Part shown: positions 1 to 64,000 of the stretch, one piece after another
Numbering within the stretch: position 1 is the first letter of the stretch
Layout: each line of letters starts with the position of its first letter
Sequence record: NC_070870.1
Length of the DNA: 64,000 nucleotides
Reading direction: 5' to 3' (one strand)
Source: Escherichia phage phi G17
The notes under the pieces: model-generated
Databases searched by the model: none
Seen by the model: the letters and a program-made list of their open reading frames with translations, nothing else
What the model was told of the DNA's origin: nothing
Position numbers and translations under genes: made by a program

Positions 1-2
1 CA

Positions 3-1058
3 AATGGGCAACGTGGTTATCCTAAAGGGATGTTGGATACATTGAACCGTCGTCGATATGACGATGGGCAAGACTATGAATACAACCCAATGCAGGGTAA
101 TCCTAGTCAGTCCATTATGGAACATAAGTTCCCTGAGCTACCACAGTCGGCAATAGTAATGACCCAGATGCAAAACCAGGAAGCAGAATCACTAACTGGT
201 GTTAAAGCATTCTCCGGTGGTGTAACTGGTTCAGCTTATGGAGATGTGGCTGCCGGTATTCGTGGTGCACTTGATGCAGCATCTAAACGTGAGATGGCAA
301 TCCTTCGTCGATTGGCTAAAGGTATGGCAGACATTGGTACTAAGATTTGTGCAATGAATGCTGTGTTCTTATCCGAGAAGGAAGTAGTACGTATTACTAA
401 CGAGCAGTATGTAGAGATTAACCGTGAAGACCTTAAAGGTAACTTCGACATCGAGGTTGATATTAACACTGCTGAAATTGATAACCAGAAATCCCAGGAC
501 TTGGGCTTCATGGTTCAAACGTTAGGTAACACAGTTGACCAAAGTATTACGTTATCTCTCGTAGCTAAGATTGCAGAACTTAAACGTATGCCTGACCTTG
601 CACATGAGTTACGTACTTGGCAACCACAACCAGACCCTATGGAAGAACAACTTAAGCAATTGGCAATTCAGAAAGCACAGCTTGAGAACGAAGAGTTGCA
701 AAGTAAGATTGCACTCAATATGGCTAAGGCTAAAGAGGCTGCTTCTGCTGGTGACCTTAAGGACCTGGATTATCTGGAACAAGAATCTGGTACTAAACAT
801 GCTCGTGATATGGAGAAACAAAAAGCACAATCTCAAGGAAACCAGAACCTTCAGATAACTAAGGCATTGACAACACCTACCAAAGAAGGTGAAACTACCC
901 CCAACATATCTGCTGCTGTTGGATATAACACTTTGACTAATGGGAACTCTCCGCAAGAACGTGACCTAGCTGCTCAGCAAGACCCAGCTTATTCACTTGG
1001 TTCCCAATACTATGACCCTAGTCAAGACCCATCATCGGCTCTTGGCATGAACCTGTAA
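3..1058 (+). CDS. Putative portal protein, C-terminal portion (ORF is open to the window start, 5' end lies outside the window)
   Basis: No in-frame stop between position 3 and 1058; sits upstream of scaffold-like and capsid genes as in N4-like late modules; Q/E-rich C-terminus. Confidence 0.4.
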
Positions 1059-1071
1059 GGCAGACCTTCAC

Positions 1072-1416
1072 ATGAGTAAAGAACTAACAATTGCTGGACT
1101 GGAACATCGACTGGAAGCTGCTAAAGGTGCAGTGGCACATGCAGAAGAAGTACGTAAACTGCTTGAGAACCCACTGTTCCGTAAAGTAATCCTTCGCCAG
1201 TTCTGTGTAGAAGATTGTGCACGTTACGTACAAGAGTCTGGTGACCCACTGCTTGAAGCTAACAACCGTGCAGATGCATTGAACATGGCCCAAGCTGCTG
1301 GTCACTTACGTCGTTGGCTGGACCTCGCCATTCGTATGGGTGAGCGTGAAGCTGATGTTATTCTACAGGTACAAGATGAACTCGATGTAGTTCGTGCTGA
1401 ACCTGAAGACGAATAA
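1072..1416 (+). CDS. Hypothetical head-morphogenesis protein (114 aa)
   Basis: Tightly packed between putative portal and scaffold-like gene on the same strand. Confidence 0.5.
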   Translation: MSKELTIAGLEHRLEAAKGAVAHAEEVRKLLENPLFRKVILRQFCVEDCARYVQESGDPLLEANNRADALNMAQAAGHLRRWLDLAIRMGEREADVILQVQDELDVVRAEPEDE

Positions 1417-1435
1417 TTAACCGGAGATATTCCCT

Positions 1436-2656
1436 ATGACTACGGAAGCTGCAACCACAGCTTCCGACATTCTCGCAATGTCGGATGATGAGATTCTGAA
1501 TATGGAAGCCCCAGCAGTTATTGCTGAGGAAGATACTTCCACTCAGAACAACCCAGAAACCAACGGCGTACAGACTCCTGATGAAGAAGTTGACACTCCT
1601 GCTGTTGAAGACCTACCAACCGAAGAAACCTCCACCGAAACCGAACCAGATGAAGAAGATGCAGCAAATCCTTTAACTTCTGATAAAGTTGATGATACAG
1701 TTGTCGACACAGAAGTTGATAGTAACGGTAAGCCGATTACTAAAGCTGAACCTTCTACTACTGAACCAGGCCAGGAACAGAAAGAAGAAGGCAAACAGTC
1801 TGAAGGTCTGCCTGCTGACTTCAACTATAAAGAAGGTTACGAGAAGTTGATGGCTCCGTTCAAAGCTAACGGCAAAATGATTACTCCCCGTTCACCGGAG
1901 GAGGCCATTAGCCTGATGCAGATGGGTGCTAACTATACTCGCAAGATGCAAGAACTACAGCCTTACCGTAAGGTAATGCTGATGTTACAGAACAACGGTT
2001 TGATGGATGAGGATAAACTTTCTTACCTGATTGACTTGGATAAGAAGAATCCTGAGGCCATTAAAAAGTTGTTGAAAGACTCTGGTACAGACCCTCTGGA
2101 CTTTAACCCAGATGAGGAAATTAACTACCAGGGAGGCAATCACCGTGTTACCGACACCGAAGCAGATTTTGCAACCGAGATTGACGACTTAAAGTCTACT
2201 CAAGAAGGACAAGCTACATTAGGTGTTATCGGCTCGACATGGGATGCTGCCAGTAAAGATGCTCTTTACCAGAATCGTGGCTTACTTCAGACTATTCACG
2301 AACAACGTGAGAATGGTATTTATGACACCATTGCAAATGAAGTGAACCGTCTTCAGATGTTAGGTCAGATTCCGGTTGGTACTCCGTTCATTCAGGCTTA
2401 TAACCACGTTGGTAATCTCCTTGCACAACAAGGGGCATTTAACCAAGTGGCTAAGCCAGAACCGGTACAAGCAGTTAAACCAGTGGTTCAGCCGGTAGTG
2501 CGTGTAGCACAACCTAAGCAGACTCTGGCTAACAGTGAGCAAGCTAAAGCAGCTTCCCCTAGTCGGGCTGCTACACGTAAAGCAACACCTATTGTAAACC
2601 CACTCGCTATGAGTGATGAAGATTTCGCTAAACTCCCAGTACCGGGTAGTCTTTAA
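1436..2656 (+). CDS. Putative scaffolding protein (406 aa, strongly acidic D/E/T-rich N-terminal third)
   Basis: Position immediately upstream of major capsid gene; acidic low-complexity N-terminus. Confidence 0.4.
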   Translation: MTTEAATTASDILAMSDDEILNMEAPAVIAEEDTSTQNNPETNGVQTPDEEVDTPAVEDLPTEETSTETEPDEEDAANPLTSDKVDDTVVDTEVDSNGKPITKAEPSTTEPGQEQKEEGKQSEGLPADFNYKEGYEKLMAPFKANGKMITPRSPEEAISLMQMGANYTRKMQELQPYRKVMLMLQNNGLMDEDKLSYLIDLDKKNPEAIKKLLKDSGTDPLDFNPDEEINYQGGNHRVTDTEADFATEIDDLKSTQEGQATLGVIGSTWDAASKDALYQNRGLLQTIHEQRENGIYDTIANEVNRLQMLGQIPVGTPFIQAYNHVGNLLAQQGAFNQVAKPEPVQAVKPVVQPVVRVAQPKQTLANSEQAKAASPSRAATRKATPIVNPLAMSDEDFAKLPVPGSL

Positions 2657-2672
2657 ACAGGAATAAGATGAT

Positions 2673-3875
2673 ATGTTAAACTATAACGCTCCAATTGACG
2701 GTCAGAAATCTAGTATTGATGGTGCTGGTTCCGACCAGATGAATACCTTTTACTGGCTGAAGAAAGCTATTATTCAGTCTCGTAAAGACCAGTACTTCAT
2801 GCCACTGGCTAACACCATTAACATGCCGAAGAACTACGGTAAGACTGTTAAGGTGTACGAGTACGTTCCACTGCTTGATGATAAGAACATCAACGACCAG
2901 GGTATTGATGCTAATGGTGCTACCATTGTTAATGGTAACCTGTACGGTTCTTCTAAAGACGTTGGTAACATCACCTCTAAACTGCCTCTGCTGACAGAGA
3001 ACGGTGGTCGTGTTAACCGTGTAGGCTTTACCCGTCTGTCCCGTGAAGGTTCTATCCATAAGTTCGGTTTCTTCTACGAATTTACCCAAGAGTCCCTGGA
3101 CTTTGATTCTGATGACCAACTGAAAGAACACCTGTCTCGTGAACTGATGAACGGTGCTGTACAGTTGACTGAAGCTGTTCTCCAGAAAGACCTGTTGGCT
3201 GCTGCCGGTACTGTACTGTATGCAGGTGCTGCTACCTCTGATGCTACCATTACAGGTGAAGGTTCTACCCCGTCTGTAGTTTCTTATAAGAACCTGATGC
3301 GTCTTGACCAGATTCTTACTGAGAACCGTACCCCGACTCAGACTACTATCATCACTGGTTCTAAACTGACTGATACCAAAGTACTTGGTGGTACTCGTGT
3401 AATGTACGTTGGTTCTGAACTGGTTCCAGAACTGAAAGCGATGAAAGACCTGTTCGGTAATAAAGCATTCATCGAAATTCAGCACTATGCTGATGCTGGT
3501 ACTCTGATGAATGGTGAAGTTGGTTGTATCGACAAGTTCCGTATTATCCAGGTTCCTGAGATGCTGCATTGGGCAGGTGCTGGTGCTCAAGCTACTACTA
3601 ACCCGGGTTACCGTTCTTCTATGGTTGGTGGCCAAGAACACTATGACGTGTTCCCGATGCTGGTAGTTGGTGATGACTCCTTCTCTACCATTGGCTTCCA
3701 GACTGATGGTAAGTCTGTTAAGTTCACCATCATGACTAAGATGCCGGGTAAAGAAACTGCTGACCGTAATGACCCGTATGGCGAGACTGGTTTCAGTTCT
3801 ATCAAGTGGTACTACGGTATTCTGGTTAAACGTCCAGAACGTCTGGCTCTGATTAAGACTGTTGCTCCTCTGTAA
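2673..3875 (+). CDS. Major capsid protein (400 aa)
   Basis: ATG at 2673 with AGGA upstream; size and position match N4-type coat protein; followed by GC-rich hairpin; codon bias strong enough to leave a long stop-free antisense frame. Confidence 0.7.
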
Positions 3876-3893
3876 TAGTCCGAAATAAAACAA

Positions 3894-3911
3894 GGGGGAC
3901 TCATGTCCCCC
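3894..3911. terminator. GC-rich hairpin GGGGGAC-tcat-GTCCCCC downstream of capsid gene (terminator or RNA-stabilising hairpin)
   Basis: Perfect 7-bp stem with 4-nt loop; the U-tract is weak on the plus strand and better on the minus strand. Confidence 0.45.
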
Positions 3912-3942
3912 TCTTAACAAAACTAAATGAACCACAGGAAAT

Positions 3943-4584
3943 ATGAACATGAGCATTAACGATAAACCGACCGCTGACGTAGAACTGAACGTACAGGGCA
4001 ACGAAGATACCGTTAACGATATTGCAATGCCTAGCGAACTTGAAGTTCTTAAGCAACGTGCAACGTTGATGAATATTAAGTTCTCTAACAACATCTCCGT
4101 TGAGAAACTCCGTGAGAAGATTGAAGCTGCACAAGCAAGTGATGAACCAGAGGTAGCAGAATCTGCAATTAACCCTTTGGGTGAAAAACAAGAAGCTGGT
4201 GTTAAGAAGATGACCCTGGGCCAGAAGATTCGTGCAGAACAGACTCGACTGATTCGTGTACGTATTCAGAACCTTGACCCTAAGAAGAAAGACCTGCCGG
4301 GTGAGATTATCACCGTAGCTAACGAATATATGGGTACTGTACGTAAGTTTGTTCCATTCGGTGAGGTAACCGACAATGGTTATCATATCCCGTACTGTAT
4401 TTATGAATTCCTTAAAGAGCGTAAGTTCATCAACATTACGACTCGTAAAGGTAAGAATGGCTTACCGGATATCCGTGCAACTGAGGCACGTGAGTTCTCC
4501 ATTGAAGTATTGCCCCCACTGACTGAAGCAGAATTGGCTCAACTGGCTCAAGCACAGATTGCTGCTGGTAGCCTGAACGATTAA
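3943..4584 (+). CDS. Hypothetical virion protein (213 aa)
   Basis: ATG at 3943; in late operon downstream of capsid gene. Confidence 0.5.
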   Translation: MNMSINDKPTADVELNVQGNEDTVNDIAMPSELEVLKQRATLMNIKFSNNISVEKLREKIEAAQASDEPEVAESAINPLGEKQEAGVKKMTLGQKIRAEQTRLIRVRIQNLDPKKKDLPGEIITVANEYMGTVRKFVPFGEVTDNGYHIPYCIYEFLKERKFINITTRKGKNGLPDIRATEAREFSIEVLPPLTEAELAQLAQAQIAAGSLND

Positions 4585-4654
4585 CGTATAAGCTACAGTT
4601 CAACACGGCTCACTGGGGTAACTCCGTGGGCCGTTTCTTTTTGAACCAAGAGGA

Positions 4655-5497
4655 ATGATTATGTCTTGTTCTGCTGAGGTAGAAGCTAACCGACTCCTAG
4701 AAGAGTTGACTAAGGGTGATGACTTTACCCTTCCTGATATTGATATGTCCGGCCCTGAATGGGATATCCCAGGTGGGGATGATTCCCCAATCTTTGGTGC
4801 TATTACCAAAGTAACTAATGAATCCCTTACTACCCGTGAAGTAGGGGGTAGTGGTACGTTCGATGCATTAATGGAATCTGCACACAACCATCTTAAAGCT
4901 GAGTTTAAAGCTAACCGTATTACCGGTGGTGAATATACCAAGGCATATATTGCTATGATGGAATCTTGCATGGGTAATGCTGTTCAGTTCTTACTTGGTC
5001 GTGACCAAGCATACTGGGCTGCTGCTATGGCACAGATTCAGGCAGTTACTGCACGTGTTCAACTGGCAACTTCTAAGGCACAGTTTGTACTGGCTAAGAT
5101 TCAGGCACTGTCTGCTAAGAGTGAATATGCCCTTACTAAGATGAAGATTGCTACCGAGTCTGAAACATACTGTGCTGCATTGTTTAATGCTAATCAGATG
5201 TTACCTCAACAGCTTAAGCTGATTACAGAACAGACCGAAGCACAACGTGCACAGACTCTGGATACCCGTACTGATGGTACTGCCGTTAAAGGTTCTGTAG
5301 GTAAACAGAAAGAGTTGTACACCCAACAGATTACTTCTTACCAACGTGATGCAGAAGTTAAAGCATCTAAGCTGTTTACTGATGCATGGATTACACAGAA
5401 GACTATTGATGAAGGCTTGAACCCACCTAATGGTTTCACTAACGCAAGTATTGATACCATTCTGACCAAGCTGAAGTCTAACAACGGGCTGAACTAA
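4655..5497 (+). CDS. Hypothetical virion protein (280 aa)
   Basis: ORF in late operon. Confidence 0.5.
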
Positions 5498-5498
5498 T

Positions 5499-8141
5499 AT
5501 GGGCTTATTCAGTGGGAAGACCAAAGTATACGTAGCATCCTCTGTCTATAACATGGCAGGGGATATACAGAAACGTCCAAACTATATGAAGACTGTAGTC
5601 ATAGGTAAGATTGTTGCTGATACAGGATTCACTATGGCAGACACTATCTCCGATAGTTATCTGAATGGGCCAGGTATTCGTATGCGACTGTTCTCTAGCT
5701 GGAGTAAGAACCACTATGACTCAGTAGTTGGTATGGCAGGTTCTTCATTAGGTGTACTAGCTAAGATTGACCCTACTGTTATAGAGGGACAAATTACCCC
5801 ACCTGCTGGAGAATCTGTATATGTTCAGGCAGCAGAGATTGGCTTTGCTGACTTTGAACAATGGTGTGACCAGTATCTTTATGAGAATGCCCCTAGTCGA
5901 ATCATGGAACGATTCGACGTAGACATTGACGAAGATACCAATGAAATTACTATGACCTCCTTAGATGGAGGTTCTACTATTACATTCACACCTGCTAACT
6001 TTGAACCAGGTGCTTTGTATCTCTATGCTGATTACACATTCTATAAGTCTCCATCTACCAATCCACCGGTAGTAGGGCCGACTACTGTATATGATAATGA
6101 GGATGACTTACCGTCTACTTTATTGTGGACTACCATTTCAAGTGATACGACTGCTAATACAACCAACCTTACTAAGACTATACAGACTCATTCTGTTTAC
6201 TCTGATGGTAGGCCGGATGAAGACAGTACTGTTACTGAACCAAGTGTGGATAACTGGAACTCCTACGTTAAGGTTTATCGTAGAGGATTCACTGAGAAAC
6301 CTGATGATGTAACTGTAGTTGTATCCGACAGGGTAATGACTCATACAAAGTTTGGTGAGATTCAAACCAGTACTGCTGTAACTACCAATGTTGTTGATTT
6401 AGGTGGGGGTGTTACCCGTACTGACACAATCACTACAACTACAGAGACGCTGGTTCGTAAGTACTCATCCCAGACTACCCGTACTGATACTGAGATGACT
6501 GCTGTTGGTACACCTAAGATGCTTATCTATAAGCAGAACTCTGGTAACGTTGCACTTGATTCACTGTTTGAGACTGAAGCTACCGATAACCGATTCTACC
6601 CATTCATTCCAATCAGGAATGATAAACAATGGGTAGAGAATGACCCAATCTACCCATACTGTAAGAAGGCTCTCTTTAAAGCTACCGGTGGTAAAATCAA
6701 TACAGTAATGACAGAGCTTAAGAAGAACGATGACATAGATGATATTCAGTACATCTATGGTTCATTCGGAGTATCTCTTAATACTCCAGAGGATACTGCT
6801 AAGGAATACATCTACCGTTTCTTTCAGATGGCTACTGAAGCATTTCCACCTGACCCAACCTACCCTACATTGGAAGCAGTGATTGCAGGTTATCAGGCAG
6901 CAAATGATGCAGTTGATGAATATGTAGAATGGTGGAACAGACAGGAAGGTCAGATTGTTGGAACACCTCCACCACTCCCGGAATACCCTGTCATACCTAA
7001 ACGAGAGTTTAGGGTACATAGTAATAAGCAGTACAAGTACGACATGACTATTGGCTGGAACTATGTATCTGAAACTACTCATTCAGGTGAAGCATGGTCT
7101 GGTGCTAAGCAGGGACAACTTCGAGCCAGATATGCAGGAGATATAACTCTTACTCGCAAGAACATACGTACAGGTGCTAACAACAAACTGGAAGTTACTA
7201 CTACGTTTTACTCTATGCAGGAGTACGAGTTACTTTGGCAGGATGGTAATGACACTTACCGTAAACTTAGAGTACTGGGTCTAAATCACAATAACAGGGT
7301 ATACAAAAATAAATCAGTAAGTATTGACGTTGCCGAAGCAATGGGTGATGCAGAAGAGAGTGGTTTCATTATTCCACTGCACACTAACATCTACCGTTCA
7401 ATGTCACTGGTTCGTAGTACCCAATTGTCTACTGCTTGCTCTTACTTAGTGATGAACTCATATAAGAAGGTTAAGCAGAAATGGTATACATCATCAGCCT
7501 TTAAGATTGTGGTTGTTGTAGTTGCTGTTGTTGTATCCGTATTCACTATGGGTGCTGGTGGTGCAGGTATTCTTGGGGCATATGGTGCAGTTGGTGCATC
7601 ACTTGGTTTTGTTGGATTAGCTGCTGTAATAGTGGGTGCTGTAGCAAACGCCATTGCTGCAATGATTCTGGTATCCATCATCACTAAAGTATCCACTTCA
7701 CTGTTTGGTGATAAGCTGGGCTTTATTGTTGCAGCTATTGCTTCAATGGTGGCTATGAACGTTGGTACTGCTATGTCTACTGGAACATCCTTATCCACCT
7801 TAGCTGGTGAAATGATGAATGCCCAAAACATCATGCAGCTTACTAGTTCAGTAGGTAATGGTATTAGTCAGTATATTAATGCATCCACGGCTGCTACTAT
7901 TCAGAAAGCAGAGAGTGTAATGCAGCAGTACAATACTGATATGATGGCAATCAATAAGCAGTATGAAGAAATGTTTGGTACTGCTGGTCAAGGTGTAATT
8001 GACCCTATGCAATTCGTGTCAATGGAGTCGATGGATTCTTTCCTCTCACGTACTCTCATGACTGGTTCAGATATAGCTGACATGTCCCTTAACATGGTTG
8101 GAAGCTACTCTGATATGACTCTTAATACTGACCTCGTTTAA
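5499..8141 (+). CDS. Large virion protein (880 aa) with Thr-rich middle and C-terminal Gly/Ala/Val-rich hydrophobic segments; candidate ejected membrane-inserting protein
   Basis: ATG at 5499 two nt after upstream stop; hydrophobic runs such as VVVVVAVVVSVFTMGAGGAGILGAYGAVGASLGFVGLAAVIVGAV. Confidence 0.55.
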   Translation: MGLFSGKTKVYVASSVYNMAGDIQKRPNYMKTVVIGKIVADTGFTMADTISDSYLNGPGIRMRLFSSWSKNHYDSVVGMAGSSLGVLAKIDPTVIEGQITPPAGESVYVQAAEIGFADFEQWCDQYLYENAPSRIMERFDVDIDEDTNEITMTSLDGGSTITFTPANFEPGALYLYADYTFYKSPSTNPPVVGPTTVYDNEDDLPSTLLWTTISSDTTANTTNLTKTIQTHSVYSDGRPDEDSTVTEPSVDNWNSYVKVYRRGFTEKPDDVTVVVSDRVMTHTKFGEIQTSTAVTTNVVDLGGGVTRTDTITTTTETLVRKYSSQTTRTDTEMTAVGTPKMLIYKQNSGNVALDSLFETEATDNRFYPFIPIRNDKQWVENDPIYPYCKKALFKATGGKINTVMTELKKNDDIDDIQYIYGSFGVSLNTPEDTAKEYIYRFFQMATEAFPPDPTYPTLEAVIAGYQAANDAVDEYVEWWNRQEGQIVGTPPPLPEYPVIPKREFRVHSNKQYKYDMTIGWNYVSETTHSGEAWSGAKQGQLRARYAGDITLTRKNIRTGANNKLEVTTTFYSMQEYELLWQDGNDTYRKLRVLGLNHNNRVYKNKSVSIDVAEAMGDAEESGFIIPLHTNIYRSMSLVRSTQLSTACSYLVMNSYKKVKQKWYTSSAFKIVVVVVAVVVSVFTMGAGGAGILGAYGAVGASLGFVGLAAVIVGAVANAIAAMILVSIITKVSTSLFGDKLGFIVAAIASMVAMNVGTAMSTGTSLSTLAGEMMNAQNIMQLTSSVGNGISQYINASTAATIQKAESVMQQYNTDMMAINKQYEEMFGTAGQGVIDPMQFVSMESMDSFLSRTLMTGSDIADMSLNMVGSYSDMTLNTDLV

Positions 8142-8154
8142 CAGGAGAATCCTC

Positions 8155-8598
8155 ATGGATTTGTCATTCTTAACAGGCAACCAAACCCCACAGCCAGCGG
8201 CTATGTCTTGGATGTCTAATAACAACCAGAACTTTAATACCCCAGCTATGAGCTATAACCCAGGTGCAGCTATTGGTATGGGTGCAGATACAGGAGTAGC
8301 CTCCCCTACTTCTTTCTTGTCTGGTTCAGCTAATCAGTTGGGCATGAACGTACCTACCTTCCAACTAGGACTGGGTGCACTTGGTTCATTAGCTAATATC
8401 TATGGTGGTTTCCAGGCTAACAAGTTAGCCAAAGACCAGCTGAATTTTACTAAGAGTGTTACTAACACTAACCTGAATAATCAGATTAAGTCTTATAACA
8501 CTGCACTGGAAGACCGTGCTCGTAGCCGTGCTACGGCAGAGAACCGTGACCAGACTTCGGCTGATGCGTACATTGCAGCTAATAAACTAACTCGTTAA
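8155..8598 (+). CDS. Hypothetical virion protein (147 aa)
   Basis: ORF in late operon. Confidence 0.5.
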   Translation: MDLSFLTGNQTPQPAAMSWMSNNNQNFNTPAMSYNPGAAIGMGADTGVASPTSFLSGSANQLGMNVPTFQLGLGALGSLANIYGGFQANKLAKDQLNFTKSVTNTNLNNQIKSYNTALEDRARSRATAENRDQTSADAYIAANKLTR

Positions 8599-8610
8599 TA
8601 GGAAACCATC

Positions 8611-10566
8611 ATGAGCCAGATAACATGGAGAAATGTTGATGCACCTAACTTCTCTGGAGTTGGTGACAGCATTCGCACATTTGGCAGCATGATTGGTAAC
8701 GCTACCTCCGGCTTGAGTGATGCACTGGGTAATTTCCAGAACGCTGCCAAGCAGGAGGCCGGCAATGCCGTCATGATGAATGCTATGCAATACCAAGACC
8801 CGAATGAGTACCGTAATGCTTTAGCATCCGGTGCATTGTTTCAGGGGGTTGACCCTTCACTAGTAAACCAGCGTACTCTCCAGAATCTGGATGAACGTGC
8901 AGGTACATTACTGACTCAACAAGGACAGCAGGGAACCAATGACTACAATGCCTATCGCTTTGGTCGTTTACAGGATACTAACTCTGCATTAGATAATGCT
9001 TCCCCTGCTATTCGTTTGCTGTCTGAGGCTTATCAGTCCGGTGACCAGAGCCGTATTAATGCAGCATTGGGACAGACTCGTGAGGCACTGTCTGCTCTCC
9101 CTGCTGACCAGCAACTTGAGATGCTGGGTCGTCTGCAAGGGCAAGGTGGTCAGGCTATTGGTCAGGCACAGAACCGTTTTGATTTGGGTGTTGCTCAACG
9201 TAATGATGCTGATAGTCAGGCAGCTATGGGTGTAATGTCACAGATTACCCGTGGTGCTGAGAACCCTAATGATGCTCGTCTGTTGGCTGAAGCATACAGT
9301 AAGAACCTGTCTCCAGTTGCACAAGCACGTTTGCAGGGATTACTGGCTAGTGCTTACCCGGGTGTATACGGTAACGGTGTTGGTGCTGCTTCTGCACCAG
9401 GTACTGCTGGTACTCGTCAGGGTTCTCCTTATGATGTTACTTACCAGTTTGCTGGTACATCCACTCCTATTACTCAAATGAGTATTGGTGATGTAATCAA
9501 ACACCAGGAAGGTATGAAGACGAACCAAGGTGCTTCACCTGTTGGTGCATTCCAGATTAACCAAGCTACCCTACAAGACTTCGCTCCCAAAGTTCTTGGT
9601 TCAGATTGGCAAAGCCAGCCACTCTCTGCTGAGAACCAGGATAAGATTGGTAAGGCTATCTTCGAACAGCGTAAGAATGGCAACCTTAAAGATACTTGGG
9701 CTGCACTTCCTAATGCTGGTGTTGGTGCTTATAAAGACATGACATGGGAAGAGATTAAACCAATCATTGCACAAGCAGAAGTTGGTGCTAATCCATTGGC
9801 TATGCGGCAGACTGCACAAGGCAACCAAGCCGTATCTACCTTGGCTCAAGGTATGATTGGTACTCGTTCTATGCAGGATAACACCGGCAGTCTTAACACT
9901 GACTTCCTTGGTACAGTCACTGATAATACCCCGGTAGGTGAGATTACTAACCGTCTGTTGGAAGGTGACTTTAAAGGTGCTGACCGTAACTGGGTACTGA
10001 ACCGACTGACTGATATTTCTCAACGTGGGAATATGTCACCAGCTATGGCTGCTGCTGTTATGCAACGTGCACAGACTGGCGTACCGGAGGGTTGGATTAG
10101 TCGTGCCATAGATGGGGTTAACCCATTCATTACTAATGAAGCTGGTAATGGTATGCGTCTTAATGACCGTCAGGTAGAACAGTTAATTGAAGGTGTAAAA
10201 CGAGGTGAACCACTGGAAGGTAGTGTACGTAACCTTGGACGTGCTCAAGCTGCACAGAGCATTCAGGCAGCACAGACTGCTTATGATGCTGCTGTAGCTG
10301 CACTGACTAATACCCAGAACAAGATTAACACTGGACAGAGTGGTCTTACTGCACTGTTACCTGCACGACAGGAAGCTGTTACTAGAGCTGCTGCAATGCT
10401 CCAGGCTGCACAGGCACAAGTACAAGCTGACCCAGCTAACCTGGCTCCAAGAGGTTTCCAGTCACAGTCTAGTGTGGACCGGGCACGAGCTAAGGAAGAT
10501 GAAGAACGTGCTGCACGGTACTTACGTCAGGCACAAGGTTTACCTGAGTATATGCAACCTCGCTAA
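8611..10566 (+). CDS. Virion protein (651 aa), Q/A-rich with coiled-coil-like C-terminus
   Basis: ATG at 8611; lies immediately upstream of the giant polymerase gene; followed by a strong terminator. Confidence 0.55.
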   Translation: MSQITWRNVDAPNFSGVGDSIRTFGSMIGNATSGLSDALGNFQNAAKQEAGNAVMMNAMQYQDPNEYRNALASGALFQGVDPSLVNQRTLQNLDERAGTLLTQQGQQGTNDYNAYRFGRLQDTNSALDNASPAIRLLSEAYQSGDQSRINAALGQTREALSALPADQQLEMLGRLQGQGGQAIGQAQNRFDLGVAQRNDADSQAAMGVMSQITRGAENPNDARLLAEAYSKNLSPVAQARLQGLLASAYPGVYGNGVGAASAPGTAGTRQGSPYDVTYQFAGTSTPITQMSIGDVIKHQEGMKTNQGASPVGAFQINQATLQDFAPKVLGSDWQSQPLSAENQDKIGKAIFEQRKNGNLKDTWAALPNAGVGAYKDMTWEEIKPIIAQAEVGANPLAMRQTAQGNQAVSTLAQGMIGTRSMQDNTGSLNTDFLGTVTDNTPVGEITNRLLEGDFKGADRNWVLNRLTDISQRGNMSPAMAAAVMQRAQTGVPEGWISRAIDGVNPFITNEAGNGMRLNDRQVEQLIEGVKRGEPLEGSVRNLGRAQAAQSIQAAQTAYDAAVAALTNTQNKINTGQSGLTALLPARQEAVTRAAAMLQAAQAQVQADPANLAPRGFQSQSSVDRARAKEDEERAARYLRQAQGLPEYMQPR

Positions 10567-10584
10567 AATACTTCATACTAATAA

Positions 10585-10606
10585 AAGCCCTCCGGGGCTT
10601 TTTTCT
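10585..10606 (+). terminator. Intrinsic terminator AAGCCC-tccg-GGGCTT + TTTTCT
   Basis: Hairpin followed by T-run 19 nt after the stop at 10566. Confidence 0.7.
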
Positions 10607-10669
10607 TACACTGGCTTACTGTAGAGTAGGCTTCCTATATACGATATAAGTTTGAACAGGAAACATGCT

Positions 10670-13600
10670 ATGTCAACATTTGACCGTCTGGCAGGTTTCG
10701 CAGACAGCATCACTAATGCTAAGCAAGTCGATGTCTCTACTGCAACCTCTCAGAAGCAAGCTGCTCAAGGGCAAAGCCCTTTCCAATTAACCCCAGAGAA
10801 TGCTTACAATCTCCAGACTGGACGAGTAGGTAATCTTGGAACTGGTGCATTCGAACCAGGTTCACTTCAGGCTGATTTCACTCAAGCCTCTCCATTAGAA
10901 ATTATTAATAAGTACGGTAATGAGCAAGGTCTACAGATTCTTAATAGCCGAGCTAATGCTGCTGATGTTGTACGTCAGGACTTATCTAAACAGCGTACTA
11001 ACGCAGAAGCATTTGGCGATACTCTTTCTGGTGTTGGTCTTGGTGTTGCTAATACCCTTGGGGGCATTGCTGCTCTTGGCACAGGTCTGGTCAATGATAA
11101 TGCCGGGGCATCCATTGCTTCCGGGATGGATTGGCTGAATGAAGGTGTACGCAATCTCCAGTCTGATGCACTGAACGCTAATCGTAATGTTGTTCAGAAT
11201 CAGAACCAGATTACTGCACAAGAGAACCAGAAACTTTACGAACAAGATATTAAGAATGGGGAGAATGACTTAGTTGCCTCCTTGTCTCGCATTGGTCGTG
11301 ACGCTTTTGATTCTGTTGCTAATACACTTGATAATGGTATGGCTGCTTCCGATGGACTGAGTGAAGGCATTGGTTCCCTCTTTACCGGTGGCCCACTTAT
11401 CCGTGGTGTATCTGCACTTGGTAAAGTAATGGTAGGAGGTGATAAAGCTGTTAAGGGTATTACCTTAGCTGCTGAGTTAGGTTCACGTCCTGCACAGGTT
11501 GCACTGTCTGCCGGTCGTGTTGCTGCACCTGCTGTAGCAATCGGTGGTATGGAAGCTGGTGGTGCATACCAACAGACTGCTTCTGAAATCATGAAGATGT
11601 CCCATCAAGAATTGGCAAGTAAGTCTCCTGTTTACCAACAACATATTGCTGATGGTTTATCTCCTGATGAAGCACGTCGTCAGACTGCATCTGAAACAGG
11701 TATCACTGCTGCTGGCTTAACTGCTCCAGTTGCTGCTGCCACCGGTCCACTGGTATCTCGCTTTGAACTTAACCCACTTAAGGTAGGTTCACTGGCAGGT
11801 GCTGGTTCTAATATGCTGCGTGAAACAGTTGAAGAAGGTATTCAATCCGGCTTCGGACAGTTCGCACAGAACACTGCAATCAAGGAAAATGTTGATGCAT
11901 CCCGTGATACCCTCAAAGGGGTCGGTGAACAAGCAGGTCTGGGTGCACTCTATGGCTTCGGTAGTGCTGGAGTTGCTCAAGCTCCAGGTGCAACTGTTAA
12001 AGCTGCTGGTGCTGCCGTTGCTCCTGCTGTACGTACTACCCTGGCTGGTGCTTCTCTGGTTGGTAATGCATTAGCAAAAGCTGCCTCCCCTATTACTAAC
12101 ATCTTGGTTCAACGTGGCGAAGAAGTTGCTAAGCGTAATGAACAAGCGTCCCCTGTAGCAGATGCTACGGTTAGTGCTGCTGCACAGGAAGCTACTGCTC
12201 AGTCAGAACAAGCACAAGCAACTGTACAGGAAGCAGTAGATGCAATGGACATTACTCCTGAAGAGAAAGCTGCTGCTACTCAATATGCTTCTGACTTAAC
12301 ACAGGCAATGAACTTTGACCCAGTAGAAATAGAACAAGCTAATCCAGCAATCCGTGAAGCTGTTTCTGGTTCCACTAACCGTGTAGAAGCTATTCAGAAG
12401 ATGGCTGACTTGGTTAATACTGCTGAAGACCCTAACGTTCAAATGGAAGCTGCAATCCAGATGTATGACAATATTATGTCCATGGATAGCTTCATTAACC
12501 GTGACCCGGGTGCTCTGGCTAATCTGGAACAAGGTTCTCCTGCTGCTGCAATCGTAGACCAGTTCTCTGGCTTGATGGCTAACGTACAGAATACACCGAA
12601 GGTACTTCGTGCATTCCGTGCTATCCATTCCATGATTCAGGAACAGGCTGAAGCAGGTAAACTGAAAGCTACTGAAGAAGCTAACCAAGCCCAAGCAAAC
12701 AACATTGCTATGGCTGCTGATGTATCTCCAGAAGTGCTGGATGCTGATTCAGTGAACATGGTTCTGAAACACGCTAGCGAAGGTAAGATTACTCTGGGGA
12801 ATCGTCAACGTGCTGCCCTGCAATCGGCTGCTGCTGTCTTACAGGGTGCACGCGAGTTCGACGCTAAAGCAGAAGAACTAGGCTTACGACCTCAAGACAT
12901 TGTTAGTAAACAGATTAAGACCGACGAGTCTCGCTCTAATGAAGGCCAGTACTCTGCGTTGCAACATGCGAAACGCATTCGTTCTGCGTACAACTCTGGT
13001 AACTTCGATTTGGCCTCCGCTTATCTGAACGACTTTATGCAGTTCGCCCAGCACATGCAGAATAAGGTCGGAGCGTTGAATGAGCATCTGGTTTCGGGGA
13101 ATGCGGATAAGAATAAGTCTGTTCACTATCAGGCTCTCTCGCCTTCCCGTGAATGGGTACGTAGTCGTACTGGCCTCGGTGTCAATCCTTACGATACCAA
13201 GTCTGTTAAGTTTGCCCAGCAAGTAGGACTGGAAGCCAAGACCGTAGCTGATATTGCTAACGCACTTGCTACGGCTTACCCGGAGCTTAATGTTTCTCAT
13301 GTGAATGTTACCTCGTTGGATTCACGTCTGGACAAGCCAGCTGCCCAGGTAGTTAAAGAGTTCCGTCAAGGTGGTCTTGATGCCACTCAGTCTCAACAGA
13401 CTAATGAACCAGTGAATCAGGTTGATGAAACTCCTGCACCAGTGCAAGAGACTGCCCCCACTGTACAGCCTAAAGCTGAGCCGGTGGTAGAAAATAAACC
13501 TGCTCCTACTAAGGATACTAGTTCAAAAACAGAAGAAGTCTCTACTACTAAGTCTGAAACAGTGGATGCTACCCTCACTAATGAGGATACCACCCAGGAA

Positions 13601-16600
13601 GTAGCTGAAACTAAAACGGAAATGGAATCAGTGTTCCCTGTCTATAACAATGAAAAAACACCGAACCAGTTCCTGAAAGCATTTACTCTGCCGGAAGAAC
13701 CTAAGTCCCGTACCATTGGTTCTGAATCTCCTTTGACTGATGTTAAGCAAGCACTGTCTTCTGCTGCTCGCTTTGAAGCATTCACTCAAAAAGAAAATAA
13801 CGCTCTCACAGGTGATGTGATGAAACGTTATCAGGACTTGATGGACTTTGGTGAAACACTGAAGACTACTTTGTCTGACCGTCTGGCTAAGTTCCTTGCT
13901 AACAAGAATGTTGGTAAACGTTTTGCAGAAGGTACTGAAGCTAACCGTTGGGTAGGTGGAAAACTGCTGAATATCGTTGAGCAAGATGGTGATACCTTTA
14001 AGTTCAATAACCAGTTGTTAGAGACTGCTGTACTTGCTGGTCTGCAATGGCGACTGACTGCTACGCAGAATGCTGCCGTTAAAGATATGAAAGACGTAGC
14101 TGCTATTACTGGTGTAGAAGCATCTCTGTTACCAGAAGGTATTCTGGCTGAGTTTGAGAATGCTCAGACTCTGGTTGAAGCTACTAACTCACTGGCTCAA
14201 AAGATAGAATCCTATTGGGGTTTGAATCGTAATGCTAATGCACCACTGGGTTATACCAAAGGTATCCCAATGGCAATGGCTACAGAGATTCTGTCTTCCC
14301 TTATTGAGATGGGTGAAGTTAAAGAGTCTATGCTGGATGTGTCTGAAATTGACCCAGCCTCTAATAAGACTGTTGGTCTGTATACCATTGAAAAGCTGGA
14401 TGACAACGATGCTATTAACAAATTCCCTACTGCTATTGAGGAAGCTGTCCTCTTAGAACCAGAAGAGAAAATGTACTTTGGTGATGACATTCCTTCCGTG
14501 GCTCAAACTCAGTTACGTAACCCTGCTGTTAAGAATACCCCTGAACAGAAAGCTGCACTGAAAGCTGAACAGGCTACTGAGTTCCGTGTACACATGCCGA
14601 TGGTTAACTTCTATGAAGCAATGGGCCGTGAAAACATTCTGGAACTGATGGGTGCTGGTACTCTTAACCCTGAGCTACTGAACGTGAATACTGCTAAGTC
14701 ACTGGAAGGTAAAAACCTATCCGTGTCTATGGCATATGATTCTCTGTTCGGTGTTATCAGTCAGGTACGGGAACAAGAAGCAGGACTGGATACTCCTATC
14801 CATTATGGTTACAACATGACCCGTGTCGGTCGTATGCAGATGCTTGGCAAGAATAACCCACAATCCAGTAAACTGGTTCGTGAAGCAATTCTGCCAACCT
14901 TCTCTACTATCGACTTGAGTAATGAAAACAGCCAAACGTTCTCTGACTTCCAGTTAGGTCTGGCTCAGGCATTAGGTATCAAGGTACATAACATGTCCCG
15001 TGAAGCTATGTCTGAAAAGTTGACCAAGGCTCTGGAAGGTAATCTGAAACCTGCTGTTGATATGATGGTTGAGTTTGATAAGTCTGGTCACTTACCTACT
15101 GATGCAGTAGATATTCTGAAGACTTCTCTGGGTGGTGATAAATCCTTCGTAGCTCTCATGGCTCTGATGGAATATGCCCGTTACCTGAACAGTGACGACC
15201 GTGCCAACTTTAATACCCCACTGTACGTTGAAGCTGATGGTGTAACCAACGGCCCAATCAACGCAATGGTATTAATGACTGGTGGTAAGTTCACTCCAGA
15301 CTGGATTAAGAACACTGCTAAAGGTGGTCTTTTCTTTGATAAAGCTGGTAAGACTATGAACGAACATCGTTCACAGGATGACAGTGTTGACTTGTATGAA
15401 GCATCTACCAATGGTCTGCAACAAGCACTGAATGAGTTACGTACTACTTACCGTAACAACGTTCCTGTTATGAACCAGATGAATCATCTCCAGAAGATAA
15501 TGGACCTGTTCATTAAAGACTTTAACCTGAATGAAGACGGTACTCTGGACCTGAAACGTGGTATCGCTAAGAACCCACTCACCATTACCATCTATGGTTC
15601 TGGTGCACGTGGTATTGCTGGCAAGATGGTTAGTGCAATTACTGATACCATCTATGAACGCTTCAGCGACGTTCTGCAAGCACGTGCTGCTGACCCTAGC
15701 ATTTCCCCAGCTATGGCAATGTTTGGTAAGGAGGCTGCGTCTGAGGCCGATGCTCAGGCTATGCTGGATACTTTCCTTACTTCTATGGAAGCACTGACAG
15801 GTAATGTTCCAGTTATGCGTAAGGGTGAATTGTCTATTCAGCAAGCAGAAGGTGCACTGACTGGTAAGTTAGACCCTCAGAAGTTTACTGTATCTGGCAA
15901 TGCTCTGAAGAACTTACAAGAGAACATGCTCCACCTGTTCGTTGAACCAATGCGTACCGGTATCCAGAATACTGTTGGTGAAGGTCTGATGCACTCTACT
16001 GAGAACTTGCAGAAGGCTACCCAGATTCAATCTCTGGTATTGCAGGATATGTTCCAACAAGCAGTACAGGCTAAGCTGGCAGAAAAAGAAAATGACCCAA
16101 CCTGGAAGAAGGGTGATTTCTTAACTCAGAAAGAACTGAATGAAATCCAGGAATCATTATCTCCACTGGCCCCAATGATTGAGACTGGTTCACAGACTTT
16201 CTACATTGCTGGTAGTGAGAATACTGATGTTGCTAACCAAGTACTGGCTACCAACTTAGATGACCGTATGCGTGTGCCAATGAGCATCTATGCTCCTTCA
16301 CAAGCAGGTGTTGCAGGTATTCCATTTATGACCATCGGTACTGGTGATGGCATGATGATGCAGACTCTTTCTACTATGAAAGGTGCTCCGAAGAATACCC
16401 TGAAAATCTTTGATGGTATGAACATTGGTATCAATGACATCACTGATGCAAGTCGTAAAGCAAATGAGGCTGTATACACTTCTTGGCAGGGGAACCCTAT
16501 CAAGAATGTTTACGACTCCTACGCTAAGTTCATGAAGAATGTAGACTTCAGCAAACTGTCTGATGAAACTAAACAGGCTATCGCTAAGTCTGCTCTGGAA

Positions 16601-19600
16601 TATGACCAGCGTGAAGGTGCTACAGATGACCTGTTACGTGTAGGTGCTGAGCAGATTGAACGTAACCTGCGTAACATTGCTCTGGGTGTAGATATTCGCC
16701 ACAAAGTAATGAACCAGGTACAGACCACTGTTGACCAGATGGCTGCTGTAGGTGCTCCTTATGTGAACAACGGTAAAATCTCTCTGGAAGGTCTGACGGT
16801 AGACCAGCAAGTAGCTAAGCTGAACGAACTGTTTGATGCTGAATTAAACAAGCGTCGTGATGCAGTACGTGCTGCTAAAGCAGAACCAGTGAAAGAAGTA
16901 CCGGCAATGGAACAAGTTGGTCGTGTGCTTAAGTCAGGTGTACGTCTGCTGTCCAATACTGCCATTACTAAACTGGCTAAAGAGATGTCCCCAGAACAGC
17001 AAGCAGTATTGAAAGAAGTACAGAACTCCCTTGCTGCTAAAGACTACAAGGTTGTTTATGGTACTCCTGCTCAACTGGATGCTTATGCTATTGAGAAGAA
17101 CATTACTCGCCCAGCACCGGAAGATATTGAAGCTGCTGAAGCAGGTAATGCATACGGCTGGACTAACTTTGATGATAAGACTATCTACTTAGTTACCCCT
17201 TCCTTAGAGACTCTGGTTCATGAATTGGTACATGCTTCTACTTTTGAATCTGTACTGGCTCACTACGAGGGTACTCCTAATGAAGCAGTCCAGAATATTG
17301 AAGACTTGATGAACCAGTTCCGTGCTCTGGATGTTAAGGATGAATCCCCGGCAGTACGTGAAGCATATGCTGATGCACTCAATACCATTAACGGTCACTT
17401 GTCTAATGGTTTCATTGAGCCAGCAATGTCTAAAGCTGCTGCACTGAATGAGTACATGGCATGGGGCTTAACCAACCGTGAACTGATTGGTAAGCAGAAG
17501 AAGACCACTGCACTGAAAGCTATGGTTCAGTCTGTGTATGAAGCAATTAAGCGTCTGGTATTTGGTCGTAAGAAAGCACCTGTTAATGCAGATGATATGT
17601 TCTCTGGCTTACTGTTTAACTCATCTGTAGTTATGCGTGGACAGGCTCCTACTGCTGCTGTATCCAAGGACACTACCTTGTTCCATAGCAAAGCATATGG
17701 TGACAATACTCGTCTGGAAGAGTTAGGGCAGACCTTTGATAAGCTGATTACTAACTACATTGGTTCTGAACCAGTACAGCAAGTAATCCGTAAAGGTAAG
17801 TTTTCTGATGCAGTAGTGAATGCAACTAAAGTAACCCGTGATGTTCAGGCTCATGGCTTTACTATGAATATGCAGGAACAGCGACTGTTCACTAATATTG
17901 TTGCTGCTTTGGCTACTGAAGCTGCTATTAGTCCGGCTGCTCTTTCTCGTGCACAGGAATATTATGCACATGTTACTAAGAATCTGACTGTTGAAGCATT
18001 CATGACAGACCCGGATAGTACTAACCCTGCTGACCGTTATTATGCACAGCAGAAGTTCGATACCATCATGGGTGCTAATAATATTGAGTATGATGCACAG
18101 GGTCGTTCTTCCTTACTGCCTACCTTTGTGGCTCTGGCAATGGTAAGTGAAGATGTACGTAATGTACTGGCTGACATTCCTGTTATGAAAGCAGATAAGC
18201 AATCCGGTAATACCGTTGATGCAATGCTGACTAACATTGGTACTGCTGCAATGGCTAGCCTGAATGCTCGTGTAGCAGGTGACACTAAAGCTACTAACGT
18301 ACAGGAAGGTATGGATGCACTGGCTCAGACAATCATGCAGACTAGTCTTAATGCACAGTCATTCTATGATTCCATTGCTACCCCTAGTGGTAATGCTATC
18401 GACCGTGCTAACCAGTATCTGGTGGACTCTATTGATGTACTGTCCACCCGTGCTTTAGATGGTGCACGTGAGGTTGCAGCTAATACCAAGAATCCGTTGG
18501 TTAAGGGTGCTGCTCATGCTGCTCAACTGGTAGCTGCCATTGCTACAGAGAAGAATGGTGCAATCGTAGCTGAAGGTGTTATGGCTGCAATGAACCAGGG
18601 TAAAGCATGGCAACCTTTCCATGACCTGGTTAATGACTTAACCGGTCGTACTAAGAGCAATGCTTCTGTGTATGATTTAATTAAAGCAGTTCGTGCACAG
18701 GTACAGGCTGACCGTCAACAGTTCCGTGAACATCTGCCTACCACTATCGCATCTAAGTTCAGCCGTAAGCTGACCAATGATGAATGGAAAGCAATGCACA
18801 CTGGTATGGGTAAAACTGATTTGGCTGTTCTGCGTGACACTATGTCTCTGGCTGAAATCCGTGACTTGCTGACTGACCAGAAGATTGTTGACCGTGAAGT
18901 GAATAAGCTGGAAGCAGATTTGCAGAAGCAAGCTGGTCGTAACTGGCCCCTGATTAATCGTAAATCTAAGCAACTGGCTCAGTACATGATTAACGGTACA
19001 GTCGGTAATAACCTGCTGCGTAATGCTACTGCAATCTCCCGTATGCTGGGTGAACGTCAGGCTGCTCGCTCTACCGTAGATGTAGCTCAACTGGATAAAC
19101 TGATTACTCTGTATGCACTGGAAGCAATGAACAAGAAAGACCGTGAGATGTTATCTTCACTGGCTCAATCAGAAGTTGATGGAATGGACTTTGTTACTTC
19201 TTATCTGGTTGGTCAGCGTAAAGATGAAATGGCTAAAGCCAAATCTGATATGCGTGCAACCCTGAACCAGTACAAAGGGCATATCCCTAGCGAGAACAAA
19301 CAGGGTGTTAATCTGATTGTTGCTGAAGATAGTCAGTTTGCTGATTTGATTGAGAAGTCTTATGTACGTCTGGGTACTTATCAGGGTAGCTCTGCTAACC
19401 GTGGTCCGGCACGTAGCTACTACTTCGCACCAGTACAGGCACAGGCTCCATTCTCACAGGGTATCCTACAGAACGTTCGTAATACTGCTGGTGGTGTAGA
19501 CCTCGGCACAGGTTTTACGATGGGTTCAATGGTGGCTGGTCGTATTACTGACAAGCCTTCTGTAGACCGTATTACTAAAGCACTGGCTCGTGGTGAGCGT

Positions 19601-21022
19601 GGTAATGAACCACTGCTGCCTGTATATGATGACAAAGGTAATGTGGTTGCCTATGAGCAATCAATTGACCCTAACATGCTGAAGCACATTGAAGGCGAGA
19701 ATCACCTTGCCCGTGCAATCGGTGTATGGCGTGGTCGTCAGGTTGAAGAAGCTAAGGCACAGCGTTTCAACGATATGCTGATTGAGAACCTGCATAGCAT
19801 GTACGAGAACGACATTAAAATGTCTGCCTCTAATAAGTCCCAGTACGTGAACCTTCTTGGTTCTAAACTGGACCCAGTAACTGCTGATGCGCTTAAGCTG
19901 ATGAACAGTGAAACTCGTCAGAAAGCAGAGAGCCTGTTTGGTGAGGGCGAACTATGGGTACGTCGTGACATGCTGAATGATGCACTAGGTTATCGTGCAG
20001 CTTCAGTTGGTGATGCATGGTCTGGTAACTCTCGTTGGTCCCCGGAAACTCTGGATACCTTCAAGAAAGCTATGCTGGGTGTATTCGGCAACCGTGCTTA
20101 TAAGTACACAATGGGTGGAGAGAACCTGGTTCAGAACTTAGTTAAAGAAGCCAAGACTCTGATTGTAGTTAAGTCAGTAGTCGTACCTGCTGTTAACTTC
20201 TTGGCCAACCTTTACCAGATGGTTGCTCGTGGTGTACCGGTTAAGAACATTGCTAAGAGCATTCCACAGAAAACTGCTGAGATTAACCAGTACCTGAAAT
20301 CTCGTCTGCGTCAGGTGGATGCAGAAGCAGAATTACGTGCAGCTACTAACCCGAACCAGATTCGTAAACTTAAGGCTGAGATTCAGTCCATCTCTGATAG
20401 CCATAAGCGTATGAGTATCTGGCCCCTGTTGGAAGCTGGTGAGTTCTCTTCAATTGCAGATGCTGGTATTGGTCGTGATGACATCCTGATTACTGAGGGT
20501 AAGATTCACGAATACATGGATAAGCTGGCTGATAAGTTGCCCAAGTCTGTACGTACTGCTGGTCGTTATGCACTTATCACTAAGGATACTGCTCTGTTCC
20601 AGGGCATCCAGAAGACGGTTGAGTACTCTGACTTTATTGCTAAAGCAATCATCTACGATGAACTGACCCAGCGTAAAGGTAAGACTCGTGAAGAGGCACT
20701 TGGTCGTGTAACGGAAGAGTTCGTTAACTATGACCGTCTGCCTGGTCGCTTCCGTGGATATATGGAAAGCGTTGGTTTAATGTGGTTCTACAACTTTAAG
20801 ATTCGTTCTGCAAAAGTTGCAGTATCCATGATTCGTAATAACCCAGTACATGCAGCAATGGCTATGTTGGCTCCAACTCCTACCATGTTTGGTAATGTTG
20901 GCTTACCTATTCAGGACAACATCTTCAGCATTGCAGCACAGGGTAACATGGGTTACTCGTGGGGCTTTGGTCAGGGACTTCGTGCTCACAACCTTAACCC
21001 TTGGCTGAACTTAACTAACTAA
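10670..21022 (+). CDS. Virion-encapsidated RNA polymerase (vRNAP, about 3450 aa)
   Basis: Giant ORF; central region carries T7-like motifs: VEADGVTNGPINAM (motif A-like), RGIAKNPLTITIYGSGARG (motif B, R/K...YG), KIFDGMNIG (motif C-like); track start at 10652 is TTG, an ATG at 10670 has AGGA 9 nt upstream. Confidence 0.85.
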   Translation: MSTFDRLAGFADSITNAKQVDVSTATSQKQAAQGQSPFQLTPENAYNLQTGRVGNLGTGAFEPGSLQADFTQASPLEIINKYGNEQGLQILNSRANAADVVRQDLSKQRTNAEAFGDTLSGVGLGVANTLGGIAALGTGLVNDNAGASIASGMDWLNEGVRNLQSDALNANRNVVQNQNQITAQENQKLYEQDIKNGENDLVASLSRIGRDAFDSVANTLDNGMAASDGLSEGIGSLFTGGPLIRGVSALGKVMVGGDKAVKGITLAAELGSRPAQVALSAGRVAAPAVAIGGMEAGGAYQQTASEIMKMSHQELASKSPVYQQHIADGLSPDEARRQTASETGITAAGLTAPVAAATGPLVSRFELNPLKVGSLAGAGSNMLRETVEEGIQSGFGQFAQNTAIKENVDASRDTLKGVGEQAGLGALYGFGSAGVAQAPGATVKAAGAAVAPAVRTTLAGASLVGNALAKAASPITNILVQRGEEVAKRNEQASPVADATVSAAAQEATAQSEQAQATVQEAVDAMDITPEEKAAATQYASDLTQAMNFDPVEIEQANPAIREAVSGSTNRVEAIQKMADLVNTAEDPNVQMEAAIQMYDNIMSMDSFINRDPGALANLEQGSPAAAIVDQFSGLMANVQNTPKVLRAFRAIHSMIQEQAEAGKLKATEEANQAQANNIAMAADVSPEVLDADSVNMVLKHASEGKITLGNRQRAALQSAAAVLQGAREFDAKAEELGLRPQDIVSKQIKTDESRSNEGQYSALQHAKRIRSAYNSGNFDLASAYLNDFMQFAQHMQNKVGALNEHLVSGNADKNKSVHYQALSPSREWVRSRTGLGVNPYDTKSVKFAQQVGLEAKTVADIANALATAYPELNVSHVNVTSLDSRLDKPAAQVVKEFRQGGLDATQSQQTNEPVNQVDETPAPVQETAPTVQPKAEPVVENKPAPTKDTSSKTEEVSTTKSETVDATLTNEDTTQEVAETKTEMESVFPVYNNEKTPNQFLKAFTLPEEPKSRTIGSESPLTDVKQALSSAARFEAFTQKENNALTGDVMKRYQDLMDFGETLKTTLSDRLAKFLANKNVGKRFAEGTEANRWVGGKLLNIVEQDGDTFKFNNQLLETAVLAGLQWRLTATQNAAVKDMKDVAAITGVEASLLPEGILAEFENAQTLVEATNSLAQKIESYWGLNRNANAPLGYTKGIPMAMATEILSSLIEMGEVKESMLDVSEIDPASNKTVGLYTIEKLDDNDAINKFPTAIEEAVLLEPEEKMYFGDDIPSVAQTQLRNPAVKNTPEQKAALKAEQATEFRVHMPMVNFYEAMGRENILELMGAGTLNPELLNVNTAKSLEGKNLSVSMAYDSLFGVISQVREQEAGLDTPIHYGYNMTRVGRMQMLGKNNPQSSKLVREAILPTFSTIDLSNENSQTFSDFQLGLAQALGIKVHNMSREAMSEKLTKALEGNLKPAVDMMVEFDKSGHLPTDAVDILKTSLGGDKSFVALMALMEYARYLNSDDRANFNTPLYVEADGVTNGPINAMVLMTGGKFTPDWIKNTAKGGLFFDKAGKTMNEHRSQDDSVDLYEASTNGLQQALNELRTTYRNNVPVMNQMNHLQKIMDLFIKDFNLNEDGTLDLKRGIAKNPLTITIYGSGARGIAGKMVSAITDTIYERFSDVLQARAADPSISPAMAMFGKEAASEADAQAMLDTFLTSMEALTGNVPVMRKGELSIQQAEGALTGKLDPQKFTVSGNALKNLQENMLHLFVEPMRTGIQNTVGEGLMHSTENLQKATQIQSLVLQDMFQQAVQAKLAEKENDPTWKKGDFLTQKELNEIQESLSPLAPMIETGSQTFYIAGSENTDVANQVLATNLDDRMRVPMSIYAPSQAGVAGIPFMTIGTGDGMMMQTLSTMKGAPKNTLKIFDGMNIGINDITDASRKANEAVYTSWQGNPIKNVYDSYAKFMKNVDFSKLSDETKQAIAKSALEYDQREGATDDLLRVGAEQIERNLRNIALGVDIRHKVMNQVQTTVDQMAAVGAPYVNNGKISLEGLTVDQQVAKLNELFDAELNKRRDAVRAAKAEPVKEVPAMEQVGRVLKSGVRLLSNTAITKLAKEMSPEQQAVLKEVQNSLAAKDYKVVYGTPAQLDAYAIEKNITRPAPEDIEAAEAGNAYGWTNFDDKTIYLVTPSLETLVHELVHASTFESVLAHYEGTPNEAVQNIEDLMNQFRALDVKDESPAVREAYADALNTINGHLSNGFIEPAMSKAAALNEYMAWGLTNRELIGKQKKTTALKAMVQSVYEAIKRLVFGRKKAPVNADDMFSGLLFNSSVVMRGQAPTAAVSKDTTLFHSKAYGDNTRLEELGQTFDKLITNYIGSEPVQQVIRKGKFSDAVVNATKVTRDVQAHGFTMNMQEQRLFTNIVAALATEAAISPAALSRAQEYYAHVTKNLTVEAFMTDPDSTNPADRYYAQQKFDTIMGANNIEYDAQGRSSLLPTFVALAMVSEDVRNVLADIPVMKADKQSGNTVDAMLTNIGTAAMASLNARVAGDTKATNVQEGMDALAQTIMQTSLNAQSFYDSIATPSGNAIDRANQYLVDSIDVLSTRALDGAREVAANTKNPLVKGAAHAAQLVAAIATEKNGAIVAEGVMAAMNQGKAWQPFHDLVNDLTGRTKSNASVYDLIKAVRAQVQADRQQFREHLPTTIASKFSRKLTNDEWKAMHTGMGKTDLAVLRDTMSLAEIRDLLTDQKIVDREVNKLEADLQKQAGRNWPLINRKSKQLAQYMINGTVGNNLLRNATAISRMLGERQAARSTVDVAQLDKLITLYALEAMNKKDREMLSSLAQSEVDGMDFVTSYLVGQRKDEMAKAKSDMRATLNQYKGHIPSENKQGVNLIVAEDSQFADLIEKSYVRLGTYQGSSANRGPARSYYFAPVQAQAPFSQGILQNVRNTAGGVDLGTGFTMGSMVAGRITDKPSVDRITKALARGERGNEPLLPVYDDKGNVVAYEQSIDPNMLKHIEGENHLARAIGVWRGRQVEEAKAQRFNDMLIENLHSMYENDIKMSASNKSQYVNLLGSKLDPVTADALKLMNSETRQKAESLFGEGELWVRRDMLNDALGYRAASVGDAWSGNSRWSPETLDTFKKAMLGVFGNRAYKYTMGGENLVQNLVKEAKTLIVVKSVVVPAVNFLANLYQMVARGVPVKNIAKSIPQKTAEINQYLKSRLRQVDAEAELRAATNPNQIRKLKAEIQSISDSHKRMSIWPLLEAGEFSSIADAGIGRDDILITEGKIHEYMDKLADKLPKSVRTAGRYALITKDTALFQGIQKTVEYSDFIAKAIIYDELTQRKGKTREEALGRVTEEFVNYDRLPGRFRGYMESVGLMWFYNFKIRSAKVAVSMIRNNPVHAAMAMLAPTPTMFGNVGLPIQDNIFSIAAQGNMGYSWGFGQGLRAHNLNPWLNLTN

Positions 21023-21029
21023 ATAAAAA

Positions 21030-21058
21030 AGCCCCTCTAATGAGGGGCTTTGCTTTTT
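21030..21058. terminator. Bidirectional intrinsic terminator AGCCCCTC-taat-GAGGGGCT flanked by A-run and T-run
   Basis: 8-bp GC stem, T-run on plus strand (ttgcttttt) and T-run on minus strand (ttttttattt); sits at the convergence of vRNAP and minus-strand genes. Confidence 0.7.
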
Positions 21059-21072
21059 AAAAGTCTGGGTGT

Positions 21073-21276
21073 TCATCTTTCATTAGGAAGTTTTCCTGTT
21101 TCGATAATACTTCTCAGAGTTTCCTCTGTAGGGAACCACAGAAATGAGAAGTAGAGTTTCTTAGCCACGTAACGAGTTACTCCCAGCTTCTCTGCGATTT
21201 CATCGAATGAATATGTACGGACGGTATTGTTGAGAATGGCTTCACGAACAACAGAGGTAATAGATACTTGTGTCAT
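21073..21276 (-). CDS. Small putative HTH DNA-binding protein (67 aa)
   Basis: ATG at 21276 with AGGAAA upstream; helix-turn-helix-like segment FDEIAEKLGVTRYVAKK. Confidence 0.45.
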   Translation of the reverse strand: MTQVSITSVVREAILNNTVRTYSFDEIAEKLGVTRYVAKKLYFSFLWFPTEETLRSIIETGKLPNER

Positions 21277-21300
21277 AATAGTTTCCTACAGATATGAGAA

Positions 21301-21330
21301 AGCCCTCACTAGGAGGGCTTGTTTTGTTTT
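21301..21330. promoter_or_regulatory. Hairpin AGCCCTC-actag-GAGGGCT followed by GTTTTGTTTT (terminator-like, strand ambiguous)
   Basis: 7-bp stem; lies about 25 nt upstream of minus-strand gene start 21276; shares stem/loop core with hairpin at 43732. Confidence 0.35.
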
Positions 21331-21400
21331 GGCTTCTAGAGCCTTACCACATGTCGGGTAGTTCAGTACCTTTCGGTAAAAACTACCTTACACCTGTTTG

Positions 21401-21793
21401 TTAAATTGTGCAACCACCACCGTCACATGTGTTGTTTTCTGCAAAGGAAGCCAGTGCCTTAGCAGTCTCCTCTTTCTCATGCAGTGCCTGACGTAGCAGG
21501 TAACCTTCTAATTCCCAAATCTTATTGAATGCATTTTCATATGCATAACGACGACCTACCCACTCATCGTAGATAGCTGGGTCAACACAGGCAGATACGC
21601 CTTCAACTTTGAAGCCATTTTCCAGGATGATAGTGCAATAGGTTACTAGGCTCAGATTAGCCAAATCATCTTCCGGGATTGCAGAAGGGTTAGCGAATCC
21701 AGACTTCACTGCATCAGCACCATTGAAATAGTAGACGCTTTTAATTTTAGCTTCGATTGATTCTTTACTTACTGTTGCCATTATTAGCCTCAT
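21401..21793 (-). CDS. Hypothetical protein (130 aa)
   Basis: ORF, minus strand, downstream of terminator 21950..21976. Confidence 0.45.
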   Translation of the reverse strand: MRLIMATVSKESIEAKIKSVYYFNGADAVKSGFANPSAIPEDDLANLSLVTYCTIILENGFKVEGVSACVDPAIYDEWVGRRYAYENAFNKIWELEGYLLRQALHEKEETAKALASFAENNTCDGGGCTI

Positions 21794-21923
21794 AGAGTGG
21801 TTTGAGTTTGTACTTAAACATGACTGCGTTGTTATAGGCTACGCTACCTGCAAACACCAAGGACTTACGTCCTCGGTTATCCGTTACCTCATAGGCATAC
21901 GGGGTTAAGATTAGGTCAATCAT
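21765..21923 (-). CDS. Possible small ORF (about 52 aa from the ATG at 21923; track start 21950 is TTG inside the terminator T-run)
   Basis: Weak: short, overlaps next gene start. Confidence 0.2.
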   Translation of the reverse strand: MIDLILTPYAYEVTDNRGRKSLVFAGSVAYNNAVMFKYKLKPLYEANNGNSK

Positions 21924-21949
21924 CTTGGATGTCCAATTAACAATATTCA

Positions 21950-21976
21950 AATAAAAAAGTCCCTCCGAAGAGGGAC
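21950..21976 (-). terminator. Intrinsic terminator (minus strand) GTCCCTC-ttcg-GAGGGAC + TTTTTTAT
   Basis: Perfect 7-bp stem, UUCG-type loop, 6-T run on minus strand. Confidence 0.7.
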
Positions 21977-22135
21977 TTAGTAGCTTTTAATAGATAGCTG
22001 TATTTGAGCATTATAGTCTGCTCATACTCACACTCTTCTGTCGAAGAATATGTTTACAATATCTAGAGTGCCGGACTGTCTTACCGGCATTGTCTTTAGA
22101 GTGCTAAGCAATCAGGACTATGTTCTCTATTAATG

Positions 22136-22211
22136 GGTGCCCACTACTGGATTTGAACCAGTGACTTTCCGATTATTAGTCGGTTGCTTTCCCCGTCTAA
22201 GCTAAGTGGAC
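22136..22211 (-). tRNA. tRNA gene (minus strand), apparent anticodon AAT (Ile-like?), CCA not fully encoded
   Basis: By-eye cloverleaf: acceptor GTCCACT/AGTGGGC (one G-T pair), D-stem GCTT/AAGC, anticodon stem CCGA/TCGG with loop CTAATAA, T-arm ACTGG-TTCAAAT-CCAGT, discriminator A. Confidence 0.6.
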
Positions 22212-23260
22212 ATAATAGGGTGAGTCATGCCAGGCTCTAACTGGCTCCTTCTTCGCAATCCTTACATACCCCTACATAATTATTGCGTTAAGCTTTTTTG
22301 TTTAAGTTTAAGTGAAGGTGTTCTTGCTGACTCATAATACTTTCAATTCAGAGTAGCACTCACACAGGATTGTGCCTTTGAATACCGGGAAGTATAAACG
22401 AGTGCTACTTTGAATTGGTTCCCCGTTTCTAATACACGGACGGGGACACTCCATGGTCGTTTGATAATCAGGACGACTCACTCCTGACTGAGGTTACGCT
22501 GTTAGGCGACCATCAGATACGCTTCTTCGTTTGCATTTATGTTATTGGTTCGTTTCTAAAAAACCGCATAATCGCTACGAAAACTATCGGGGAGTGCACT
22601 AGCTCTGGGCCACGCTCGTGGACATCGACCTTCCTTCCACAGCTAATCAACTAATACACTCCCCTGTTAGGAAGCTGCCAGGGATTCCACCTGGCTCCAT
22701 CTGTTTTTAAAGTCACTCAGATATCGTCTGGACTTCCCATTGCCGTGGGATGTTGATAGAAATGAGAGGTTCTATCGGGGAGTACACTTACTCGACTGGT
22801 TAAACTATATCTATCCAGCTCCCCAGCAAATGTACTCCCCGATAGTCCATAATAGGAGGGAGGGGACGAATCCTCCCTTTATACCCTATGTTGCATGTAA
22901 GATCTAACAATTCGATGCTGTAGATAGCGATACTATCCGACATTAAACCCAGCCCCTGGGGGCTTGTGTGATTATAATGCTCAACATTGAGCGGTTAGTT
23001 GATAAGGGATCTGAAGCCTTATCCCAAAGATAATAACCTTTGGGATATAGCCTAAGATTCAGAAATGGCCCCTATATGGAGAGGCCATTGATTAACCCGA
23101 ATGTTGCTTTACATTTGCTGTGATAACCAGTTCTTAAAATAGTCTGTCTGACGGATGGGGAGCCACCCCTAGCGTCAGTGCCATACGGCAAAGATTAAGT
23201 TAAGAAAGGTTATGATAGGAGTTCCTATCTCAAAGGATTCTGACAGAACCCTTCACGATA
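22212..23260. other. ORF-free, highly structured region with repeated motif CTATCGGGGAGT(G/A)CACT and multiple long inverted repeats
   Basis: No ORF of 60 aa or more on either strand for about 1.05 kb; 15-bp perfect inverted repeat 22772..22786 / 22831..22845; paralogous copy at 22584..22600 with partner CACTCCCC at 22657..22664; many further stem-loops. Confidence 0.5.
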
Positions 23261-23431
23261 TTAACTACTCTTCTTCAGTGCTTCTACTTCACCATCTTTA
23301 TACCAGGCATATGGTATCAAGACTTTGCAGCCTTCTGAATCAATGTGGAATGCTTTGTTTCCTTCAACGGGTTCTCCACCCAGAAAAGAACTAACCTTTC
23401 CATTGTGCCAGTGAATAGTAAATTTGTTCAT
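23261..23431 (-). CDS. Small hypothetical protein (56 aa from ATG at 23431; track start 23527 is GTG)
   Basis: ATG with GAGG upstream. Confidence 0.35.
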   Translation of the reverse strand: MNKFTIHWHNGKVSSFLGGEPVEGNKAFHIDSEGCKVLIPYAWYKDGEVEALKKSS

Positions 23432-23662
23432 ATTAACCTCGGTTGAACCAATGGACTGGGGAGAGTATTCCAATCCACTGGTTCGGTTGTTGTTATTCTG
23501 GCGGCTTGTCACCACCGTGTTTACCACTGCATTTCCACAGGATAATGACAGTGATGATAAAAGCTATGTATGGAGCCGACACGTCTATAATCCTGACTAG
23601 TAGTAACATCAGGACTATAAACACTACCACACCTAGCAGCAGCTTCTGAGCCACCTACCAGA

Positions 23663-24163
23663 TTAACTACGTTTCAGGCCAGCGAACAGTGAAGGTTTCG
23701 CAGCAGGTTTCTCTGCTGGTTCTTCAACCTTAACTTCTTCCTGCACAGCTTCTTCGTGTGCATCTGGTTCAGTTGTTGCTTCTTCTTCTTCAGCAACTTC
23801 TTCTTCAGGTTCCGGCGTAGAACTCTCGTTCTGACCACCAACTGAGGTCGGGGCATCTACTTTCAGTTCCAGAGGTGCTCCCTCCTTTACCGATTCGGTA
23901 ACAACTTGTTCACCAACCTCAGGTTCTGGGGTTGAGTCAACAGGACGATGTTTGGCTTCTTGTGGATTCTTGCGAGGACGGCGGGTCTTCTTCTCTACCA
24001 CGGGTGGAGTGTCATCATCATGACCGACCTCTTCATTGATGCCAACGGAGGCAGTACCATCTGAATTCACCAGGATACTAATGTCCCCGGCAAGATTAAC
24101 TTGTTCATTTACGTAAGCTTCAATAGCAGCTTCTACTTCGGACTGATTCAGGACGATTTGCAT
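23663..24163 (-). CDS. Hypothetical protein with about 40-aa N-terminal domain and long acidic P/E-rich tail (166 aa)
   Basis: ATG at 24163; C-terminal two thirds are low-complexity E/P/K/V-rich. Confidence 0.5.
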   Translation of the reverse strand: MQIVLNQSEVEAAIEAYVNEQVNLAGDISILVNSDGTASVGINEEVGHDDDTPPVVEKKTRRPRKNPQEAKHRPVDSTPEPEVGEQVVTESVKEGAPLELKVDAPTSVGGQNESSTPEPEEEVAEEEEATTEPDAHEEAVQEEVKVEEPAEKPAAKPSLFAGLKRS

Positions 24164-24164
24164 A

Positions 24165-24719
24165 TTATGCCTTTATTAATTTAATGAGGTTCTGGAAAGC
24201 TGGGAGATTTACACCAGCGTGAATTGCACCGATTGCATCAGCTAAGTGCTCATTCTTATTTAGAAGTTTGCCTTTCTTATCTGTGAGCCAGTTGGCTTCT
24301 GGATAGATGGCATGAGCAGCACGAATCATCGTGTCTTTGGATGCAGTTTTATCTCCGACCAGTGCAAGTTTGTTTTCAATTGGGGATACTTCAAAGATTG
24401 GACAACCCAATGCACGGAATGCACCGATTAATCCTACGCATACGCCATAGGATTTCATACCGTTAGCAGACTGAGAGCCTACTGGTACTTCTACGAATAC
24501 TGCTTTAGCAGACCGTAACCATTCCTCACAACCAAGAAACAAATCATAAGAGGCTTGTATATCTTTGGAGTTGGTTCGAACTTGCTTGTTGTGGTCAACT
24601 TCAGTTTGAACCAGTTTAAGTTCGACTTGCTCGAAGACGCCGGACTCAATGTCCAGCATCCCACGAGCTAATCCCCAATTGCGGAGACTAATGTCTGCAC
24701 CGACAATTGGGATTTTCAT
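24165..24719 (-). CDS. RuvC-like Holliday-junction resolvase (184 aa)
   Basis: N-terminal IVGADISLRNWGLA and C-terminal EHLADAIGAIHAG resemble RuvC catalytic motifs. Confidence 0.55.
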   Translation of the reverse strand: MKIPIVGADISLRNWGLARGMLDIESGVFEQVELKLVQTEVDHNKQVRTNSKDIQASYDLFLGCEEWLRSAKAVFVEVPVGSQSANGMKSYGVCVGLIGAFRALGCPIFEVSPIENKLALVGDKTASKDTMIRAAHAIYPEANWLTDKKGKLLNKNEHLADAIGAIHAGVNLPAFQNLIKLIKA

Positions 24720-25516
24720 TAACGTTTACCGAACAGAGATTTACCACCTGCCGGAGCAGAACTTGTACTAGCACCTGGTTTAGGAGGCAAGCCACCTTTA
24801 CCATTACCACCAGTAGAACCCTTGGTCTTATCGCGGGTTTTACCTTTGTTCTTTTCCAGCCATGCTGCATAGAATACAGCCAGTTCTGGGGTCAGTTCTT
24901 TCTCAGCCTTCTCTGCTTCCTGAGCCTCGACGACTGTGACCAGCAGTTCCGGGTGAAACACTTTCTGAATCTCGTTTACTTCACGAGTTTCACCAGAGTC
25001 AACGTAACCGTTGTCACCCTTAACCTGCTTAGCTTCCAGAACCTTTTCCAGAGCGAAGGTAACAGTCTGACCAACCAGATCAACTGGAACCATGACGGAC
25101 TTGTTGGTTTCTGCTTTTAGGTCAAAGTCATAGACTTTAACAATCTTCTCTTCGAAGTCTGCATCCGGTAGTTCATTACCAGTAGCCATCAACATCATGT
25201 CGTTAATGACAGTGTAACCAGGCAGGAAGTATTCTTTACCGTTCTTCTCATAAGTCGGCTTATTGCCTTTAGCATTACCAGAAGTGAAGTACACCTGAGC
25301 ACGGAACTCACCGGCACTATTGCCAGCAGAACCTTTCAGGTCTTCAATGATTAACTGCATCCAGTCTGCACCAGAGTCTGCTTTACCTACGTAAGCCACT
25401 TTGACAGTACCGGTGTAGATATCAGATTCTTTAGCGCCGAAGCCACCACCACCAAGGGAGTCTTTAGCAGCTTCAACGTTTTGGGTTTTTTCTTTCAAGT
25501 TACCGAACAGTGACAT
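24719..25516 (-). CDS. Putative single-stranded DNA-binding protein (265 aa)
   Basis: Size and position match N4-type SSB; Gly-rich N-terminus and Gly/Pro/Lys-rich C-terminal tail; AGGAAA upstream. Confidence 0.5.
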   Translation of the reverse strand: MSLFGNLKEKTQNVEAAKDSLGGGGFGAKESDIYTGTVKVAYVGKADSGADWMQLIIEDLKGSAGNSAGEFRAQVYFTSGNAKGNKPTYEKNGKEYFLPGYTVINDMMLMATGNELPDADFEEKIVKVYDFDLKAETNKSVMVPVDLVGQTVTFALEKVLEAKQVKGDNGYVDSGETREVNEIQKVFHPELLVTVVEAQEAEKAEKELTPELAVFYAAWLEKNKGKTRDKTKGSTGGNGKGGLPPKPGASTSSAPAGGKSLFGKR

Positions 25517-25557
25517 AATATTTTTTCCTAATAAGTGATTAACAACCAGGCAAACGC

Positions 25558-26310
25558 TTAAGCGTAGTATTCAGCCAGATGGTCTAAAAGTTTTTGAGCG
25601 TCATTATCAATGTACGTCTCGGATTTATCGAACATACCCATCGGTGAACGTAAGCGTTTACCAACAGACTTCTTGGTTGGGCGAGTCTGGAATACATGCT
25701 TATAACCTAAGTCACGCTCTTCTTCAGTAATTTCAAGCATCTTGTTGCCATACTTCTCCAGTTCCTTGATGTCTACACGCTCAGCGTAAACCACTGTAGA
25801 GAAATAAGCCTCAAGGCCATTGTTCTTCAGGGAGCCTTTGACCGGGATGAATGTTTTCATCACACCGGCAGCTTCATCGAGTTCATCTTTGGCATGGGCA
25901 GTAATGATTACTGGCTTACCAAACTTAACGACTTTCTGTTGCAGCAGTACTTTAAAGAACTGTGCAAAGTCTCCCCAGGCTTTCTGGGTATTAGCAGATG
26001 GTAATACATACTGGGATTCCAGCATGTCCATCATGAAGGTAGCAGAGTCGATAATGATGCCATCAACATCGTCTGCCATTTCACCACCTGGAGATGCAAC
26101 ATCGAATGCTTCCCAAATCTGATATGGGTCTTCAATGTTGTAGGTGTTGAACTTATTACGGAAAGGCAGTCGCTTACCTGCTTCTGTATTCAGATACAGC
26201 CAGCGTTCCTGGTTCCTGATATTACGCAGTGATGCTGATTTACCACTCGCTGAGAATCCTGCAATCAGGATTAGCTGAGTGTTCATATCGTTGGAGATTT
26301 CTTCGGACAT
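25558..26310 (-). CDS. P-loop NTPase (250 aa), possibly RecA/Sak4-like
   Basis: Walker A-like LILIAGFSASGKSAS near N-terminus. Confidence 0.45.
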   Translation of the reverse strand: MSEEISNDMNTQLILIAGFSASGKSASLRNIRNQERWLYLNTEAGKRLPFRNKFNTYNIEDPYQIWEAFDVASPGGEMADDVDGIIIDSATFMMDMLESQYVLPSANTQKAWGDFAQFFKVLLQQKVVKFGKPVIITAHAKDELDEAAGVMKTFIPVKGSLKNNGLEAYFSTVVYAERVDIKELEKYGNKMLEITEEERDLGYKHVFQTRPTKKSVGKRLRSPMGMFDKSETYIDNDAQKLLDHLAEYYA

Positions 26311-26366
26311 TATTTTTCCTCGTTTAGTTTAGGAGTCCTTCAAACCAAAGAAAGACTCCTGTTTGC

Positions 26367-28520
26367 TTATTTGCCAGCGAAGCGTTTAGCCACGGTGACC
26401 ATTACGGTTGCATTCAATTCATCATCTGGTAATGGATTAGCCAGTTTCTTATTGAACGAGTAGACGGCTTGCTGTACTTGAGCAAAGTCCCAACCACTGT
26501 CTACTAATGCCAGTGCGTACTTAATCATTTGATTATTACGATTACCGGAGGCAATACGACCAGCGAACCAACGCTCCAGATTGTCTAACGACTGTACTTC
26601 CTTCATCTGGTTCTGGAACTGTTCGTTCTTACTGGTACGAGGAATAAAGTCACGTACATCCAACAGATTCGCATCAAGGTTGTAATGATAGGAACCAGTT
26701 TCACAGGACATCCACTTCTTGGCTCGTTGGTTAGCAGACTCATCCGTTTCGAATGGTAGCCAAGCCATAACGTTATTCATGAACTCTTTGTATTCCACAG
26801 TGTCGAGGTGCAACTCATAGTTCATTGGGATAATCAGACGGAAGCGGTTCTCTTCGTCGGAATGACGCTTAGTGGTATAGGTCATGAACTTATATTCCTT
26901 CATCAGTTCATGGCACGTATGCAGTGGTACTCCACCATCACAGTCAATAACAATCATGTTAAATCCTGGAATCACGTTCTCTTCAGAACGATGTCCATTC
27001 TTCATGTGATGGTTTACCCAGTGCATACCGGGAGCTTGGGTTAATACATGTAGCTGGTCAAACGGTACACGTTCACCAACATAGTCATAAGCAAAGCTAT
27101 CACTATAAGCCACCAGCATCTCATTGGTGTCAGTCTCTTTCAGAGTCTCACCACGGAAGAACTCAATACCTTCATTGAATGTCTTCTTAATAATGATGTG
27201 CTGTTTGTAACCCCATGCTGTAGCAAGAGTCATCATCTCATTACGAGCTGCATTGCCACTCTTATAGAACGGCAGTGACTCCAGTAAGTCAGCATGAGTC
27301 ACTTCTTTGCCTACGGAAGCAATGTACTTAGCCAGCTTAACATAGGCTTTCTCACGATTAAGGATAGTCTGGAAAGCTGCCCCGGATTCTTCTACGAGCA
27401 GGATTGCTTGTTTAAGATGAGCCATCTCAATGAATGAACTCTGGTCAACAAACGCCAGTGCACCTGCCAGCTTAAGAGCTTTGAAGTAACGGTGGGAGAT
27501 TTCAGCTTTACGAATTTCTTCGTGGTCTGCCATAGCTTCTGCTTGTTTCTCACAATCAATTTTGTAAGTAATCAGAGCAATACCCACTGCATCTTCCACA
27601 ATCATCTTAAAGCCAAACAGGTTTGGGTCAGCCAGACTATGAAAGTGGTTAGCCCACTTGCCAAGAGACTGAACGTTATCCTGCTTAATCAGGTTACGGT
27701 AGATTTCTTCCGGGGTCAGCGTTGCATGTGCTCGCTTGTCTAAGTGCCCAATGGCAAACAGACAACGACGTGCATACCCCGTATCAAGGAAGTCATAGAA
27801 CTGGTCTTCAGTCTGACCACCATCCAGCAGCTTACTCGGAGTACCGAATAGCAGCAGGTTAGCGGGAGTCTTACCATCCAGTTCTTCACCACGTACACTT
27901 TCAGCAGTGTTCTTGGTTAACTTCTGTTTTACTTTCCCTTGGTCATACAACTCAAGGAACAGGTTAAGTACTTCAACGTTGGCAATGAGGTTGGAACCAA
28001 TCTCATCAATCTGTAAGTTGATGCCACCACAACCAGCCATAAGCAGTTTGTGACGAAGTTGCTTTACAGCAGGTGCTGTACCAGAGTCGAACGTGAACGG
28101 GAATGCCCCAGCACGCTTATACTCTGCTTCAACTTTATCGAACTCTTCTTGCTGGTCAGTACCCTGACGTGCAGAACGTTCGTTAGCAATCTTCCACAGA
28201 CGGTCATTTGCAATGACGGGCATGGTGTCTTCCATAAAACGTTTACGGAAGCCAGTCATGAATCCGTCTTCAATGATATTTACCGAGTGACCTTTACCGA
28301 AACCAGATGTAGCCAACGCCATAGCGTAGATGTTTACTGGCAGGTCACCACGGTCTTTAGTTACGATGGTTGCACCCATGCAGGATGCCATTTTAGCCAA
28401 GAAGTAGGCCACTTCGACACGGAAAAATCCCCGGTCGTTATTCTGGGTTTTATTGCAGAGCACATCTACGATTTCTTCAATCGCCGGATGGTGCACTACT
28501 CCGGTAAGGTCAATACTCAT
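26367..28520 (-). CDS. Large replication-associated protein, possibly primase (about 717 aa from ATG at 28520; track start 28577 is TTG)
   Basis: ATG at 28520 overlaps upstream stop (ATGA); location between nuclease and SSB block; no catalytic motif confidently recognised. Confidence 0.35.
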   Translation of the reverse strand: MSIDLTGVVHHPAIEEIVDVLCNKTQNNDRGFFRVEVAYFLAKMASCMGATIVTKDRGDLPVNIYAMALATSGFGKGHSVNIIEDGFMTGFRKRFMEDTMPVIANDRLWKIANERSARQGTDQQEEFDKVEAEYKRAGAFPFTFDSGTAPAVKQLRHKLLMAGCGGINLQIDEIGSNLIANVEVLNLFLELYDQGKVKQKLTKNTAESVRGEELDGKTPANLLLFGTPSKLLDGGQTEDQFYDFLDTGYARRCLFAIGHLDKRAHATLTPEEIYRNLIKQDNVQSLGKWANHFHSLADPNLFGFKMIVEDAVGIALITYKIDCEKQAEAMADHEEIRKAEISHRYFKALKLAGALAFVDQSSFIEMAHLKQAILLVEESGAAFQTILNREKAYVKLAKYIASVGKEVTHADLLESLPFYKSGNAARNEMMTLATAWGYKQHIIIKKTFNEGIEFFRGETLKETDTNEMLVAYSDSFAYDYVGERVPFDQLHVLTQAPGMHWVNHHMKNGHRSEENVIPGFNMIVIDCDGGVPLHTCHELMKEYKFMTYTTKRHSDEENRFRLIIPMNYELHLDTVEYKEFMNNVMAWLPFETDESANQRAKKWMSCETGSYHYNLDANLLDVRDFIPRTSKNEQFQNQMKEVQSLDNLERWFAGRIASGNRNNQMIKYALALVDSGWDFAQVQQAVYSFNKKLANPLPDDELNATVMVTVAKRFAGK

Positions 28521-29569
28521 GATGGAAAATATCTCTCTCTTTGTTTGCAAATGGACGCGACAGGGCAATATAAACAACGTTTAACCTGCCCCTCCACGAC
28601 TTTGATAGCACCCTTGCCACCTTTTTCAGCCATGAAGATACGAGCAGATGCCATATCATCAAAGTTTTTGGTACTTCTGGCTCCGGGCATATCTACCTTA
28701 GAAGCATCAGAGAAGTATTTAAACTGTGGCTCTGTTCGCCACAACTCCTCGTCAGTACATTCAGGGATTTCCTCTTCAGGTGCATCCCAGTACTTTTCGA
28801 TTAAGTGAATCTTCTCTTCCACCCAACGTTCAGTCTTCTCAGCAGACAGCAACGGAATATCCTTATGCATAATACGATTAGCAGGATAGTTCGGATTGCT
28901 ATTAGCCATGTGTTTCATGAAGTCGGTGAAGATGTAGTTAATACGGATTACATCCTCGGTAATGATGTCGTTGTGAATCCAACGGTACAAGCTGCCTTGC
29001 ATCTTATGTTCATCATCACGGGAACCAGCAACCCAGGAATAGGTTGAGGTAGACTTGAAGTCTTGTAACAGACCTTCCGTTACGATGTCGAACTTACCAC
29101 CGATGGTCCAACCCTTAACTACCTTGGTTCCACGTTGTTCAATGTAGATTGGGATAAGGTCTGGGTTAGCAGCAAAGTCTGCTTTGGTTGGGTTAATGAC
29201 TACTGCATCAATTACTCGCTGAGGATAACCCAGCTTCTTCAATGCAGTCTTATGACCTAGCTTCCAGGCTTTCTCGATAGAGTCATGTAAGCCAGTTCCC
29301 ATTGATGTGGAGACGAAATCCATAACATCAATAGACTGGTCACTAAAATCTACACGATGTTTCATGACTATTTGCTTAAGTGGTTTAAGCAATGTAGTAG
29401 CAGACAGATACTTAGGATTGTCTACGTAATCATACTCATCATGTAATAGCCATACAGCCAGAGCCAGCGAGACATCATGATTGTTGGTTATCTTCATTAG
29501 TAAGTAATCCTGTAACGATAAATATCTGCCCACCTGATAGATTGGAAATGTAGTTCTCCTGGAAAGCAT
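28517..29569 (-). CDS. PD-(D/E)xK-type nuclease with C-terminal Cys cluster (Cas4/RecB-like exonuclease, 350 aa)
   Basis: GKFDIV...LQDFKST nuclease-like core; C-terminal CLYCPVASIC plus upstream Cys suggests a 4-Cys cluster. Confidence 0.5.
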   Translation of the reverse strand: MLSRRTTFPIYQVGRYLSLQDYLLMKITNNHDVSLALAVWLLHDEYDYVDNPKYLSATTLLKPLKQIVMKHRVDFSDQSIDVMDFVSTSMGTGLHDSIEKAWKLGHKTALKKLGYPQRVIDAVVINPTKADFAANPDLIPIYIEQRGTKVVKGWTIGGKFDIVTEGLLQDFKSTSTYSWVAGSRDDEHKMQGSLYRWIHNDIITEDVIRINYIFTDFMKHMANSNPNYPANRIMHKDIPLLSAEKTERWVEEKIHLIEKYWDAPEEEIPECTDEELWRTEPQFKYFSDASKVDMPGARSTKNFDDMASARIFMAEKGGKGAIKVVEGQVKRCLYCPVASICKQRERYFPS

Positions 29570-29970
29570 GTGTACGTTTTACAATGGTTTATGTACTCAT
29601 ACTCAATCTTCTTCCACTTACACATGAAGGATGGTCTTTCATTACTGTAAACCCAATCGGTACTGGATTCTTCCAACTTATCTATTTCACCACTATCCTT
29701 AGAATCAATATAAGCTTTAACAAGTAGACGATTAGCGTAATGAACTAGCTTCTCACAGTCATAGACTGTAGTGTTTCCAGGTTTACCATTACCCATACGG
29801 GCAGCAGCATTTCGCCATAGAGCCTTAAAGGCACAACCTTCATCGAAGGTCATGCCCAGTGCTTGGATAATATCTTCACACTCTGCTTGGTATGGCTCTT
29901 GCTCTTTCCGTTGGGGATTCTTAATCGGAACTACATAGTAGTTATTAAGACCACCGGAGAGCTTAGTCAT
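29497..29970 (-). CDS. Hypothetical protein (157 aa)
   Basis: ORF; overlaps downstream gene start. Confidence 0.4.
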   Translation of the reverse strand: MTKLSGGLNNYYVVPIKNPQRKEQEPYQAECEDIIQALGMTFDEGCAFKALWRNAAARMGNGKPGNTTVYDCEKLVHYANRLLVKAYIDSKDSGEIDKLEESSTDWVYSNERPSFMCKWKKIEYEYINHCKTYTCFPGELHFQSIRWADIYRYRITY

Positions 29971-30275
29971 TATTCCCCCTTGGGAACCATGTTTGCTTGG
30001 AACTCAGGTTCAGACATCAGGCCCAGGTTGTTGATAGACAGATAAACAATATCTTTCAGGTCAACCGAGGTGTCGAAACGCTGGTCCAGACTAATCTTCA
30101 GAGAGTGATTGGCACGGGCCAAATCTTTATAGGTCACATGAGGTTCGGCAGTGAGCAGCATTGTATTCATGGTAAGCAGGGAACCATCATCAGCTTTAGG
30201 AAGCTGGAAGATTACCTGTGCTGCTACCATCCAATGATATTTTTTGACGACGGTTTCTTTAGTACTTTTAGTCAT
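29970..30275 (-). CDS. Hypothetical protein (101 aa)
   Basis: ORF between DNA polymerase fragment and 157-aa ORF. Confidence 0.4.
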   Translation of the reverse strand: MTKSTKETVVKKYHWMVAAQVIFQLPKADDGSLLTMNTMLLTAEPHVTYKDLARANHSLKISLDQRFDTSVDLKDIVYLSINNLGLMSEPEFQANMVPKGE

Positions 30276-31243
30276 GCGAATGCCTTTTGAATTGTTTGAT
30301 TAACTTCTTCAGGGGTAGCGTGATTTGGAATCTCAATCTCGTTAGCCCACGTTGGGTAGAACAAGGACAGTTCCCCACCCAAACCAACTTCTGGATGAGC
30401 AATATCGGGATGGTCTTGCCAGTTAACGGCTTCAACCAAATGCTTGTTCGTGTACTGCAAGGTATCCATGTTGTCACGAATCATGAAGTACTGAGCATCA
30501 TGAATGTGAATACTAGGACGTATATCTAATCTGAACTCACTGGTTCTGACTTTACGCATAAATTCTGAGCCAGCACGGTTATTCAGTAGACACCAGCTTT
30601 GCCCTAAGGCATTGCCAGCAGTTCTACCTTCAGCCTCTGCTTCATATGGAGTCTTACATGTCCCACGTAAAACCTGAGCCAGTAAAGGAGTACGCACTCT
30701 TAAACCAAATGCAGCAGTTACATAACCAGTCTTAGCAGCCTCGTCTAGCTTAGCCTGAACCCAGGCATCACTAACTGTATACATCTCATGGTATCTGGAC
30801 TCGATTAACTTAGCCTTCTCTTCAGAGAAGCCACAGTTTTTCATCAAGCCCATGTAAGTCCCACCGTAGGTCAGTAGGAAAGTGGGTGCTTTTGACTCAC
30901 TACGTAAAGCCTTATACTTTTTCTGTATAGAGTTGATGCCTTCCACAGAGTCATCAATATCCGGCATTTGTTCACCGAAATAAAATTTAGCTCTGAGCGA
31001 ATGCCCGTCGAACCCGTCAGTATAGACGCGCAATTTATTAGGGTCTTTGGTTGTTAGGGCTGATATACGATCCTCTAAGGACGCAAAATCGAGGCCACAG
31101 AACAACCAACCTCCCTCATAGTTAAAGCATTCTGATACTTGTTCCTGCATGCCATATTTACTAGCCAATTGCATTAACTCGTCATAATCATCCAGGGTTA
31201 CTCTATCTTTTATGCTAACTAATTTATTTAATAAGTCCTGCAT
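30272..31243 (-). CDS. Family-A DNA polymerase, C-terminal (palm/fingers) fragment carrying motifs A, B, C
   Basis: LDFASLEDRISA (motif A, compare DYSQIELR), RSESKAPTFLLTYGGTYMGL (motif B, R..K...YG), IHIHDAQYF (motif C HD); track start 31267 is TTG, ATG at 31243. Confidence 0.65.
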   Translation of the reverse strand: MQDLLNKLVSIKDRVTLDDYDELMQLASKYGMQEQVSECFNYEGGWLFCGLDFASLEDRISALTTKDPNKLRVYTDGFDGHSLRAKFYFGEQMPDIDDSVEGINSIQKKYKALRSESKAPTFLLTYGGTYMGLMKNCGFSEEKAKLIESRYHEMYTVSDAWVQAKLDEAAKTGYVTAAFGLRVRTPLLAQVLRGTCKTPYEAEAEGRTAGNALGQSWCLLNNRAGSEFMRKVRTSEFRLDIRPSIHIHDAQYFMIRDNMDTLQYTNKHLVEAVNWQDHPDIAHPEVGLGGELSLFYPTWANEIEIPNHATPEEVNQTIQKAFA

Positions 31244-31880
31244 TACGAAGTACCTTCTCCTGTTCAACCATGTTATTAGCTAATACATAGGTAATAACTG
31301 CATTCATAACAGTATCTAGATCTCTATCTACTAGGATTTCCACTCTCTTACCTAAATGGGTAATTCTACCTACCCATTTATTTTTCGACTTACTGTAACT
31401 AACATAAGGAGTTGTACTCCAAACCCTTTTGTTAGTTTGTTGGGTACTCCTATTTGCCCATCTACAATTGTCTGGAGAGTAGTCTTTGTAGGCGTCAATC
31501 CTGTCAATACTCAGTCCTATTTCATAGCCGGAAGATAATGCCCAATCTCGGAAATTTTCATATGAATTTTTCCACTCATCACAAACATTTATGCCTTTGG
31601 CCCCATATTTGTAATAAGTGGAACATTTTTCATTATGACAGCGGTCTAGCATACCGTAGTAAACCTTGTATAGAGGCTCTTTTGAACGCCCATCCTTGTA
31701 ATTACGAGGGCATTCTTTGTACAAGCAACCACAGCTTCTTGTATGACCACTTTTTAATTTTTGAATATTGACCACAGTGGTATTACCACAGTCACACAGA
31801 CATACCCAATGCTTTGCATAGTATTTGTCTTTGTGGCTGAATCTCACTACGGTCAATCTATTAAATTTCTTTCCAATCAT
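31224..31880 (-). CDS. HNH homing endonuclease inserted between the two DNA polymerase fragments
   Basis: Cys-rich N-terminal region (WVCLCDCGN...SGHTRSCGC) and LSIDRIDAYKDYSPDNCRWA HNH-type motif; ATG at 31880 overlaps stop of upstream polymerase fragment (ATGA). Confidence 0.65.
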   Translation of the reverse strand: MIGKKFNRLTVVRFSHKDKYYAKHWVCLCDCGNTTVVNIQKLKSGHTRSCGCLYKECPRNYKDGRSKEPLYKVYYGMLDRCHNEKCSTYYKYGAKGINVCDEWKNSYENFRDWALSSGYEIGLSIDRIDAYKDYSPDNCRWANRSTQQTNKRVWSTTPYVSYSKSKNKWVGRITHLGKRVEILVDRDLDTVMNAVITYVLANNMVEQEKVLRNAGLIK

Positions 31881-33694
31881 TTGGCACCACCAATTGTATT
31901 TTTCAGGGACTGGATTAATGTATCCAGCTTGTCCCTGTTTGGCAAGTAACAACTGGGTGGGGCTTCGAAGCATTTCTTAATCTTCTTGGCGTATTTAGAA
32001 CCGGATGGAATTGTTTGTAGATTGGGCTCTGAAGCCGATAGCCTACCGGAGACTGTGCCTCCCAGATTGAGGTTGCCGAACAGATAGTGCCAGCCATCCG
32101 GCCCCGGTTGGGCATTCCTGAAAGCTGGTATAAAACTAGTGATAATCTTATCCACGAGTTTATAGTCGATAAGTGCATTGAGCAGTTCCTTAACATCTTC
32201 ACTCTGCGTATGTGTACGCAGTGCTTTAATAGTGTCACCGTCAGTAGCAGGTTGCTTGCTCTTAGTAAGACCAAGAACCGGTAAGCCAATGTAATCAAAT
32301 AACAGTTTCTGTAACTGTGGACCGGAGTTAGGATTAAACTCTATGTCACAATCAGCCAGTGTTACTTGCTTCTTCTTGAGCTTAGCATTCTTATCGTCTA
32401 CCCATTCCTGACGAAGCGTCAGGGTGAAGTTCTTCATGAGCTTAGACTCACGAATAGTTTTCAGAGCCTGGTTCCTGTCAGTTTCCATCTCTTCAGCTAC
32501 TTGGTTAACGGTTTCCATATTCATGGGCATACCGGTTAACTGCATCTGAATAATGTCTTCACAGGCTGGTTTAAAGATGTTGTTGTAAACATCCAGTTGG
32601 TCATCAGCAATGAGAGTATCCCAGTGCTTCTCGTAGGTGTACCACGTACACAAACCATCAATGAGGTTGTAACGTAACAGTTGCTCATTAGGAATAAGAC
32701 AAATGTCTTTAATATCATCCTGAGCATAGTTACCGGCATACTCCTGAGCCTGGTCTTTCAGACTAAGGTGATTACCAGCACAACTGTTAGTAGCCAAGTA
32801 GGTGATTAACTTAGTACAGTCCCAATTACGCAGCATGATTTCCATGCCATGTAGTAAGCCTTCTGTATCAATCAGGTTATCCATGAATAGCTGATAGATA
32901 AGTATGTACACGTCATAGCTAATGTTGTGATACATCTGCCGTTGAGTGTACTTAATGAAGAACTCACGTAACAGGTTACGAACAATATCGTTCCTGTTAA
33001 TGCGCCCATAGGGTGCTTCAGTAGCCCCCTTAATCGGCTCGTAGTCCACATTAAAGGCTATGCCTTGTGTCTTACTCCAACAGAACGTAATCGTTCCTAT
33101 ACCTGCGTTATAGTGCTTTAAACCGAAGGATTCGATGTCTATAGCCAGAGGCTTATTCATCTCAAGCAACTGGTCTAACCAGGCTTTAATCTTTTCGGGT
33201 GTGTCTGGATAGGCTTCAAACTCAATGATTCCCTGCCCAGGTTCAGCATACTGTCCTCGAATGTGGTTAAGTAATGCATCCATACCCTGAGCAATCTTGG
33301 CTCTCACTACAGGTGGGTCATAAAAGACCTGTCTGTAGTTAGGTGTATAGATAACCTTCTGCTTACCCCATACTGAGTCACAAACATAGCCGAGGTTAGC
33401 CTCTGCTTTAGCTTCTTTAGTCAGTATTTTGAAGTAGTCAGAATCGGTACAGATAATGTACTGAGTCTCTGCGTCATCCAGTACTTGTTGCAGTTCCTGC
33501 TGTATGAACTCTTTAATCTCCCTTGCAGGAGTCTTCTTCTTGCCTGGGGCAGAATGAAGTTCAAGGAAGATGAAATCTTCCATGCTTAGGTCATAAGGCA
33601 GCAGGTAGGTTTTAATCATCTCCTCCCTTCGGATTTGATGACCGAGGATAGCAATAGGATACTTACCCGTATCCTGAGAGGTGATGTAACGCAT
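31877..33694 (-). CDS. Family-A DNA polymerase, N-terminal fragment (3'-5' exonuclease-like plus thumb region, 605 aa)
   Basis: LAIDIESFGL (Exo I DxE-like), Y...D motifs; adjacent to the fragment carrying motifs A-C. Confidence 0.6.
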   Translation of the reverse strand: MRYITSQDTGKYPIAILGHQIRREEMIKTYLLPYDLSMEDFIFLELHSAPGKKKTPAREIKEFIQQELQQVLDDAETQYIICTDSDYFKILTKEAKAEANLGYVCDSVWGKQKVIYTPNYRQVFYDPPVVRAKIAQGMDALLNHIRGQYAEPGQGIIEFEAYPDTPEKIKAWLDQLLEMNKPLAIDIESFGLKHYNAGIGTITFCWSKTQGIAFNVDYEPIKGATEAPYGRINRNDIVRNLLREFFIKYTQRQMYHNISYDVYILIYQLFMDNLIDTEGLLHGMEIMLRNWDCTKLITYLATNSCAGNHLSLKDQAQEYAGNYAQDDIKDICLIPNEQLLRYNLIDGLCTWYTYEKHWDTLIADDQLDVYNNIFKPACEDIIQMQLTGMPMNMETVNQVAEEMETDRNQALKTIRESKLMKNFTLTLRQEWVDDKNAKLKKKQVTLADCDIEFNPNSGPQLQKLLFDYIGLPVLGLTKSKQPATDGDTIKALRTHTQSEDVKELLNALIDYKLVDKIITSFIPAFRNAQPGPDGWHYLFGNLNLGGTVSGRLSASEPNLQTIPSGSKYAKKIKKCFEAPPSCYLPNRDKLDTLIQSLKNTIGGAK

Positions 33695-33703
33695 ATCTTT
33701 ACC

Positions 33704-34234
33704 TTAGAAAATCAGATGAGAAGCTGCATAGTACTCAATGGAAGGTAGAATCTTCTCATACTGTTTGATTGCCATAGCATCACCAGCAAGAGTCCAAGCC
33801 GCTTCACGAGTACGCTGTAGCCCTTTGTACTGACCAGTCTGGTCTTGTGCTACCAGACATTCAGGCAGAGCATCACGTACATCCTGATAGGACATACAAC
33901 CACGAACCAGTCGATATACAGTCTGGTTCACAAGATGTACTTCCATAATCAGACGACTGGAGGCTTTCAGATACTTGTCCATTGCAGGCCATAGTTCTGG
34001 ATTAAGCGTCAATCGTTCACCGTAGGTTGGAGGCCTAGTAGCGTTAGAACGCTGATAGAACTCCCCTTGGTAAAGAAATCCAGCCGATACATCTACACCA
34101 TTGATACGGTCGTTCTTATCAATGATACCGTTTAACACACCATCAAGACGAACCAGTTCTGCTAAGAACAGGTGCTTGACTATCTCACTACTATTGGCAA
34201 CCTGACCAATAGTCGTTGAACCAATCTGAGGCAT
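33704..34234 (-). CDS. Hypothetical protein (176 aa)
   Basis: ORF between helicase and polymerase. Confidence 0.45.
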   Translation of the reverse strand: MPQIGSTTIGQVANSSEIVKHLFLAELVRLDGVLNGIIDKNDRINGVDVSAGFLYQGEFYQRSNATRPPTYGERLTLNPELWPAMDKYLKASSRLIMEVHLVNQTVYRLVRGCMSYQDVRDALPECLVAQDQTGQYKGLQRTREAAWTLAGDAMAIKQYEKILPSIEYYAASHLIF

Positions 34235-34244
34235 ATACCCTCCC

Positions 34245-35555
34245 TTAGAAAGTTAGACCACCATACTTACTAGCAAGATTGCCATAGAACACTACACGCT
34301 TACGAGCACGAGACACAGCGACGTAAAGCAGTCGAGCAACCATATCAGGTTGGCGACAGCTTGAGAGGTCATCTGCATCAATGAATATTGTGTCGTAAGT
34401 AGAGCCTTGTGATTTATGAACAGTACATGCATGAGTAGCACGAAGGTCTGGAATGGTTTCTTTAAGACGGAAATATGGTTCCCAGTTCTTCTCTTTACCT
34501 AACCACTTAACCAAACGATTGAAGTAGTCTGGGTCGGTAGGAATTGGGACTTCACTAACAATACCACCATAACCAAGGTCTAGGGTACTATCACGGACTT
34601 CTAGTTCCAGGTCGCCTGTAACTTTAATCATGCGAGTACTACTATCTTGGTCAATGAGTTTTACGTCTTGTTCGATAGACAGACGGTCTTCCACACCTAA
34701 GCGAACGGCTGAGTTAGAGACTAATTGTTCGCCAATGGAGTATTCTCCCACGTAGCCGTTAGCTTCACGAATGTAGTTATTGTAATTGATAACCTGGTCA
34801 TTGGTGTAAGCAACAATACGGCTATTGGTTGGTTGAGTGAAGTGACTGAGAACCAGTTTCTCCATCTCTTCTCCTTGTACCCAGTCAATAATTCCTGGGA
34901 TACATTTAATAGGCAGGAAGCCTGTCTTACCTTCCACCGTATCACGCAATTGCTGGTGCAACGCTTTGAGTTCCGGTGTATCGGTACGCATCTGTTCAGT
35001 CAGATAGTGTGTTGGGATATTGCCTGCATACACTGGAGACTTATTCTCTTTAACAGGTAGAAGCTGAGAAGCATCACCTACGAATACCAGTTTGCACTGG
35101 TGAGTACCTTCACGAGCATACTTAAGTAACTGACGGTCAATCATGGATGCTTCGTCTACGAAGATGATTTTGTTCTTCTTAATGGCGAACGATTTAGAAG
35201 GTACGACGTTAGCCTCACCAGTCTTAAAGTCATTCTTAACAATCAATCCCTGGAAGGAATGATAGGTAGAGGTTGGACGTCCAGTAGCTTGAGCCAGAAC
35301 TTCAGCAGCCTTGTTCGTGGTCGCAGTCATTACGACTTCATTATACAGAGGCTTGGTTCCCATCAGAGAGCAAGTTTCCATATATGCAGGCATAGTGTCA
35401 TCAATGAGGTGCGACATCAGGAATGTCTTACCAGTTCCCCCAGGGCCACTGATTCCAAATTCTGAGGCATTAGGGTCGAGCAGGAAGTCGAAGAACTCCT
35501 TCGCAACCGCTTCTTGCCCCTGGTTCAATGGGGCTTTGGTAGGTTTGGAAAACAT
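34245..35555 (-). CDS. SF1 RecD/Dda-like DNA helicase (436 aa)
   Basis: Walker A GISGPGGTGKTF; C-terminal TVHKSQGSTYD motif typical of RecD-like helicases; GGAG upstream of ATG. Confidence 0.7.
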   Translation of the reverse strand: MFSKPTKAPLNQGQEAVAKEFFDFLLDPNASEFGISGPGGTGKTFLMSHLIDDTMPAYMETCSLMGTKPLYNEVVMTATTNKAAEVLAQATGRPTSTYHSFQGLIVKNDFKTGEANVVPSKSFAIKKNKIIFVDEASMIDRQLLKYAREGTHQCKLVFVGDASQLLPVKENKSPVYAGNIPTHYLTEQMRTDTPELKALHQQLRDTVEGKTGFLPIKCIPGIIDWVQGEEMEKLVLSHFTQPTNSRIVAYTNDQVINYNNYIREANGYVGEYSIGEQLVSNSAVRLGVEDRLSIEQDVKLIDQDSSTRMIKVTGDLELEVRDSTLDLGYGGIVSEVPIPTDPDYFNRLVKWLGKEKNWEPYFRLKETIPDLRATHACTVHKSQGSTYDTIFIDADDLSSCRQPDMVARLLYVAVSRARKRVVFYGNLASKYGGLTF

Positions 35556-35572
35556 TTAAATCTCCAGTAAAA

Positions 35573-35590
35573 AACCCTCCGTAGAGGGTT
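35573..35590 (-). terminator. Possible terminator hairpin AACCCTC-tacg-GAGGGTT + TTTTTAC (minus strand)
   Basis: 7-bp stem, moderate T-run; overlaps stop of upstream ORF. Confidence 0.4.
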
Positions 35591-36050
35591 AGATGTAAGG
35601 TTTTAAATCTGGGGGAGTGTAATCTTTCCCCTTCATGACTTTCTTATTCTCGTTGAAGATAGGTTCCCCATCTTCGAACTTAGAATAGTTTGAGCGATTG
35701 ACTTCAGCCAATGCTCCCGGGACATTCATCCCAAGGAAAGTACCGACGCCTGTTGCTGTAACAATCTGATCAGCAAGGCTATCAAGGATAGCTAAACGAT
35801 GGCTGTTCGGTGCATATACCTCTTTGTCATCTTTTTTCATTAAATCAGACAGTTTAGTTAATGCTGTAATAGCATTATGAAGAGTATTGTAAGCATCTTC
35901 TGAGTTAGAAACTAACTCGTCGAGCATCTCAACTACTTCTTCCAGATGGCAACCAATCTGGGTACTAATATTCTTACTCGTCGGATTCGATACGGCTTTT
36001 AGAAACCATTGCCGTGTGTTTTCCAGCGTACAAACGGATGAACTTGTCAT
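35589..36050 (-). CDS. Hypothetical protein (153 aa; true start may be the internal ATG at 35927)
   Basis: ORF; overlaps upstream gene. Confidence 0.4.
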   Translation of the reverse strand: MTSSSVCTLENTRQWFLKAVSNPTSKNISTQIGCHLEEVVEMLDELVSNSEDAYNTLHNAITALTKLSDLMKKDDKEVYAPNSHRLAILDSLADQIVTATGVGTFLGMNVPGALAEVNRSNYSKFEDGEPIFNENKKVMKGKDYTPPDLKPYI

Positions 36051-36369
36051 GCTCGCTCTCTTGGTTAAGGTGGCGATTATTATATGCCTCCAGAATCAAG
36101 TCCCTTACATATGAGCGAATCTCATAAGCAGGACCAACTTGCTCTGATAGCCAATCTGCCACATGGGTTGGTAATGGTCGGAGTACATTCTCCATGAACG
36201 TCCGACGTGTGTCGGCTGGTTCAATGTTTAAAGAACGCAACCGTAAGGTCACGGTCGTTGGGTGAACACCCAATGTTTTAGCAATGGTTGCCAGAGACAA
36301 TCCAACAGCATTCATTCGAATGATGTCTTCATCAGTAGCCTTACGGTTTACACGATATACATTACTCAT
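35974..36369 (-). CDS. Putative HTH DNA-binding/regulatory protein (131 aa from ATG at 36369)
   Basis: GAGGAAA upstream of ATG; helix-turn-helix-like LSLATIAKTLGVHPTTV. Confidence 0.45.
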   Translation of the reverse strand: MSNVYRVNRKATDEDIIRMNAVGLSLATIAKTLGVHPTTVTLRLRSLNIEPADTRRTFMENVLRPLPTHVADWLSEQVGPAYEIRSYVRDLILEAYNNRHLNQESEHDKFIRLYAGKHTAMVSKSRIESDE

Positions 36370-36431
36370 AGTACATTTCCTCTTCAAATTTACCCTCACT
36401 TTATTACAAGTGAGGGCATTTGAACAGGCTA

Positions 36432-38477
36432 TTACTTAGCAGCTTTGGTCAGCTTGGTAGCTAACTTAGCTTCTTCTTCAGTCAGACCCATTGCAGTGAA
36501 TGACTTCTTAGCAGCACGCTTGTAGTCTTGCAGAGCATGGCCTTTCTGATAGTCGGAGTACGACGTATCGTTCAGGATGCTACGCAGGTTATCAGCGTGT
36601 TTACCAGACGGTGCTACCTTGGTGGCAGTAGCCGAGCGAGAAACCTTAGCTTTCTTCGCTGGTTCAGTCTTTGGTGCAGGTGTACGGGTACTACGAATAG
36701 CAGCAATAGCATCCACAACATCATTGTTAACACCGAAAGCAGCCCAAGGCTTACGAGCTTTACTTCGCAGTTCCACCAGTAGGTCGGCAACAGGCAACGC
36801 ATCTTCCAGTGTAGTTGCAGCTTTGAACTCTTCAACGAGTTCCCGGATTTGTTCTTTCACAGTAGGAGCCTTCTTAATAACAGGTTTAAGGTCAGTAGCC
36901 TTCACTGGTTCGGAAGCTACAGCTTCATTCAGTGACTCTTCCATATTCAGTGCTTCTTTGTTAGCAACAGTACGGAATTGTTCTACGGAACCAGATGAGA
37001 GATTGGTGTATTTGAGGTTAGTTCCACGATGCCCACCAACCATAACAAGTGTGGTAGGTGAACTATGGTTCCCAACGATGACATCATTGAGTAACTTCTT
37101 GCCTACTTCTGTATTAGACAGATAGATACCATTGTTAACGTTATTACGTTCCTCTTCCGGCAGTTCAGCAATAATGTGATACGCAGCTACACGCATCTTA
37201 TTGGTGTTGTATTCAGGAACAGCAAATACATCTTCTGGTGCTACTTTACCGAGGATAGTTACATCACCGCTGAAGGTGCGGATATAGCTCATGGATGCTA
37301 CATGCAGACCATTGGAGCAGTCCTGACGGCGGTCGGGGTCTACCAGGTCTTCGCGTACCTGTACTTTACAGCCTACCCACTGACGGATGTTGCCTGAGTG
37401 ACAGTCAACATATACACGTTTACCATCTTCCGTACCTTTAGACCGAAGGCGTTTCAGGAACAGGATAGAGCCATCATCAGCAATAGGTAGTTCAGCTGTT
37501 TCCATGAACTTCATCAGGTCTTCCACTGAATGCAGACGGTCTTTAATAACCGGAGCCAGACGCTCAAGGAACCTGGTAAAGCCCTTGTAGTCCTTCAGCT
37601 TGGCAGATTGACGCAAGTGACGTTGCAGGTTCTCAACTCCAGGGATAACCCCATCGTTGGTAACAGCAACAACCACTTCATCTTCCTTCACATCAGTGTG
37701 GAAGTTGGCGTCATCGGTACTAATAGCCCCCAATGCAGTTAGCTTCTCAGAAGCAGCAGCCAGTTTATCCTGGTTCGTAACTTTATCCTCTTCTACGTAA
37801 GGTAGAGGGGTTTCCTCACGATTGGTAAATACAATTTGTACGCCTTTGATGTTCCGGGCTTGTTTAGCAAACTCACCCATTTCATCATCAGATACCCCAC
37901 GAATTGCAATAGGCCATTCCTGTGCAAGAATGTTGTTGGTGTGGTAATAACCCCAACCCAGCACATCGTTAATAAAACGAACCAGTGCAGTATGGTTATG
38001 GTCTTTATCCCAGCCGGTAACCCACATCAGATTGTCGCGTTTGTCACGCCAACCCTCTGATACAGTTACTACTGGTTCATTAGCCTGTACAGCCAGGAAG
38101 GTATCCATAGCGTTAGACACTAATGTCTTAGTGGGACTGCCAAGCTTAATATCTGAAACGATACGGGTAGGAGGAGTACCCGTGCCATCTTCGAAGAACT
38201 CTTTAAGTTTAGCTTTAGCTACTTTAAAGAAGCGGACGAACCCATTAGTGCTCTTCTCTGCTTCCAGATATTCAGTACGCAGATCTACTTCTGGTGCAAT
38301 GTTTACTTCTATCAGGTCTTGGGTAGTTCCCAGACCTTTGATTTGTGCTTCAGATACAATACGAGCAACCCGTGGGTCGCTCTGAGGATATACAACTGTG
38401 GAGCCGTCAGGCTTCCACAATGTGAGGTTACGACTGTCAACTGCCAGTGCGATGATAGAAATCAGCTCGATTTTCAT
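36432..38477 (-). CDS. rIIB: rIIB-like protein (681 aa)
   Basis: Large protein immediately downstream of GHKL-ATPase (rIIA-like) gene; K/A-rich C-terminus; assignment by gene order. Confidence 0.4.
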   Translation of the reverse strand: MKIELISIIALAVDSRNLTLWKPDGSTVVYPQSDPRVARIVSEAQIKGLGTTQDLIEVNIAPEVDLRTEYLEAEKSTNGFVRFFKVAKAKLKEFFEDGTGTPPTRIVSDIKLGSPTKTLVSNAMDTFLAVQANEPVVTVSEGWRDKRDNLMWVTGWDKDHNHTALVRFINDVLGWGYYHTNNILAQEWPIAIRGVSDDEMGEFAKQARNIKGVQIVFTNREETPLPYVEEDKVTNQDKLAAASEKLTALGAISTDDANFHTDVKEDEVVVAVTNDGVIPGVENLQRHLRQSAKLKDYKGFTRFLERLAPVIKDRLHSVEDLMKFMETAELPIADDGSILFLKRLRSKGTEDGKRVYVDCHSGNIRQWVGCKVQVREDLVDPDRRQDCSNGLHVASMSYIRTFSGDVTILGKVAPEDVFAVPEYNTNKMRVAAYHIIAELPEEERNNVNNGIYLSNTEVGKKLLNDVIVGNHSSPTTLVMVGGHRGTNLKYTNLSSGSVEQFRTVANKEALNMEESLNEAVASEPVKATDLKPVIKKAPTVKEQIRELVEEFKAATTLEDALPVADLLVELRSKARKPWAAFGVNNDVVDAIAAIRSTRTPAPKTEPAKKAKVSRSATATKVAPSGKHADNLRSILNDTSYSDYQKGHALQDYKRAAKKSFTAMGLTEEEAKLATKLTKAAK

Positions 38478-38481
38478 CAGA

Positions 38482-41046
38482 TTAGTTACCTTTCAGTTTA
38501 TTTAGACGATTACGGTAGAGGGACTTAAACCCAGGAATATCCTCTGGGTGTTTCTTGAGATACCTGACTAAGCTAGTCAAGTCCAGGTTTTGCAGGATGT
38601 CATCCTGTTTCCAGCTATAACAAAATAAATTTTTGTACTTGCTGAGTATTTCGTAATGTTTATGATTATGTGGGTTAGTCATTGTCATGTATGGCACTAA
38701 GTCTTCCTCTGACTTAATGTACCCCATTTCAATGAGCTTCCTCTCTTTACTCCGATGATTTCTTAGGAAATCATACGCCCATTCATACTCTGGATTAAAA
38801 ATCAGATTTTGTAGTGGTTTGAATGTTAGACCAAGAATATCGAGGATTTCCCAATACTCTCTGTCATCCAATCCTGTGTGCTCAGTAATACCAATACGCT
38901 GTTCAGTGACATACTTCTTGAATCCCTTACTGGTAATAACCGACATCAGTTCACTAAAGCGAACATCGTCAATGTGAATAGCACCACGTCGTTTAGCCTT
39001 GTTAACTTCGATTTGATTGCGACAGACAACAGTCTCTGCTTTCATCTCATCGGACAACTCATACCATTTCCACATGGTTCCAATTTGGGCATTATCTGGT
39101 CTACCAGAACCAACCTGATTGGCTAGTACGTAGTACTTAGGCATCTCCACTTCAACGAATCGAGGTTCTGCATGGTATCTTGGGTCAGCAAATTCACTCT
39201 GAATGTAAGGTTTAGTTTCCCAATCACCATTACTATTTCGTACAGGAGTAGTACCAAGTACAGCATTCAATGAAACCAGGGCATTAGTTTTACCACCTGC
39301 TTTGGTTTTATTTTCAGCTATAGTTTTAGCCCGTTTAGCAGCAGCTATTTTAGCCTGTTCCTTACGGAAGTTAGTTGGCTTGTCCCACTCATTATATTGA
39401 GTAAGGTCAATTACCCGATAACCCATAGCAGTGAACTTAGCTACAGCTTTTTCTGCTTCGCCTTTCTTAGGACTAACCACATGAACAAAAGCTGTACGCT
39501 CCAAGTCACCTCGATTGTATTCAGGGAAGTACGAGAAAGAATCTGCACAGTCAGATAAACGTCTGGTAACTACAACGTTTTTGGTAGTGAATATGCCAAT
39601 ACCTTTATGGCAGTCGTAATCCGTCTTAAAGTAGGTAACAAGATTGCTCTTCTCTAAGCTAACACAGTTACCTTGGTTCATGATGTAGCCAGACCACTTA
39701 ACACCAGATGCTTTTAATTTAGCAAGCTGAGGTAAATGCAAATGACGATACACCAATTCCTGGAAAGGATAGTATGTACCCTCTTCACGCGTTTCCTTAA
39801 GAGCACTCATGGCTTTACCATACAGTTTCTTAAGACCTGCATATTCAGGACGAGCCAGTAATGTTTTATTGGATAGGTTACGCCAATGCTTAATATAATG
39901 CTTACGCTGCTTAGCCCACAAGCTAGAGGACATATAGTGTTGAACAGTTCTGTCTGTAACAGCACGCAGGAAAGATGGATATTCCCAGTAACGAGTAGAA
40001 GATTCGGAGGCATATTCTTCAACCTGCTTAATAGCTTCAGGAATCTTAGCCTTAATCTCTTTCTCCATACGGTCTACTAAATCTACACATAGAGTAGTAA
40101 TACCATCGTCGGTTAACTTCTGGTTAGACAAAGTTTCTCGACTAGGAGCAATAGCTAAGGTATCTGGTGCAGCCTGAACTACTAAAGTGCCAGCACCAAT
40201 GATATTCATGAAGTTGAGGATAAGACCTACAGCCTCTTCACTAGCTGGGCTGGATACTACTGGGTACATTACATTACCGTAGCGAACAAAGATGTTACTG
40301 TTGCCCATATAGTTCTGATACCAGCTATCAGACAAATCATATGAACCAGGTTCGAATGACATACCTAATGTACCCAGAAGAGTGTAGTCACCCTGTGTAA
40401 TACTATTACCTGTTTCAACCCGATTGAGTTTAGGAGTACTAAGTTCAGCCTTAATCTCACCGTTAAATACGATGGATTTAATGTACTGAATAAAGGTATC
40501 TAAATCTCGCTTACCTAACTGGAATTTAACTTCCAGACCGGATTCCTTAGTTGGAATACCAGTAACAATAGGAATAATACCCGGTTTGCCGTCATTCTCA
40601 ATTGCAGCCTTAGCTACGTTATATACCGACATCTTTCCTTGGTTCCATGAAGTAACCTGGAAGCTATCTGTATAAGCGAATGGGGACTTACATCCCAGAC
40701 CAAATCCACCAGTAACACTACTGTTGGACTTCTTGGTAGATGCACCATAGACACCATAAATGGAACCAATGAGTTCATCTGGGATACCGTTACCAAAGTC
40801 ACGGAAGGTAATAAAGTGGTCTGTATCAATGGTAATACGGATAGGAATATCAGTCTTACCTGCTTCAATATGAGCATCCCAACTGTTACAGATAGTCTCA
40901 CGGACTACTGCCAGGGTAGGATTGTTATATAGGGAAGTACTTAATACGTGAAAGAATGCCGGGTCATCAGAGATGCCAAAGGCGATTGCTTCTTTACCAC
41001 CCAGTGTCGCTGAAGTGGCTGATTGATTGGTATCTGCAACTAACAT
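38482..41046 (-). CDS. rIIA: rIIA-like protein with N-terminal GHKL (histidine-kinase-like) ATPase domain (854 aa)
   Basis: N-terminal motifs RETICNSWDA (N-box-like), DFGNGIPDE (DxGxG), GGFGLGCKS (G2 box). Confidence 0.55.
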   Translation of the reverse strand: MLVADTNQSATSATLGGKEAIAFGISDDPAFFHVLSTSLYNNPTLAVVRETICNSWDAHIEAGKTDIPIRITIDTDHFITFRDFGNGIPDELIGSIYGVYGASTKKSNSSVTGGFGLGCKSPFAYTDSFQVTSWNQGKMSVYNVAKAAIENDGKPGIIPIVTGIPTKESGLEVKFQLGKRDLDTFIQYIKSIVFNGEIKAELSTPKLNRVETGNSITQGDYTLLGTLGMSFEPGSYDLSDSWYQNYMGNSNIFVRYGNVMYPVVSSPASEEAVGLILNFMNIIGAGTLVVQAAPDTLAIAPSRETLSNQKLTDDGITTLCVDLVDRMEKEIKAKIPEAIKQVEEYASESSTRYWEYPSFLRAVTDRTVQHYMSSSLWAKQRKHYIKHWRNLSNKTLLARPEYAGLKKLYGKAMSALKETREEGTYYPFQELVYRHLHLPQLAKLKASGVKWSGYIMNQGNCVSLEKSNLVTYFKTDYDCHKGIGIFTTKNVVVTRRLSDCADSFSYFPEYNRGDLERTAFVHVVSPKKGEAEKAVAKFTAMGYRVIDLTQYNEWDKPTNFRKEQAKIAAAKRAKTIAENKTKAGGKTNALVSLNAVLGTTPVRNSNGDWETKPYIQSEFADPRYHAEPRFVEVEMPKYYVLANQVGSGRPDNAQIGTMWKWYELSDEMKAETVVCRNQIEVNKAKRRGAIHIDDVRFSELMSVITSKGFKKYVTEQRIGITEHTGLDDREYWEILDILGLTFKPLQNLIFNPEYEWAYDFLRNHRSKERKLIEMGYIKSEEDLVPYMTMTNPHNHKHYEILSKYKNLFCYSWKQDDILQNLDLTSLVRYLKKHPEDIPGFKSLYRNRLNKLKGN

Positions 41047-41179
41047 TTATTTACTCTCCAGTTTAAATGTTGCTTATAGGAAAAGACTTAATACAACTAC
41101 GGAAATACCTATGGCTGTACCGTATGTACCTAATAATTCATTAAGTAAGTAGGGTAGAGCCATGAAATAGTTGAATACT

Positions 41180-41512
41180 TCAGCCATTGCGTTTACTTGC
41201 CATTGCTTGAAGGACGAATACAGCTATATCACTTGCAGTGTCATCAGTAAGTTCCTCCACTGAATAGTGACTTTCACCATCAAGTTCACCATTTTGCCAT
41301 TCATCCAGCATACGCTGCACTTCAGCTAATCCAGCCTGAATCATTTCCTTGCTTGGTTCCAGCCATAATTTACGTTCCTCTGCCAGTGCAGCAATGCACA
41401 TACACAGTGAAGCGATGTTAGCCGGACAAGCAGCAATATCACCAGTGAGAGCTATCTCACTTAAAGGTTTAGATTCCCCAGTTTGGGCCAGTATAACTTC
41501 AGGATTAATCAC
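41180..41512 (-). CDS. Hypothetical protein (110 aa)
   Basis: ORF. Confidence 0.4.
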   Translation of the reverse strand: MINPEVILAQTGESKPLSEIALTGDIAACPANIASLCMCIAALAEERKLWLEPSKEMIQAGLAEVQRMLDEWQNGELDGESHYSVEELTDDTASDIAVFVLQAMASKRNG

Positions 41513-41720
41513 GTATTTGCTCCAGGTTATGAGTAGGAATAGGGAAGAACGGATAGTCCCCAGTAGGGTCTAAGGTTACGGACACATGATGAATACCAGT
41601 AATCTGGGACATGCTAATAGCAGTGTCGAAATCATCCTGTGTACAGGCGTAAACAACATCACCTTTATTGACTTGTGGGTCCATTACAGGTGTGTCTTTG
41701 ATACGGTATTTAGCAGGCAT
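41505..41720 (-). CDS. Hypothetical protein (71 aa)
   Basis: ORF. Confidence 0.4.
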   Translation of the reverse strand: MPAKYRIKDTPVMDPQVNKGDVVYACTQDDFDTAISMSQITGIHHVSVTLDPTGDYPFFPIPTHNLEQIRD

Positions 41721-41729
41721 ACTATTTCC

Positions 41730-41954
41730 TTATTTTTTATAAATAAAAGGATTTCTGTAATCCCAGGCTCTATTAAGTTTTTCCAGCTTAAACCCTGCAT
41801 AACCTGATTCTTTAGACAGGGTTTCTTCTGCAATATCTACTGCGTTAATCGTGCATAAACGCCCATCTATACAGATGTTTTTGAAACTGCCAGTGGATTC
41901 CCTGTATAGTCCATTGGAATCTTTCTCCAACATAGTTGCATACCAACTTGCCAT
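41730..41954 (-). CDS. Hypothetical protein (74 aa from ATG at 41954; track start 41984 is TTG inside the terminator T-run)
   Basis: AGGAGG upstream of ATG at 41954. Confidence 0.4.
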   Translation of the reverse strand: MASWYATMLEKDSNGLYRESTGSFKNICIDGRLCTINAVDIAEETLSKESGYAGFKLEKLNRAWDYRNPFIYKK

Positions 41955-41980
41955 AAGTCCTCCTGGGGCAGTAATTGAAA

Positions 41981-42008
41981 CCAAAAAAAGACCTCCCGGA
42001 GGAGGTCT
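41981..42008 (-). terminator. Intrinsic terminator (minus strand) AGACCTCC-tccg-GGAGGTCT + TTTTTTT
   Basis: 8-bp stem, 7-T run. Confidence 0.6.
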
Positions 42009-42013
42009 TAGGT

Positions 42014-42253
42014 TTACTTACGATTCCGTCCTACGAAGAATTGTAATAGACGTTCCTCAGCATCATCCTGTTCCTTGGTGGCTACATAGTCGCGTGCATA
42101 GTAATACACACACCATAAGCCAAGAACACATGCAGAGAAACGGGCTACTACGAAGAACATCTCTTCCAGGCTCTGTGCACCATGTAGTGCAAATACAAAT
42201 TCCAGAACCAGGATGATACTTATAATCATTGCTTGGATAGCTAAACGTTTCAT
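42014..42253 (-). CDS. Small membrane protein (79 aa, two predicted TM helices)
   Basis: Hydrophobic segments IQAMIISIILVLEFVFAL and VVARFSACVLGLWCVYYY. Confidence 0.45.
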   Translation of the reverse strand: MKRLAIQAMIISIILVLEFVFALHGAQSLEEMFFVVARFSACVLGLWCVYYYARDYVATKEQDDAEERLLQFFVGRNRK

Positions 42254-43194
42254 TCTGTAATTGTTTCTCCGGGTATTAGTTTCCTAAATTGGATGAAATC
42301 CAGTAAGTTGCCTGAATACAGCTTACCTTCACGATCCATTGAAGTAACACCCTGTTCCCAGGTTAATGGGTTCTGGTTGTTAATGAACTTATCACCGAAC
42401 AGCATAGGAGTTGCCTGGTGTTCAGTAGGGGATGCATGAATAGGTTGGTCTTCAACTAACTTAGCAAACAATCCTAAGTCCTCTTCAATAGTAGAAGGAC
42501 GGCCTTCGAAATTGTTGTAAGAAGCACGAGCACAGCGAGCAGCACTTACTTTAAGAAGTAAGCCATACACTTCTGTAGCACTTGGTTCATCACGAGTAAT
42601 TCGTTGATGTTTGCAATGAGAGTAAGCAGCACTACGGTCAGGAAAGCCGATGTAAGGCAGATGCCACTCACCTTGGGACAGCTTAGATGGAACACTTTCA
42701 TTATGAGCCTTACGCATTGCTTGAGCCAATTCACGAATCTCTGGCTGTGCATCCTTATGGTCACGCAAGCCATAGAAGTTAGCCCAGCTAGTTGAGGTTA
42801 CCACTACACGGATATGTGTGAATGGCTCCAGAATACGGTTAACAATCTGCTTATGTACTTGCCCACGACGTAGTTGTTCAGCATATACAGCAGCAGCAGA
42901 TGCAGCGTTATCCCAGATAAACTTAGCATCCTCAATCTCCATAGGAGTGAGTTCTTCATCTGCTTGCATACCTTTCTGGTTCTTGCCCCAGTGACTTGGC
43001 ATCACTGGTTCATTACGAACCTGTTCAATGAATTTAGAAGTAGGAATAGCACGACTGCTTGAAGCATTACGGTTGAATACACGGTGGGTCATAAACTCAC
43101 TGTGGATGAATCGGGGATAGACCAATTCAAAGGTAGTAATACGAGTACCCGTTGCATGATGAACGGAATCTGCAATGACAGTTGCCTTAATCAT
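42250..43194 (-). CDS. thyX: ThyX-like flavin-dependent thymidylate synthase (314 aa)
   Basis: Segment HSEFMTHRVFNRNASSSRAIP resembles the ThyX RHR...S signature. Confidence 0.5.
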   Translation of the reverse strand: MIKATVIADSVHHATGTRITTFELVYPRFIHSEFMTHRVFNRNASSSRAIPTSKFIEQVRNEPVMPSHWGKNQKGMQADEELTPMEIEDAKFIWDNAASAAAVYAEQLRRGQVHKQIVNRILEPFTHIRVVVTSTSWANFYGLRDHKDAQPEIRELAQAMRKAHNESVPSKLSQGEWHLPYIGFPDRSAAYSHCKHQRITRDEPSATEVYGLLLKVSAARCARASYNNFEGRPSTIEEDLGLFAKLVEDQPIHASPTEHQATPMLFGDKFINNQNPLTWEQGVTSMDREGKLYSGNLLDFIQFRKLIPGETITE

Positions 43195-43637
43195 TAGAAT
43201 GACCTTAGATAGTTGGTAATACCACTACGGTTTTCTGTAATCCTCTTGGCCTGAACATATACCAGCTTAAACTCACTACGGGGTAGTTCCTGTAATACTG
43301 CTATACCTTCAGTAAGAGCCACAGAACACGCTACAGCGGTTTCTTCTTTAAAGGAGTACAAGTCTTCATACATGAGGGCTTCATACTCTTTACGGAGCAT
43401 ACAGAGAGCATCTCTTGCCTTATCACTTACTTCTTGTGAACCAGCAGACATAGCTAAGCTGTATATGATAAAGACTTGTTCGAAAACAAAGTCCAGTAAT
43501 CTATCAGGGGTGTTAGTACCCATGAATAATTTTGTTGTGTAGGAACGAGCTTTACGGTTGAGTACATACTCATCCTCTATGCCTTTCTTATAAAGAACAG
43601 GGTTTCGTTCCCTTTTTCGTAGGAATGGAATACGCAT
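43194..43637 (-). CDS. Hypothetical protein (147 aa)
   Basis: ORF; stop overlaps thyX-like start. Confidence 0.45.
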   Translation of the reverse strand: MRIPFLRKRERNPVLYKKGIEDEYVLNRKARSYTTKLFMGTNTPDRLLDFVFEQVFIIYSLAMSAGSQEVSDKARDALCMLRKEYEALMYEDLYSFKEETAVACSVALTEGIAVLQELPRSEFKLVYVQAKRITENRSGITNYLRSF

Positions 43638-43654
43638 TAGTAAGTCTTTCCTAG

Positions 43655-43685
43655 TAAATAAAAAAGCCCACGGGTTAGGTGGGCT
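43655..43685 (-). terminator. Intrinsic terminator (minus strand) AGCCCAC-ctaaccc-GTGGGCT + TTTTTATTT
   Basis: 7-bp stem and T-run. Confidence 0.55.
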
Positions 43686-43765
43686 TGGGTTAGGAGATGG
43701 ATAAGCAATGAGCTGGAAGTAACTTCCACAAATAGCCCTACTAGAGGGCTATTCAGGTAAGTTAC

Positions 43766-43972
43766 TTATTCAGCTTCTGCTTCAGGCTTAGCTCCAGACA
43801 GTGCTTTAGCTACATTACGACGAACAGAGTCGTAACCTACTTCAGTTCGTAGAAGAGAGCCGTCAACAAAAGCAATATCTGCTTTTCCGTCATCGCTGCA
43901 TTGTACTGTTACTACGTTTGCTGCAACTACTGTAAACTTACGACCATTTGCTTTGGTAGTGAATACTGACAT
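43766..43972 (-). CDS. Hypothetical small protein (68 aa)
   Basis: ORF. Confidence 0.4.
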   Translation of the reverse strand: MSVFTTKANGRKFTVVAANVVTVQCSDDGKADIAFVDGSLLRTEVGYDSVRRNVAKALSGAKPEAEAE

Positions 43973-43981
43973 GTTGTTTCC

Positions 43982-44488
43982 TTATTTACTGCTTCTCGCA
44001 GCTACTGGTTTGTTTTCCTGGTTATTGTACTTGCCTGTGTATGTGGCAGGTTCTTGAACCAGATGAAATAGTACTTGAGCTATCCCGGAACCAGCCGGGA
44101 TATGTAATTTCTTACGCCCGTGATAGACCAGTTCAAGGGTAAGATACCCTTTCCATCCTGGTTCTATTACGGTATTGAACACTGATAGTGCACGTCTTGC
44201 CCATGTAGACTTATCGTGAACGATAGCTACACAGGACGGGGACATGTTGAACTTCTCAATTGCTGAAGCCAATGCGAATTTACCAAGATGGTGTGATATT
44301 TGTTTTCCATCAACGACTTTCACCATTGGAATCAACCCAAATAAGCGATAGAAGGTAATGTCCTGCTTTATGCGTATGTCGTAACCAGCTTCACCCAATC
44401 CATAGCTTACACCATGCTCGGATACCTTATGGTCTGGGACATCCAGCAACTGAGATGAACGATATAGAGAATTACCATTAACAACCAT
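43982..44488 (-). CDS. dcd: dCTP deaminase (dUTPase-fold) family protein (168 aa)
   Basis: STWARRALSVFNTVIEPGWKGYLTLEL and GIAQVLF resemble dCTP deaminase core motifs. Confidence 0.6.
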   Translation of the reverse strand: MVVNGNSLYRSSQLLDVPDHKVSEHGVSYGLGEAGYDIRIKQDITFYRLFGLIPMVKVVDGKQISHHLGKFALASAIEKFNMSPSCVAIVHDKSTWARRALSVFNTVIEPGWKGYLTLELVYHGRKKLHIPAGSGIAQVLFHLVQEPATYTGKYNNQENKPVAARSSK

Positions 44489-45663
44489 TATTTCATTCCT
44501 TTAGGGATATGAACTACCTCCCCAAAAGGTACGGTAGCACTAGGGTTATTCAGAACACACCAGATGATTGGAATATCAAACGGGAGTTCTTCCATTGGGC
44601 GAACGTACATATCAGAGAATATGATTGCAGCGGTTGGCTTATTCTTAATAATCCATTCGCGTACTGGTTCAAGGTTTGTACCACCACGACCAGTAATCTT
44701 AATCTCTTCAAAAGTATCTTCTTCAGTGATGTCTATTTCTTCTTGGATAATATCGTCGAAGGTAATAAGGGACATCTTCTTAGGATTGAACTGGCTCTTA
44801 ACGTAGGCAACCTCTGAGTTAAAACGCAGAGAGTCAGCACTACTGATAGAACCAGATACATCCTCAAAGTATGCTAAATGTCGTAAACGTCCTTCATCAT
44901 CTTCCAGGGATGGTAGATAGATGTCAGTGAAACGACGGTTAGGTCTGGCCCACGTATAGCGTGAGTCATCAATGTCAGTGAAGAAGTCCATAAGGACTTC
45001 CTGCCAAGGAACCACTGGTTTAAGGAATTGGGTAATAACCTCTTCCATATGACCAGCACCTTTACCTGGCATCACTCCACCAGCCATCTTCTGGCTTTGC
45101 ATTGCACGTACTACGTTGTTGACAACAGCACCCTGGGACTGCCCCGAAGAGGGAGCTTTCATGTCGCCAGCAAGACCTGCTCCGGCACCCCCTGACGGCT
45201 GCTGCCTTTTCTGTGGGTTCTTCATCAGGTCATCGTAGATGTCTTCTTCGACCCATCCTTTATATTGAGGGTCTTTGCAAATACCTTCGTCGATACCAGT
45301 GAACTTGTAACCATCTTCCTCTAACTGAAGGTTAATGAAGTGGTCACATGCCTGGTTCCAGACTTCTGGGTCACGGCTTCCACAACGGATGCCATGCAGA
45401 TATGCCACATGCCAGAGTTCGTGCATTAGCACTGTTTCTCTTGCATCAGGACACATCCAGATAAAGAAGTCTGGGTTGAATCGTAGTTCTATCCCATCGG
45501 TACATGCAGTAGGACAATCCTCACGATTCCATGAGAACTTAAGACTACACAGCAATGAACCAAAGAAAGCAGCACTCCTGCCCAAAAATGCCTGTGCTTG
45601 AATACGGTCATACTCACGCATGAGTTGTTCATCACTAAGTGTGTGCTGAGGTATCTGGTTCAT
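44488..45663 (-). CDS. VWA-domain protein with N-terminal HExxH metallopeptidase-like region (391 aa)
   Basis: MHELWHVAYLHG (HExxH); MIDAS-like DVSGSIS; immediately downstream of MoxR-like ATPase. Confidence 0.55.
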   Translation of the reverse strand: MNQIPQHTLSDEQLMREYDRIQAQAFLGRSAAFFGSLLCSLKFSWNREDCPTACTDGIELRFNPDFFIWMCPDARETVLMHELWHVAYLHGIRCGSRDPEVWNQACDHFINLQLEEDGYKFTGIDEGICKDPQYKGWVEEDIYDDLMKNPQKRQQPSGGAGAGLAGDMKAPSSGQSQGAVVNNVVRAMQSQKMAGGVMPGKGAGHMEEVITQFLKPVVPWQEVLMDFFTDIDDSRYTWARPNRRFTDIYLPSLEDDEGRLRHLAYFEDVSGSISSADSLRFNSEVAYVKSQFNPKKMSLITFDDIIQEEIDITEEDTFEEIKITGRGGTNLEPVREWIIKNKPTAAIIFSDMYVRPMEELPFDIPIIWCVLNNPSATVPFGEVVHIPKGMK

Positions 45664-45670
45664 GATGTAA

Positions 45671-46723
45671 TTATCCGTGAATGTAGCGGGAGATATTGGC
45701 AGCAGCCTTACGCCATTCAGGGGTAGCCTGAATTTCTGGTAATGCTTTGCCTACTGTACGGAAGTACAGAATCTTATGGGTGAACGTTTTAAAGCGTTCA
45801 ATGTACTGAAGAACATCAGCGAAGTTATCTTCAGTGGTCTTGTTAGCCAGATGGTTAACGGTAGCCCAACACAGGTTATTATCTTCCGGCAGTGCACAGC
45901 CCATGGGGTCTTTGACTACCTTCTCAATCGTAATCATACGATTGTATACCTGAGTGAACTGTACAAACTCCACAGCTTTACCCGGTGTAACAAATCCACT
46001 GTAGTAAAGGGAATCTTCATCAGGCAGTGCCCCTTCGGGGCAGTTATGTAAGTCCTTGTTAATGAAGTCCCATGTTCTCGGACACGCGAATGTTTTGTTC
46101 TTATGTGCTGGGTCGAAGTCATGCAGGTAGCCTGGGTTAGCATGTAAGAATGCAACCAGACGTTCATCCCACTCATATGGAATCATTACGTCTTCAACAA
46201 AGATGTCGAAGTTAAGTTCCATTTCGAAGTGTACAACACGAGACTGCATTGCAGTACCCAGTGGGTTAACGATGGCACGGTCAGTAGCTTTGTTACCGGC
46301 ACAGACAATCATCACATTGGGGTGAAGTTTCTTCTGACCGGTCATACGGTCAAGAATCAGCTTGTATGCAGCAGCTACTACTTCTTTCTTAGCTGAGTTG
46401 AACTCATCCAGGAACAGGAGCCAGCCATTATAACCTTCAGGGATTTCATCCCCTTCAATAGGGAACAGGTCAGCGAATGGAATAAATTCTGCACGGTCAC
46501 CATTACGGAATGGTAGACCGGACAAGTCTTCAGGAGCAGAAGTAGACAGACGATGGTCAATCAGCTTCATGCCAAATTCCTCTGCAACAGAACGAATGAT
46601 CGCAGACTTACCCATGCCTGGTGATGAAGTCAGAAACGGAACGTTACCTGCTTGCAAGGCACGGATGATAAAGTTACGGGCTTGACGTGTATTACATACG
46701 GTCAAGGAGTCAATGCTCGCCAT
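45671..46723 (-). CDS. MoxR-like AAA+ ATPase (350 aa)
   Basis: Walker A SSPGMGKSAI, Walker B LLFLDEF, sensor-like CAGNKATDRA; AGGAG upstream. Confidence 0.65.
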   Translation of the reverse strand: MASIDSLTVCNTRQARNFIIRALQAGNVPFLTSSPGMGKSAIIRSVAEEFGMKLIDHRLSTSAPEDLSGLPFRNGDRAEFIPFADLFPIEGDEIPEGYNGWLLFLDEFNSAKKEVVAAAYKLILDRMTGQKKLHPNVMIVCAGNKATDRAIVNPLGTAMQSRVVHFEMELNFDIFVEDVMIPYEWDERLVAFLHANPGYLHDFDPAHKNKTFACPRTWDFINKDLHNCPEGALPDEDSLYYSGFVTPGKAVEFVQFTQVYNRMITIEKVVKDPMGCALPEDNNLCWATVNHLANKTTEDNFADVLQYIERFKTFTHKILYFRTVGKALPEIQATPEWRKAAANISRYIHG

Positions 46724-46757
46724 TTACTTACTCTCCTAAAGTTAATGGAATTGCTAA

Positions 46758-47087
46758 TTAAGATTTAACGCAAGGGTATGCTTTGTGGATTGCCACATTA
46801 ATCATGTCAGCAGGATGGTTCAGTTTTTGGATAGTTGCATCCAACAGAATCTCATCTGCTACTTTGTGAAGTACATGCTTAAGCTGGATACCTTCTGGTA
46901 CGCAGTTATCGGTAATATCCACAGCCATGGATACCATACCCATGTAATAACCTTGGCTCGTATAATCAGGTGTATCGTACTTGTAGGCTTTGGCAGCAGC
47001 TTCCAGCAAGGTTGCACGACTAGATGCTTGAGCACCGAATGAAAGAGCTGATAGAACCACTACAGCAACAGCAATTAAAGTTTTCAT
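46758..47087 (-). CDS. Small secreted/periplasmic protein (109 aa) with signal peptide
   Basis: N-terminus MKTLIAVAVVVLSALSFGAQA (AXA cleavage-like). Confidence 0.5.
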   Translation of the reverse strand: MKTLIAVAVVVLSALSFGAQASSRATLLEAAAKAYKYDTPDYTSQGYYMGMVSMAVDITDNCVPEGIQLKHVLHKVADEILLDATIQKLNHPADMINVAIHKAYPCVKS

Positions 47088-47273
47088 TTAGTTACCTTTT
47101 AACTCGTTGAGTTGAAGTACTCCGGTAGGGGTTAATGACCACCCAAGACCGGCATTGAACTGTACTAAGCCCAGCTTCTTAAGAGACTGTGCGGTTTTGT
47201 TATTACGGTTGCTGGTGGCAGAACCACCTTGAACCATGCGAATGAAGATTACTTGGGACTGGGTAAGTTTCAT
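47088..47273 (-). CDS. Hypothetical small protein (61 aa)
   Basis: ORF. Confidence 0.4.
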   Translation of the reverse strand: MKLTQSQVIFIRMVQGGSATSNRNNKTAQSLKKLGLVQFNAGLGWSLTPTGVLQLNELKGN

Positions 47274-47458
47274 TTTTTCTCCGGTACGAACTGCATTACG
47301 CAGTTTTGATTACGAGGGATACTCAATTCACATTCATGCTTGAGGGTTTGCGTTACAGAATTTGGTGTAGGACCAAAGTAGTTATTATTAATAGCTACAA
47401 TTCCTGCACCAATGAACCCACCTAGTACGAATGAGAAGAATGCAATCTCTTTGTACAT
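47270..47458 (-). CDS. Small membrane protein (62 aa, one TM helix)
   Basis: IAFFSFVLGGFIGAGIVAI; GGAG upstream. Confidence 0.45.
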   Translation of the reverse strand: MYKEIAFFSFVLGGFIGAGIVAINNNYFGPTPNSVTQTLKHECELSIPRNQNCVMQFVPEKK

Positions 47459-47482
47459 TTCCTGGCTCCAGTTTGTTTAAGT

Positions 47483-47512
47483 CAAAAAAAGACCTCCTAT
47501 TTCTAGGAGGTC
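47483..47512 (-). terminator. Intrinsic terminator (minus strand) GACCTCCTA-gaaa-TAGGAGGTC + TTTTTTT
   Basis: 9-bp stem, 7-T run. Confidence 0.65.
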
Positions 47513-47561
47513 AAACTTGAGGGTTTCGTGTCAGGGTTTATAACCCCAAATAAGAACTCAA

Positions 47562-48158
47562 TTACAGAGCAGAGTAGGCTAATTGTAGCGTAGTAGATAC
47601 ACCATCTTTGGTAATAGTCAGTTCTGCATCATAAACCCCAGGGCTTGGCTCAGTGCCCCACTTATAACTGATTACCCCGTAACCTAAGGTTGGTTCCAGT
47701 TTAATATCATAGGAAGCTGCTGCTTCCCCTTCCACAGCAAGGGTGATGGTTCCAGTTGAACCAGTAGGCTTAGGTACTACACGGAGGTAGCGTACACCTT
47801 CATATACATCCAAAGTCTCCCCGTCTTGGTACAGGCGGGAAATTTCCTCTGTTTCCGGGTCATAGCGATAAACATCAAACCCAACTGGTACAGGGTCTGA
47901 GCCGGGAACTACTTCATAGATATCCCAGTCGTTAAGGTTGGTCAGGTTGTCCGGGAAGAATGCAGTCTGAGCTACATTTCCACCGTTACGGAAGTAAGCA
48001 ATCTTACGGATACCGTGCCAGATAACATAACTATCCGGGTAGGTAGCATCAGGGTGTTCAAATGAACCGATAGCTACAAAACCATCCTCCATAGAGGGAG
48101 AGGTTGAGTAGTTAATTTTCTTGGTAGATTGTTGAGCAGATACATATACAGTTGGCAT
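47562..48158 (-). CDS. Hypothetical beta-rich protein (198 aa)
   Basis: ORF; part of the terminator-flanked two-gene cassette. Confidence 0.5.
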   Translation of the reverse strand: MPTVYVSAQQSTKKINYSTSPSMEDGFVAIGSFEHPDATYPDSYVIWHGIRKIAYFRNGGNVAQTAFFPDNLTNLNDWDIYEVVPGSDPVPVGFDVYRYDPETEEISRLYQDGETLDVYEGVRYLRVVPKPTGSTGTITLAVEGEAAASYDIKLEPTLGYGVISYKWGTEPSPGVYDAELTITKDGVSTTLQLAYSAL

Positions 48159-48159
48159 C

Positions 48160-49401
48160 TTAGATTTCCTCTTTGTATGACATGCCTAAGTTGGCAGCGA
48201 AGCCCATATTATTGAACTGAAGGTTAATGTTACCACCAACTGGTTGCATATCCACAACGTCGGGTGATGCCAGCATTACTGTAGTTAGGGAGAGGCTATC
48301 AGCCAGTATCTGTACATTTGACAGAGTACAATTCTCATTTGATGAGATTCTGATTGAGTGGTAATACGCACCACTCGCAGAAGATTCAATCATTACTTCT
48401 TGGTCTGTTATTGGTCCCATCAGGATATGTGTACGAGATGCCCCATTAGGACTCATAAACTTAATAACCATAGAACCTGCTTGAGAAAGGGTAGTTGTGA
48501 ACCGGATGGCATTGTACTTACTAGAATCAGTTGCTCCACCCGGATAGGTTAATTCCAGGTATTCATTAGCATCATCATTACCACCGGTATACGTAGCAGT
48601 ACCTGCTGAGTAAGTCCAGGTAGCTTTAGAAGCAGAAGCTGTAGGAGTAGCTGGAGTACCTCCCATAATGCGTTTATAAGCTAGCAGGTCTACTGGAGTA
48701 CCACTGGTTCCAACGTAGTCCTTAAAGCCTCTGTAACCTATCAGGAAGCGTAAATACTTCTGCTCAGGTAATTGCTCAAACTTCAGGGAAAACACACTGG
48801 AGTTCTCTGTATTGGATACAAACTCTGCATCCACAACAGGATGTTCTTTATCAATGATACGACCAATCAGTGGTGTAATTGGTTCATCTGCTTCCACTAT
48901 AAGGTCTGCCTCTTCCAGAGTGAGGTTGGAACCAATGAAGATAGCTGCCCAGCATACCCAGTCATTAGCCTGAGTATAGTAAGCCAACTGGAGAGGCTCA
49001 CCTCCATGCGTTGCACGTAATCCTTGTAAACCTTGGCTCATTTCTTTACGACCTGTAACCATAAGGATGCAGTTCGGATAGGCCATAGTGTAAGGCACAG
49101 TGTATGAGGTCAGTCTGCTCTCGCTGGTATTGAAATCCATTGGACCTGGTTCCAGTGGCTCAGGGCCAGATTGAATCATACGGATAGGATAGTTCATTGC
49201 ATCATCTTGCCCATCTCTGTACAGGAGGTCTTGAACGTGATGGAACATGACATGGTTAAGCGGATTGCCTAAAATATCTTGTCCTTCTTCATGATGGTAT
49301 TCCCCAATAGGTACATACCCATCAAGACCGGCATTCACCTCATAGGGAACTACGGCTATAGCTTTAGGCTTATCTGATTTAAACACTTTACGGTTTGGCA
49401 T
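48160..49401 (-). CDS. Hypothetical protein (413 aa), T/S/G-rich beta-rich C-terminal half
   Basis: ORF with GAGGG upstream; stop abuts next start. Confidence 0.5.
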   Translation of the reverse strand: MPNRKVFKSDKPKAIAVVPYEVNAGLDGYVPIGEYHHEEGQDILGNPLNHVMFHHVQDLLYRDGQDDAMNYPIRMIQSGPEPLEPGPMDFNTSESRLTSYTVPYTMAYPNCILMVTGRKEMSQGLQGLRATHGGEPLQLAYYTQANDWVCWAAIFIGSNLTLEEADLIVEADEPITPLIGRIIDKEHPVVDAEFVSNTENSSVFSLKFEQLPEQKYLRFLIGYRGFKDYVGTSGTPVDLLAYKRIMGGTPATPTASASKATWTYSAGTATYTGGNDDANEYLELTYPGGATDSSKYNAIRFTTTLSQAGSMVIKFMSPNGASRTHILMGPITDQEVMIESSASGAYYHSIRISSNENCTLSNVQILADSLSLTTVMLASPDVVDMQPVGGNINLQFNNMGFAANLGMSYKEEI

Positions 49402-49448
49402 ACTTCGTACCCTCTTTTAGTTGTATATGCACGAGAGAGTATACAGTG

Positions 49449-49485
49449 GAAATAAAAAAGCCCCACACTGTTTAGGTGTGAGGCT
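49449..49485 (-). terminator. Intrinsic terminator (minus strand), 10-bp stem + UUUUUAUU
   Basis: AGCCUCACAC / GUGUGGGGCU stem with one G-U pair. Confidence 0.6.
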
Positions 49486-49489
49486 AGTT

Positions 49490-49672
49490 TCAGCTGTTGA
49501 TGCAGTATATCCAGTAACCTATCCATCCTGCTAATACAAAACAAGCAGCAGAGTAAGCACCATAGTATTGCAATGGTTCCTTCTCTTCGTGTGCTTTAAC
49601 GATTGTTATCAATACAATGCCTGATAAAACTATCAGGATTACCTTAGTAATTACTTCATAAGTAAATGGCAT
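49490..49672 (-). CDS. Small membrane protein (60 aa from ATG at 49672, two TM segments)
   Basis: GGAGG upstream of ATG; hydrophobic ITKVILIVLSGIVLITIV and AACFVLAGWIGYWIY. Confidence 0.45.
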   Translation of the reverse strand: MPFTYEVITKVILIVLSGIVLITIVKAHEEKEPLQYYGAYSAACFVLAGWIGYWIYCINS

Positions 49673-49690
49673 GTTGACTACCTCCAAGCA

Positions 49691-49728
49691 AAAAATAAAA
49701 GGCCCCACTCCCGAAGGAATGAGGCCAG
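49691..49728 (-). terminator. Intrinsic terminator (minus strand), 11-bp stem with UUCG loop + UUUUAUUUUUU
   Basis: GGCCUCAUUCC-uucg-GGAGUGGGGCC. Confidence 0.65.
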
Positions 49729-49859
49729 TTTATTAACACACTTTCACAGTCCAGCCTTTGTAAGCATCTATAAAGGCAATCCAGTCATCTTCTGCCCATA
49801 GTCTAGAACAAACTCCTGGGGCTTTAAATCTATATAAACCTTGTCTATAAGCTTCTTTT

Positions 49860-51077
49860 TTAGCTAAGGGCATAATCGGTCTCCAGAATGTCTTGCCAGA
49901 GGCTGTCATCCAGCTTACCAGCAGAGAACTCTTGTCCCAGTACCTGAGACAGAATGAAGCCTAGCAAGTCACTCTTAGCAATGTCAGACAGAATCTGATT
50001 GTACTGACGACGCAAGTCATTGCCATAGTTAGGATGGCAACGGAAGCAGTCATGTACGGTCATTACAGGGAATGATTTCTTAGGCATGGTATTGAGCATA
50101 GCCATGATTACATCCGTATCAACCAATGCAATTGTTTCTGAATCCAGGTAGTCAAAGATACGAGTAGACAGGAAGCCTGACTTCTCATAGCTAGCCCACA
50201 GTGTGTTAACCATTTCATAGTTATCATCAGAACCAACCATGTAATCACTAGTTCCTTCACAGAGTGACTTAACATAGCTCACCTGGTTCATGTCGAAGTT
50301 ACAACGACGCAGCATCTCACGTACCACCATCCCATCAATAGAGTGGGTGATGTTAGCAGAGAGCATACGAGTCTTCTCTTCAGTACCCTGAACCATACGA
50401 GTGATGTCGAATGGTTTACCTAAGAAGTTAACAGTCTGTACTTCAGGAACCATGACCTTAATGACAGCATGATAGTTGTCAGGCAGTACCCATACGTATC
50501 GGTTAGCATCCGGGTTACCACATTGCAGTAAGAACTTGTTCAATGCCCAAGGCCCACTAGCAACAGTTTCCATTACATTCTCAAAAGTCTTGAGACGGAT
50601 ACCTTCTCCGAATACTTCTTTAGGCTTAGCTTCTGAGCCATAGAACGCAGTCATAACTGCCTGCTTAGTGTCACTACGTTTGATGCGAGATGCTTCGCCA
50701 AGGATATCCAGCATCTTGTGGTAGATAACTGTATAAGCATCACGGCGTAATGGCTTACCATTTTCTCCCATGTAGTTAACTACGTTACACAGTTCGGCAG
50801 CAGAACGATCACCAGTCAGACAGGCTAATAACTGTAAGCCAGATGATGTAGCATCCAGAGCTACGGTATAGCCAATAGGCTTACCTGCTTTCATATCTTT
50901 CCATGCGTTTACACCTGCATAGAACAGTGCAGATTCTTCAGCCTCATCTACCAGATTAAGCAGATTAGCTTCATTCTCATCGAACCAGCTAATACGTTCA
51001 TCCCATGTCTTCTTATCTAAGCCATAGTTGTTAGCAATATCTACTTTCAGGTATTCACGGGCAGTTAACAGTTGCAT
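49860..51077 (-). CDS. T7-like single-subunit RNA polymerase, catalytic (C-terminal) subunit; N4 RNAP II large-subunit-like (405 aa)
   Basis: ALDATSSGLQLLA (motif A, compare DGSCSGIQH), RSDTKQAVMTAFYGS (motif B, compare RSVTKRSVMTLAYGS), VMTVHDCF (motif C). Confidence 0.85.
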   Translation of the reverse strand: MQLLTAREYLKVDIANNYGLDKKTWDERISWFDENEANLLNLVDEAEESALFYAGVNAWKDMKAGKPIGYTVALDATSSGLQLLACLTGDRSAAELCNVVNYMGENGKPLRRDAYTVIYHKMLDILGEASRIKRSDTKQAVMTAFYGSEAKPKEVFGEGIRLKTFENVMETVASGPWALNKFLLQCGNPDANRYVWVLPDNYHAVIKVMVPEVQTVNFLGKPFDITRMVQGTEEKTRMLSANITHSIDGMVVREMLRRCNFDMNQVSYVKSLCEGTSDYMVGSDDNYEMVNTLWASYEKSGFLSTRIFDYLDSETIALVDTDVIMAMLNTMPKKSFPVMTVHDCFRCHPNYGNDLRRQYNQILSDIAKSDLLGFILSQVLGQEFSAGKLDDSLWQDILETDYALS

Positions 51078-51132
51078 TTTATGTTCCTTAGCGTCTTGAG
51101 CCTATTGGCTCGCATAGTGGATTAATAAGTGG

Positions 51133-51951
51133 TTAGTCTTCGTTTACTAATTCTTTATCAGCGAACTCCAGTACAGCTTTGTTGTAACTGGTTCCTTGAT
51201 AGTTGATGTGATAGCCCTGAGCGTAAGTACGCCCACGTTTATCGAATTTGTGACCTAGTGAGAAGTTATTACCCTCTTGGGTCACTAACTCCATTACTTC
51301 CTTAGCAGTACGGCTGTACTTCTCAAAGGCTTTGACACGTTTCTCATAGTCCTGACGGGTTTCACCCTCTTTAGGTTTATCCATGTTAGGACGGGAGTCT
51401 TTTACATAGTTAGCAACGTCCCAGTTAATACAGAGACGTTGGTTGTTCATACGGTTGATGTGGTCAAGACAGACATCCATCTCATGATGGTTCTTCTTGA
51501 GGATGATTGAGCCTTTGGACTCATAGTAACCAGTATCCCGGTTAGTCAGGACAGGCTTAGGTTTACTTACGATAGGCAATGGATACTGGAATGCCTCCAG
51601 TTCCATCTGAACATCTTCACTAATCTCATAGATAACACCGAACTTGTCGATGGTAGGGTCATAGTTGAAGCAGTCATTCTCTGCCATCTTATACAGACAG
51701 TCAGCGATATACTGAGCATCATCTGAGTGACTCATGAGAGAGCCAATCATAGTCTGAATGTCAGCACGTTTATGTAGGGCAATCTGCACCATTGCATCAA
51801 TGAGCAGCTTATAATCAATTTCCAGGTAGGCAGCGAATGCCTTAAAGTCAATTTCTTTGGATTCCTCGAACTCTTTCCTCATGCGAGGCAAAAGTTGATT
51901 CTTATTAAATAGTTTTTCGAGGGTTTTCTGGTGCTCAATGGATGCGTACAT
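51133..51951 (-). CDS. T7-like RNA polymerase N-terminal-half homolog; RNAP II small-subunit-like (272 aa)
   Basis: HKFDKRGRTYAQG resembles the T7 RNAP DWRGRVYA motif; directly upstream of the catalytic subunit. Confidence 0.75.
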   Translation of the reverse strand: MYASIEHQKTLEKLFNKNQLLPRMRKEFEESKEIDFKAFAAYLEIDYKLLIDAMVQIALHKRADIQTMIGSLMSHSDDAQYIADCLYKMAENDCFNYDPTIDKFGVIYEISEDVQMELEAFQYPLPIVSKPKPVLTNRDTGYYESKGSIILKKNHHEMDVCLDHINRMNNQRLCINWDVANYVKDSRPNMDKPKEGETRQDYEKRVKAFEKYSRTAKEVMELVTQEGNNFSLGHKFDKRGRTYAQGYHINYQGTSYNKAVLEFADKELVNED

Positions 51952-52001
51952 AGCTTCTTTCCTTTAATGAGTTAATTACCACAAGGTGCGGAGCACCCTT
52001 C

Positions 52002-52349
52002 TTATGACCAGTAGTTGTAATCGTCACCTAAGTACGGTTTCCATTGTTCAGGGAGCAGTACATTACCGGTGACATTAATGAATTGATGTGGAAGTAGGTC
52101 TTCCGAGATTGCTACTTTGAAATCCCATTGAGGATTCATAGAGGCATAAGCAATAAATCCATTAATGAATTTCTGCACATCCTCTTGGTTCAATAAACCA
52201 TCACGACCTTGCGTAGGAATAGCAAAGCTATTTCCGTATTGACCATAGGCCATACCCCAACGAGCACCATGCTTCTTATAAGCCAGCTTGGCTGAGTCAG
52301 ATGAGTGCTGGCCCATAAAGTTAGATGTGAATACGAATATCTCTTTCAT
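52002..52349 (-). CDS. Hypothetical protein (115 aa)
   Basis: ORF. Confidence 0.45.
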   Translation of the reverse strand: MKEIFVFTSNFMGQHSSDSAKLAYKKHGARWGMAYGQYGNSFAIPTQGRDGLLNQEDVQKFINGFIAYASMNPQWDFKVAISEDLLPHQFINVTGNVLLPEQWKPYLGDDYNYWS

Positions 52350-52353
52350 GTTA

Positions 52354-52674
52354 TTAACCCTTTGGTTTAAGTACTTGGAATGCGAATACAGGACGTTTAC
52401 TACGCCATTGGTTCATAGCTAGTTCACTGGTATGTGAGCCGTCATGTAAGTCGTATATGAATGTAATCATATATTCTGGTTCTTCTGGGAAGTTCTCTGT
52501 AGAGAATGGAAGACCAGCTTCCTTTAATACAGGAACCAGTGGTGATTCAGCTACGCAGTAGATAATGAACTCTTCACTGAATGCTTTACTACTCTGAGAT
52601 ACGTAATCAATATTACGCATCATCTTATCGACATCAGTAAATGTATTATCATGTACTACTACAATGCTATTCAT
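52354..52674 (-). CDS. Hypothetical protein (106 aa)
   Basis: ORF. Confidence 0.45.
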   Translation of the reverse strand: MNSIVVVHDNTFTDVDKMMRNIDYVSQSSKAFSEEFIIYCVAESPLVPVLKEAGLPFSTENFPEEPEYMITFIYDLHDGSHTSELAMNQWRSKRPVFAFQVLKPKG

Positions 52675-52928
52675 ACTTTCTCCAGTGTACTGTAGATTGA
52701 ATCTTTAGTGGGTTTATAGTGCGTATTAAGCCCTATATCTTCTTGCTTACCTTTCTTACTAACCCATATTCCATGGTCAGTTAGTTTAGGTTTATGACTG
52801 AATCCAATTAAGGTTGAACTCTTAGTAAATGTATTTGGAAGCAAAGCAATGTAATTAACCCATAAAGGGACATCGACAGTGCTTCCCATATATTCAACCA
52901 TCTTGTGAGTAGGATAGGTAATAATCAC
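52671..52928 (-). CDS. Hypothetical protein (85 aa)
   Basis: ORF with overlapping stop/start. Confidence 0.4.
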   Translation of the reverse strand: MIITYPTHKMVEYMGSTVDVPLWVNYIALLPNTFTKSSTLIGFSHKPKLTDHGIWVSKKGKQEDIGLNTHYKPTKDSIYSTLEKV

Positions 52929-53146
52929 TTCTGGTATCCTTGTATATAGTTAATACGACGAATACGTTGAGTAGATGCCTTAACAGCCATCTGTTGATTC
53001 TCTTCTTTGTGCTGATTTTCCAGCACCTTAGCCCATTCTTCCTGGTTCCGTTGTTTCTGTAATATACGACTACAACGTTTATGATTGGCAACTCCACGTC
53101 CTTTCTTACAGACTGGGCAAATACCATAATCGCTTGTGTACATCAT
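52925..53146 (-). CDS. Small Cys-containing protein (73 aa), possible zinc-ribbon
   Basis: CPVCKK...HKRC; chosen over overlapping 77-aa frame. Confidence 0.4.
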   Translation of the reverse strand: MMYTSDYGICPVCKKGRGVANHKRCSRILQKQRNQEEWAKVLENQHKEENQQMAVKASTQRIRRINYIQGYQK

Positions 53147-53451
53147 TGGCTTAAAGCCTCCATTAATATTTTACGAATAACGTTAACATCAGATTCAGTA
53201 CCAATTAAACCAACAGGTTTCTTAGTACCATCAGTGACAAAGGATGCAATCCTTTCCATCTCTGCTGTAATTAATTTGTCACCACTAATAAGACGATTAC
53301 GAAGGTAAGCTTCATAAGCTACCTCTACATCTTCTACCGTGGTTCTTTCATTACGAGTGAATGGATTACTTAATGGGAAGGGTAAATGTACCCGTATATT
53401 CCTGTCAGCTACCTTAGCTAGGTGAGGAAGTATACATACTATTTCATTCAA
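53143..53451 (-). CDS. Hypothetical protein (102 aa, TTG start)
   Basis: AGGAG 8 nt upstream of TTG. Confidence 0.4.
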   Translation of the reverse strand: MNEIVCILPHLAKVADRNIRVHLPFPLSNPFTRNERTTVEDVEVAYEAYLRNRLISGDKLITAEMERIASFVTDGTKKPVGLIGTESDVNVIRKILMEALSQ

Positions 53452-53488
53452 GGTTCTTTCTCCTATTTAAATACATATCTAACTATTC

Positions 53489-53527
53489 AAAAATAAAAAA
53501 TAGGAGCCTCCTATTGGAGGACTCCTA
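53489..53527 (-). terminator. Intrinsic terminator (minus strand), bulged double stem + UUUUUUAUUUUU
   Basis: UAGGAG-u-CCUCC-aaua-GGAGG-CUCCUA. Confidence 0.6.
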
Positions 53528-53584
53528 GTTCTACTAATGCACCATAGGTTAACAGTGCACACATAATTAATGTTATAGGCCAAT

Positions 53585-53797
53585 TCATATAAATGGGTAT
53601 AGGTAGTTGACTACACAATAATATACGAACCATAAACCATAGCCTATGCTCAATCCCTTAGTTAATGCAGTAACATAACCAAATATTGCAAAACCTCTGG
53701 CATCATTATTAGTAACAAAGGTTTTAGTGATATTACCAGCTGCATTAGTGAGCCAAACGTTCAGGTATAGTAATACTATAAAGATTATAAAGTACAT
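53585..53797 (-). CDS. Small membrane protein (70 aa)
   Basis: Hydrophobic FIIFIVLLYLNVWL and LSIGYGLWFVYYCVV. Confidence 0.45.
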   Translation of the reverse strand: MYFIIFIVLLYLNVWLTNAAGNITKTFVTNNDARGFAIFGYVTALTKGLSIGYGLWFVYYCVVNYLYPFI

Positions 53798-53799
53798 TA

Positions 53800-53931
53800 T
53801 TAATTTCCTAAGATTGGATGATTGAAGGTAACAATCTTACGTACTGGTTCAGTTGTCTGTTGCTTAGCAGCCAGACGCTCTTTCATCTTTTGTACGTCAG
53901 CTTTGGTTCCCATGATTAATGACTTACGCAT
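53800..53931 (-). CDS. Possible small ORF (43 aa), below the 60-aa ORF track threshold
   Basis: ATG overlaps stop of upstream small ORF (ATGCGTAA); translated by hand. Confidence 0.25.
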   Translation of the reverse strand: MRKSLIMGTKADVQKMKERLAAKQQTTEPVRKIVTFNHPILGN

Positions 53932-54094
53932 GTTTGGTACTCCACATAAAGTTAAAAGGTTTATTGTTACGTACAATTCTTACAGCCATTTGATGACCAT
54001 TGATTTGCACAACACCATAGTGTCGTTTCTGGTCACCAGTGTGATATCTACGATAGATACACTCTTCAATGGCATCCTCAATGTTAGTGAACAT
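53924..54094 (-). CDS. Possible small ORF (56 aa), below the ORF track threshold
   Basis: ATG overlaps upstream stop (ATGA); translated by hand as MFTNIEDAIEECIYRRYHTGDQ... Confidence 0.3.
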   Translation of the reverse strand: MFTNIEDAIEECIYRRYHTGDQKRHYGVVQINGHQMAVRIVRNNKPFNFMWSTKHA

Positions 54095-54336
54095 CACTGG
54101 TTCCTCTTTGCATAGTCTTCTGCTTCTTTAGCCCAGAGTTGCTTACGAACTTCTTTGGCTATGATGGAAGCAAACAGACACTTAACGAATACAACTGGTA
54201 ACTTAACAATGAGGATAGTCTTAGTGACTACCCACTTAACTAATTTCAGTGCAATGAATCTCACTCGGTAAGCCACATAGAAGATGAACAACCATGTAGC
54301 AACAGAGATTAAATAGCCTAATTCGTATACAGACAT
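54094..54336 (-). CDS. Small membrane protein (80 aa)
   Basis: Hydrophobic LISVATWLFIFYVAY. Confidence 0.45.
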   Translation of the reverse strand: MSVYELGYLISVATWLFIFYVAYRVRFIALKLVKWVVTKTILIVKLPVVFVKCLFASIIAKEVRKQLWAKEAEDYAKRNQ

Positions 54337-54439
54337 AGTACATATCCTCTTCTAATATAAATCTATATCTAACTGGTTACTGTTTCAGTACCCTTCGTCT
54401 AAAGATACTCAAAAAGTAGAAATAGCTTATCGCATAGTT

Positions 54440-54469
54440 AAAAATAAAAGGACTACCCGAAGGTAGTCC
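54440..54469 (-). terminator. Intrinsic terminator (minus strand) GGACTACC-ttcg-GGTAGTCC + TTTTATTTTT
   Basis: 8-bp stem, UUCG loop, T-run. Confidence 0.65.
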
Positions 54470-54478
54470 AGTTGTTGA

Positions 54479-54862
54479 TTAGAAAGTCAGTTTACGAGCA
54501 TATTTATTCTCGTCTGCTGGGATGTCAGCAGCCTCTGCTTTCACACGACGAAGTTGAACTTGCAGGTTAATGATACCTTCTTCACCTGGTTCCAGGTTCT
54601 GAGCATATTCGATTAACTGTTCCAGCAAATCGTTCTGTGCACAACGCATAGCACGGAAGTCAGCATTGCTGCTGTTAGTAGGCAGTGCTTCCTGAGTATC
54701 CAGTGGAATACCAGTAGGCAGAGAGATGAACTTCTCTTCTTCAGAGCCTTCGTTAGCAACATAACCAATGTTCAACCAGAACTGAGCCTTAGGCTTAGCA
54801 GCTTTAGTTTCAGTGGTAGCAGCAGCGTTAGATTGACCGAAAGTGAATTTTTGAATAGACAT
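54479..54862 (-). CDS. Hypothetical early protein (127 aa from ATG at 54862; track start 54961 is GTG)
   Basis: GGAGAG upstream of ATG. Confidence 0.45.
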
Positions 54863-54992
54863 TTTGTACTCTCCAGATAAATGATTGTTTGATTTATGGG
54901 TTTGTCTGTCGGTGACTAAACCCAAGAAAAGACTTAAGATTTCAATGATTAGTGGATTCACATGAATCCTTTAGACGCGGAGCGTCTGGTTT

Positions 54993-55286
54993 TTAAGACA
55001 AGCGTTTAAGCAACTCTGCTCTAGCAGATTCGTAGTCAGAACTATTCTGTCTTACTGCATCTTCGAAGCGAGCCAGTAGTTCTTCCTTATCAGGACCAAC
55101 AAGTTCTTCCCATTGCCATACATAACCAGTTAATGGAACAAGTTCTCCTTTCTGGAAGTAAGGATATTGTCCAAGTAGAACAGTAGAATCTTTAGTGAGA
55201 ACTATCGTTTCTCCACTAAGTTCTCCTTCAATAATTGTTCCAACAGGAAGTTCAGAATTGCCTTTGATACAACGGAATTTAGTCAT
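54993..55286 (-). CDS. Hypothetical early protein (97 aa)
   Basis: ORF. Confidence 0.45.
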   Translation of the reverse strand: MTKFRCIKGNSELPVGTIIEGELSGETIVLTKDSTVLLGQYPYFQKGELVPLTGYVWQWEELVGPDKEELLARFEDAVRQNSSDYESARAELLKRLS

Positions 55287-55376
55287 GATTTTCTATCCTT
55301 AAAGTAGATAAATATCTACTTAGACTATCTATCTAATCTTTATAAAAGGAGACTCCGAAGAGCCTCCTATATTGAT

Positions 55377-55700
55377 TTAGTCTTTAGTCAGGATGTCGAT
55401 TACTTTTGAATATTCTGCGTTATAGATACGAGCGTTCTCAGAATCTTTGCAGAATTCTTCGATACTTTTCTTACGCAGAGTTTCGTTCATAGCTGTTTCT
55501 TCAGCTAATTTGTTTACGAATGTATGCATTTCTAATTTAGTACGGATGGCTTGTTTCTCAGCCATAGTAGATACATATGAGTTAAGCATACCAACTGCTT
55601 TAGTAGCTGTGCCGAATGTATCAGCAACAGTAGTAGCAGCAGAGTTAACAGTACCAAGTAAAGTTCCTGCGGTCATACGTACAGTAGCGGTAGTAGTCAT
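55377..55700 (-). CDS. Hypothetical early protein (107 aa)
   Basis: GGAG 8 nt upstream of ATG. Confidence 0.5.
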   Translation of the reverse strand: MTTTATVRMTAGTLLGTVNSAATTVADTFGTATKAVGMLNSYVSTMAEKQAIRTKLEMHTFVNKLAEETAMNETLRKKSIEEFCKDSENARIYNAEYSKVIDILTKD

Positions 55701-55849
55701 GATGATAGCTCCAAGGTTAGATGATAGGACGACATGTCCATAACATGCGGAGCATGTGTAACGTGTAAGGTGGGGTAGGGCAGTGGCTACACGGTCAACA
55801 TACCGGGGGGGATGGTTGAGTGTAAGGGTGTAGCCCCAGCCACACCACT

Positions 55850-55900
55850 ACAGCTATACATAGCTATCAATATTTTGATATGCAAAAATATCATAGCTAT
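55850..55900. promoter_or_regulatory. Candidate operator/promoter element: direct repeats of CATAGCTATC flanking an AT-rich inverted repeat
   Basis: CATAGCTATC-aatattttgatatgcaaaaatat-CATAGCTATC read directly from plus strand; in 205-bp gap between early genes. Confidence 0.35.
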
Positions 55901-55905
55901 CTCAC

Positions 55906-56193
55906 TTATAAGCAGTTAAATAGGAGGTGAGGGGTTTGGTAGCTATCTGTATTCACATGCCACGGGGAGGACATGCTTCCCTCCCACGGGAGTACCTTTC
56001 CTGGTTCAAGTACCCTTACTATAAGTTTCTTACCTGCTATCAGTGCCAAGCCTTGTAACTCATGAAGGGTATCTTCATCGGGGACCAGAACCAGTGTGGC
56101 TTTAGCTAGCTTTAGATCTTGGAAGTCTATCTGTCTTTTTACAGAGTCGGGTCTATACCCTTTAAGAGGAATACGCGTGATAATCATAGTCAT
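55906..56193 (-). CDS. Small early protein, member of the tandem paralog family (95 aa)
   Basis: Shares LVLVPDEDTLHELQGLALIAG core with neighbours. Confidence 0.45.
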   Translation of the reverse strand: MTMIITRIPLKGYRPDSVKRQIDFQDLKLAKATLVLVPDEDTLHELQGLALIAGKKLIVRVLEPGKVLPWEGSMSSPWHVNTDSYQTPHLLFNCL

Positions 56194-56552
56194 ACGCCGT
56201 AGTCTATCTTAACCAATCTGCCTTTGTAGTAGCCAAAGTTCTTGGGAAAGGCATCATATTCGTAGAACTCTCTGGATAACTCACAAGAGTGGTATAGGGA
56301 TTCTAACTCACACCAGAATAACCCCTCATTGTTAACTTTACTGGCTCTAGCCATGACAACCAGTAGGCCAAATCTATTCGAGTAATGGATTGGACATAGA
56401 TGCTTGTCTGGGTAATCTTTCCATTGACCCTCTGTAAGGTTGCTAAGCATACCCTGTACAAAGGTCTTCCATGTCTTGGGGATAGGGAACTTAATAGCAT
56501 ACTTACGTGTTAATAGTACCCATCTGGTTCCACCTGATTTAATCAGTCTCAT
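56190..56552 (-). CDS. Hypothetical early protein (120 aa)
   Basis: ORF. Confidence 0.4.
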   Translation of the reverse strand: MRLIKSGGTRWVLLTRKYAIKFPIPKTWKTFVQGMLSNLTEGQWKDYPDKHLCPIHYSNRFGLLVVMARASKVNNEGLFWCELESLYHSCELSREFYEYDAFPKNFGYYKGRLVKIDYGV

Positions 56553-56756
56553 GGTTTTAGTAACCTCAGTATAAGTTTAAACATTACCAGTTCTATAAGA
56601 TGGTGCTTTGGTGATTATACGGATAGTTCTGAAGGAGTTACCTTCTCTTACCGTACCGGTCGGAAGTACACGGTAACTTTATTCCGGGACATTAAACCCC
56701 AGCGTGGGTTGAATATTTCCTGGGTAGATACCCCTCCTTCAAACATCATGAATAGT

Positions 56757-57071
56757 TTAAGGTTCATACTTCAGTACCTGATTAAGAAGACTATCCATGT
56801 AATAGCAGTATGCCTCGGAGGATTCGTCATTAATAGGAAGACCAATTAAGCCAAAGGTGTATATGCAGAAGTGATTGAGTTCATGAACCAAGGTGATAGG
56901 GTCATTATCTTTTGCATAGATGAGTACCGAACCATTAGGGAGTAGTGAGGTTATACCTTTGCTTCCATCCTCTGGTTCAATGCCTTTAGCCTTCTTATAT
57001 TTCTTAGAGAAGGTAGACCAGTCATGTACTACTTCTAACTGTACTGGATAGGGGGATGTGTTTAGTTTCAT
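56757..57071 (-). CDS. Small early protein, paralog-family member (104 aa)
   Basis: VVHDW...ITLVHELNHF matches family core; the HELNH is more likely the family HE(L/V)xG-type motif than a true metalloprotease HExxH. Confidence 0.45.
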   Translation of the reverse strand: MKLNTSPYPVQLEVVHDWSTFSKKYKKAKGIEPEDGSKGITSLLPNGSVLIYAKDNDPITLVHELNHFCIYTFGLIGLPINDESSEAYCYYMDSLLNQVLKYEP

Positions 57072-57391
57072 TAGATACTCTCGTCGCTAGATAAATATGA
57101 GGTAGAAGGATAAAGGGTAATCAGTCTACCGGTAAGGGTAGTAGCTACCATAGGTTCACAAGTAGATAGGATGTATACACCTTTATTCTTAGGTACTTCG
57201 ACAGGGGTATCTATCTTAATAAAAGTAACTGGTATACCTAACATTAAGCATGTACCAAGGAATTCATCAGCTTCTTGACTAGGTTCATACAGGACTGTAG
57301 TAGTCTTAGCCTTACCGTTGTACCAATCCTGCTTTGTTATGCTGGATAGATAGCAACTATCACTGTAGTTAGCTAAACAATAGAAGTGCAT
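57071..57391 (-). CDS. Small early protein, weak paralog-family member (106 aa)
   Basis: ORF; EPSQEADEFLGTCLMLG weakly matches family core. Confidence 0.4.
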   Translation of the reverse strand: MHFYCLANYSDSCYLSSITKQDWYNGKAKTTTVLYEPSQEADEFLGTCLMLGIPVTFIKIDTPVEVPKNKGVYILSTCEPMVATTLTGRLITLYPSTSYLSSDESI

Positions 57392-57394
57392 AGC

Positions 57395-57709
57395 TTACTT
57401 CCTTACATAGTAGTAACGGTATTCGTCATTCTCATAACGACTATCCCATTGGTATTCATCAGATACCAGCATGTATGGGATAGGATCATTAGCACTGTGG
57501 TTTGTATAGACGGAAGGGGGAACAAGACATACAACCTTACGGTCATTACTTGCCAAGAAGAGTTGACCCCTTACTTCATGGTAATCCTCTAAGGTAGGAA
57601 CCAGGATTACTTGATGTGGGTTACTGTTCATGACCTCTTCTAAAGTGAAGTCAGTTGTGTACATAGACACCCTTTCAGCAAAACTGGGGATGGTCATTAT
57701 AAATTTCAT
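57395..57709 (-). CDS. Small early protein, paralog-family member (104 aa)
   Basis: VILVPTLEDYHEVRGQLFLAS. Confidence 0.45.
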   Translation of the reverse strand: MKFIMTIPSFAERVSMYTTDFTLEEVMNSNPHQVILVPTLEDYHEVRGQLFLASNDRKVVCLVPPSVYTNHSANDPIPYMLVSDEYQWDSRYENDEYRYYYVRK

Positions 57710-58073
57710 GATTGGTTCTCCTTCCTTTAGGAAGAGGTCTGAAGTAAATGGAAAGTGTTTTATTAAAGACGTTATGGTCAGCTATCAATTCCCAACCGTC
57801 TATCTTATAGAAGCGTACACCGGGGAAGAACTCATTGAATCCTATATAGCGGGTAAGGTCATACACCTTTGGTTCAGTAAGTATCTCAGTGTTAAGCTGA
57901 AGGTTGTATAAGAAAAGAGAACCAATAACCTCATGGGACTCTTCGCAGTCAGGTAAGAATACTGATTGCCATGGAGCAATGAACTTACTTACTGCTTCTG
58001 GTTCCCCAAGGTAATAGGGTTCCTGCTTATGAAGTACTCCAGTAATATCAATATCAAAACAGTAGATGCTCAT
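57675..58073 (-). CDS. Small early protein, paralog-family member (132 aa)
   Basis: VFLPDCEESHEVIGSLFLYN; GGAGG upstream of ATG. Confidence 0.45.
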   Translation of the reverse strand: MSIYCFDIDITGVLHKQEPYYLGEPEAVSKFIAPWQSVFLPDCEESHEVIGSLFLYNLQLNTEILTEPKVYDLTRYIGFNEFFPGVRFYKIDGWELIADHNVFNKTLSIYFRPLPKGRRTNHEIYNDHPQFC

Positions 58074-58087
58074 AATTGCATACCTCC

Positions 58088-58125
58088 AGAAAAAGAAATG
58101 GGGTAGAGCCTCTCGACTCTACCCC
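58088..58125 (-). terminator. Intrinsic terminator (minus strand) GGGGTAGAG-8 nt loop-CTCTACCCC + ATTTCTTTTTCT
   Basis: 9-bp stem and T-rich tract directly before the RBS of the next gene. Confidence 0.55.
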
Positions 58126-58161
58126 TTACCGTTTTCAATCACGGGTCAGTTCATCCCCCTA

Positions 58162-58269
58162 GGTACTTATGTACCGTTAGACCAACTGGGTTGGCAAAGG
58201 AGCCGGGGAACCCTGACTGTAGAAGTTATTAACTCTTTACGAGTACCGCCACTGTCTACTAGGCGGTAT
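58162..58269. promoter_or_regulatory. Cluster of three short hairpins in early-region gap (GGTAC-ttat-GTACC, CCAAC-tgg-GTTGG, TACCGCC-12 nt-GGCGGTA); candidate promoter/regulatory hairpins
   Basis: Read directly; 5-7 bp stems with 3-4 nt loops, the architecture reported for single-strand hairpin promoters of N4-type virion RNAP, but no consensus could be verified. Confidence 0.3.
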
Positions 58270-58275
58270 GACTAA

Positions 58276-58593
58276 TCACATCGTCACCGTCATCCGAACG
58301 CTATCGTTGCTTCGTTTGATGGAGACACTATGAGGTAATTTTGTGAAGAACACAAGAGATGAAACAGACTTTTCTAAAGAGTAAGTTTCTTGTGGTTCTA
58401 AGATGGTAACACCGGGACGATTCTCTAATAACATCATTCCAGATAACTCATGGAAAGAATCCCAGTCATGGGTAACAACTATGTCACCCTTCATTAAGCC
58501 AGCCTTGGTGTGGCTTACTTCAAAGTATTTGTCTCCGGAGTCTTGGACTCTCATAAAGATTCTCAAGGGGTACTCCTTGGGGAATAAGGTCAT
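58276..58593 (-). CDS. First minus-strand early gene, paralog-family member (105 aa)
   Basis: IVVTHDWDSFHELSGMMLLEN. Confidence 0.45.
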   Translation of the reverse strand: MTLFPKEYPLRIFMRVQDSGDKYFEVSHTKAGLMKGDIVVTHDWDSFHELSGMMLLENRPGVTILEPQETYSLEKSVSSLVFFTKLPHSVSIKRSNDSVRMTVTM

Positions 58594-58736
58594 CGGAACA
58601 TTACATACTATTTAGTATCATGAACTTTTTCTATATCATGACTAAAGTGTAACTGTGTGGTAGAGTTTCTTCAAGGGGTATCTCACCCCAAGAAAAGAAT
58701 CTTCGTTAATAGACATAACTTTGTAGAGAGATAAGT

Positions 58737-59426
58737 ATGAGTGAACTAACTAAGCAGCAGATTGTTAATGCCTTACCTGCTAACTTCAAGAACAGTGTGA
58801 GCCAAGAGTTGGTAGACACGATTAACAACGTAACCCAGGACCAATTGGTTGCTGAGGCATTTCGTGAAAACTTCATCTCTTACTCTGGTGTCATGAAGGA
58901 AGGCAAGTTTAAGACACAGGACTACATGAATGCAGTTCAGTATGTAACTTACAAACACATGGGCTACTCGAATAAGGAAGCCTACTTCAAGACATTCCCC
59001 AACCGACAAGCAGAACTAGTAGCACGAGGAACCAGTGAGAAAGATATTAGTGCTTACGTATCTGCTTATCACAGAGGTAAGTTAGTTAACCTAATCATGG
59101 AACAAAGTTTGGTTCCAGTGTGGATTGTGAACCAAGACAATTATCAGAAGGCAATCAACGTACAGGTTGAACTAATGAATACGGCTGTTAGTGAGAAGGT
59201 TCGTTGCGATGCAGCTAACTCTATCCTTACTCACTTAGCTAAACCAAAAGATCAGGTAACGAATATCAATCTGGACTTGAGAGAGAACTCCGGGTTGACT
59301 GACCTCAAGGCAACACTTGCTGCATTGGCTGAACAGCAAATTAGTGCAATCAATAGTGGTGTACCTACTAAAGAGATTGCTGGTTCTAAACTCGTACGTG
59401 CAGATGAGGACATTACAGATGTCTGA
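58737..59426 (+). CDS. First gene of plus-strand late block (229 aa), possibly terminase small subunit or packaging accessory
   Basis: GAGAG upstream of ATG; stop overlaps terminase start (ATGTCTGA). Confidence 0.4.
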   Translation: MSELTKQQIVNALPANFKNSVSQELVDTINNVTQDQLVAEAFRENFISYSGVMKEGKFKTQDYMNAVQYVTYKHMGYSNKEAYFKTFPNRQAELVARGTSEKDISAYVSAYHRGKLVNLIMEQSLVPVWIVNQDNYQKAINVQVELMNTAVSEKVRCDAANSILTHLAKPKDQVTNINLDLRENSGLTDLKATLAALAEQQISAINSGVPTKEIAGSKLVRADEDITDV

Positions 59427-61008
59427 GTTAATTAAACAGGAACTAGATGAATGGCTAGACCAGGTGGATTACTCCCACCTTAATTCTTCTAACTATGTTC
59501 CTAGTCAGTTTGCTCTTACCTTTGCCAACTTCATTAAGTTGGTTAATGGCAAAGAGGGCGAATCAAACAAAACACCTCCAGTTCACCTGAAGATGTTGGA
59601 TAAGATGATTAGCCCTAACCAGTATGTAGTTAACCTGTGTTTCCGTGGTGCAGGTAAGACTGCTGTATTCATGGAATACTTTACTCTGTTCCTGGCAGTG
59701 TTTGGTCACTTACCTAGTTTGGGTAAAGTAGAAGGAATGATTTACGTATCCGACTCAATGGACAACGGTGCTAAGTCTGCACGTAAGAACATTGAGTTCC
59801 GTTACAAGAATAGTGAGTTCCTTCAACAGTGGATTCCCGAAGCTACCTTTACGGATAACCTGTTAGAGTTCCGTAATGCAGAAGGACATCGACTGGGTGT
59901 TAAGTTGTTTGGTGCTAAGACAGGTCTTCGTGGTACGAAGATATATGGTAAACGCCCAACACTCTGTGTACTGGATGACTTGATTAGTGATGGTGATGCT
60001 AACTCTAAGACAAGCATGGAAGCTATTAAGGATACTGTCTATAAAGGTGTGAACCATGCCCTTGACCCAACACGTCGTAAAGTAATCTTCAACGGTACTC
60101 CCTTTAATAAGGAAGATATTATCATTGAAGCAGTTGAGTCCGGTGCATGGGATGTAAACGTATGGCCTGTGTGTGAGAAGTTCCCCTGTAGCGAAGAAGA
60201 GTTTCAGGGTGCATGGGATGACCGTTTCTCGTATGACTACATCAAAGCCCAATACGACATGGCAGTTAAGACGGGTAAGTTGGCAGGCTTCTATCAGGAA
60301 CTTATGCTTCGTATTAGTTCTGAAGATGAACGTCTTGTTCAGGATAGTGAGATTAAATGGTATAGCAGGCAGCAACTGTTAAAGATGAAGTCCTGCTACA
60401 ACTATTACATTACAACCGACTTTGCTACTTCGGAGAAACAAACCAGTGACTACAGTGTCATATCAGTTTGGGCTTATAGTTCTAATGGAGATTGGTTCTG
60501 GGTTGATGGTGTGGCTAATCGTCAGCTTATGGATAAAAACTTTGACGACTTGTTCCGTCTGGTTCAAGAATACCAACCACAAAATGTTGGTATTGAAGTC
60601 ACAGGGCAGCAGGGTGGATTCATCTCACTTCTTCAGAAAGAAATGATTAACCGTAATGTCTTCTTTAACTTTGCATCCTCTGAGGGTGGTAAGCCGGGCA
60701 TCCGTCCTGTAACCTCTAAGCTGTCACGCTTTAACCTGGTAGTTCCATGGTTCAAGGTTGGTAAGATGTACTTCCCAGAGGAGTTGAGAGATACAACTAT
60801 TATGGGTCTGTTCATGGGCCAGCTTAAACTAGCTACCATTAATGGAATTAAAGGTAAGGATGACTGTATTGATACTATCTCCATGCTGGGTTATCTCAAT
60901 CCTTGGAAACCACAAGCAGGTATGACTATGGTGGATAACAAGGGTGACCCGATGTGGGATGAGGAAGAAGAAGATAGTGTTAACCCACTACGTTCATACA
61001 TTGTGTGA
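59419..61008 (+). CDS. Terminase large subunit (529 aa from ATG at 59419)
   Basis: P-loop-like CFRGAGKTAV, Walker B-like LCVLDDLISDGD, C-terminal acidic nuclease-like region; size matches N4-type large terminase. Confidence 0.7.
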   Translation: MSELIKQELDEWLDQVDYSHLNSSNYVPSQFALTFANFIKLVNGKEGESNKTPPVHLKMLDKMISPNQYVVNLCFRGAGKTAVFMEYFTLFLAVFGHLPSLGKVEGMIYVSDSMDNGAKSARKNIEFRYKNSEFLQQWIPEATFTDNLLEFRNAEGHRLGVKLFGAKTGLRGTKIYGKRPTLCVLDDLISDGDANSKTSMEAIKDTVYKGVNHALDPTRRKVIFNGTPFNKEDIIIEAVESGAWDVNVWPVCEKFPCSEEEFQGAWDDRFSYDYIKAQYDMAVKTGKLAGFYQELMLRISSEDERLVQDSEIKWYSRQQLLKMKSCYNYYITTDFATSEKQTSDYSVISVWAYSSNGDWFWVDGVANRQLMDKNFDDLFRLVQEYQPQNVGIEVTGQQGGFISLLQKEMINRNVFFNFASSEGGKPGIRPVTSKLSRFNLVVPWFKVGKMYFPEELRDTTIMGLFMGQLKLATINGIKGKDDCIDTISMLGYLNPWKPQAGMTMVDNKGDPMWDEEEEDSVNPLRSYIV

Positions 61009-61014
61009 GGAACC

Positions 61015-61725
61015 ATGCAGAAATTATCGGAAGTATACCGTGGCTTGGCACTGAGTACCTTGAAGGGTACTGGTTCAGTCACAGATGACAGACTAGGTAT
61101 TGAACCAGATAGTAAGCCGGAGATACTGGCAGCTATTAATGAAGGGCTGGTACGACTACATAGTCGTTTCCCTCTTAAGACTAATAGCTGCATTGTGGAG
61201 ATGAAGGAAGGACGCACTGATTATCCTCTTCAATCCAAATATGCTTACTCCAGATTTACTAAGCCTACTCTTGAGATTCAGTATCCCTACATTATGGATG
61301 GGTTCATGAAACCTTTTCAGGATGATGTTATTAAAATCTTAAATGTGTTTGATAACTCTGGGAATCGACGTAGACTGAACGACGATTCAGACCCTCGTGC
61401 TATCTTCACCCCACGACCTGATACTATTCAGTGTATGCGTCCTCGACACTTCGAGGCACTTAACGTAACGTATCAAGCTAAGCACCCAGTGCTTACGGGT
61501 GATGAAGAACAGGAAGTTGACTTAGCTGATACGCTAATGACAGCACTTCATAACTGGGTGGGTTATCGTTACCACACTGGTTTGAATACTCCTGAAGCTA
61601 ACGCTAAAGCAGCAGAGTATCTGCAAACGTATGAAAGCATCTGTGGTGAGGTTGTTGATTACGACCTGGCTAATGGAAGTATTTCAATTACCGAAACTAA
61701 ATTTGAACAACGAGGATGGCGATGA
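61015..61725 (+). CDS. Hypothetical virion/tail protein (236 aa)
   Basis: ORF following terminase. Confidence 0.5.
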   Translation: MQKLSEVYRGLALSTLKGTGSVTDDRLGIEPDSKPEILAAINEGLVRLHSRFPLKTNSCIVEMKEGRTDYPLQSKYAYSRFTKPTLEIQYPYIMDGFMKPFQDDVIKILNVFDNSGNRRRLNDDSDPRAIFTPRPDTIQCMRPRHFEALNVTYQAKHPVLTGDEEQEVDLADTLMTALHNWVGYRYHTGLNTPEANAKAAEYLQTYESICGEVVDYDLANGSISITETKFEQRGWR

Positions 61726-62852
61726 ACGCACATACCCCCTTTGATGCAAATAAGGATTGGACCAATCCTTACTGTCAGAACAGTTCCAATGACCCAATGG
61801 TAGATGCACTACTTGGTAATGCTTACCATGTAGTTCGTACTGTCTACTGTAACTTGGGTAATCTGAAACTTATCTACGATTTCCTGAACCAGTATGGGAT
61901 GGTTCTTGGTGTACAGTCTGAAGCAGAACTTAAGGCTTTAACTACTAAAGCTACCTTTGCTCGTATCTATGATAAGACTCCTGCTGGTGACCGACAGGTT
62001 ACTGATTACTTGTACGTGGAAGGTGACCGTACTGGTATCACTCCCGATGATACTGCTGCTACTGGGTCGTGGATTAAAGTAGCAACATCTAGCCAGGAAG
62101 ATGGTAATAACGGTAATGCATCTACATATGTAGTTTGGGGATACACTGCTACCGGTGGAGAAAATACCATTACAGTCCCAACTGATACGGTAGGTGTAGC
62201 CTTCATAACCGTGAACGGATTTACTCAAACAAATGGCAAGGGTTACAGTTTTAATGCTGAGTCTGGTGTAGTTACTCTAGCCCAATCATTGGAAGCCGGT
62301 GAAGAAGTTCTAATGTTTCTTACTGGAATGCCAGCTGTACCGGACACCCTTAGTATTGATAACTGGCGTGTAGTTAACTGGCTCTATAATCAAGGGGCTG
62401 CTGTTGGTGGTGAGCAGGTTATTAATATCCCATTCGTATTTGCAGACGTATCAGCAGTTTACGTAAACGGTTCACGTTTATACAAAAACCTCAGTAATAT
62501 GTCTTATGAAATTGATGTGCCTAACAGAAGGATTTTCCTAACAGAACCACTGACAGTAAATGACAGGGTTATTCTTACTATTGGTGGTACAGAGGAAACT
62601 ATTCAGGTATCTGACAGGACTTTGCAAGAAGTTGCTCGTGGATTTAACCTGAAGGATTCAGAGGTTATTCTGGATAGTGATCATACAACTTTCCTGAACA
62701 ATAAGAAGGTTGTATATGTTAGCAATCAGCAGAAGTCCTATAAGTTACCGACCCTCCCTCCGAATGTAAGTATTGCTGGTGTAGTTGGTGACCAACTAAC
62801 CTATGTTCCAGGGAACATTACTGTTACTTTGCTCCCTATTACTATCATCTAG
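61716..62852 (+). CDS. Hypothetical tail protein (378 aa)
   Basis: ORF, overlapping start; T/G/V-rich beta-rich composition. Confidence 0.5.
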   Translation: MAMNAHTPFDANKDWTNPYCQNSSNDPMVDALLGNAYHVVRTVYCNLGNLKLIYDFLNQYGMVLGVQSEAELKALTTKATFARIYDKTPAGDRQVTDYLYVEGDRTGITPDDTAATGSWIKVATSSQEDGNNGNASTYVVWGYTATGGENTITVPTDTVGVAFITVNGFTQTNGKGYSFNAESGVVTLAQSLEAGEEVLMFLTGMPAVPDTLSIDNWRVVNWLYNQGAAVGGEQVINIPFVFADVSAVYVNGSRLYKNLSNMSYEIDVPNRRIFLTEPLTVNDRVILTIGGTEETIQVSDRTLQEVARGFNLKDSEVILDSDHTTFLNNKKVVYVSNQQKSYKLPTLPPNVSIAGVVGDQLTYVPGNITVTLLPITII

Positions 62853-62913
62853 TAACTCATCCCCCTTTCAAACAATTGAAGAGGGGTTTACTTAGAAAAA
62901 TAATGAGGTTTTT

Positions 62914-64000
62914 ATGAACGAAATGTTCTCTCAAGGCGGTAAAGGTTCAACTGGAATCTTAACCAATAAACAAGCAATAGCCCGTCACTTTGGGGTTAAA
63001 CAATCTGAGGTTGTTTACTTCTCGGTGGGTGCTCTACTTACTGGTTACAAAGTCATCTATGACAAAGTGACACAGCGTGCTTACTCATTACCTGCTGATA
63101 TTGGTTCAGGTGTTACTGCTGTAAGCCTTAGTCCTGCTGGGGTGTTAGTTCACTCTGCCGGTAATGTGGATCTGGGTGAGTTAGCAGTATCTCGCGAAGA
63201 GTATGTAACCTTACCGGGTTCATTTGATACTGGCGTAACAGTTAATACTAAGAATGAACTGGTTGTCTTTACTGATGGTAAATACCGTTGGGATGGGGCA
63301 TTACCTAAAGAAGTGCCTACTGGCTCAACACCTGCATCAACCGGTGGTGAGGGTGCCGGCAAGTGGCTGAGTGTTGGTGTTGCAGCATTGCGTAGCAATT
63401 TATCATCAACATCTGGCGCTACGTTAATTGGCACTGGTGACGGCTCTACTTTACAGGAGTATGTTGACAATTGCCAATATGTAGAATCCTTTCAATCGGC
63501 AACTGCATTATCATCTGTAAGACCTGAAGTTAAAAAAATTGTTACATTAAGGTATTATGCTTCGTTACCATCTGGTGCTTTTCACACTCATTATTCAGGT
63601 AACACCTTTATCCGTAGTGGAACAGGAACCCCAGGCGAAACAGATGGTGGTAGCTATTTTGTGCTTTCAGATGGGTCTAAGTGGGTTACTTGTTTACCTA
63701 TTCATGTAGACAGATTTGGTGCATGTGGTGGCGTAGCCCCAGTTACATTTGATTCTGGTCCCGCATTCCAGAAAGCTGTAATTGCTGTAGGTAAAAGTGC
63801 GTATTCATCTTCTGGATTGGTTCATATGGACGGTCCGGTATACAATATAAATACTAAGGTGTTATGGCCTTCTAATGTAACTTTTGTGGGTAATCAGACC
63901 ACAATCGTATCCTCATCTTCTAATTATATATTTGAGAGCGGTTACTTTAGTTCAGGGGATCTGGTAACGAACTGGGGTCTTGATGATACTACCTTGGTTG
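62914..64000 (+). CDS. Tail fiber/tailspike-like protein, N-terminal part (ORF open to window end, at least 362 aa)
   Basis: ATG at 62914 with GAGG upstream; translated by hand with no stop to position 64000; G/S/T-rich with repeated VxxxG beta-like segments. Confidence 0.5.
   Translation, partial: MNEMFSQGGKGSTGILTNKQAIARHFGVKQSEVVYFSVGALLTGYKVIYDKVTQRAYSLPADIGSGVTAVSLSPAGVLVHSAGNVDLGELAVSREEYVTLPGSFDTGVTVNTKNELVVFTDGKYRWDGALPKEVPTGSTPASTGGEGAGKWLSVGVAALRSNLSSTSGATLIGTGDGSTLQEYVDNCQYVESFQSATALSSVRPEVKKIVTLRYYASLPSGAFHTHYSGNTFIRSGTGTPGETDGGSYFVLSDGSKWVTCLPIHVDRFGACGGVAPVTFDSGPAFQKAVIAVGKSAYSSSGLVHMDGPVYNINTKVLWPSNVTFVGNQTTIVSSSSNYIFESGYFSSGDLVTNWGLDDTTLV

What the first reader, a model, noticed from the sequence alone, without database searches (positions are those of the whole stretch)
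31224..31880. HNH endonuclease overlapping both neighbours in different frames
The endonuclease is wedged in with start and stop overlaps on both sides, which is typical of recently invaded homing endonuclease genes and suggests a mobile insertion rather than an ancestral gene.
Basis: inference. Interest (0 to 1): 0.4.

Follow-up and report, generated by a model that had tools for sequence, protein, structure and literature searches.

The report
Mobile endonuclease gene splitting phage polymerase
A selfish, mobile endonuclease gene has inserted into the DNA polymerase gene of this N4-like coliphage and cut it into two separately translated pieces; this is a known kind of event, though the insert also brings conserved short extensions onto both polymerase pieces.

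Summary
A 218-aa ORF (31880..31224, minus strand) shares an ATGA with the stop of the upstream polymerase piece. It overlaps the start of the downstream piece by 20 nt. It lies in a different frame from both.

The window is a Gamaleyavirus (G7C-like, N4-like) coliphage. Of the 30 best-matching phage records, 19 have an uninterrupted 2,580-bp polymerase gene. Only U1G, PGN829.1 and ST4, among 50,697 records, carry this 843-bp insert (window 31112..31954).

Identity to G7C is about 98% up to the junction. It falls to about 70% for about 340 nt downstream, then recovers, which is a co-transferred flank.

No group I intron core is detected, although the same scan finds the different intron of PhAPEC5. 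The splice-site rules fail, and so do the intein rules. All three ORFs have their own start signals.

The protein is not a canonical His-Asn-His enzyme. It has a zinc-ribbon-like N-domain, a PacI-like nuclease core (D-R…Y…N…Q..N) and an AP2-like DNA-binding domain. It is under purifying selection.

Diverged metagenomic copies keep the same 24-25-aa tail on the N-piece and a 44-52-aa leader on the C-piece. The closest precedent is mobE in Aeh1 nrdA. Verdict: a real free-standing homing endonuclease cassette, and a new member of a known kind.

The parts
31112..31954 (-). The 843-bp insert that is absent from uninterrupted polymerase genes such as G7C and ECBP1. On the coding strand its borders read ...GCCCCACCC|AGTTGT...GAGGGA|GGTTGG...
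   Evidence: Alignment with G7C. The query of 3423 bp spans 2580 bp in the record. blastn with the insert finds only U1G, PGN829.1 and ST4.
31224..31880 (-). Free-standing homing endonuclease ORF of 218 aa. It has a zinc-ribbon-like N-domain, a PacI-like beta-beta-alpha-metal nuclease core and an AP2-like DNA-binding domain.
31713..31880 (-). N-terminal Cys-rich beta module (aa 1-56: W.C.CDCGN...SCGC). It is present in one to three copies in relatives and is presumed to bind zinc and DNA.
   Evidence: Nearly invariant C27, C29, C31, C50 and C52, and tandem copies in P0007, P0008 and P0013. Strands E9-38 in the model.
31425..31703 (-). PacI-like nuclease core (about aa 60-152). It contains the motif LSIDRIDAYKDYSPDNCRWANRSTQQTN.
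31278..31409 (-). AP2-like DNA-binding domain (about aa 158-201: three strands followed by a helix).
31877..33694 (-). DNA polymerase N-piece, 605 aa. It is the homologue of the first part of N4 gp39 and carries the part of the enzyme upstream of motif A, through NLQTIP...CFEAPP.
   Evidence: Pfam DNA_pol_A, profile positions 11-152. PHROG 17. Annotated as DNA polymerase I in U1G.
31877..31954 (-). Insert-encoded C-terminal tail of the N-piece (SCYLPNRDKLDTLIQSLKNTIGGAK plus stop). It is absent from intact polymerases. Its last codons hold the Shine-Dalgarno-like GGTGGTG (31885..31891) for the endonuclease.
   Evidence: Alignment A4 of eight cassette copies; tail consensus AYYLxNxDKLxxLIQSLKxxIxGA. 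Predicted helix with pLDDT about 86. SD-like motifs.
30272..31243 (-). DNA polymerase C-piece, 323 aa from the ATG at 31243. It holds motif A (GLDFASLEDR), motif B (KAPTFLLTYG) and motif C (IHIHDA).
   Evidence: Pfam DNA_pol_A, profile positions 135-303. PHROG 2573, in which the C-piece residues 42-310 match profile positions 3-286 of 336. Alignment A2.
31112..31243 (-). Insert-encoded N-terminal leader of the C-piece (MQDLLNKLVSIKDRVTLDDYDELMQLASKYGMQEQVSECFNYEG). Its last ~14 residues resemble the '..IKKCFEA' strand that the N-piece also retains.
   Evidence: Alignment A6 of nine leaders. hhalign against the native segment: P = 0.004, probability 8.6%. pN/pS 0.09-0.18, from small counts.
31253..31261 (-). 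Shine-Dalgarno sequence AGGAGAAGG for the C-piece. It lies inside the endonuclease coding sequence, 9 nt before the ATG at 31243.
   Evidence: Read from the sequence. An AAGGT-type motif sits at the same distance in the six other cassette copies examined.
30772..31111 (-). About 340 nt of polymerase sequence directly downstream of the insert that is foreign to the G7C-like backbone. It is interpreted as a co-converted flank.
   Evidence: Identity to G7C is 97.9% in the 240 nt upstream, 69.7% in this tract and 95.1% beyond it. ECBP1 is 86.5% identical in the tract. ST4 carries the insert but is G7C-like (91.8%) over this tract.

Best explanation
The element is a free-standing homing endonuclease gene cassette, with neither an intron nor an intein. 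It has inserted into the family A DNA polymerase gene (the N4 gp39 homologue) of a Gamaleyavirus.

Shown here:
- The 843-bp insert lies between the codons for ...CFEAPP and GW..., in the hairpin just before motif A.
- It is absent from most close relatives.
- It arrived with about 340 nt of diverged downstream polymerase sequence.
- It encodes a 25-aa tail on the N-piece, a 218-aa endonuclease under purifying selection, and a 44-aa leader on the C-piece.
- Each of the three ORFs has its own SD-like motif and start codon.

Inferred:
- In a mixed infection the enzyme cuts or nicks the uninterrupted polymerase allele near this site. Repair from the insert-carrying genome then copies the cassette, with variable lengths of flank, into the cut genome.
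- The carrier is immune because the insert, and the many synonymous changes downstream of it, break the target.
- The essential polymerase is made as two polypeptides that associate without being joined.
- The conserved tail and leader probably help this assembly, or restore the strand broken by the split. This is how the element-derived tails of the split NrdA of phage Aeh1 work.
For: - Presence or absence at one site among phages 90-95% identical.
- Identity to G7C falls from 97.9% to 69.7% exactly at the junction and recovers after about 340 nt. ST4 has the same insert but is G7C-like over the same tract.
- No group I intron model matches the window or U1G at E <= 10. The same scan finds a full-length Intron_gpI match (E = 5e-7) in the different PhAPEC5 insert.
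- The endonuclease has pN/pS of 0.09-0.16 and belongs to a family seen in 1,169 phage records. It has a PacI-like core and an AP2-like domain.
- Tail, endonuclease and leader are kept as open, in-frame coding sequence in every cassette copy examined: the three GenBank phages and 11 metagenomic loci from 7 distinct lineages, whose endonucleases are 44-64% identical where measured. Polymerase backgrounds differ.
- SD-like motifs precede both internal starts in the seven copies examined.
- In L021 the endonuclease lacks its N-terminal domain and carries an in-frame stop, yet the split, tail and leader persist.
- U1G, PGN829.1 and ST4 are isolated, viable phages.
- Precedents: the Aeh1 nrdA/mobE tails (PMC3045599), and DNA polymerases split by HNH genes in Vibrio N4-like phages (PMC3670811).
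Against: - No cleavage activity or target site has been measured. The catalytic core lacks the canonical histidine, and activity is inferred from PacI, which uses a tyrosine (PMC4081073).
- Two-piece polymerase activity has not been shown for any of these phages.
- The Rfam model is imperfect for phage group I introns. Even the control scored below the gathering threshold (38 bits against 50).
- Evidence that the tail and leader interact is weak.
- Part of the conservation in the tail and in the endonuclease C-terminus is explained by embedded ribosome-binding sites and overlapping frames.
- The direction of change (gain by homing, or loss in relatives) is inferred from mosaic patterns, not observed.
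Confidence: 0.8

Rival explanations
1. The insert is a self-splicing group I intron that carries the endonuclease ORF, so one continuous polymerase is made from spliced mRNA.
For: Intron-borne HNH genes are common in phage polymerase genes. PhAPEC5, PhAPEC7 and SP5M have such an element 66 bp upstream in the same gene. The non-endonuclease parts of the insert add up to about 190 nt.
Against: - No Intron_gpI match in the window or U1G at E <= 10, while the PhAPEC5 control gives a full-length match at E = 5e-7.
- The exon would end in C, not U, and the insert would end in A, not G.
- The flanking parts of the insert are in-frame extensions of the two polymerase pieces. They are kept open and conserved at the amino-acid level in copies with 44-64% identical endonucleases, and they have their own stop, SD and ATG.
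Confidence: 0.05
2. The tail and leader are the two halves of a split intein with a free-standing endonuclease between them (a 'fractured gene'). The pieces would then be ligated by protein trans-splicing.
For: The gene order of host piece, short extension, free-standing endonuclease, short extension, host piece is the one described for fractured genes (PMC2677866).
Against: - Tail plus leader total only 69 aa, which from my own knowledge is too small for a HINT fold.
- Most tails start with Ala, not Cys or Ser.
- The leader does not end in His-Asn.
- The residue after the leader is Gly or Trp, not Cys, Ser or Thr.
Confidence: 0.02
3. The split gene is the ancestral state in this group, and the endonuclease is a resident, possibly domesticated gene. 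Uninterrupted polymerases in relatives would then be secondary losses, not the target of invasion.
For: - The cassette family is old and widespread in N4-like contigs.
- The insert in the window is about 9.4% diverged from that of U1G.
- ECBP1, which lacks the insert, has a downstream tract like the insert-carrying phages (86.5%). This could be a scar of loss.
Against: - Only 3 phages among 50,697 records carry the insert.
- Upstream of the junction the window is 97.9% identical to G7C, and identity falls abruptly at the insert. This is what import of a cassette into a G7C-like backbone predicts.
- ST4 is G7C-like over the downstream tract, unlike the window, U1G and PGN829.1.
- Precise loss would itself need recombination with an intact allele.
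- No function other than mobility is suggested by the position.
Confidence: 0.1

Closest known systems
mobE inserted in nrdA of Aeromonas phage Aeh1 (genes-in-pieces ribonucleotide reductase; PMC3045599)
   Same: A free-standing homing endonuclease gene splits an essential replication-related gene into two ORFs. Both pieces carry short extensions that are absent from intact homologues. There is no RNA or protein splicing.
   Different: - The host gene here is a family A DNA polymerase, not nrdA.
- The endonuclease is a PacI-like HNH variant with an AP2-like domain, not a Mob-type enzyme.
- The tail and leader here recur, conserved, in every cassette copy examined, so they appear to travel with the element. 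The Aeh1 tails are described as unique.
- Their function is untested here.
DNA polymerases of Vibrio N4-like phages JA1 and VchO139-I split by HNH genes (PMC3670811)
   Same: An N4-like phage has its DNAP homologue split into two ORFs by an HNH-family gene.
   Different: That paper proposed an intron without testing for one. I did not compare the site or the endonuclease with the present one.
Group I intron with an HNH_3 endonuclease in the polymerase gene of PhAPEC5, PhAPEC7 and SP5M (L003)
   Same: The same gene and the same genus, only 66 bp away. It is also sporadic among relatives.
   Different: - That insert matches the group I intron model over its full length (E = 5e-7) and has U/G splice borders. 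The window insert does neither.
- Its endonuclease has no detectable DNA similarity to this one.
PacI restriction endonuclease and PacI-like phage HNH endonucleases (PDB 3ldy/3m7k; PMC4081073; PMC12724721)
   Same: A beta-beta-alpha-metal core with D-R in place of the histidine general base. The Tyr, Asn and Asn/Gln positions are conserved (PacI D92, R93, Y100, N104, N113 align with D126, R127, Y134, N138, Q147).
   Different: - PacI is a small homodimeric restriction enzyme with two Cys4 zinc sites and no AP2 domain.
- Here the core is flanked by separate DNA-binding modules, as is typical of homing enzymes.
Fractured genes: split inteins with a free-standing endonuclease between the halves (PMC2677866)
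   Same: The same gene order, and replication genes are the usual targets.
   Different: The extensions here lack every intein hallmark that I could check, and they are too short.

Membership tests
HNH / beta-beta-alpha-metal nuclease superfamily | A beta-hairpin plus helix (beta-beta-alpha) core fold | tested here: met
HNH / beta-beta-alpha-metal nuclease superfamily | The canonical His (general base)...Asn...His/Asn motif, recognised by Pfam HNH models | tested here: not met
   No Pfam or NCBIfam HNH model matches, even at E <= 10. The position of the general-base His is Arg127, which is invariant in the family.
PacI-like branch of HNH enzymes | D-R in place of D/H-H, with conserved Tyr, Asn and metal-binding Asn/Gln | tested here: met
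   phmmer aligns LSIDRIDAYKDYSPDNCRWA with PacI LGVDRSDSFEGYSPQNARLA. R127, Y134, N138, Q147 and N150 are invariant and D126 is nearly invariant in 39 family members. The roles of the PacI residues are taken from PMC4081073 and PMC3996161.
PacI-like branch of HNH enzymes | Metal-dependent DNA cleavage | not testable with these tools
   This needs a purified protein and a substrate.
Free-standing homing endonuclease gene (intronless homing) | Sporadic presence at one conserved site among close relatives that otherwise have an intact allele | tested here: met
   Among the top 30 records, 19 are uninterrupted and 5 carry the insert. The insert is found in 3 phages among 50,697 records.
Free-standing homing endonuclease gene (intronless homing) | Flanking marker co-conversion or mosaicism centred on the insert | tested here: met
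   Identity to G7C is 97.9% upstream, 69.7% for 340 nt downstream and 95% beyond. ST4 is 91.8% identical to G7C in that tract.
Free-standing homing endonuclease gene (intronless homing) | Not embedded in a self-splicing intron or an intein | tested here: met
   Rfam is negative, with a positive control. The ORF is in a different frame from the polymerase. The splice-site and intein rules fail.
Free-standing homing endonuclease gene (intronless homing) | Cleaves the insert-less allele and is inherited preferentially in mixed infection | not testable with these tools
   This needs a cleavage assay on the G7C allele and co-infection crosses.
Group I intron-encoded endonuclease | A group I catalytic core (P3-P9) around the ORF, with U before the 5' splice site and G at the 3' end of the intron | tested here: not met
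   No Intron_gpI match at E <= 10 in the window or U1G, while the control in PhAPEC5 gives E = 5e-7. The borders are C|A...A|G.
Split intein / fractured gene | N-intein starting with Cys/Ser, C-intein ending in His-Asn followed by Cys/Ser/Thr, and about 130 aa of HINT fold in total | tested here: not met
   Tails start with Ser or Ala. Leaders end in ..YEG..YMP or ..YKD followed by Gly-Trp. The total is 69 aa.
Genes-in-pieces with element-derived assembly tails (Aeh1 NrdA type) | An essential gene split into two translated ORFs, each with an extension absent from intact homologues | tested here: met
   A 25-aa tail and a 44-aa leader are absent from G7C and KP8. SD plus ATG precede each ORF.
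Genes-in-pieces with element-derived assembly tails (Aeh1 NrdA type) | The extensions are required for assembly or activity of the split enzyme | not testable with these tools
   Only indirect evidence is available: conservation across diverged copies and confident helices in a fusion model.
AP2 DNA-binding domain | A three-stranded sheet packed on a helix, recognised by Pfam PF00847 | tested here: inconclusive

The most novel reading that the evidence does not exclude
The 24-25-aa tail and the 44-52-aa leader may not be debris from one insertion event. They may be a portable assembly kit that belongs to the mobile cassette. On this reading the element carries, on either side of its endonuclease gene, coding sequence that re-equips both halves of whatever family A polymerase it splits. 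The leader would also supply a replacement copy of the beta-strand before motif A. This would let the element invade an essential gene in many N4-like phages without any splicing machinery.
Probability: 0.35. Interest if true: 0.55.

Novelty: new member of a known kind. Interest (0 to 1): 0.33.

Why it matters
For annotation, this locus should be read as one polymerase in two pieces plus a selfish gene. It should not be read as two polymerases, a pseudogene or an intron.

For biology, it adds a family A DNA polymerase example to the small set of essential genes that stay functional after being cut by a free-standing endonuclease. It also offers natural split points and candidate assembly peptides for engineering split polymerases.

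The endonuclease is a compact, modular enzyme with a zinc module, a PacI-like core and an AP2 domain. Its natural target lies in a highly conserved polymerase motif, which could interest those who study homing enzyme specificity or phage-phage competition.

None of this is unexpected to a specialist in phage mobile elements.

Tried and rejected
- **Group I intron.** Rejected by the Rfam scan with a positive control, by the splice-border rules and by the coding nature of the flanks.
- **Intein or split intein.** Rejected because the ORF is in another frame and the extensions lack intein hallmarks.
- **Tail as a decayed duplicate of the motif A strand and helix.** hhalign gives nothing (probability 0.5%), so I dropped it.
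- **Leader end as a diverged copy of the '..IKxCFxA' strand.** There is only weak support (hhalign P = 0.004, probability 8.6%). I keep it as a suggestion because it is collinear with the native position.
- **Leader homology to the KP8 polymerase.** The match from residue 5 is only a BLAST extension through the ordinary GGTVSGRLS...SKY region. It is not a real relative of the leader.
- **Paralogues of the endonuclease in the window.** None found (tblastn).
- **Promoter or terminator between the pieces.** Nothing above shuffled expectation on the coding strand.
- **Contacts in the fusion model.** I could not measure them because coordinates are not exposed.
- **Original PacI structure paper (PMC2886031).** It is not held in the library, so PacI residue roles are taken from PMC4081073 and PMC3996161.
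Full report
**What is at the coordinates**

All genes in this region run on the minus strand. The ORF 31880..31224 encodes 218 aa.
- Its ATG forms an ATGA with the TGA stop of the upstream ORF (33694..31877, 605 aa).
- Its last 20 nt overlap the next ORF. That ORF most plausibly starts at the ATG at 31243, with AGGAGAAGG 9 nt upstream, and ends at 30272 (323 aa).
- The two flanking ORFs are the front and back of one family A DNA polymerase: Pfam DNA_pol_A profile positions 11-152 and 135-303, and PHROG 17.
- The two pieces are in the same frame as each other. The middle ORF is in a different frame from both.

The longer 249-aa reading from the ATG at 31973 is unlikely, because the homologues shown in the alignment (P0001, P0002, P0003, P0005) begin at M(I/L)G and are 218-220 aa.

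The polymerase region is 90-95% identical to Gamaleyavirus phages, the G7C-like N4-like coliphages of the Schitoviridae. Among the 30 best records:
- 19 span 2,580 bp and are annotated as one polymerase gene (G7C, ECBP1, EC1-UPM and others).
- 5 records, representing the three phages U1G, PGN829.1 and ST4, carry the same insert. It is annotated there as polymerase / HNH endonuclease / polymerase.
- 6 records (PhAPEC5, PhAPEC7, SP5M) carry a different insert.

Alignment fixes the insert at window 31112..31954. It is 843 bp and lies between the codons for ...KKCFEAPP and GWLFCGLDF..., directly before polymerase motif A. A sensitive blastn search with the insert alone finds only those three phages among 50,697 phage records.

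**Signs of import**

With the insert removed, identity to G7C across the junction is as follows:

| Region relative to the junction | Identity to G7C |
|---|---|
| 240 nt upstream | 97.9% |
| 340 nt downstream | 69.7% |
| Beyond the tract | 95.1% |

- The differences in the tract are mostly synonymous.
- U1G and PGN829.1 share this tract.
- ST4 carries the same insert but is 91.8% identical to G7C over the tract as a whole.
- ECBP1 has no insert, yet it is 86.5% identical to the window in the tract.

This mosaic, centred on the insert, is what repeated recombination at a homing site produces.

**Not an intron and not an intein**
- A permissive Rfam scan of 30200..33800 and of the U1G locus gives no group I intron match at E <= 10.
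- The same scan finds a full-length Intron_gpI match (38 bits, E = 5e-7) in the PhAPEC5 insert. That insert sits 66 bp upstream at E-P|N-L-Q and has the expected U...G borders.
- The borders of the window insert are C|A...A|G.
- The parts of the insert outside the endonuclease ORF are in-frame extensions of the two polymerase pieces. One is a 25-aa tail (SCYLPNRDKLDTLIQSLKNTIGGAK). The other is a 44-aa leader (MQDLL...SECFNYEG).
- These extensions cannot be a split intein. They total 69 aa. Most related tails start with Ala. Leaders do not end in His-Asn, and the next residue is Gly or Trp.

**The cassette is an old, recurrent unit**

Searches of metagenomic proteins found endonucleases 44-64% identical and polymerase C-pieces 55-66% identical that show the same layout. 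The layout is ...CF(E/Q/M)(A/P)PP, then the tail, then the endonuclease, then an MQ(D/E)LL leader ending in CF.Y..GW, then motif A.
- Tail consensus: AYYLxNxDKLxxLIQSLKxxIxGA.
- Leader consensus: MQDLLxKLxSLxxxxSLDxYxxLxxxAxKxxxxxxLxxCFxYEx.
- The polymerase backgrounds differ, for example GWLLVGLDFNALEAR and GWILCGADFSSLEDR.
- SD-like motifs are conserved before the endonuclease ATG, inside the last tail codons. They are also conserved before the C-piece ATG, as AAGGT inside the endonuclease K-V-L codons.
- In L021 the endonuclease lacks its N-domain and has an in-frame TGA in the catalytic motif, yet the split, tail and leader remain.
- L018 carries both an HNH_3 insert at the N-L-Q site and this cassette. 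L019 has the polymerase in at least four pieces.

Among window, U1G and ST4, pN/pS is 0.09-0.16 for the endonuclease and about 0.1-0.2 for the leader. Counts for the leader are small, and counts for the tail are too small to judge.

**What the protein is**
- Pfam and NCBIfam give nothing. PHROG 374, labelled 'HNH endonuclease', matches at 2e-63.
- tblastn finds relatives in 1,169 phage records.
- The AlphaFold model is confident, with pLDDT 93.
- phmmer aligns LSIDRIDAYKDYSPDNCRWA with PacI residues 89-108.
- R127, Y134, P136, N138, Q147 and N150 are invariant in the family, and D126 is nearly invariant. They align with PacI D92, R93, Y100, N104 and N113.
- PacI uses Asp and Asn for the metal and a tyrosine as general base (PMC4081073, PMC3996161). 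PacI-like endonucleases have been noted in phages (PMC12724721).
- The N-terminal Cys-rich module (W.C.CDCGN...SCGC) occurs in one to three copies in relatives.

The label 'HNH' is therefore right at the level of the fold and wrong at the level of the canonical motif.

**How it most likely works**

Shown: the insert, the imported flank, three translatable ORFs, selection on the endonuclease, and recurrence of the whole cassette.

Inferred:
- The enzyme cuts or nicks the uninterrupted allele near CFEAPP|GW in mixed infections, and repair copies the cassette in.
- The carrier genome is protected by the insertion and by the synonymous changes downstream.
- The polymerase works as two associated chains.

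The tail and leader probably aid assembly. The split NrdA of Aeh1 is the precedent: there the element-derived tails are essential for activity (PMC3045599).

An AlphaFold model of an artificial fusion of N-piece residues 431-605 with the C-piece gave three results:
- It predicts a tail helix and two leader helices at pLDDT 75-86.
- It places a short strand from the leader (FNY, residues 206-208) directly before the motif A strand (212-219).
- It gives low confidence to the N-piece copy of that segment.

This is weak evidence. The resemblance between the leader end and the native strand is itself only suggestive (hhalign P = 0.004).

**Comparison with known systems and verdict**

Gene splitting by free-standing endonucleases is established (PMC3045599, PMC2988022). 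Split polymerases with HNH genes have been reported in Vibrio N4-like phages (PMC3670811), and this very insert is annotated in three GenBank phages.

The finding is therefore a real and correctly interpreted mobile insertion, and a new member of a known kind. The conserved, apparently portable tail and leader are the only part that could repay further work.

Noticed in passing
L003 (PhAPEC5) 1456-2094; also PhAPEC7 and SP5M: Other Gamaleyaviruses carry a different 672-bp insert in the same polymerase gene. It lies 66 bp upstream of the window's site, at the codons E-P|N-L-Q. It has a full-length match to the group I intron model (E = 5e-7) and a different endonuclease.
   Followed up: partly
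L018 688-4999 (metagenomic contig of 53.7 kb): One N4-like contig carries both elements in the same polymerase. An HNH_3 gene follows a break at ...KPNL. After a short exon (QNLP...CFQAPP plus tail) comes the PacI-like cassette and the C-piece.
   Followed up: partly
L019 1236-4987 (metagenomic contig of 32 kb): The polymerase appears to be in at least four ORFs (534, 45, 110 and 328 aa). The PacI-like endonuclease sits before the last one. It is not known how such a fragmented polymerase works.
   Followed up: no
L021 3535-4000: The endonuclease copy lacks the N-terminal Cys-rich domain. It also has a TGA where relatives have the Trp codon of ..NCRW.., so it looks like a decaying gene. The polymerase stays split, with tail and leader intact. 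An assembly error is not excluded.
   Followed up: partly
L009 (ECBP1), polymerase region around the junction: ECBP1 has no insert, yet it is 86.5% identical to the window in the 340-nt downstream tract, against about 70% for G7C. It is also diverged for about 240 nt upstream. It may be a former carrier, a donor lineage or a resistant allele.
   Followed up: partly
L017 (APSE-7) 3001-3399; Salmonella phage records H69-H76: A relative of this endonuclease domain (24-37% identity) lies under the annotated DNA polymerase CDS of APSE-7 and of several Salmonella phages. One of these is annotated as an intein-containing polymerase. The same nuclease family may therefore also travel inside polymerase genes in another form.
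   Followed up: no
Proteins P0133, P0185, P0167, P0161: Many polymerase C-pieces of 276-286 aa from N4-like-sized contigs start at other points: just before DGYDGH, or at (M)GLDF or LFVGLDF. Their leaders are different. The region around motif A therefore looks like a hot spot for several independent splitting events.
   Followed up: no
window 31877-31973: The endonuclease frame stays open upstream to an ATG at 31973 (249 aa), overlapping the polymerase N-piece by 97 nt. The aligned homologues argue for the start at 31880, so the extension is probably not translated.
   Followed up: yes

What the first reader, a model, noticed from the sequence alone, without database searches (positions are those of the whole stretch)
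36432..41046. rIIA/rIIB-like pair with a GHKL ATPase domain
The 854-aa protein has clear GHKL ATPase boxes at its N-terminus and is followed by a 681-aa partner, matching the rIIA/rIIB arrangement of T4-like and N4-like phages. The rII proteins are implicated in exclusion by prophage-encoded systems, so this is a candidate anti-exclusion locus.
Basis: partly seen in the sequence, partly recalled or inferred. Interest (0 to 1): 0.4.

Follow-up and report, generated by a model that had tools for sequence, protein, structure and literature searches.

The report
Known phage rIIA/rIIB anti-exclusion gene pair
These two adjacent genes are the already-annotated rIIA and rIIB genes of an N4-like coliphage (phage phi G17); related phages use this pair to escape a prophage's suicide defence, so the finding is correct but ordinary.

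Summary
Two minus-strand ORFs, 38482..41046 (854 aa) and 36432..38477 (681 aa), lie 4 nt apart. The first has an intact GHKL ATP-binding domain.

Both proteins match RIIA and RIIB phage families over their full length (E 7e-289 and 5e-209). They align directly with T4 rIIA (2e-25) and T4 rIIB (3e-19). They are full-length orthologues of N4 gp33 and gp34 (40% and 47% identity). Both are exact matches to RefSeq proteins already named RIIA and RIIB of Escherichia phage phi G17.

Knockdown of the N4 orthologues has been published to make N4 sensitive to lambda RexAB. The "candidate anti-exclusion locus" reading therefore rests on experiment in a relative, not in this phage.

Details added here:
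- The GHKL domain is closest to Hsp90/HtpG and Topo VI-B.
- A natural rIIA-rIIB fusion in phage RB43 supports the two proteins acting together.
- The conserved rIIB core has no match among solved structures.
- N4-type rIIB carries a ClpS/L12-like insert and two tandem basic helical repeats.
- The one hypervariable patch in the core (aa 345-351) aligns with the T2 RIIB residue that decides recognition by the Tmn defence.

Novelty: already known. Interest: low.

The parts
38482..41046 (-). rIIA gene (854 aa), identical to YP_010659631.1 'RIIA lysis inhibitor' of Escherichia phage phi G17
   Evidence: ORF. phrog_2979 7.4e-289. Exact-sequence look-up. 84% identical to G7C gp33, 40% to N4 gp33, and 36% to T4 rIIA over the N-terminus.
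40492..40998 (-). GHKL (Bergerat-fold) ATP-binding domain of rIIA, aa ~17-185. N box aa 49-59 (40870..40902), G1 box aa 82-88 (40783..40803), G2 box aa 113-122 (40681..40710).
   Evidence: Pfam HATPase_c_3 36.8 bits, above the gathering score. Motifs invariant from T4 to N4-like phages. Profile hits to Topo VI-B and HtpG structures.
40126..40158 (-). Second conserved rIIA motif L-x-(I/V)-A-P-S-R-E-x-L-S (aa 297-307). With Y256-G257-x3-Y261-P262, this is the only block beyond the GHKL domain that is shared with T4 rIIA.
   Evidence: Alignments. phrog_612 (T4-type RIIA) covers aa 10-391. Its role is unknown. A gamma-phosphate-contacting 'transducer' role is inference only.
38485..39900 (-). Variable C-terminal part of rIIA (aa ~380-854)
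   Evidence: Identity to N4 falls from 0.54-0.66 (aa 1-350, apart from one 50-aa block at 0.44) to 0.22-0.38 (aa 350-850). Identity to G7C falls to 0.60-0.75 in the last 150 aa. Moonfish has a 33-aa insertion at aa 523. No Pfam domain.
36432..38477 (-). rIIB gene (681 aa), identical to 'RIIB lysis inhibitor' of Escherichia phage phi G17
   Evidence: ORF. phrog_2886 5.2e-209. 100% identity hit P0001. 88.5% identical to G7C gp34, 47% to N4 gp34, and 29% to T4 rIIB over the core.
37140..37625 (-). Conserved rIIB core (aa ~285-446), the part shared with T4 rIIB and with the RB43 rIIA-rIIB fusion. Invariant residues: R306 F324 G336 K342 D358 Q366 G369 C387 S388 G390 L391 H392 Y398 P414 P421 K427 R429 Y433.
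   Evidence: BLASTP to T4. 149-sequence alignment A1. Conservation including T4. Confident AF2 model with no solved-structure match.
37425..37445 (-). Hypervariable patch in the rIIB core (aa 345-351, RSKGTED). The model places it at the end of strand 338-350 and the turn into strand 353-358, just before the invariant D358-C-H360. It aligns with T4 S219 / T2 D219.
   Evidence: Entropy 0.5-2.1 bits at these seven positions (six of them above 1.0) against a core mean of 0.17, among 120 close relatives. Alignment to T4 R218-S219-N220. Residue 219 decides Tmn activation (PMC13001434).
37824..38033 (-). Lineage-specific beta-alpha-alpha-beta-alpha-beta insert in rIIB (aa ~149-218) with a ClpS / ribosomal bL12 C-terminal-domain-like fold
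36435..36869 (-). Basic C-terminal tail of rIIB (pI 9.5 for aa 447-681) with two tandem ~57-aa three-helix repeats (aa 537-597 and 624-681; consensus KKxaKKSWxxLG), joined by a hypervariable linker (aa 598-623). Absent from T4 rIIB.
   Evidence: hhalign of the two sub-alignments gives probability 99.2% and E 1.4e-19. pI. Linker entropy 1.19 bits. Model pLDDT >90 in both repeats.
36380..36427 (-). Stable RNA hairpin in the 62-nt spacer after the rIIB stop codon (core stem-loop 36392..36417). It is a likely end or stabiliser of the rII transcript.
   Evidence: MFE -24.6 kcal/mol, z -7.7, and 0 of 200 shuffles fold as well. The same position is annotated as stem_loop in the G7C record. There is no T-run, so it is not a canonical intrinsic terminator.

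Best explanation
This is the rIIA-rIIB operon of a G7C-like (Gamaleyavirus) N4-like podophage, Escherichia phage phi G17.

Shown: two tightly spaced, co-oriented genes sit inside the middle (replication and nucleotide-metabolism) gene block. They encode (i) rIIA, whose N-terminus is an intact GHKL/Bergerat ATP-binding domain of the Hsp90/Topo VI-B type, followed by a short conserved block (YGxxxYP, IAPSRExLS) and a fast-evolving C-terminal half; and (ii) rIIB, built around a ~160-aa conserved core shared with T4 rIIB.

Inferred from orthology: the two proteins act together, probably as a complex. They are dispensable on naive hosts. They are needed to keep RexAB-type abortive-infection systems of resident prophages from aborting the infection by membrane depolarisation.

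Inferred mechanism, not shown anywhere: rIIA works as an ATP-driven clamp or switch, like other GHKL proteins. rIIB is its partner or effector and neutralises the Rex trigger or its consequence. The variable C-terminal half of rIIA and the lineage-specific rIIB modules provide target or localisation specificity.

rIIB is also a liability. In T-even phages it is the molecule that other defences (Tmn, CARD-gasdermin) detect. This fits the single hypervariable surface patch in the otherwise conserved core.
For: Identity:
- Full-length PHROG RIIA and RIIB matches.
- Pairwise similarity to T4 rIIA and rIIB.
- Full-length orthology to N4 gp33/gp34 and G7C gp33/gp34.
- Exact matches to RefSeq RIIA and RIIB of phage phi G17.

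Intact ATPase motifs.

Operon:
- 4-nt spacer with an internal RBS.
- Strong hairpin only after rIIB.
- Synteny with the N4 replication block.

Acting together:
- RB43 encodes one 1049-aa polypeptide. Its aa 23-354 align to this rIIA (1e-25) and its aa 895-1042 align to this rIIB core (1e-15).
- phrog_609 shows the same architecture.

Anti-Rex role:
- Knockdown of N4 RIIA or RIIB reduces plating efficiency only on RexAB-expressing E. coli (PMC11879866).
- T4 rII insertions are depleted only with RexAB present (bioRxiv 10.1101/2025.11.20.689424).

Arms-race signature:
- The rII pair is much more diverged than its neighbours. Against G7C: polymerase 99%, helicase 98.6%, rIIA 84%, rIIB 88.5%. Against N4: polymerase 68%, helicase 69%, rIIA 38.5%, rIIB 47%.
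- Hypervariable patch at aa 345-351, aligned to the Tmn-specificity residue 219 of T2 RIIB.
- T6 RIIB triggers CARD-gasdermin systems (PMC10312443).
Against: - No experiment exists for this phage or for any Gamaleyavirus. The tested N4 proteins are only 40% and 47% identical.
- The biochemical mechanism of rII is unknown even in T4. ATP hydrolysis, complex formation and the molecular target are all unproven.
- No transmembrane helix is predicted in either protein, so the membrane association reported for T4 rII cannot be read from the sequence.
- Neither protein matches PADLOC models.
- The rIIB core matches no solved structure, so its activity cannot be inferred from its fold.
- High divergence could reflect relaxed constraint on accessory genes and not an arms race.
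Confidence: 0.8

Rival explanations
1. The pair is primarily a replication or membrane-organisation module: a GHKL ATPase plus a partner that tethers or remodels the replisome or DNA at the membrane. Rex sensitivity of mutants would then be a side effect, not the evolved function.
For: - The genes sit in the replication and nucleotide-metabolism block, between thymidylate synthase/dCTP deaminase and helicase/DNA polymerase.
- In T4 and RB43 the rII genes adjoin the topoisomerase II genes.
- The nearest solved GHKL domains include Topo VI-B.
- T4 rIIB has an N-terminal HTH, and N4-type rIIB has a basic helical repeat tail.
- The Tmn preprint describes RIIB as a membrane anchor of the replisome (PMC13001434).
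- Iyer et al. list rIIB among transcription factors (PMC7824862).
Against: - Knockdown of rIIA or rIIB in five phages, including N4, does not reduce infection of Rex-free E. coli (PMC11879866).
- T4 rII is non-essential without RexAB.
- The pair evolves far faster than the true replication genes beside it.
Confidence: 0.15
2. The 854-aa protein is the B subunit of a type IIB topoisomerase (Topo VI-B-like). One related record annotates it this way.
For: 'TOP6B: DNA topoisomerase 6 subunit B' is annotated over the homologous gene in phage vB_EcoP_CU10EC. NCBIfam top6b hit E 6e-7. Topo VI-B is the top PDB hit for the rIIA profile.
Against: - The match is only 28 bits against an equivalog cut-off of 380.7, and it covers only the ATP-binding boxes (aa 45-126).
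- HtpG/Hsp90 match equally well and over a longer stretch.
- No Pfam domain was found beyond the GHKL domain, and none of the neighbouring genes scanned matched a Topo VI-A/Spo11 or Toprim family.
- The full-length match is to RIIA families.
Confidence: 0.02
3. The pair is literally a 'lysis inhibitor', as the database name says. It would delay holin-mediated lysis and so set the timing of lysis.
For: The product name 'RIIA/RIIB lysis inhibitor' is used in RefSeq and PHROGs. From general knowledge of T4 genetics, the historical T4 r (rapid lysis) plaque phenotype supports the name.
Against: - The name derives from the plaque phenotype, not from a shown mechanism.
- The genes lie in the middle/replication block, not beside lysis genes.
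- Neither protein has a transmembrane or signal segment.
- Recent functional work assigns the conditional phenotype to RexAB.
Confidence: 0.03

Closest known systems
gp33 (rIIA-like) and gp34 (rIIB-like) of Escherichia phage vB_EcoP_G7C, and the identical, already deposited RIIA/RIIB of Escherichia phage phi G17
   Same: Same lengths (854 and 681 aa), same 4-nt spacing, same neighbours, and the same downstream stem-loop. Identity to G7C is 84% and 88.5%. Both proteins are exact-sequence matches to phi G17.
   Different: Nothing relative to phi G17. Relative to G7C, substitutions cluster in four places: the C-terminal third of rIIA; the region around the ClpS/L12-like insert (aa 101-234); the aa 345-351 patch of rIIB; and the linker between the rIIB repeats.
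Phage N4 gp33/gp34 (rIIA/rIIB), the experimentally tested N4-type pair
   Same: Collinear full-length homologues (40% and 47% identity). Same gene order and same position between gp32 and gp35-gp39. The N4 pair is required on RexAB-expressing hosts (PMC11879866).
   Different: - Different genus (Enquatrovirus against Gamaleyavirus).
- The C-terminal half of rIIA is only 22-38% identical.
- N4 has no small membrane ORF directly upstream of rIIA.
- In N4 the rIIA stop overlaps the rIIB start by one base (rIIA ends and rIIB starts at locus position 5986), whereas here there is a 4-nt spacer.
T4 rIIA/rIIB, the founding members (Benzer's rII locus)
   Same: - rIIA: GHKL domain plus the YGxxxYP and IAPSRExLS block.
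- rIIB: conserved core with D-C-H, C-S-x-G-L-H, K-x-R and Y residues.
- Adjacent genes in rIIA-then-rIIB order.
   Different: - T4 rIIB is 312 aa, with an N-terminal HTH (sub-threshold Pfam HTH hits, aa 7-50) and nothing after the core.
- The protein here is 681 aa. It has a different N-terminal domain, a ClpS/L12-like insert and two C-terminal basic helical repeats, and no HTH hit.
- The C-terminal halves of the rIIA proteins are not alignable.
RB43 rIIA-rIIB fusion protein (YP_238977.1, 1049 aa; phrog_609)
   Same: It contains both the rIIA GHKL region (aligned to aa 22-384 here) and the rIIB core (aligned to aa 285-439 here), in the same N-to-C order as the gene order here.
   Different: It is one polypeptide instead of two. 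It lacks the N4-type rIIB extensions.

Membership tests
rIIA (T4 rIIA / N4 gp33 family) | N-terminal GHKL (Bergerat) ATP-binding domain with N, G1 and G2 boxes | tested here: met
   Pfam HATPase_c_3 above its gathering score. Boxes invariant across T4, N4, G7C, Moonfish and this protein. Profile hits to Topo VI-B and HtpG structures.
rIIA (T4 rIIA / N4 gp33 family) | Specific sequence homology to T4 rIIA beyond generic GHKL similarity | tested here: met
   BLASTP E 2e-25, 36% identity. phrog_612 E 1.7e-64 over aa 10-391, and phrog_2979 E 7.4e-289 over the full length. Shared YGxxxYP and IAPSRExLS motifs.
rIIA (T4 rIIA / N4 gp33 family) | Encoded immediately upstream of rIIB on the same strand | tested here: met
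   4-nt spacer. Same order in T4, N4 and G7C.
rIIA (T4 rIIA / N4 gp33 family) | ATP binding and hydrolysis | not testable with these tools
   Only motif integrity can be shown. No biochemical data were found in the papers read.
rIIB (T4 rIIB / N4 gp34 family) | Conserved rIIB core with invariant D-C-H, C-S-x-G-L-H, Y, P, K-x-R and Y residues | tested here: met
   BLASTP to T4 rIIB E 3e-19. phrog_2886 E 5.2e-209. Invariant columns in 149 homologues that are shared with T4. All 27 Foldseek hits in BFVD at E <= 1e-3 that carry a functional name are rIIB-type proteins, apart from one labelled transposase; about 12 are unnamed or uncharacterised.
rIIB (T4 rIIB / N4 gp34 family) | N-terminal helix-turn-helix as in T4 rIIB | tested here: not met
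   T4 rIIB gives several sub-threshold HTH hits at aa 7-50. This protein and N4 gp34 give none. This is a feature of the T4 lineage and not of the family core, so it does not exclude membership. It does mark this protein as the N4-type architectural variant.
rII system (functional definition) | Conditionally required for growth on hosts carrying lambda RexAB and dispensable otherwise | not testable with these tools
   Shown for N4, T4 and three other phages (PMC11879866). Inferred here by orthology at 40-47% identity.
rII system (functional definition) | Membrane association of the proteins | tested here: inconclusive
   No convincing transmembrane helix. The best 19-residue hydropathy window is 1.94 in rIIA (aa 272-290), is not conserved in N4, and is most likely a buried element. 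rIIB reaches at most 1.2. Peripheral association cannot be assessed.
Topoisomerase VI subunit B | Full-length match to the equivalog model (GHKL + H2TH + transducer) and a Spo11/Toprim partner | tested here: not met
   28.2 bits against a cut-off of 380.7, covering aa 45-126 only. No partner among the neighbouring genes scanned.

The most novel reading that the evidence does not exclude
The single hypervariable patch in the rIIB core (aa 345-351) is positionally equivalent to T2 RIIB residue 219, which decides activation of the Tmn defence. It may be an immune-evasion hotspot. If so, enterobacterial hosts of G7C-like phages carry defences that sense N4-type rIIB, and the phages diversify this surface to escape while keeping the anti-Rex function. 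Related to this, the N4-type additions (ClpS/bL12-like insert, tandem basic helical repeats) could give rIIB interaction partners that T4 rIIB lacks.
Probability: 0.3. Interest if true: 0.35.

Novelty: already known. Interest (0 to 1): 0.12.

Why it matters
It matters little as a discovery. The genes are deposited and named, the N4-type rII pair is described in genome papers on N4-like phages (search results), and its anti-RexAB role was shown experimentally for N4 in 2025.

Its residual value is as a data point for an old open question, namely what rIIA and rIIB actually do. The locus shows three things:
- An intact Hsp90/Topo VI-B-like ATPase.
- A partner whose conserved core has no counterpart among solved structures.
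- A localised hypervariable patch at the site known to govern sensing of RIIB by a host defence in T2.

For phage-therapy use of G7C-like phages, the pair predicts resistance to Rex-type exclusion. It also predicts possible vulnerability to rIIB-sensing systems.

Tried and rejected
1. Single-sequence AlphaFold of rIIB gave an unusable model (pLDDT 42). It was replaced by a model built on a 149-sequence alignment (pLDDT 88).
2. I looked for a solved-structure relative of the rIIB core:
   - phmmer and profile searches against PDB found nothing.
   - The AFDB library was unavailable.
3. I tested whether the N4-like gene just downstream of rIIB (gp35 homologue, weak HTH hits) corresponds to the N-terminal HTH of T4 rIIB, that is, a split domain. 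BLASTP found no alignment, so the idea was dropped.
4. Topo VI-B identity for rIIA was rejected, because the match is sub-threshold and covers the motifs only.
5. PADLOC found no similarity of either protein to known defence-system components.
6. A pairwise test of the rIIB C-terminal repeat within the single sequence was not significant (47 of 500 shuffles). The repeat became clear only with a profile-profile comparison.
7. Sigma-70 promoter-like sites are fewer than expected by chance across the locus (6 against 14.6). This is uninformative, because N4-like middle genes use the phage's own RNA polymerase (general knowledge of phage N4).
8. I searched for a group I intron around the HNH insertion in the polymerase gene. 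Rfam gave no hit.

Full report
**Observation**

The window holds two long ATG-initiated ORFs on the minus strand, exactly at the reported coordinates: 38482..41046 (854 aa) and 36432..38477 (681 aa). The first ends ...AAA GGT AAC TAA. The second starts four bases later, so its ribosome-binding site (AAAGG) lies inside the end of the first gene. The upstream gene has its own GGAGA site. A very stable hairpin follows the second gene in the 62-nt spacer before the next gene: -24.6 kcal/mol, z = -7.7, and none of 200 shuffles folds as well. The same hairpin is annotated as a stem-loop in the G7C record. The two genes therefore look like one tightly coupled expression unit.

**GHKL domain**

- Pfam HATPase_c_3 is matched above its gathering threshold (36.8 bits against 25, aa 47-154).
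- The N box (R49-E50...N54..D57-A-H), G1 box (R82-D83-x-G85-x-G87) and G2 box (G113-G-F-G-L-G118-x-K-S-P) are invariant in this protein, G7C gp33, Moonfish, N4 gp33 and T4 rIIA.
- A profile of these five sequences finds solved GHKL structures. The best are Topo VI-B (5e-7) and HtpG/Hsp90 (1.5e-6). The HtpG match spans aa 20-193 and includes the Hsp90-like 'SLYxN...RExIxNxxDA' stretch.
- The Topo VI-B label carried by one related GenBank record is not justified. The NCBIfam equivalog scores 28 bits against a cut-off of 380.7, over the ATP-binding boxes only.

**Identity of the pair**

- PHROG profiles give full-length matches: RIIA phrog_2979 at 7.4e-289, and RIIB phrog_2886 at 5.2e-209.
- Pairwise BLASTP to the founding T4 proteins is significant. 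rIIA: 36% identity over aa 17-185, E 2e-25. rIIB: 29% over aa 237-442, aligned to T4 117-310, E 3e-19.
- Against N4 gp33/gp34 the alignments are collinear over the whole length (40% and 47% identity). Against G7C gp33/gp34 identity is 84% and 88.5%.
- The region is 86-90% identical in DNA to 54 Gamaleyavirus-type phages, where the genes are mostly annotated rIIA/rIIB.
- The window carries a 3456-aa virion RNA polymerase ORF typical of N4-like phages.
- Both proteins are exact matches to NCBI proteins named 'RIIA lysis inhibitor' (YP_010659631.1) and 'RIIB lysis inhibitor' of Escherichia phage phi G17. The locus is therefore already known and annotated.

**Context**

Gene order around the pair is syntenic with G7C and N4: dCTP deaminase, thymidylate synthase, small ORFs, rIIA, rIIB, gp35, a nucleotide pyrophosphohydrolase, helicase, gp38, DNA polymerase. 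All are on one strand. T4 has the same rIIA-then-rIIB order, next to its topoisomerase genes.

**Function, from the literature**

[quoted passage not shown] It did reduce plating efficiency on cells expressing lambda RexAB (PMC11879866).
- Transposon insertions in T4 rIIA and rIIB are depleted only with RexAB present (10.1101/2025.11.20.689424).
- The BASEL paper had already noted the rIIAB locus of N4-type phages (PMC8594841).
- RIIB is itself sensed by other defences. T6 RIIB triggers CARD-gasdermin systems (PMC10312443). T2 RIIB binds and activates the Tmn NTPase, with residue 219 deciding activation (PMC13001434).

It has been tested in the N4 orthologues but not in this phage.

**What I could add**

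1. The two proteins very likely work as one unit. Phage RB43 encodes a single 1049-aa rIIA-rIIB protein. Its aa 23-354 align to this rIIA (1e-25) and its aa 895-1042 align to this rIIB core (1e-15). phrog_609 has the same architecture.

2. rIIA shares with T4 not only the GHKL domain but also a second block (Y256-G-x3-Y-P, and L297-x-I-A-P-S-R-E-x-L-S307). After about aa 380 it becomes variable, at 22-38% identity to N4.

3. rIIB is a large family. It has 5971 clusters at 50% identity with E <= 1e-3, and its core is found in 2762 of 50,697 phage records.
   - In 149 diverse N4-like homologues, 19 positions are invariant.
   - Most of the invariant core positions, together with the near-invariant H360, are also conserved in T4: D358, H360, C387-S-x-G-L-H392, Y398, P414, P421, K427, R429 and Y433.

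4. An alignment-based AlphaFold model of rIIB is confident (pLDDT 88, pTM 0.69).
   - The conserved core finds no solved structure by sequence or by fold (no Foldseek hit at E <= 1e-3).
   - I assign that match, by its beta-alpha-alpha-beta-alpha-beta order, to a lineage-specific insert at aa 149-218, present in only 10-20% of homologues.

5. The basic C-terminal tail (pI 9.5) consists of two tandem helical repeats of about 57 aa (hhalign probability 99.2%, E 1.4e-19). T4 rIIB instead has an N-terminal HTH and no tail.

6. The rII pair evolves much faster than the replication genes beside it.
   - Against G7C: polymerase 99%, helicase 98.6%, rIIA 84%, rIIB 88.5%.
   - Against N4: polymerase 68%, helicase 69%, rIIA 38.5%, rIIB 47%.

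7. Among 120 close relatives, variability inside the rIIB core is concentrated at aa 345-351. Entropy there is 0.5-2.1 bits, with six of the seven positions above 1.0, against a core mean of 0.17. This patch aligns with T4 R218-S219-N220, the site of the T2/T4 D219S difference that governs Tmn activation. That the patch is an immune-evasion hotspot is my inference. It needs a dN/dS test and experiments.

**Mechanism**

- Shown: gene structure, motif integrity, orthology, and the natural fusion.
- Inferred from orthologues: a conditional requirement on RexAB-type hosts.
- Speculative: rIIA acts as an ATP-driven GHKL switch, with rIIB as partner or effector, and the variable regions provide specificity.
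- No transmembrane segment is predicted in either protein.
- No defence-system similarity was found in PADLOC.

**Rivals**

- A primary role in replication or membrane organisation is suggested by the gene neighbourhood and by the DNA-binding-like modules. It is disfavoured by the dispensability of rII on Rex-free hosts.
- A true topoisomerase subunit is rejected.
- A literal lysis inhibitor rests on the historical name only.

**Verdict**

The feature is already known: it is an exact match to annotated RefSeq proteins, and the family function has been tested in N4. Interest is low.

Noticed in passing
window 30272..33694 (minus strand); inserted ORF at 31224..31973: The family-A DNA polymerase gene is split in this window. 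In G7C it is one 859-aa CDS. Here it is two ORFs: 31877..33694, whose first 581 aa are 99% identical to the G7C N-terminal part, and 30272..31267, whose aa 35-331 are 88.6% identical to the C-terminal part. A 249-aa HNH homing-endonuclease ORF lies between them (phrog_374 6.7e-63; no Pfam hit). Only 5 of 50 related phage records carry the insertion (PGN829.1 and U1G, each as GenBank and RefSeq copies, and ST4), and there it is annotated as HNH endonuclease flanked by two 'DNA polymerase I' CDSs. Rfam finds no group I intron. The insertion therefore looks like a sporadic, mobile, free-standing endonuclease that splits the polymerase.
   Followed up: partly
window 41074..41187 (minus strand): A 37-aa ORF (MAEVFNYFMALPYLLNELLGTYGTAIGISVVVLSLFL) with a hydrophobic C-terminal segment ends 27 nt upstream of rIIA. 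Its start overlaps the stop of the preceding gene (ATGGCTGA). It corresponds in position and length to G7C gp32.1 (114 nt). N4 has no such ORF there, and Moonfish has a 63-aa ORF instead. It may be a small membrane protein co-expressed with rII. ORF boundaries were read from the sequence by hand.
   Followed up: partly
window 35974..36399 (minus strand); the likely true start is the ATG at 36369: The gene directly downstream of rIIB (gp35 homologue, phrog_6377, function unknown) gives weak helix-turn-helix hits (HTH_38 at 2.9e-4, HTH_23 at 6.2e-4) and a faint hit to the terminase small subunit family. It shows no BLASTP similarity to the N-terminal HTH of T4 rIIB.
   Followed up: partly
window 43637..43766: G7C carries an 'Imm immunity to superinfection' gene (gp27.1) between the gp27 and gp29 homologues. 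The window has only about 130 nt there, so this accessory gene appears to be absent.
   Followed up: no
window 22138..22211 (minus strand): A single tRNA gene (Rfam RF00005, 61.6 bits) lies near the switch between the plus-strand and minus-strand gene blocks. The anticodon was not determined.
   Followed up: no
rIIB homologues P0001-P0120: All listed close homologues of rIIB carry a precomputed Pfam accession, PF26926.1. That family is not in the local Pfam copy: hmmscan of the same protein returned no family. A recent Pfam release therefore probably already has an rIIB family. Its name could not be checked here.
   Followed up: no

What the first reader, a model, noticed from the sequence alone, without database searches (positions are those of the whole stretch)
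42250..44488. Nucleotide-metabolism cluster: ThyX-like synthase and dCTP deaminase
The phage appears to carry its own dTMP-synthesis route (dCTP deaminase plus a flavin-dependent thymidylate synthase). The ThyX signature is degenerate (THR instead of RHR), so the enzyme may be divergent or may modify a different pyrimidine, which would be interesting if the phage DNA carries a modified base.
Basis: partly seen in the sequence, partly recalled or inferred. Interest (0 to 1): 0.4.

Follow-up and report, generated by a model that had tools for sequence, protein, structure and literature searches.

The report
Rearranged phage ThyX plus dCTP deaminase
This N4-like coliphage carries the already annotated pair of genes for making thymidine nucleotides, but its thymidylate synthase belongs to a large, untested ThyX branch in which a key arginine is lost and one active-site segment sits at the other end of the protein.

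Summary
On the minus strand, 42250-43194 encodes a 314-aa ThyX-fold protein and 43982-44488 a 168-aa dCTP-deaminase-like protein. The window is a G7C-like N4-type phage (Gamaleyavirus). The two genes are homologues of N4 gp30 and gp26 and carry these names in dozens of GenBank records, so the gene pair is not new.

T-H-R in place of R-H-R is real and is a family trait: 134 of 137 cluster representatives have it.

The ThyX segment carrying S30 and the H53 'HxSPxEH' motif is missing from its usual N-terminal place. It reappears after the core at residues 216-261 (hhalign E 1.5e-4; 0 of 200 shuffles reach the score). R78, E86, Y91, N163, R165 and H178 are replaced. The dUMP-binding and activating residues are kept.

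Gene neighbourhoods point to ordinary dTMP synthesis: dCTP deaminase, dCMP deaminase or ribonucleotide reductase lie nearby. About 30 Pseudanabaena-lineage genomes carry a chromosomal copy, and inteins sit in the conserved motifs.

A modified base is unsupported. The window strongly avoids palindromic restriction sites, and no base-modifying kinase, transferase or methylase is annotated in relative G7C.

Activity has not been tested. Interest is modest.

The parts
42250..43194 (-). ThyX-fold protein, 314 aa, homologue of N4/G7C gp30 ('FAD-dependent thymidylate synthase' in RefSeq). Layout: beta1 (res 3-12), then the core equal to T. maritima ThyX 60-199 (res 18-169), a linker (170-215), the relocated segment (216-261) and a family-specific tail (262-314).
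43051..43089 (-). ThyX motif variant THRVFNRNASSSR (T36-H37-R38...S46-S47-R48). It corresponds to T. maritima R78-H79-R80...S88-G89-R90.
   Evidence: Translation and alignment. T36 is present in 134 of 137 family representatives; H37 and R48 in 137 of 137. R78, H79 and R80 are invariant in 21 canonical ThyX sequences.
42412..42549 (-). Relocated active-site segment, res 216-261: VSAARCARASY...HASPTEHQA. It equals T. maritima ThyX res 21-61 ([11 protein letters not shown]...[11 protein letters not shown]), which carries S30 (S225 here), H53 (H253), E58 (E258) and H59 (H259).
   Evidence: Translation. hhalign of the C-terminal profile A2 against the canonical profile A3 scores 34.2, E 1.5e-4. 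The null from 200 column shuffles has mean 14.0, sd 2.8, max 25.7. Re-ordering the sequence in silico raises Thy1 from 51.6 to 60.6 bits and TIGR02170 from 53.5 to 64.5 bits, and extends profile coverage to positions 13 and 18; reversed-insert controls score 49.0 and 50.1. S225, H253 and E258 are in 137 of 137 representatives and H259 in 136 of 137.
43194..43637 (-). 147-aa protein, homologue of N4/G7C gp29. Its stop overlaps the ThyX-like start codon. It is an all-alpha helical bundle with a disordered basic N-terminus, and its function is unknown.
43664..43686 (-). Terminator-like G+C-rich hairpin followed by a T run. It lies between the 68-aa ORF and the gp29-like ORF.
   Evidence: Pattern scan and the sequence itself. 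G7C has annotated stem-loops in the equivalent region.
43766..43972 (-). 68-aa ORF, homologue of G7C gp27, function unknown.
   Evidence: phrog_7594 at E 1.3e-24; no Pfam hit.
43982..44488 (-). dCTP-deaminase-like protein, 168 aa, homologue of N4/G7C gp26. It has the 'KSTWAR' and 'EPGWKGYLTLE' motifs (S94, R98, E119).
   Evidence: Pfam DCD at 1.6e-16 and phrog_1663 at 1.1e-58. TIGR02274 scores 77.4 bits, below its 92.8 cutoff. The best PDB relatives are dCTP deaminases 3km3 (1.2e-11) and 4dhk (6.1e-11), with the same motifs aligned.
42014..42253 (-). 79-aa ORF overlapping the ThyX-like stop codon, homologue of G7C gp30.1, function unknown. It is followed by a terminator-like hairpin at 41988-42009.
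   Evidence: phrog_12633 at 6.4e-39; hairpin.

Best explanation
The two genes form a phage-encoded branch of dTTP supply. It is expressed with the middle (replication) genes of an N4-like phage whose DNA is more A+T-rich than its E. coli host.

The gp26-like enzyme deaminates dCTP to dUTP. Whether it also hydrolyses dUTP to dUMP is unknown; host Dut can do that step.

The gp30-like enzyme then methylates dUMP to dTMP by ThyX-type chemistry, using a flavin, methylene-tetrahydrofolate and NAD(P)H. This releases THF rather than DHF, so no DHFR is needed.

The synthase is not a canonical ThyX. It belongs to a very large, mostly viral clade that keeps the ThyX core and the residues that hold and activate dUMP: the equivalents of T. 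maritima H79, R80, N85, S88, R90, R147, N169 and R174. It differs in three ways. (i) The alpha1-alpha2 'HxSPxEH' segment (S30, H53, E58, H59) lies after the core instead of between beta1 and beta2. (ii) R78, E86, Y91, N163, R165 and H178 are replaced by T, A, A, T, T and D. (iii) It has gained its own invariant residues: H114-K115-Q116, W177-H178-x-P180 and R304 in a C-terminal tail.

Shown here: the ORFs, the fold, the non-collinear homology, the conservation pattern and the genomic contexts. Inferred: flavin binding, dTMP as the product, and that the clade-specific residues take over the roles of R78 and Y91.
For: Identity: the window is 88-93% identical to Gamaleyavirus genomes whose genes carry these names, and the genes map to G7C gp26 and gp30.

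Retained residues: H37, R48, R120 and R144 are in 137 of 137 representatives, S46 and N139 in 136, R38 in 133, aligned to Tm H79, R90, R147, R174, S88, N169 and R80.

Relocated segment: hhalign E 1.5e-4, 0 of 200 shuffles reach the score. In-silico re-ordering gains 9 to 14 bits against the wild type and controls.

Selection: the family has 5,248 cluster representatives at E <= 1e-3. Inteins are inserted at the THR motif, just before it, and inside H253|S-S-P-x-E-H.

Context: in 80 viral loci the gene lies within 8 kb of a Dcd-like gene (16 loci) or ribonucleotide reductase (23 loci), sometimes 9-109 nt away. N4-like roseophages pair the gp30 homologue with a dCMP deaminase instead (PMC2784036).

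Cellular copies: about 30 Pseudanabaena-lineage genomes carry a chromosomal copy, with all motifs present in the five full sequences read, among cellular genes.

No ThyA or canonical ThyX is detectable elsewhere in the window.

Dcd-like protein: the catalytic-type motifs align with solved dCTP deaminases.
Against: No member of this clade has been assayed, as far as I could find.

Both proteins score below NCBIfam's equivalog cutoffs.

The lost residues matter in the canonical enzyme. R78 hydrogen-bonds dUMP (PMC3498832) and faces N1/C2=O of the reduced flavin (PMC11940539). Y91 mutation slows flavin oxidation about 1000-fold (PMC11940539). S88A, R90A and Y91A mutants are slow at the carbon-transfer step (PMC8316439). 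The chemistry or the cofactor could therefore differ.

The structural claim for the relocated segment rests on sequence profiles. I had no model coordinates, so I could not superpose it on the alpha1-alpha2 position.

I did not verify that Pseudanabaena lacks thyA or a canonical thyX.
Confidence: 0.7

Rival explanations
1. The ThyX-like enzyme makes a pyrimidine nucleotide other than dTMP, for example 5-hydroxymethyl-dUMP from water capture of the exocyclic methylene intermediate. The phage DNA would then carry a modified base that helps it resist restriction.
For: R78 is replaced by T and Y91 by A at positions tied to flavin and carbon-transfer chemistry (PMC11940539, PMC8316439). [quoted passage not shown] Jumbo-phage comparative work notes that TS and ThyX superfamily members may make thymidylate 'or a modified pyrimidine' (PMC7824862).
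Against: The window strongly avoids restriction palindromes. GATC occurs 16 times against about 210-242 expected, GCGC 5 against 144 expected from base composition, and 15 of 64 palindromic hexamers are absent. That is expected if the DNA is cleavable and unmodified, and it explains restriction escape by itself. BASEL attributes type II resistance of N4 to missing sites (PMC8594841). No nucleotide kinase, glycosyl- or amino-transferase or DNA methylase is annotated in the first 40 kb of relative G7C, which covers its early and middle genes. The gene's neighbours elsewhere are ribonucleotide reductase, dCTP deaminase or dCMP deaminase (PMC2784036). Pseudanabaena-lineage genomes hold a stable chromosomal copy. 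R174, which activates uracil, is invariant.
Confidence: 0.06
2. The enzyme is a ribonucleotide (UMP) C5-methylase like PolB of polyoxin biosynthesis, or has broad UMP/dUMP specificity, and does not mainly feed DNA synthesis.
Against: The margin over true thymidylate synthases is negligible. The genomic context is DNA replication and dNTP synthesis, not secondary metabolism. A lytic phage has no obvious use for 5-methyl-UMP.
Confidence: 0.03
3. The ThyX-like gene is a decayed or non-catalytic relic, with a degenerate signature because the function has been lost. The host's ThyA would make all the thymidylate.
For: The score is below the equivalog cutoff. Several canonical invariant residues are missing. 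E. coli has its own ThyA (established knowledge).
Against: Conservation is extreme: 12 residues are invariant across 137 representatives clustered at 50% identity, and the family has thousands of clusters. Inteins sit in the motifs. The reading frame is intact and 95% identical to relatives. Pseudanabaena-lineage genomes maintain a chromosomal copy.
Confidence: 0.04

Closest known systems
Canonical flavin-dependent thymidylate synthase ThyX (T. maritima TM0449, PDB 1O26; M. tuberculosis 2AF6; PBCV-1 A674R)
   Different: The segment carrying S30 and H53 follows the core instead of preceding it. R74, Q75, R78, E86, Y91, N163, R165 and H178 are replaced. The protein is 314 aa rather than about 220, with a conserved 50-residue tail (R304 invariant). 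It is invisible to tblastn with TmThyX and scores below the TIGR02170 cutoff. No biochemical data exist.
N4 gp30 / G7C gp30 'FAD-dependent thymidylate synthase' and N4 gp26 / G7C gp26 'dCTP deaminase' (Schitoviridae)
   Same: They are direct homologues in the same gene order, gp24-gp25-gp26-...-gp29-gp30-rIIA. DNA identity to G7C is about 90% and 92-93% to other members.
   Different: Nothing essential differs. This window lacks the imm-like gp27.1 and the HNH gp24.1 insertions present in G7C.
PolB, the ThyX-family UMP/dUMP methylase of polyoxin biosynthesis (PDB 4P5A)
   Different: PolB has the canonical collinear topology (my reading of its 226-residue chain and of its phmmer match to TmThyX residues 6-208). 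It works in antibiotic biosynthesis, not in a replication gene block.
T. thermophilus Thy1 with an extra C-terminal domain (PDB 6J61)
   Same: It is a ThyX with extra C-terminal sequence.
   Different: 6J61 matches TmThyX collinearly over residues 2-217, so its extension is an addition. It is not the relocated alpha1-alpha2 segment.
dCTP deaminase Dcd (E. coli 1XS1) and the bifunctional dCTP deaminase-dUTPase (M. tuberculosis 2QLP/2QXX)
   Same: It belongs to the same trimeric dUTPase-superfamily domain and shares the 'KSxxAR' and 'EPGW.G..TLE' motifs.
   Different: It is shorter (168 aa) and scores below the equivalog cutoff. Sequence alone cannot tell whether it is mono- or bifunctional.
T4-type route: dCMP deaminase (cd) plus ThyA-type Td plus DHFR (frd)
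   Same: The logic is the same: divert deoxycytidine nucleotides to dUMP, then methylate.
   Different: The enzymes are unrelated. Deamination is at the triphosphate level. A ThyX-type enzyme does not oxidise folate to DHF, and no DHFR is annotated in the first 40 kb of the relative G7C.

Membership tests
ThyX / Thy1 (flavin-dependent thymidylate synthase, PF02511, TIGR02170) | ThyX alpha/beta fold | tested here: met
ThyX / Thy1 (flavin-dependent thymidylate synthase, PF02511, TIGR02170) | Curated HMM thresholds | tested here: inconclusive
   The Pfam gathering score is passed (51.6 versus 24.8 bits), but only for profile positions 60-190. The NCBIfam equivalog cutoff is failed (53.5 versus 87.9 bits).
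ThyX / Thy1 (flavin-dependent thymidylate synthase, PF02511, TIGR02170) | ThyX motif R-H-R-x7-S-x-R (Myllykallio et al. 2002, recalled knowledge; R78, H79, R80, S88 and R90 are invariant in 21 canonical sequences) | tested here: not met
   The motif reads T-H-R-x7-S-S-R. Thr is present in 134 of 137 family representatives.
ThyX / Thy1 (flavin-dependent thymidylate synthase, PF02511, TIGR02170) | Residues that bind and activate dUMP: S88, R90, R147 and R174 (R174 activates dUMP; S88A and R90A mutants are slow; PMC8316439). The assignment of R147 is from memory. | tested here: met
   The equivalents are S46, R48, R120 and R144. They are invariant in 136-137 of 137 representatives.
ThyX / Thy1 (flavin-dependent thymidylate synthase, PF02511, TIGR02170) | Flavin and carbon-transfer residues R78 and Y91 (PMC11940539, PMC8316439). 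E86 is invariant in canonical ThyX, but only its backbone is described as contacting the flavin (PMC11940539). | tested here: not met
   They are replaced by T36, A49 and A44. A49 is in 137 of 137 representatives.
ThyX / Thy1 (flavin-dependent thymidylate synthase, PF02511, TIGR02170) | Folate/flavin-stacking His53 in 'HxSPxEH', and Ser30, located N-terminal to the RHR motif | tested here: inconclusive
   The residues are present and invariant (H253, S255, P256, E258, H259, S225). They are encoded C-terminal to the core. Their spatial equivalence was not checked in 3D.
ThyX / Thy1 (flavin-dependent thymidylate synthase, PF02511, TIGR02170) | Bound FAD, NAD(P)H oxidation, CH2THF-dependent conversion of dUMP to dTMP, homotetramer | not testable with these tools
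   This needs protein biochemistry or thyA complementation.
dCTP deaminase (Dcd; PF22769, TIGR02274) | Curated HMM thresholds | tested here: inconclusive
   The Pfam DCD score of 61.2 bits exceeds the cutoff of 27. The TIGR02274 score of 77.4 bits is below its 92.8 cutoff.
dCTP deaminase (Dcd; PF22769, TIGR02274) | Catalytic Ser, Arg and Glu (E. coli S111, R115, E138; numbering from memory) | tested here: met
   S94 and R98 in 'KSTWAR' and E119 in 'GYLTLE' align with the same motifs of solved dCTP deaminases 3km3, 4dhk and 4xjc.
dCTP deaminase (Dcd; PF22769, TIGR02274) | dCTP to dUTP activity; monofunctional or bifunctional | not testable with these tools
   No reliable sequence discriminator was available.
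ThyA-fold dUMP/dCMP hydroxymethylases (enzymes that make modified-base precursors) | ThyA (PF00303) fold or homology | tested here: not met
   Neither protein has a ThyA-family Pfam hit. tblastn with E. coli ThyA (sequence from memory) against the window gives nothing better than E about 1.
All-alpha NTP pyrophosphatase / dimeric dUTPase (considered for the gp29-like ORF) | MazG/dUTPase-like four-helix fold | tested here: not met

The most novel reading that the evidence does not exclude
The N4-gp30-type proteins are not plain thymidylate synthases. They would be a mechanistically distinct, topologically permuted class of flavin enzymes whose remodelled active site (no R78, no Y91, new K115/H178/R304) yields a different C5-modified deoxyuridylate. 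That product would give partial, so far undetected DNA modification and add to the unexplained restriction resistance of N4-like phages.
Probability: 0.05. Interest if true: 0.8.

Novelty: new variant of a known kind. Interest (0 to 1): 0.35.

Why it matters
The gene pair itself is routine annotation.

What deserves attention is the enzyme. A clade of more than 5,000 sequence clusters is labelled 'FAD-dependent thymidylate synthase' in databases. It lacks an arginine and a tyrosine that mechanistic studies of ThyX treat as conserved catalytic residues, and it assembles its active site from segments in a different order.

If these proteins are active thymidylate synthases, they are a natural experiment. 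They would show which ThyX residues are truly indispensable, and how an active site shared between subunits tolerates rearrangement. ThyX is pursued as an antibacterial target, so this is useful to know.

If they are not thymidylate synthases, thousands of phage annotations are wrong.

The chromosomal copies in the Pseudanabaena lineage offer a cheap genetic test.

Tried and rejected

2. Fusion partners of long family members as functional clues. The extra sequence is inteins with HNH or LAGLIDADG endonucleases, not metabolic domains.

3. A direct profile search of the C-terminal extension against PDB sequences found nothing at E <= 10. The homology only shows in profile-profile comparison.

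4. phmmer and hmmsearch of the whole protein against PDB give only marginal ThyX hits (E 0.04-0.05).

5. Literature searches for a described permuted ThyX, for assays of N4 gp30, or for base analysis of N4-like DNA found nothing relevant.

6. A simple circular permutation was considered and not adopted. The N-terminal beta1 strand seems to remain at the N-terminus, so the change looks like relocation of one segment, perhaps through tandem duplication and loss. The short 'HQATPMLF' after the motif resembles the start of beta2.

7. The afdb50 fold library was unavailable.

8. Model coordinates are not exposed, so I could not superpose the relocated segment in 3D.
Full report
**What is at the coordinates**

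All genes in this part of the window run on the minus strand. Two more ORFs lie between them: 43194-43637 (147 aa, its stop overlapping the start of the 314-aa ORF) and 43766-43972 (68 aa).

- The 314-aa protein matches Pfam Thy1 (E 1.3e-13) and phrog_85 'thymidylate synthase' (5e-114).
- The 168-aa protein matches Pfam DCD (1.6e-16) and phrog_1663 'dCTP deaminase' (1.1e-58).
- Both stay below NCBIfam's equivalog cutoffs: 53.5 versus 87.9 bits and 77.4 versus 92.8 bits.

**Which phage, and is the pair known**

The 2.6-kb region is 87-93% identical to some 60 Escherichia, Shigella and Klebsiella phage genomes of the G7C group (Gamaleyavirus, Schitoviridae). In G7C the genes are gp26 ('dCTP deaminase'), gp27, gp29 and gp30 ('FAD-dependent thymidylate synthase'). 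Each is annotated as a homologue of the N4 gene with the same number. They are flanked by gp24 (AAA ATPase) and gp25 (VWA/DUF2201) on one side and rIIA/rIIB on the other, as in the window. The N4 gp30 family has been called a putative ThyX since at least 2009 (PMC2784036). The gene pair is therefore already known as annotation.

**The ThyX-like protein is a ThyX-fold protein**

**A relocated active-site segment**

Canonical ThyX has about 77 residues before the RHR motif. This protein has 35.

The missing piece in T. maritima is residues about 20-59. It comprises helices alpha1-alpha2, with Ser30 and the 'H53-E-T-P-F-E-H59' motif. It reappears after the core. Residues 216-261, 'VSAARCARASYNNFEGRPSTIEEDLGLFAKLVEDQPIHASPTEHQA' (42412-42549), align with T. 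maritima 21-61, '[41 protein letters not shown]'.

I verified that my recalled T. maritima sequence is identical to PDB 1kq4/1o26.

The evidence for the relocation is as follows.
- Profile-profile comparison of the C-terminal 150 residues (19 sequences) with a canonical ThyX profile (21 sequences) picks exactly this pairing: score 34.2, E 1.5e-4.
- This is almost as strong as the match of the core itself (residues 18-169 with Tm 60-199, E 5e-5).
- 200 column-shuffled versions of the C-terminal profile score 14.0 +/- 2.8, with a maximum of 25.7.
- I re-ordered the sequence in silico as residues 1-13, then 203-260, then 17-202. Pfam Thy1 rose from 51.6 to 60.6 bits and TIGR02170 from 53.5 to 64.5 bits. 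The alignments reached profile positions 13 and 18.
- The same construct with the insert reversed scored 49.0 and 50.1 bits.

Within the relocated segment the canonical invariants R28, D41, L44, L48, H53, P56, E58 and H59 are all kept, as is the nearly invariant S30.

The N-terminal strand (residues 3-12) seems to stay in place. I therefore read this as relocation of one segment rather than a clean circular permutation. The mechanism, perhaps tandem duplication followed by loss, is an inference. I could not superpose the segment in 3D because model coordinates are not exposed.

**Which catalytic residues are kept**

I aligned 137 representatives of the family, each standing for a cluster at 50% identity, and mapped them onto T. 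maritima numbering.

Kept:
- H79 as H37 (137/137)
- R80 as R38 (133)
- N85 as N43 (125)
- S88 as S46 (136)
- R90 as R48 (137)
- R147 as R120 (137)
- N169 as N139 (136)
- R174 as R144 (137)

In the relocated segment, S30 (as S225), H53 (H253) and E58 (E258) are in 137 of 137, and H59 (H259) is in 136.

Replaced:
- R78 by T36 (134/137)
- Y91 by A49 (137/137)
- E86 by A44
- R74 by S32
- Q75 by E33
- N163 by T133
- R165 by T135
- H178 by D148

The literature assigns these roles in the canonical enzyme. R174 activates dUMP, and S88, R90 and Y91 act in carbon transfer (PMC8316439). R78 hydrogen-bonds dUMP (PMC3498832) and faces N1/C2=O of the reduced flavin. H53 stacks on folate or flavin, S30 bonds flavin O4, and Y91 mutation slows flavin oxidation about 1000-fold (PMC11940539).

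The family thus keeps the nucleotide site and the H53/S30 elements, but has rebuilt part of the flavin environment. It has also acquired its own invariant residues: H114-K115-Q116, W177-H178-x-P180 and R304. I propose that these compensate for the losses. That is an inference only.

**Size and selection of the family**

A full HMMER scan finds 5,248 cluster representatives at E <= 1e-3 and 2,849 at E <= 1e-30.

The unusually long members are not fusions to metabolic domains. They carry inteins with HNH or LAGLIDADG endonucleases. These are inserted at three places:
- before residue 32 ('PRFIH|C..')
- directly after the T-H-R motif
- inside 'H253|S-S-P-x-E-H'

Inteins usually sit in conserved functional motifs of replication-related proteins (general knowledge). 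Their presence in the relocated motif suggests it is functionally important.

**Genomic context elsewhere**

I analysed the 80 best viral loci out of at least 575.
- 16 loci, all N4-like, have a Dcd-like gene within 8 kb.
- 23 loci have ribonucleotide reductase genes within 8 kb, confirmed by Pfam. Some are only 9, 88 or 109 nt away on the same strand.
- N4-like roseophages replace the dCTP deaminase with a dCMP deaminase next to the gp30 homologue (PMC2784036). This swaps one dUMP-producing enzyme for another, which is what a dUMP-consuming partner predicts.

A scan of one genome per prokaryotic species found 152 hits. About 30 of them are Pseudanabaena and related species, including the complete chromosomes NZ_CP159508.1, CP192607.1 and OY969811.1. 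Each carries a copy of about 275 aa. In the five sequences I read in full, every motif is present: MTHR, SSSRAIP, HKQVVNR, GEWHLP, GRCARVSY and HLSPFEH. The flanking ORFs look cellular by my reading of their sequences: Der GTPase, a RecO-like protein, a glycosyltransferase-TPR protein and an ABC ATPase. I recognised no phage genes.

This looks like a housekeeping enzyme. I could not check that thyA and canonical thyX are absent from these genomes.

**The dCTP-deaminase-like protein**

Its nearest solved relatives are dCTP deaminases: 3km3 (1.2e-11), 4dhk (6.1e-11), the M. tuberculosis bifunctional enzyme and E. coli Dcd. The 'KSTWAR' and 'EPGWKGYLTLE' motifs align with theirs. Sequence does not tell whether it stops at dUTP or goes on to dUMP. 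Host Dut can supply that step.

**The ORFs in between**

A terminator-like hairpin at 43664-43686 separates the Dcd/68-aa unit from the gp29/ThyX-like unit. Another hairpin follows the small ORF downstream of the ThyX-like gene.

**Modified base?**

Two points keep the idea alive. R78 and Y91 are lost. [quoted passage not shown]

The window itself offers a simpler reason for that resistance, which is extreme avoidance of palindromic sites.
- GATC: 16 observed against 242 expected from composition or 210 from a Markov model.
- GCGC: 5 against 144 from composition.
- CGCG: 13 against 144 from composition.
- 15 of 64 palindromic hexamers are absent.
- 62% of palindromic hexamers are below half their expectation, against 22% of non-palindromic ones.

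Site avoidance is selected only if the sites are cleavable. This argues against global base replacement.

Other points also count against a modified base. No kinase, transferase or DNA methylase is annotated in the first 40 kb of the relative G7C. The uracil-activating Arg is invariant. The contexts above are those of ordinary dNTP synthesis. I rate the modified-base reading at about 5%.

**Verdict**

- The dTMP-route interpretation is the best supported (about 0.7) and is already the standard annotation.
- 'Divergent' is right, and understated.
- The finding is ordinary at the level of the phage. At the level of the enzyme it points to a large, uncharacterised, topologically rearranged ThyX clade. 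I found no description of it in the searchable literature.

Noticed in passing
whole window 1-64000: The window strongly avoids short palindromes. GATC occurs 16 times against about 210-242 expected, GCGC 5 and CGCG 13 against 144 expected from base composition. CTGCAG occurs 0 times against 27 (Markov) and GGTACC 0 against 14. In all, 15 of 64 palindromic hexamers are absent. This probably explains much of the restriction resistance reported for N4-like phages.
   Followed up: partly
family members P0132, P0134, P0177, P0166, P0213, P0259, P0187, P0232: Inteins with HNH or LAGLIDADG homing endonucleases interrupt the ThyX-like protein at three sites: before residue 32, right after the T-H-R motif, and inside the relocated H|S-S-P-x-E-H motif.
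   Followed up: yes
L113-L161 (e.g. L124 = NZ_CP159508.1 2679714-2692466; L144 = CP192607.1): About 30 Pseudanabaena and Phormidium tenue genomes carry a chromosomal member of this otherwise mostly viral family, about 275 aa long. It sits among cellular genes, with no phage genes nearby. I did not check whether it is the cell's only thymidylate synthase.
   Followed up: partly
L007 4543-5562, L009 7920-8942; A1 rows P0088, P0093, P0094, P0096, P0108: In some N4-like relatives the ThyX-like ORF starts with 'M(N/P)RIPF(F/L)KPRKKKKQ.LFHKQ'. This resembles the N-terminus of the gp29-like protein, 'MRIPFLRKRERNPVLYKKG'. The body of gp29 seems to have been deleted there, leaving its first ~25 codons fused in frame to the synthase.
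   Followed up: partly
window 43638-43765 versus G7C 13284-13742: G7C carries an 'immunity to superinfection' gene (gp27.1) between gp27 and gp29, and an HNH endonuclease (gp24.1) between gp24 and gp25. Both are absent from this window. That accounts for the ~90% query coverage of most relatives.
   Followed up: no
window 44488-45663 (-): The gp25-like protein is a DUF2201 putative metallopeptidase plus VWA-like protein by Pfam (3.4e-55 and 7.8e-34). PHROGs (phrog_1314) and several GenBank records call it 'HNH endonuclease', probably a propagated misannotation. With the gp24-like AAA ATPase it travels with the Dcd-like gene in all 16 N4-like loci examined.
   Followed up: no
L083 (JANQNF010000027.1, 69,347 bp): A contig binned as an 'archaeon' MAG encodes an 82%-identical ThyX-like protein and has the length of a Gamaleyavirus genome. 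It is almost certainly a mis-binned phage contig.
   Followed up: no
window 41900-44800: Sigma-70-like promoter matches are fewer than chance: 1 found against 6.3 +/- 2.6 in shuffles. Terminator-like hairpins are more frequent: 5 against 1.8 +/- 1.5. This fits N4-type transcription by phage RNA polymerases.
   Followed up: no
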